Source: a virus (taxonomy: Duplodnaviria > Heunggongvirae > Uroviricota > Caudoviricetes). From it: 11,418 nucleotides of DNA. Shown here in pieces: positions 1-11,418 of the stretch. The position numbers were made by a program, and so were the translations under genes. How positions within the stretch are numbered: the first letter of the stretch is position 1; each line of letters opens with the position of its first letter. The stretch lies in the IMG/VR virus record IMGVR_UViG_2537561605_000006; one strand, written 5' to 3'. The notes beneath the pieces were generated by a model. That model was not told where the DNA came from and searched no databases. It saw only the letters and a program-made list of their open reading frames with translations.

Positions 1-3634
<3,634 letters not shown>

Positions 3635-3654
<20 letters not shown>

Positions 3655-4954
3655 TCTCCCGCATATTGCCAGCATGGCTTTTAATGAGCCGCTGATGCTT
3701 GAACCCGCCTATGCGCGGGTTTTCTTTTGTGCGCTTGCAGGCCAGCTTGGGATCAGCCGCCTGACGGATGCAGTATCCGGCGACAGCCTGACTGCCGGAG
3801 AGGCACCCGCGGCGCTGGCGTTATCCGGTGATGATGACGGACCACGACAGGCCCGGAGTTATCAGGTCATGAACGGCATCGCCGTGCTGCCGGTGTCCGG
3901 TACGCTGGTCAGCCGGACGCGGGCGCTGCAGCCGTATTCGGGAATGACCGGTTACAACGGCATTATCGCCCGTCTGCAACAGGCTGCCAGCGATCCGATG
4001 GTGGACGGCATTCTGCTCGATATGGACACACCGGGCGGGATGGTGGCGGGAGCATTTGACTGTGCTGACATCATCGCCCGTGTGCGAGACATAAAACCGG
4101 TATGGGCGCTGGCCAACGACATGAACTGCAGTGCAGGTCAGCTGCTTGCCAGCGCCGCCTCCCGGCGTCTGGTCACGCAGACCGCCCGGACAGGCTCCAT
4201 CGGCGTCATGATGGCTCACAGTAATTACGGTGCTGCCCTGGAGAAACAGGGCGTGGAAATCACGCTGATTTACAGCGGCAGCCATAAGGTGGATGGCAAC
4301 CCCTACAGCCATCTACCGGGTGATGTCCGGGAAACACTGCAGTCCCGGATGGATGCAACCCGCCGGATGTTTGCGCAGAAGGTGTCGGCATATACCGGCC
4401 TGTCCGTGCAGGCTGTGCTGGATACCGAGGCTGCAGTGTACAGCGGTCAGGAGGCCATTGATGCCGGACTGGCTGATGAACTTGTCAACAGCACCGATGC
4501 GATCACCGTTATGCGTGATGCACTGGATGCACGTAAATCCCGTCTCTCAGGAGGGCGAATGACCAAAGAGACTCAATCAACAACTGTTTCAGCCACTGCT
4601 TCGCAGGCTGACGTTACTGGCGTGGTGCCAGCGACGGAGGGCGAAAACGCCAGCGCGGCGCAGCCGGACGTGAACGCGCAGATCACCGCTGCGGTTGCGG
4701 CAGAAAACAGCCGCATTATGGGGATCCTCAACTGTGAGGAGGCTCACGGACGCGAAGAACAGGCCCGCGTGCTGGCAGAAACCCCCGGTATGACCGTGGA
4801 AACGGCCCGCCGCATTCTGGCCGCAGCACCACAGAGTGCACAGGCGCGCAGTGATACTGCGCTGGATCGTCTGATGCAGGGGGCACCGGCACCGCTGGCT
4901 GCAGGTAACCCGGCATCTGATGCCGTTAACGATTTGCTGAACACACCAGTGTAA
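3635..4954 (+). CDS. C: Head maturation protease / scaffold gpC (S49 ClpP-like serine peptidase family)
   Basis: Same frame as track ORF 3500..4954, but start placed at GTG 3635 (strong SD; 20-bp overlap with the B 3' end as in lambda). Gives 1320 bp, equal to lambda C. Translation VTAELRNLPHIASMAFNEPLMLEP... matches gpC. Confidence 0.9.
4349..4954 (+). CDS. nu3: Scaffolding protein Nu3, in-frame internal start within C sharing the C stop
   Basis: In-frame ATG at 4349 (MDATRRMFAQKVSAYTGLSV...) at the position expected from the lambda C/Nu3 nested arrangement; 606 bp to the shared stop at 4952-4954. Internal initiation cannot be proven from sequence alone. Confidence 0.78.
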   Translation: MDATRRMFAQKVSAYTGLSVQAVLDTEAAVYSGQEAIDAGLADELVNSTDAITVMRDALDARKSRLSGGRMTKETQSTTVSATASQADVTGVVPATEGENASAAQPDVNAQITAAVAAENSRIMGILNCEEAHGREEQARVLAETPGMTVETARRILAAAPQSAQARSDTALDRLMQGAPAPLAAGNPASDAVNDLLNTPV

Positions 4955-4963
4955 GGGATGTTT

Positions 4964-5296
4964 ATGACGAGCAAAGAAACCTTTACCCATTACCAGCCGC
5001 TGGGCAACAGTGACCCGGCTCATACCGCAACCGCGCCCGGCGGATTGAGTGCGAAAGCGCCTGCAATGACCCCGCTGATGCTGGACACCTCCAGCCGTAA
5101 GCTGGTTGCGTGGGATGGCACCACCGACGGTGCTGCCGTTGGCATTCTTGCGGTTGCTGCTGACCAGACCAGCACCACGCTGACGTTCTACAAGTCCGGC
5201 ACGTTCCGTTATGAGGATGTGCTCTGGCCGGAGGCTGCCAGCGACGAGACGAAAAAACGGACCGCGTTTGCCGGAACGGCAATCAGCATCGTTTAA
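4964..5296 (+). CDS. D: Head decoration protein gpD
   Basis: [27 protein letters not shown]...AGTAISIV matches lambda gpD (110 aa). ATG 4964 is preferred over the track's ATG 4958, which sits immediately after AGGG with no spacer whereas 4964 has about 6 nt of spacing. Confidence 0.92.
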
Positions 5297-5313
5297 CCTG
5301 ACCCTTCATCACT

Positions 5314-5337
5314 AAAGGCCGCCTGTGCGGCTTTTTT
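5314..5337 (+). terminator. Intrinsic-terminator-like hairpin in the D-E spacer (GCCGC-CTGT-GCGGC stem-loop followed by TTTTTT)
   Basis: Seen directly: 5-bp GC stem 5318-5322/5327-5331, extendable by A-U/G-U pairs with the flanking AAAG and T-run, and six T at 5332-5337. Function (terminator, attenuator or mRNA-stability element) is inferred. Confidence 0.45.
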
Positions 5338-5350
5338 ACGGGATTTTTTT

Positions 5351-6376
5351 ATGTCGATGTACACAACCGCCCAACTGCTGGCGGCAAATGAGCAGAAATT
5401 TAAGTTTGATCCGCTGTTTCTGCGTCTCTTTTTCCGTGAGAGCTATCCCTTCACCACGGAGAAAGTCTATCTCTCACAAATTCCGGGACTGGTAAACATG
5501 GCGCTGTACGTTTCGCCGATTGTTTCTGGTGAGGTTATCCGTTCCCGTGGCGGCTCCACCTCTGAATTTACGCCGGGATATGTCAAGCCGAAGCATGAAG
5601 TGAATCCGCAGATGCCCCTGCGTCGCCTGCCGGATGAAGATCCGCAGAATCTGGCGGACCCGGCTTACCGCCGCCGTCGCATCATCATGCAGAACATGCG
5701 TGACGAAGAGCTGGCCATTGCTCAGGTCGAAGAGATGCAGGCAGTTTCTGCCGTGCTCAAGGGCAAATACACCATGACCGGTGAAGCCTTCGATCCGGTT
5801 GAGGTGGATATGGGCCGCAGTGCGGCGAACAACATCACGCAGTCCGGCGGCACGGAGTGGAGCAAGCGTGACAAGTCCACGTATGACCCGACCGACGATA
5901 TCGAAGCCTACGCGCTGAACGCCAGCGGCGTGGTGAATATCATCGTGTTTGACCCGAAAGGCTGGGCGCTGTTCCGTTCCTTCAAAGCCGTCAGGGAGAA
6001 GCTGGATACCCGTCGCGGCTCTCATTCCGAACTGGAGACAGCGGTAAAAGACCTGGGCAAAGCGGTGTCTTATAAGGGAATGTATGGCGATGTGGCCATC
6101 GTCGTGTATTCCGGACAGTACGTGGAAAACGGCGTCAAAAAGAACTTCCTGCCGGACAACACGATGGTGCTGGGGAACACTCAGGCACGCGGTCTGCGCA
6201 CCTATGGCTGCATTCAGGATGCGGACGCACAGCGCGAAGGCATTAACGCCTCTGCCCGTTACCCGAAAAACTGGGTGACCACCGGCGATCCGGCGCGTGA
6301 GTTCACCATGATTCAGTCAGCACCGCTGATGCTGCTGGCTGACCCTGATGAGTTCGTGTCCGTACAACTGGCGTAA
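5351..6376 (+). CDS. E: Major capsid protein gpE
   Basis: 341-aa ORF MSMYTTAQLLAANEQKFKFDPLFLRLFFRESYPFTTEKVY...FVSVQLA matches lambda gpE in sequence and length. Confidence 0.96.
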   Translation: MSMYTTAQLLAANEQKFKFDPLFLRLFFRESYPFTTEKVYLSQIPGLVNMALYVSPIVSGEVIRSRGGSTSEFTPGYVKPKHEVNPQMPLRRLPDEDPQNLADPAYRRRRIIMQNMRDEELAIAQVEEMQAVSAVLKGKYTMTGEAFDPVEVDMGRSAANNITQSGGTEWSKRDKSTYDPTDDIEAYALNASGVVNIIVFDPKGWALFRSFKAVREKLDTRRGSHSELETAVKDLGKAVSYKGMYGDVAIVVYSGQYVENGVKKNFLPDNTMVLGNTQARGLRTYGCIQDADAQREGINASARYPKNWVTTGDPAREFTMIQSAPLMLLADPDEFVSVQLA

Positions 6377-6378
6377 TC

Positions 6379-6403
6379 ATGGCCCTTCGGGGCCATTGTT
6401 TTT
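6379..6403 (+). terminator. Hairpin with UUCG tetraloop plus T-run immediately after E (ATGGCCC-TTCG-GGGCCAT then TGTTTTT)
   Basis: Seen directly: perfect 7-bp stem 6379-6385/6390-6396 with a TTCG loop, followed by TGTTTTT at 6397-6403; begins 3 nt after the E stop codon. Function inferred. Confidence 0.45.
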
Positions 6404-6417
6404 CTGTGGAGGAGTCC

Positions 6418-6816
6418 ATGACGAAAGATGAACTGATTGCCCGTCTCCGCTCGCTGGGTGAACAACTGAACCGTGATGTCAGCCTGACGGGGACGAAAGA
6501 AGAACTGGCGCTCCGTGTGGCAGAGCTGGAAGAGGAGCTTGATGACACGGATGAAACTGCCGGTCAGGACACCCCTCTCAGCCGGGAAAATGTGCTGACC
6601 GGACATGAAAATGAGGTGGGATCAGCGCAGCCGGATACCGTGATTCTGGATACGTCTGAACTGGTCACGGTCGTGGCACTGGTGAAGCTGCATACTGATG
6701 CACTTCACGTCACGCGGGATGAACCTGTGGCATTTGTGCTGCCGGGAACGGCGTTTCGTGTCTCTGCCGGTGTGGCAGCCGAAATGACAGAGCGCGGCCT
6801 GGCCAGAATGCAATAA
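6418..6816 (+). CDS. FI: DNA packaging / head assembly protein gpFI
   Basis: MTKDELIARLRSLGEQLNRDVSLTGTKEELALRVAELEEELDD...ERGLARMQ matches lambda gpFI (132 aa). ATG 6418 is preceded by GGAGG at 6408-6412. The track's upstream start at 6379 would overlap the hairpin and is rejected. Confidence 0.9.
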   Translation: MTKDELIARLRSLGEQLNRDVSLTGTKEELALRVAELEEELDDTDETAGQDTPLSRENVLTGHENEVGSAQPDTVILDTSELVTVVALVKLHTDALHVTRDEPVAFVLPGTAFRVSAGVAAEMTERGLARMQ

Positions 6817-6827
6817 CGGGAGGCGCT

Positions 6828-7181
6828 GTGGCTGATTTCGATAACCTGTTCGATGCTGCCATTGCCCGCGCCGATGAAACGATACGCGGGTACATGGGAA
6901 CGTCAGCCACCATGACATCCGGTGAGCAGTCCGGCGCAGTAATACGTGGTGTTTTTGATGACCCTGAAAATATCAGCTATGCCGGACAGGGCGTGCGTGT
7001 TGAAGGCTCCAGCCCGTCCCTGTTTGTCCGGACTGATGATGTGCGGCAACTGCGGCGTGGAGACACGCTGACCATCGGTGAGGAAAACTTCTGGATAGAC
7101 CGGATTTCGACGGATGATGGCGGAAGCTGTCATCTCTGGCTTGGGCGGGGCGTACCGCCTGCCGTTAACCGTCGTCGCTGA
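6828..7181 (+). CDS. FII: Head-tail connector protein gpFII
   Basis: 117-aa ORF starting at GTG 6828 (MADFDNLFDAAIARADETIRGYMG...), preceded by GGGAGG at 6818-6823; length and sequence match lambda gpFII. Confidence 0.9.
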   Translation: MADFDNLFDAAIARADETIRGYMGTSATMTSGEQSGAVIRGVFDDPENISYAGQGVRVEGSSPSLFVRTDDVRQLRRGDTLTIGEENFWIDRISTDDGGSCHLWLGRGVPPAVNRRR

Positions 7182-7192
7182 AGGGGGGATGT

Positions 7193-7771
7193 ATGGCCAT
7201 AAAAGGTCTTGAGCAGGCCGTTGAAAACCTCAGTCGTATCAGCAAAACGGCGGTGCCTGGTGCGTCAGCAATGGCCATTAACCGCGTTGCTTCATCCGCG
7301 ATATCGCAGTCGGCGTCACAGGTTGCCCGTGAGACAAGGGTACGCCGGAAACTGGTAAAGGAAAGGGCCAGGCTGAAAAGGGCCACGGTTAAAAATCCGC
7401 AGGCCAGAATCAAGGTTAACCGGGGGGATTTGCCCGTAATCAAGCTGGGTAACGCGCGGGTTGTCCTGTCCCGACGCAGGCGTCGTAAAAAGGGGCAGCG
7501 TTCATCCCTGAAAGGTGGCGGCAGCGTGCTTGTGGTGGGAAACCGTCGTATTCCCGGCGCGTTTATTCAGCAACTGAAAAATGGCCGGTGGCATGTCATG
7601 CAGCGTGTGGCCGGGAAAAACCGTTACCCCATTGATGTGGTGAAAATCCCGATGGCGGTGCCGCTGACCACGGCGTTTAAACAGAATATTGAGCGGATAC
7701 GGCGTGAACGTCTTCCGAAAGAGCTGGGCTATGCGCTGCAGCATCAACTGAGAATGGTAATAAAGCGATGA
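7193..7771 (+). CDS. Z: Tail assembly / tail completion protein gpZ
   Basis: 192-aa ORF MAIKGLEQAVENLSRISKTAVPGASAMAINRVASS... matches lambda gpZ. The 3' end overlaps the U start (ATGA at 7768-7771). Confidence 0.9.
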   Translation: MAIKGLEQAVENLSRISKTAVPGASAMAINRVASSAISQSASQVARETRVRRKLVKERARLKRATVKNPQARIKVNRGDLPVIKLGNARVVLSRRRRRKKGQRSSLKGGGSVLVVGNRRIPGAFIQQLKNGRWHVMQRVAGKNRYPIDVVKIPMAVPLTTAFKQNIERIRRERLPKELGYALQHQLRMVIKR

Positions 7772-8163
7772 AACATACTGAACTCCGTGCAGCCGTACTG
7801 GATGCACTGGAGAAGCATGACACCGGGGCGACGTTTTTTGATGGTCGCCCCGCTGTTTTTGATGAGGCGGATTTTCCGGCAGTTGCCGTTTATCTCACCG
7901 GCGCTGAATACACGGGCGAAGAGCTGGACAGCGATACCTGGCAGGCGGAGCTGCATATCGAAGTTTTCCTGCCTGCTCAGGTGCCGGATTCAGAGCTGGA
8001 TGCGTGGATGGAGTCCCGGATTTATCCGGTGATGAGCGATATCCCGGCACTATCAGATTTGATCACCAGTATGGTGGCCAGTGGCTATGACTACCGGCGC
8101 GACGATGATGCGGGCCTGTGGAGTTCAGCCGATCTGACTTATGTCATTACCTATGAAATGTGA
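7768..8163 (+). CDS. U: Tail terminator protein gpU
   Basis: 131-aa [57 protein letters not shown]... matches lambda gpU. Confidence 0.92.
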
Positions 8164-8170
8164 GGACGAT

Positions 8171-8911
8171 ATGCCAACACCAAATCCTCTGGCACCGGTG
8201 AAAGGGGCCGGGACCACACTGTGGGTTTATAACGGGAACGGCGACCCATATGCAAACCCGCTTTCAGACAATGACTGGTCGCGTCTGGCAAAGGTTAAAG
8301 ACCTGACGCCCGGCGAACTGACCGCTGAGTCCTATGACGACAGTTATCTCGATGATGAAGATGCGGACTGGGCCGCGACCGGACAGGGGCAGAAATCCGC
8401 TGGAGATACCAGCTTCACGCTGGCGTGGATGCCCGGAGAGCAGGGGCAGCAGGCGCTGCTGGCGTGGTTTAATGAAGGTGATACCCGTGCCTATAAAATC
8501 CGCTTCCCGAACGGCACGGTCGATGTGTTCCGCGGCTGGGTCAGCAGTATCGGTAAGGCGGTGACGGCGAAGGAAGTGATCACCCGCACGGTGAAAGTCA
8601 CCAACGTGGGACGTCCGTCGATGGCAGAAGATCGCAGCACGGTAACAGCGGCAACCGGCATGACCGTGACGCCTGCCAGCACCTCGGTGGTGAAAGGGCA
8701 GAGCACGACGCTGACCGTGGCATTCCAGCCGGAAGGCGCAACCGACAAGAGCTTCCGTGCGGTGTCTGCGGATAAAACAAAAGCCACCGTGTCGGTCAGT
8801 GGTATGACCATCACCGTGAAAGGTGTTGCTGCAGGCAAGGTCAACATTCCGGTCGTATCCGGTAATGGTGAGTTTGCTGCGGTTGCAGAAATCAACGTCA
8901 CCGCCAGTTAA
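8171..8911 (+). CDS. V: Major tail tube protein gpV, including the C-terminal Ig-like (Big_2-type) domain
   Basis: [20 protein letters not shown]...[14 protein letters not shown], 246 aa, the same length as lambda gpV. Start taken at ATG 8171 (GAGGA 4 nt upstream) rather than the track's in-frame ATG 8141, which lies inside U. Confidence 0.92.
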
Positions 8912-8926
8912 TCCGGAGAATCAGCG

Positions 8927-9349
8927 ATGTTCCTGAAAACCGAATCATTTGAACATAACGGCGTGACCGTCACGCTTTCTGAACTGTCAGCCCTGCAGCG
9001 TATTGAGCATCTCGCCCTGATGAAACGGCAGGCAGAACAGGCGGAGTCAGACAGCAACCGGAAGTTTACTGTGGAAGACGCCATCAGAACCGGCGCTTTT
9101 GTGGTGGCGATGTCCCTGTGGCATAACCATCCGAAGAAGACGCAGATGCCGTCCATGAATGAAGCCGTTAAACAGATTGAGCAGGAAGTGCTTACCACCT
9201 GGCCCGCGGAGGCAATTTCTCATGCTGAAAACGTGGTGTACCGGCTGTCCGGTATGTATGAGTTTGTGGTGAATGATGCCCCTGAACAGGCAGAGGACGC
9301 CGGGCCTGCAGAGCCTGTTTCTGCGGGAAAGTGTTCGACGGTGAGCTGA
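8927..9349 (+). CDS. G: Tail assembly chaperone gpG
   Basis: 140-aa ORF MFLKTESFEHNGVTVTLSELSALQRIEHLALMKRQAEQAESD...SAGKCSTVS matches lambda gpG; contains the slippery heptamer near its 3' end. Confidence 0.92.
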   Translation: MFLKTESFEHNGVTVTLSELSALQRIEHLALMKRQAEQAESDSNRKFTVEDAIRTGAFVVAMSLWHNHPKKTQMPSMNEAVKQIEQEVLTTWPAEAISHAENVVYRLSGMYEFVVNDAPEQAEDAGPAEPVSAGKCSTVS

Positions 9350-9765
9350 GTTTTGCCCTGAAACTGGCGCGCGAGATGGGGCGACCCGACTGGCGTGCCA
9401 TGCTTGCCGGGATGTCATCCACGGAGTATGCCGACTGGCACCGCTTTTACAGTACCCATTATTTTCATGATGTTCTGCTGGATATGCACTTTTCCGGGCT
9501 GACGTACACCGTGCTCAGCCTGTTTTTCAGCGATCCGGATATGCATCCGCTGGATTTCAGTCTGCTGAACCGGCGTGAGGCTGACGAAGAGCCTGAAGAT
9601 GATGTGCTGATGCAGAAAGCGGCAGGGCTTGCTGGAGGCGTTCGTTTTGGCCCGGACGGGAATGAAGTTATCCCCGCTTCCCCGGATGTGGCGGACATGA
9701 CGGAGGATGACGTAATGCTGATGACAGTATCAGAAGGGATCGCAGGAGGAGTCCGGTATGGCTGA
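8927..9765 (+). CDS. T: Tail assembly chaperone gpGT, the G-T fusion made by -1 frameshifting at 9325-9331
   Basis: The -1 frame after the heptamer encodes ...VFDGELSFALKLAREMGRPDWRAMLAGMSSTEYADWHRFYSTHYFHDVLLD...GIAGGVRYG (track ORF 9331..9765), recognisable as the lambda T region. It ends 8 bp into H. Confidence 0.85.
9325..9331 (+). promoter_or_regulatory. Programmed -1 ribosomal frameshift slippery heptamer G GGA AAG (G to G-T)
   Basis: GGGAAAG at 9325-9331 is in the X XXY YYZ register of the G frame (codons GCG GGA AAG). The -1 frame is open from 9331 to the stop at 9763-9765. Same motif and position as the lambda G/T frameshift. Confidence 0.85.
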
Positions 9766-11290
9766 ACCGGTAGGCGATCTGGTCGTTGATTTAAGTCTGG
9801 ATGCGGCCAGATTTGACGAGCAGATGGCCAGAGTCAGGCGTCATTTTTCCGGTACGGAAAGTGATGCGAAAAAAACAGCGGCAGTCGTTGAACAGTCGAT
9901 GAGCCGGCAGGCGCTGGCTGCACAGAAAGCGGGAATTTCCGTCGGGCAGTATAAAGCCGCCATGCGTATGCTGCCTGCGCAGTTCACTGACGTGGCCACG
10001 CAGCTTGCAGGTGGGCAAAGTCCGTGGCTGATCCTGCTGCAACAGGGGGGGCAGGTGAAGGACTCCTTCGGCGGGATGATCCCCATGTTCCGGGGGCTTG
10101 CCGGTGCGATCACCCTGCCGATGGTGGGGGCCACCTCGCTGGCGGTGGCGACCGGTGCGCTGGCGTATGCCTGGTATCAGGGCAACTCAACCCTGTCCGA
10201 TTTCAACAAAACGCTGGTCCTTTCCGGCAATCAGGCCGGGCTGACGGCAGATCGTATGCTGGTCCTGTCCAGAGCCGGGCAGGCGGCAGGGCTGACGTTT
10301 AACCAGACCAGCGAGTCACTCAGCGCACTGGTTAAGGCGGGGGTAAGCGGTGAGGCTCAGATTGCGTCCATCAGCCAGAGTGTGGCGCGTTTCTCCTCTG
10401 CATCAGGCGTGGAGGTGGACAAGGTCGCTGAAGCCTTCGGGAAGCTGACCACTGACCCGACGTCGGGGCTGACAGCGATGGCGCGCCAGTTCCATAACGT
10501 GACGGCGGAGCAGATTGCGTATGTTGCTCAGTTGCAGCGTTCCGGCGAAGAAGCCGGGGCATTGCAGGCGGCGAACGAGGCCGCGACGAAAGGGTTTGAT
10601 GACCAGACCCGCCGCCTGAAAGAGAACATGGGCACGCTGGAAACCTGGGCAGACAGGACAGCACGGGCATTCAAATCCATGTGGGATGCGGTGCTGGATA
10701 TTGGTCGTCCTGATACCGCGCAGGAGATGCTGATTAAGGCAGAGGCCGCGTTTAAGAAAGCGGACGATATCTGGAATCTGCGCAAGGATGATTATTTTGT
10801 TAACGATGAAGCGCGGGCGCGTTACTGGGATGATCGTGAAAAGGCCCGTCTTGCGCTTGAAGCCGCCCGAAAGAAGGCTGAGCAGCAGAGTCAACAGGAC
10901 AAAAATGCGCAGCAACAGAGCGATACCGAAGCGTCACGGCTGAAATATACCGAAGAGGCGCAGAAGGCTTACGAACGCCTGCAGACGCCGCTGGAGAAAT
11001 ATACCGCCCGTCAGGAAGAACTGAATAAGGCACTGAAAGACGGGAAAATCCTGCAGGCAGATTACAACACGCTGATGGCGGCGGCGAAAAAGGACTATGA
11101 AGCGACGCTGAAAAAGCCGAAACAGTCCGGCGTGAAGGTGTCTGCGGGCGATCGTCAGGAAGACAGTGCTCATGCTGCCCTGCTGACGCTTCAGGCAGAA
11201 CTCCGGATGCTGGAGAAGCATGCCGGAGCGAATGAGAAAATCAGCCAGCAGCGCCGGGATTTGAACCGCCCCGGAAATCCTGGAGACTAA
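9758..11290 (+). CDS. H: Tail tape measure protein gpH, N-terminal ~502 codons only; disrupted by IS insertion at ~11262 (likely pseudogene in its current state). The final 8 codons (NRPGNPGD-stop) are read from IS sequence
   Basis: [39 protein letters not shown]... matches the lambda gpH N-terminus. ATG 9758 overlaps the T stop. Lambda gpH is about 853 aa; here H-derived sequence stops at ...[10 protein letters not shown], where the IS3-family inverted repeat begins. Confidence 0.85.
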
Positions 11291-11418
11291 ACTCCCTGAG
11301 AAAGAGGTAAACAGGATGACTAAAAATACTCGTTTTTCCCCCGAAGTCCGTCAGCGGGCGATTCGTATGGTTCTGGAAAGTCAGGATGAATATGACTCAC
11401 AGTGGGCGGCAATTTGTT
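11262..11418 (+). mobile_element. IS3-family insertion sequence, IS629/IS1203/IS3411-like, left end (IRL plus start of orfA); element continues beyond the window
   Basis: Sequence from 11262 (TGAACCGCCCCGGAAATCCTGGAGACTAAACTCCCTGAGAAAGAGGTAAACAGG ATG...) has the terminal TG and the organisation of an IS629-type left inverted repeat followed by orfA. H homology ends abruptly at this point. Junction position uncertain by about 2 bp. Confidence 0.8.
11316..11418 (+). CDS. IS3-family transposase OrfA (helix-turn-helix N-terminal part), 3'-partial at window edge
   Basis: ATG 11316 preceded by AAAGAGG (11301-11307); translation [34 protein letters not shown] is recognisably the N-terminus of IS629-group OrfA. 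Not in the ORF track because no stop lies within the window. Confidence 0.8.

Follow-up and report, generated by a model that had tools for sequence, protein, structure and literature searches.

What replaces the tail tape-measure gene H at the end of this Caudoviricetes sequence, and what does the replacement mean for the prophage that carries it? The window analysed here (IMG/VR record IMGVR_UViG_2537561605_000006, the whole stretch of 11,418 nucleotides) contains a gene of the lambda gpH type that stops being H at position 11262. A reading made from the sequence alone had proposed that an IS629-like insertion sequence (IS) interrupts the gene and leaves the prophage defective. We are highly confident that the locus records the insertion of a 1310-bp element of the IS629/IS1203 group into H of a lambda-like prophage at the icd site. 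The consequences for the prophage are a separate matter, and on these our conclusions differ in part from the earlier proposal.

The junction and the inserted element

The open reading frame across the junction (9758..11290, plus strand) encodes 510 amino acids: 502 H codons are followed by NRPGNPGD and a stop codon read out of the left end of the IS, and its translation agrees with the chimera of 502 H and 8 IS codons described before. Its H portion, a pseudogene fragment representing the N-terminal part of a lambda gpH-type tape-measure gene, occupies 9758..11261 on the plus strand, that is, codons 1–501 and the first base of codon 502. Codon 502 is split as T|TG, and the original leucine is kept because the first two bases of the IS are TG. 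The last three bases of the H portion, ATT at 11259..11261, are the left copy of a 3-bp target-site duplication whose right copy lies beyond the window end. The element starts at 11262 with TGAACCGCCCCGG... and the orfA ATG is at 11316, where the sequence-only reading had H coding cease (at about 11262) in favour of an IS left end and the beginning of orfA. RefSeq labels the H fragment ‘tape measure family protein, incomplete, missing C-terminus’. ELV72412.1 (E. coli ATCC 700728) and STF23158.1 are database entries for exactly this 510-amino-acid chimera, and looking it up led to two contigs, AOEH01000045.1 (GCA_000335055.2) and UFZH01000003.1 (GCA_900448275.1).

Within the window, the element is represented by its first 157 nt (11262..11418, plus strand, ending at the contig end), recognized through annotated IS1203-family matches. 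The 164-nt stretch 11255–11418 was found, far beyond chance, at 23,644 places in 5,826 E. coli records and in 3,613 of 5,426 complete genomes. These places carry the annotation IS3-like element IS1203 family transposase, and identity is at least 99% in 1,197 of the records. The left terminal inverted repeat, TGAACCGCCCCGGAAATCCTGGAGA (11262..11286, plus strand), pairs with the right end of the element at 7293–7317 of the corresponding locus in strain NZRM3614. The pairing is imperfect, with the first 13 nt perfect and 22 of 25 nt matching overall, and the ends read TG...CA. The start of the transposase gene orfA (11316..11418, plus strand) is evident from its translation and comprises the first 34 of 108 codons. 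Only these 34 codons lie inside the window, and the remaining IS features were read from the NZRM3614 copy, which is identical to the window over 6164 shared bases.

In NZRM3614 the full element is 1310 bp long (locus coordinates 6008–7317) and is bounded by TGAACCGCCCCGG... on the left and ...CCGGGGCGGTTCA on the right. OrfA (108 amino acids) carries Pfam HTH_Tnp_1 and also matches the IS3 family transposase model NF033516. OrfB (296 amino acids, in the −1 frame) matches the DDE-type domains rve (96.9 bits), rve_2 and rve_3 as well as HTH_21, and scores 316 bits against NCBIfam NF033516 ‘IS3 family transposase’, for which the cut-off is 160. The two frames overlap at an A-rich slippery stretch, ...AAAAAATGA, and the ALIL frameshift pseudoknot (Rfam RF01497) was detected at 121.5 bits; the annotation of full copies shows an intact transposase and a programmed frameshift. 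[quoted passage not shown] The IS3-family assignment of 11262–11418 made earlier is borne out by the IS1203-family matches and by the match of the full copy to the IS3 transposase model. IS1203 is an isoform of IS629, and IS629 generates duplications of 3–4 bp, with 62% of its copies located in prophages or prophage-like elements (Rump et al., PMC3271280). Judged by sequence, the safe name for the element would be ‘IS629/IS1203 isoform group’. The copy in the O111:H- strain 11128 is 100% identical over 1310 bp and bears the RefSeq label ‘IS1203 family’.

The right junction lies outside the window and is visible only in other assemblies, apparently of the same lineage. In NZRM3614, AC-3 and the GCA_900448275.1 contig, the layout is ...GGGATT|IS|ATTTGTGG..., and in NZRM3614 the element is flanked by ...CGCCGGGATT and ATTTGTGGAAGGCAGAAAGTCAGTTCGCGGTACTGGAGGAG..., with ATT on either side. 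The 1310-bp element is alike base for base, with the same junctions, in AC-3 and in the 787-kb contig of GCA_900448275.1. Beyond it, the H frame picks up as ...LWKAESQFAVLEE, encoding L-W-K-A-E-S-Q-F-A-V-L-E-E. These identical-junction genomes contain what had been anticipated downstream from the left junction: a right inverted repeat, a target duplication around ATT on both sides of the IS, and an exact match to the predicted H peptide WKAESQFAVLEE.

It might be argued that H simply has a naturally divergent C-terminus past 11262, with no insertion at all, given that the window ends ahead of the right junction. We regard this as vanishingly improbable. The segment 11262–11418 matches thousands of IS1203-family copies at 99% or above, and the open reading frame stops 8 codons past the junction. 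A divergent variant, which the sequence-only reading had expected to show as uninterrupted H downstream, is further refuted by the identical-junction genomes, where a full IS with its inverted repeats and the ATT duplication is followed by resumed H, and by the existence of the empty site at 100% identity.

The junction could alternatively be an assembly artefact, in which the assembler misjoined the end of a short-read contig to a repeat. The window is a complete draft contig that terminates 157 nt into an IS of about 17 copies (17 in NZRM3614, counted as places matching the IS left end), and at its other end it departs from finished genomes of this lineage at 12–13 bases, every one of them inside 89..2742, which suggests collapsed paralogues there. 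We consider an artefact extremely unlikely and rejected it, since the junction recurs in independent assemblies including finished genomes. NZRM3614, AC-3, AC-5 and the 787-kb contig of GCA_900448275.1 all show this junction, then the complete IS and, with its ATT, the right junction; positions 2743..11418 of the window equal NZRM3614 base for base, and a direct comparison of 5255..11418 with NZ_CP032793.1 (NZRM3614) gave 0 mismatches in 6164. Insertion of the element itself explains where the contig ends: short-read assembly could not bridge a 17-copy repeat, and the window stops inside the IS for that reason.

The exact junction between H and the IS was found at 100% identity in three finished genomes, NZRM3614, AC-3 and AC-5, with a tape-measure annotation on one side and IS1203 family transposase on the other. 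Among the matches listed (the best 40 of 48), these were the 3 of 5,426 complete genomes in which it is contiguous; the other 37 of the 40 matched in two pieces, over a span of 1,128 bp in every case but one. The 44-nt left junction was absent from the metagenome contigs scanned. The insertion therefore looks confined to one strain lineage, in keeping with the strain-typing value that had been suggested for it. The flanks are identical to intact alleles; they have not diverged since the insertion, which is therefore recent. ATCC 700728, NCTC 12900 and NZRM 3614 are presumably collection names of one stx-negative O157:H7 strain, an Austrian isolate. The NZRM3614 record carries an ‘Austria’ field, which such an origin would fit. 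A report on closed stx-negative O157 genomes (PMC7175801) makes no mention of NZRM3614, NCTC 12900, ATCC 700728 or icd, no relevant publication on an NCTC 12900 genome came up, and in the literature on IS629 and tape-measure genes we found no description of this insertion site.

The intact gene and what the break removes

Deleting the IS and one ATT copy in silico restored an open reading frame of 849 amino acids, with 0 differences in 2550 nt from the intact H of O157:H7 strain 9234. The uninterrupted site in intact genes reads GGGATTTGTGG. The reconstructed 600-bp empty site occurs at 100% identity in many O157:H7 genomes, in which the annotation gives an intact ‘phage tail tape measure protein’, and 317 records match it at 99% or above. 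The reconstructed protein has 96.2% full-length identity to lambda gpH (J02459.1, 10542–13100), with which it also shares its operon position and the TMP_2 and Tape_meas_lam_C domains. It differs from lambda gpH, an unbroken protein of 853 amino acids, in that the ancestral allele here encodes 849 and is a pseudogene in this strain; the intact length of about 853 used for comparison in the earlier reading holds for lambda gpH but not for the orthologue in this prophage. H follows the G/T chaperone genes, with the G-T slippery heptamer GGGAAAG at 9325–9331, and precedes M-L-K-I-J.

The break separates the conserved parts of the protein. Pfam TMP_2 lies on the N-terminal fragment (residues 54–256, 236.7 bits), and Tape_meas_lam_C sits on the detached C-terminal fragment. 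TIGR01541, a C-terminal domain model of 332 positions, aligns only through positions 2–32, to residues 472–502; the IS therefore interrupts the conserved C-terminal domain right where it begins. Instead of the one unbroken frame with both termini that characterizes gpH-type proteins, the frame here breaks at codon 502 and detaches the C-terminal 347 residues from the N-terminal part, which makes the gene a pseudogene of the gpH family and not a functional member. In lambda, gpH residues 818–842 lie in the tail-tip lumen (PMC10721106). By analogy, a product without the C-terminal region should not join the tip complex where the tube polymerizes, and H function would be null in this prophage's own tail module. 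Polarity on downstream genes is also possible.

A truncated or split H might nevertheless still work, either as a shorter ruler giving short tails or as two polypeptides, the 510-amino-acid chimera and a 348-amino-acid product. A gene caller does predict a 348-amino-acid open reading frame from a TTG at the right junction (GCA_900448275.1 locus 5817–6863), and Katsura and Hendrix are said to have obtained shorter tails from in-frame internal deletions of lambda H. Viable lambda deletions, however, retain both termini in one chain, whereas the break here leaves the C-terminal helix that is anchored in the tip disconnected from the N-terminal part; no obvious ribosome-binding site was seen 5′ of the right-junction TTG. 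With the chain broken and the helix separated, we rejected a functional short or split H as very unlikely.

H might also be supplied from elsewhere in the genome. In NZRM3614 the IS left end has 17 places versus 19 for a query of H plus IS, and the counts imply about two further H-like loci. Trans-complementation by such loci, or recombinational repair of H from them, is conceivable.

State of the surrounding prophage

In NZRM3614 the prophage adjoins icd, which is the integration site of the Sakai prophage Sp8 (PMC8190617). Like Sp8, the prophage lacks repressor, antirepressor and recombination genes, has its head and tail module in lambda order, and carries DLP12-like cargo such as emrE, rusA, bor and lom. 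The likeness is drawn from the icd site, gene content and published descriptions; the two differ in that morphogenesis was scored complete in Sp8 and H is disrupted here. O comes immediately after xis in NZRM3614 and equally in strain 9234, whose H is intact. We found no cI, cro, N, cII, exo/bet/gam or pR/pL between xis and O in these two strains, and in both of them O aligns to lambda O only from residue 48, with the first ~47 codons gone.

H is essential for lambda tails, as established by lambda genetics, and the annotation shows every head and tail gene other than H as intact, both inside the window and downstream of it. One could accordingly view the IS as the primary lesion that turned a functional, inducible prophage cryptic, the more so as Sp8, like just two other lambdoid prophages of Sakai, has a full set of morphogenesis genes (PMC2669165). 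We think this improbable. The early region was already missing from strain 9234, whose H is intact but which has no repressor, cro, N, cII or recombination genes and a shortened O; and in Sakai, where Sp8 lacks repressor, antirepressor and recombination functions, no circularization or excision, replication or packaging of Sp8 was found (Asadulghani et al., PMC2669165). The same study scored the Sp8 replication genes as ‘+’, at odds with the PGAP annotation and with the present alignment, in which O is missing ~47 N-terminal codons.

The earlier description of the prophage as tail-defective and cryptic accordingly divides in two. A tail defect is the expected outcome, with the whole C-terminal domain, including the tip-lumen helix, lost. 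Crypticity through the IS does not hold: the IS did not make the prophage cryptic, and H was lost from an otherwise complete head–tail module that was already stranded.

Taken together, we propose that an element of the IS629/IS1203 group transposed into codon 502 of the gpH gene of an Sp8-like prophage next to icd, in a host lineage that would be the stx-negative O157:H7 ATCC 700728 / NZRM3614. Transposition would have duplicated ATT and split the 849-codon H into the 510-amino-acid chimera and a detached fragment of ~347 codons. The chimera would keep the N-terminal TMP_2 region and lose the C-terminal domain with the tip-lumen helix held by gpI, and it could presumably neither nucleate nor anchor tail-tube polymerization. 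The event would be recent and lineage-specific, in a prophage probably already non-inducible through a deletion from xis to O, and in practice it would have cost the O157 prophage pool one of its few complete tail modules.

Possible excision and place among O157 insertions

The sequence-only reading had allowed that the tail defect would hold unless the IS excises precisely. In O157:H7, precise excision of IS1203v/IS629 occurs at ~1e5-fold above the K-12 rate and needs active transposase together with the IS excision enhancer IEE (bioRxiv 10.1101/2023.06.07.543989). IEE, a protein of 786 amino acids, combines an AEP domain with an SF2 helicase domain, and in vitro it joins ends with at least 4 bp of homology (PMC9943667). 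NZRM3614 encodes a candidate IEE, WP_000233452.1, in an SpLE1-like island beside a urease cluster and an integrase. The protein resembles IEE in its length of 786 amino acids, its N-terminal AEP domain (AEP-TOTE, residues 49–277, 329 bits), its C-terminal SF2 helicase (ResIII/DEAD/Helicase_C, 423–738) and its location in the SpLE1-like island.

Both junctions share a 5-bp direct repeat, ATTTG, which consists of the ATT duplication plus TG; this TG is the first two bases of the IS and also the next two bases of H. At 5 bp, ATTTG reaches the microhomology of at least 4 bp that IEE uses in vitro (PMC9943667). The intact transposase, the IEE-like protein, the 17 IS copies and the ATTTG repeat together make precise excision of this IS in this host plausible. 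The earlier caveat was thus mechanistically realistic, with a transposase annotated as intact and an IEE-like protein in the host. It is a further step to regard the insertion as a reversible off-switch and not as terminal decay, and we give that idea little credence. If it were true, an occasional exact loss of the IS would return to the O157 pool one of its only three complete lambdoid tail modules without a single base changed, and with that module would come the capacity to package or mobilize neighbouring defective prophages.

A related locus is found in O111 strains such as 11128, where an identical IS lies inside a closely related H of a related prophage. There the insertion differs in coming after 2133 nt, in having no flanking duplication, and in the deletion of all downstream tail genes. 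The O111 locus looks like a later stage of IS-driven decay, with deletion of tail genes next to the IS the likely next step. Compared with IS629/IS1203 elements in O157:H7 prophages generally, the copy described here shares the 1310-bp length, the TG...CA repeats, the ALIL frameshift, the 3-bp duplication and the prophage location, and differs in its site at H codon 502, which was contiguous with the IS in 3 of 5426 complete genomes among the matches listed and in two assemblies, ATCC 700728 / NCTC.

The insertion is real and ordinary: IS629 is well known to insert into genes of O157 prophages, and RefSeq already shows this case as two pseudogene fragments on either side of an IS. For users of these records, the 510-amino-acid ‘tape measure family protein’ in the ATCC 700728 draft is a chimeric pseudogene product and not a natural short variant, and the junction …CGCCGGGATT|TGAACCGCCCCGG… could mark strains of the ATCC 700728 / NZRM3614 type by PCR or in silico. 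For the biology of O157 the insertion opens no new question; it is one more case of the IS629-driven erosion of the O157 prophage pool.

Window ends and terminase/portal differences

The whole window (1..11418) is a single draft contig, AOEH01000045.1 (GCA_000335055.2, E. coli ATCC 700728). Its 5' end lies inside the terminase large-subunit gene and its 3' end 157 nt into an IS of approximately 17 copies, so both ends are assembly breaks caused by repeats.

Compared with two finished genomes carrying the same H::IS junctions, the window differs at 13 bases from NZRM3614 and at 12 from AC-3; every one of these differences falls in the terminase/portal region (89..2742), and there are zero differences from either genome across 2743..11418. 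Strain 9234, an O157:H7 strain with an intact H, also differs from the window at 7 of those positions (89, 299, 440, 443, 938, 2739 and 2742). This pattern suggests either that the short-read draft contains consensus errors from collapsed paralogues or that sibling lambdoid prophages have undergone gene conversion.

Tail chaperone, cargo and O genes of the prophage

The G ORF (window 8927..9349) carries at its end the heptamer GGGAAAG (9325..9331), a lambda-type G-T programmed -1 frameshift signal, and this end overlaps the T frame (9331..9765); the G/GT tail chaperone arrangement therefore appears conserved.

In NZRM3614 (L002, NZ_CP032793.1 2992001-3042000), the prophage contains DLP12-like cargo and moron genes, including emrE, a ybcK-type recombinase, rusA, bor and lom. 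Past the tail-fibre genes of this stretch, manganese catalase, ferritin-like and general stress genes form a block that terminates at an ISEc8.

The O gene of the prophage occupies 7905-8833 of L003, a stretch of strain 9234, and is the same in NZRM3614 (L002). In both strains its alignment to lambda O begins only at residue 48, O directly adjoins xis, and the immunity, N and recombination region is wholly absent. PGAP annotates this O as a pseudogene, whereas replication of Sp8, the icd-site lambdoid prophage of Sakai, has been scored '+' (PMC2669165).

IS junctions and an IEE-like protein

Both junctions of the IS in H show an effective 5-bp direct repeat, ATTTG (window 11259..11263 and 7318-7322 of L001, a stretch of NZRM3614). 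The repeat is effectively 5 bp because the IS begins with TG and the target also continues with TG, and for the same reason codon 502 of H still encodes Leu.

NZRM3614 also encodes a protein of 786 aa (L008 15298-17658; NZ_CP032793.1 3210298-3212658) that combines AEP primase and SF2 helicase domains and agrees with the published IS-excision enhancer (IEE) in length, architecture and location. Its gene lies on an SpLE1-like island, adjoining the urease operon; PGAP names the product 'TOTE conflict system archaeo-eukaryotic primase domain-containing protein'.

A related tape-measure gene in O111

A related tape-measure gene of O111:H- strain 11128 (L004, NC_013364.1 612380-620507) is truncated 2133 nt in by an IS (L004 4472-5781) that is 100% identical to that of the window lineage. 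At this locus no target duplication accompanies the IS, and every tail gene downstream, from M to tfa, is absent; the IS abuts methyltransferase, partial tfa and hydrolase genes, which are prophage right-end markers in O157. At least 36 further genomes, most of them O111, give the same two-piece match to the H+IS query. The O111 locus looks like the product of an independent IS insertion into the same gene and a subsequent deletion next to the IS.
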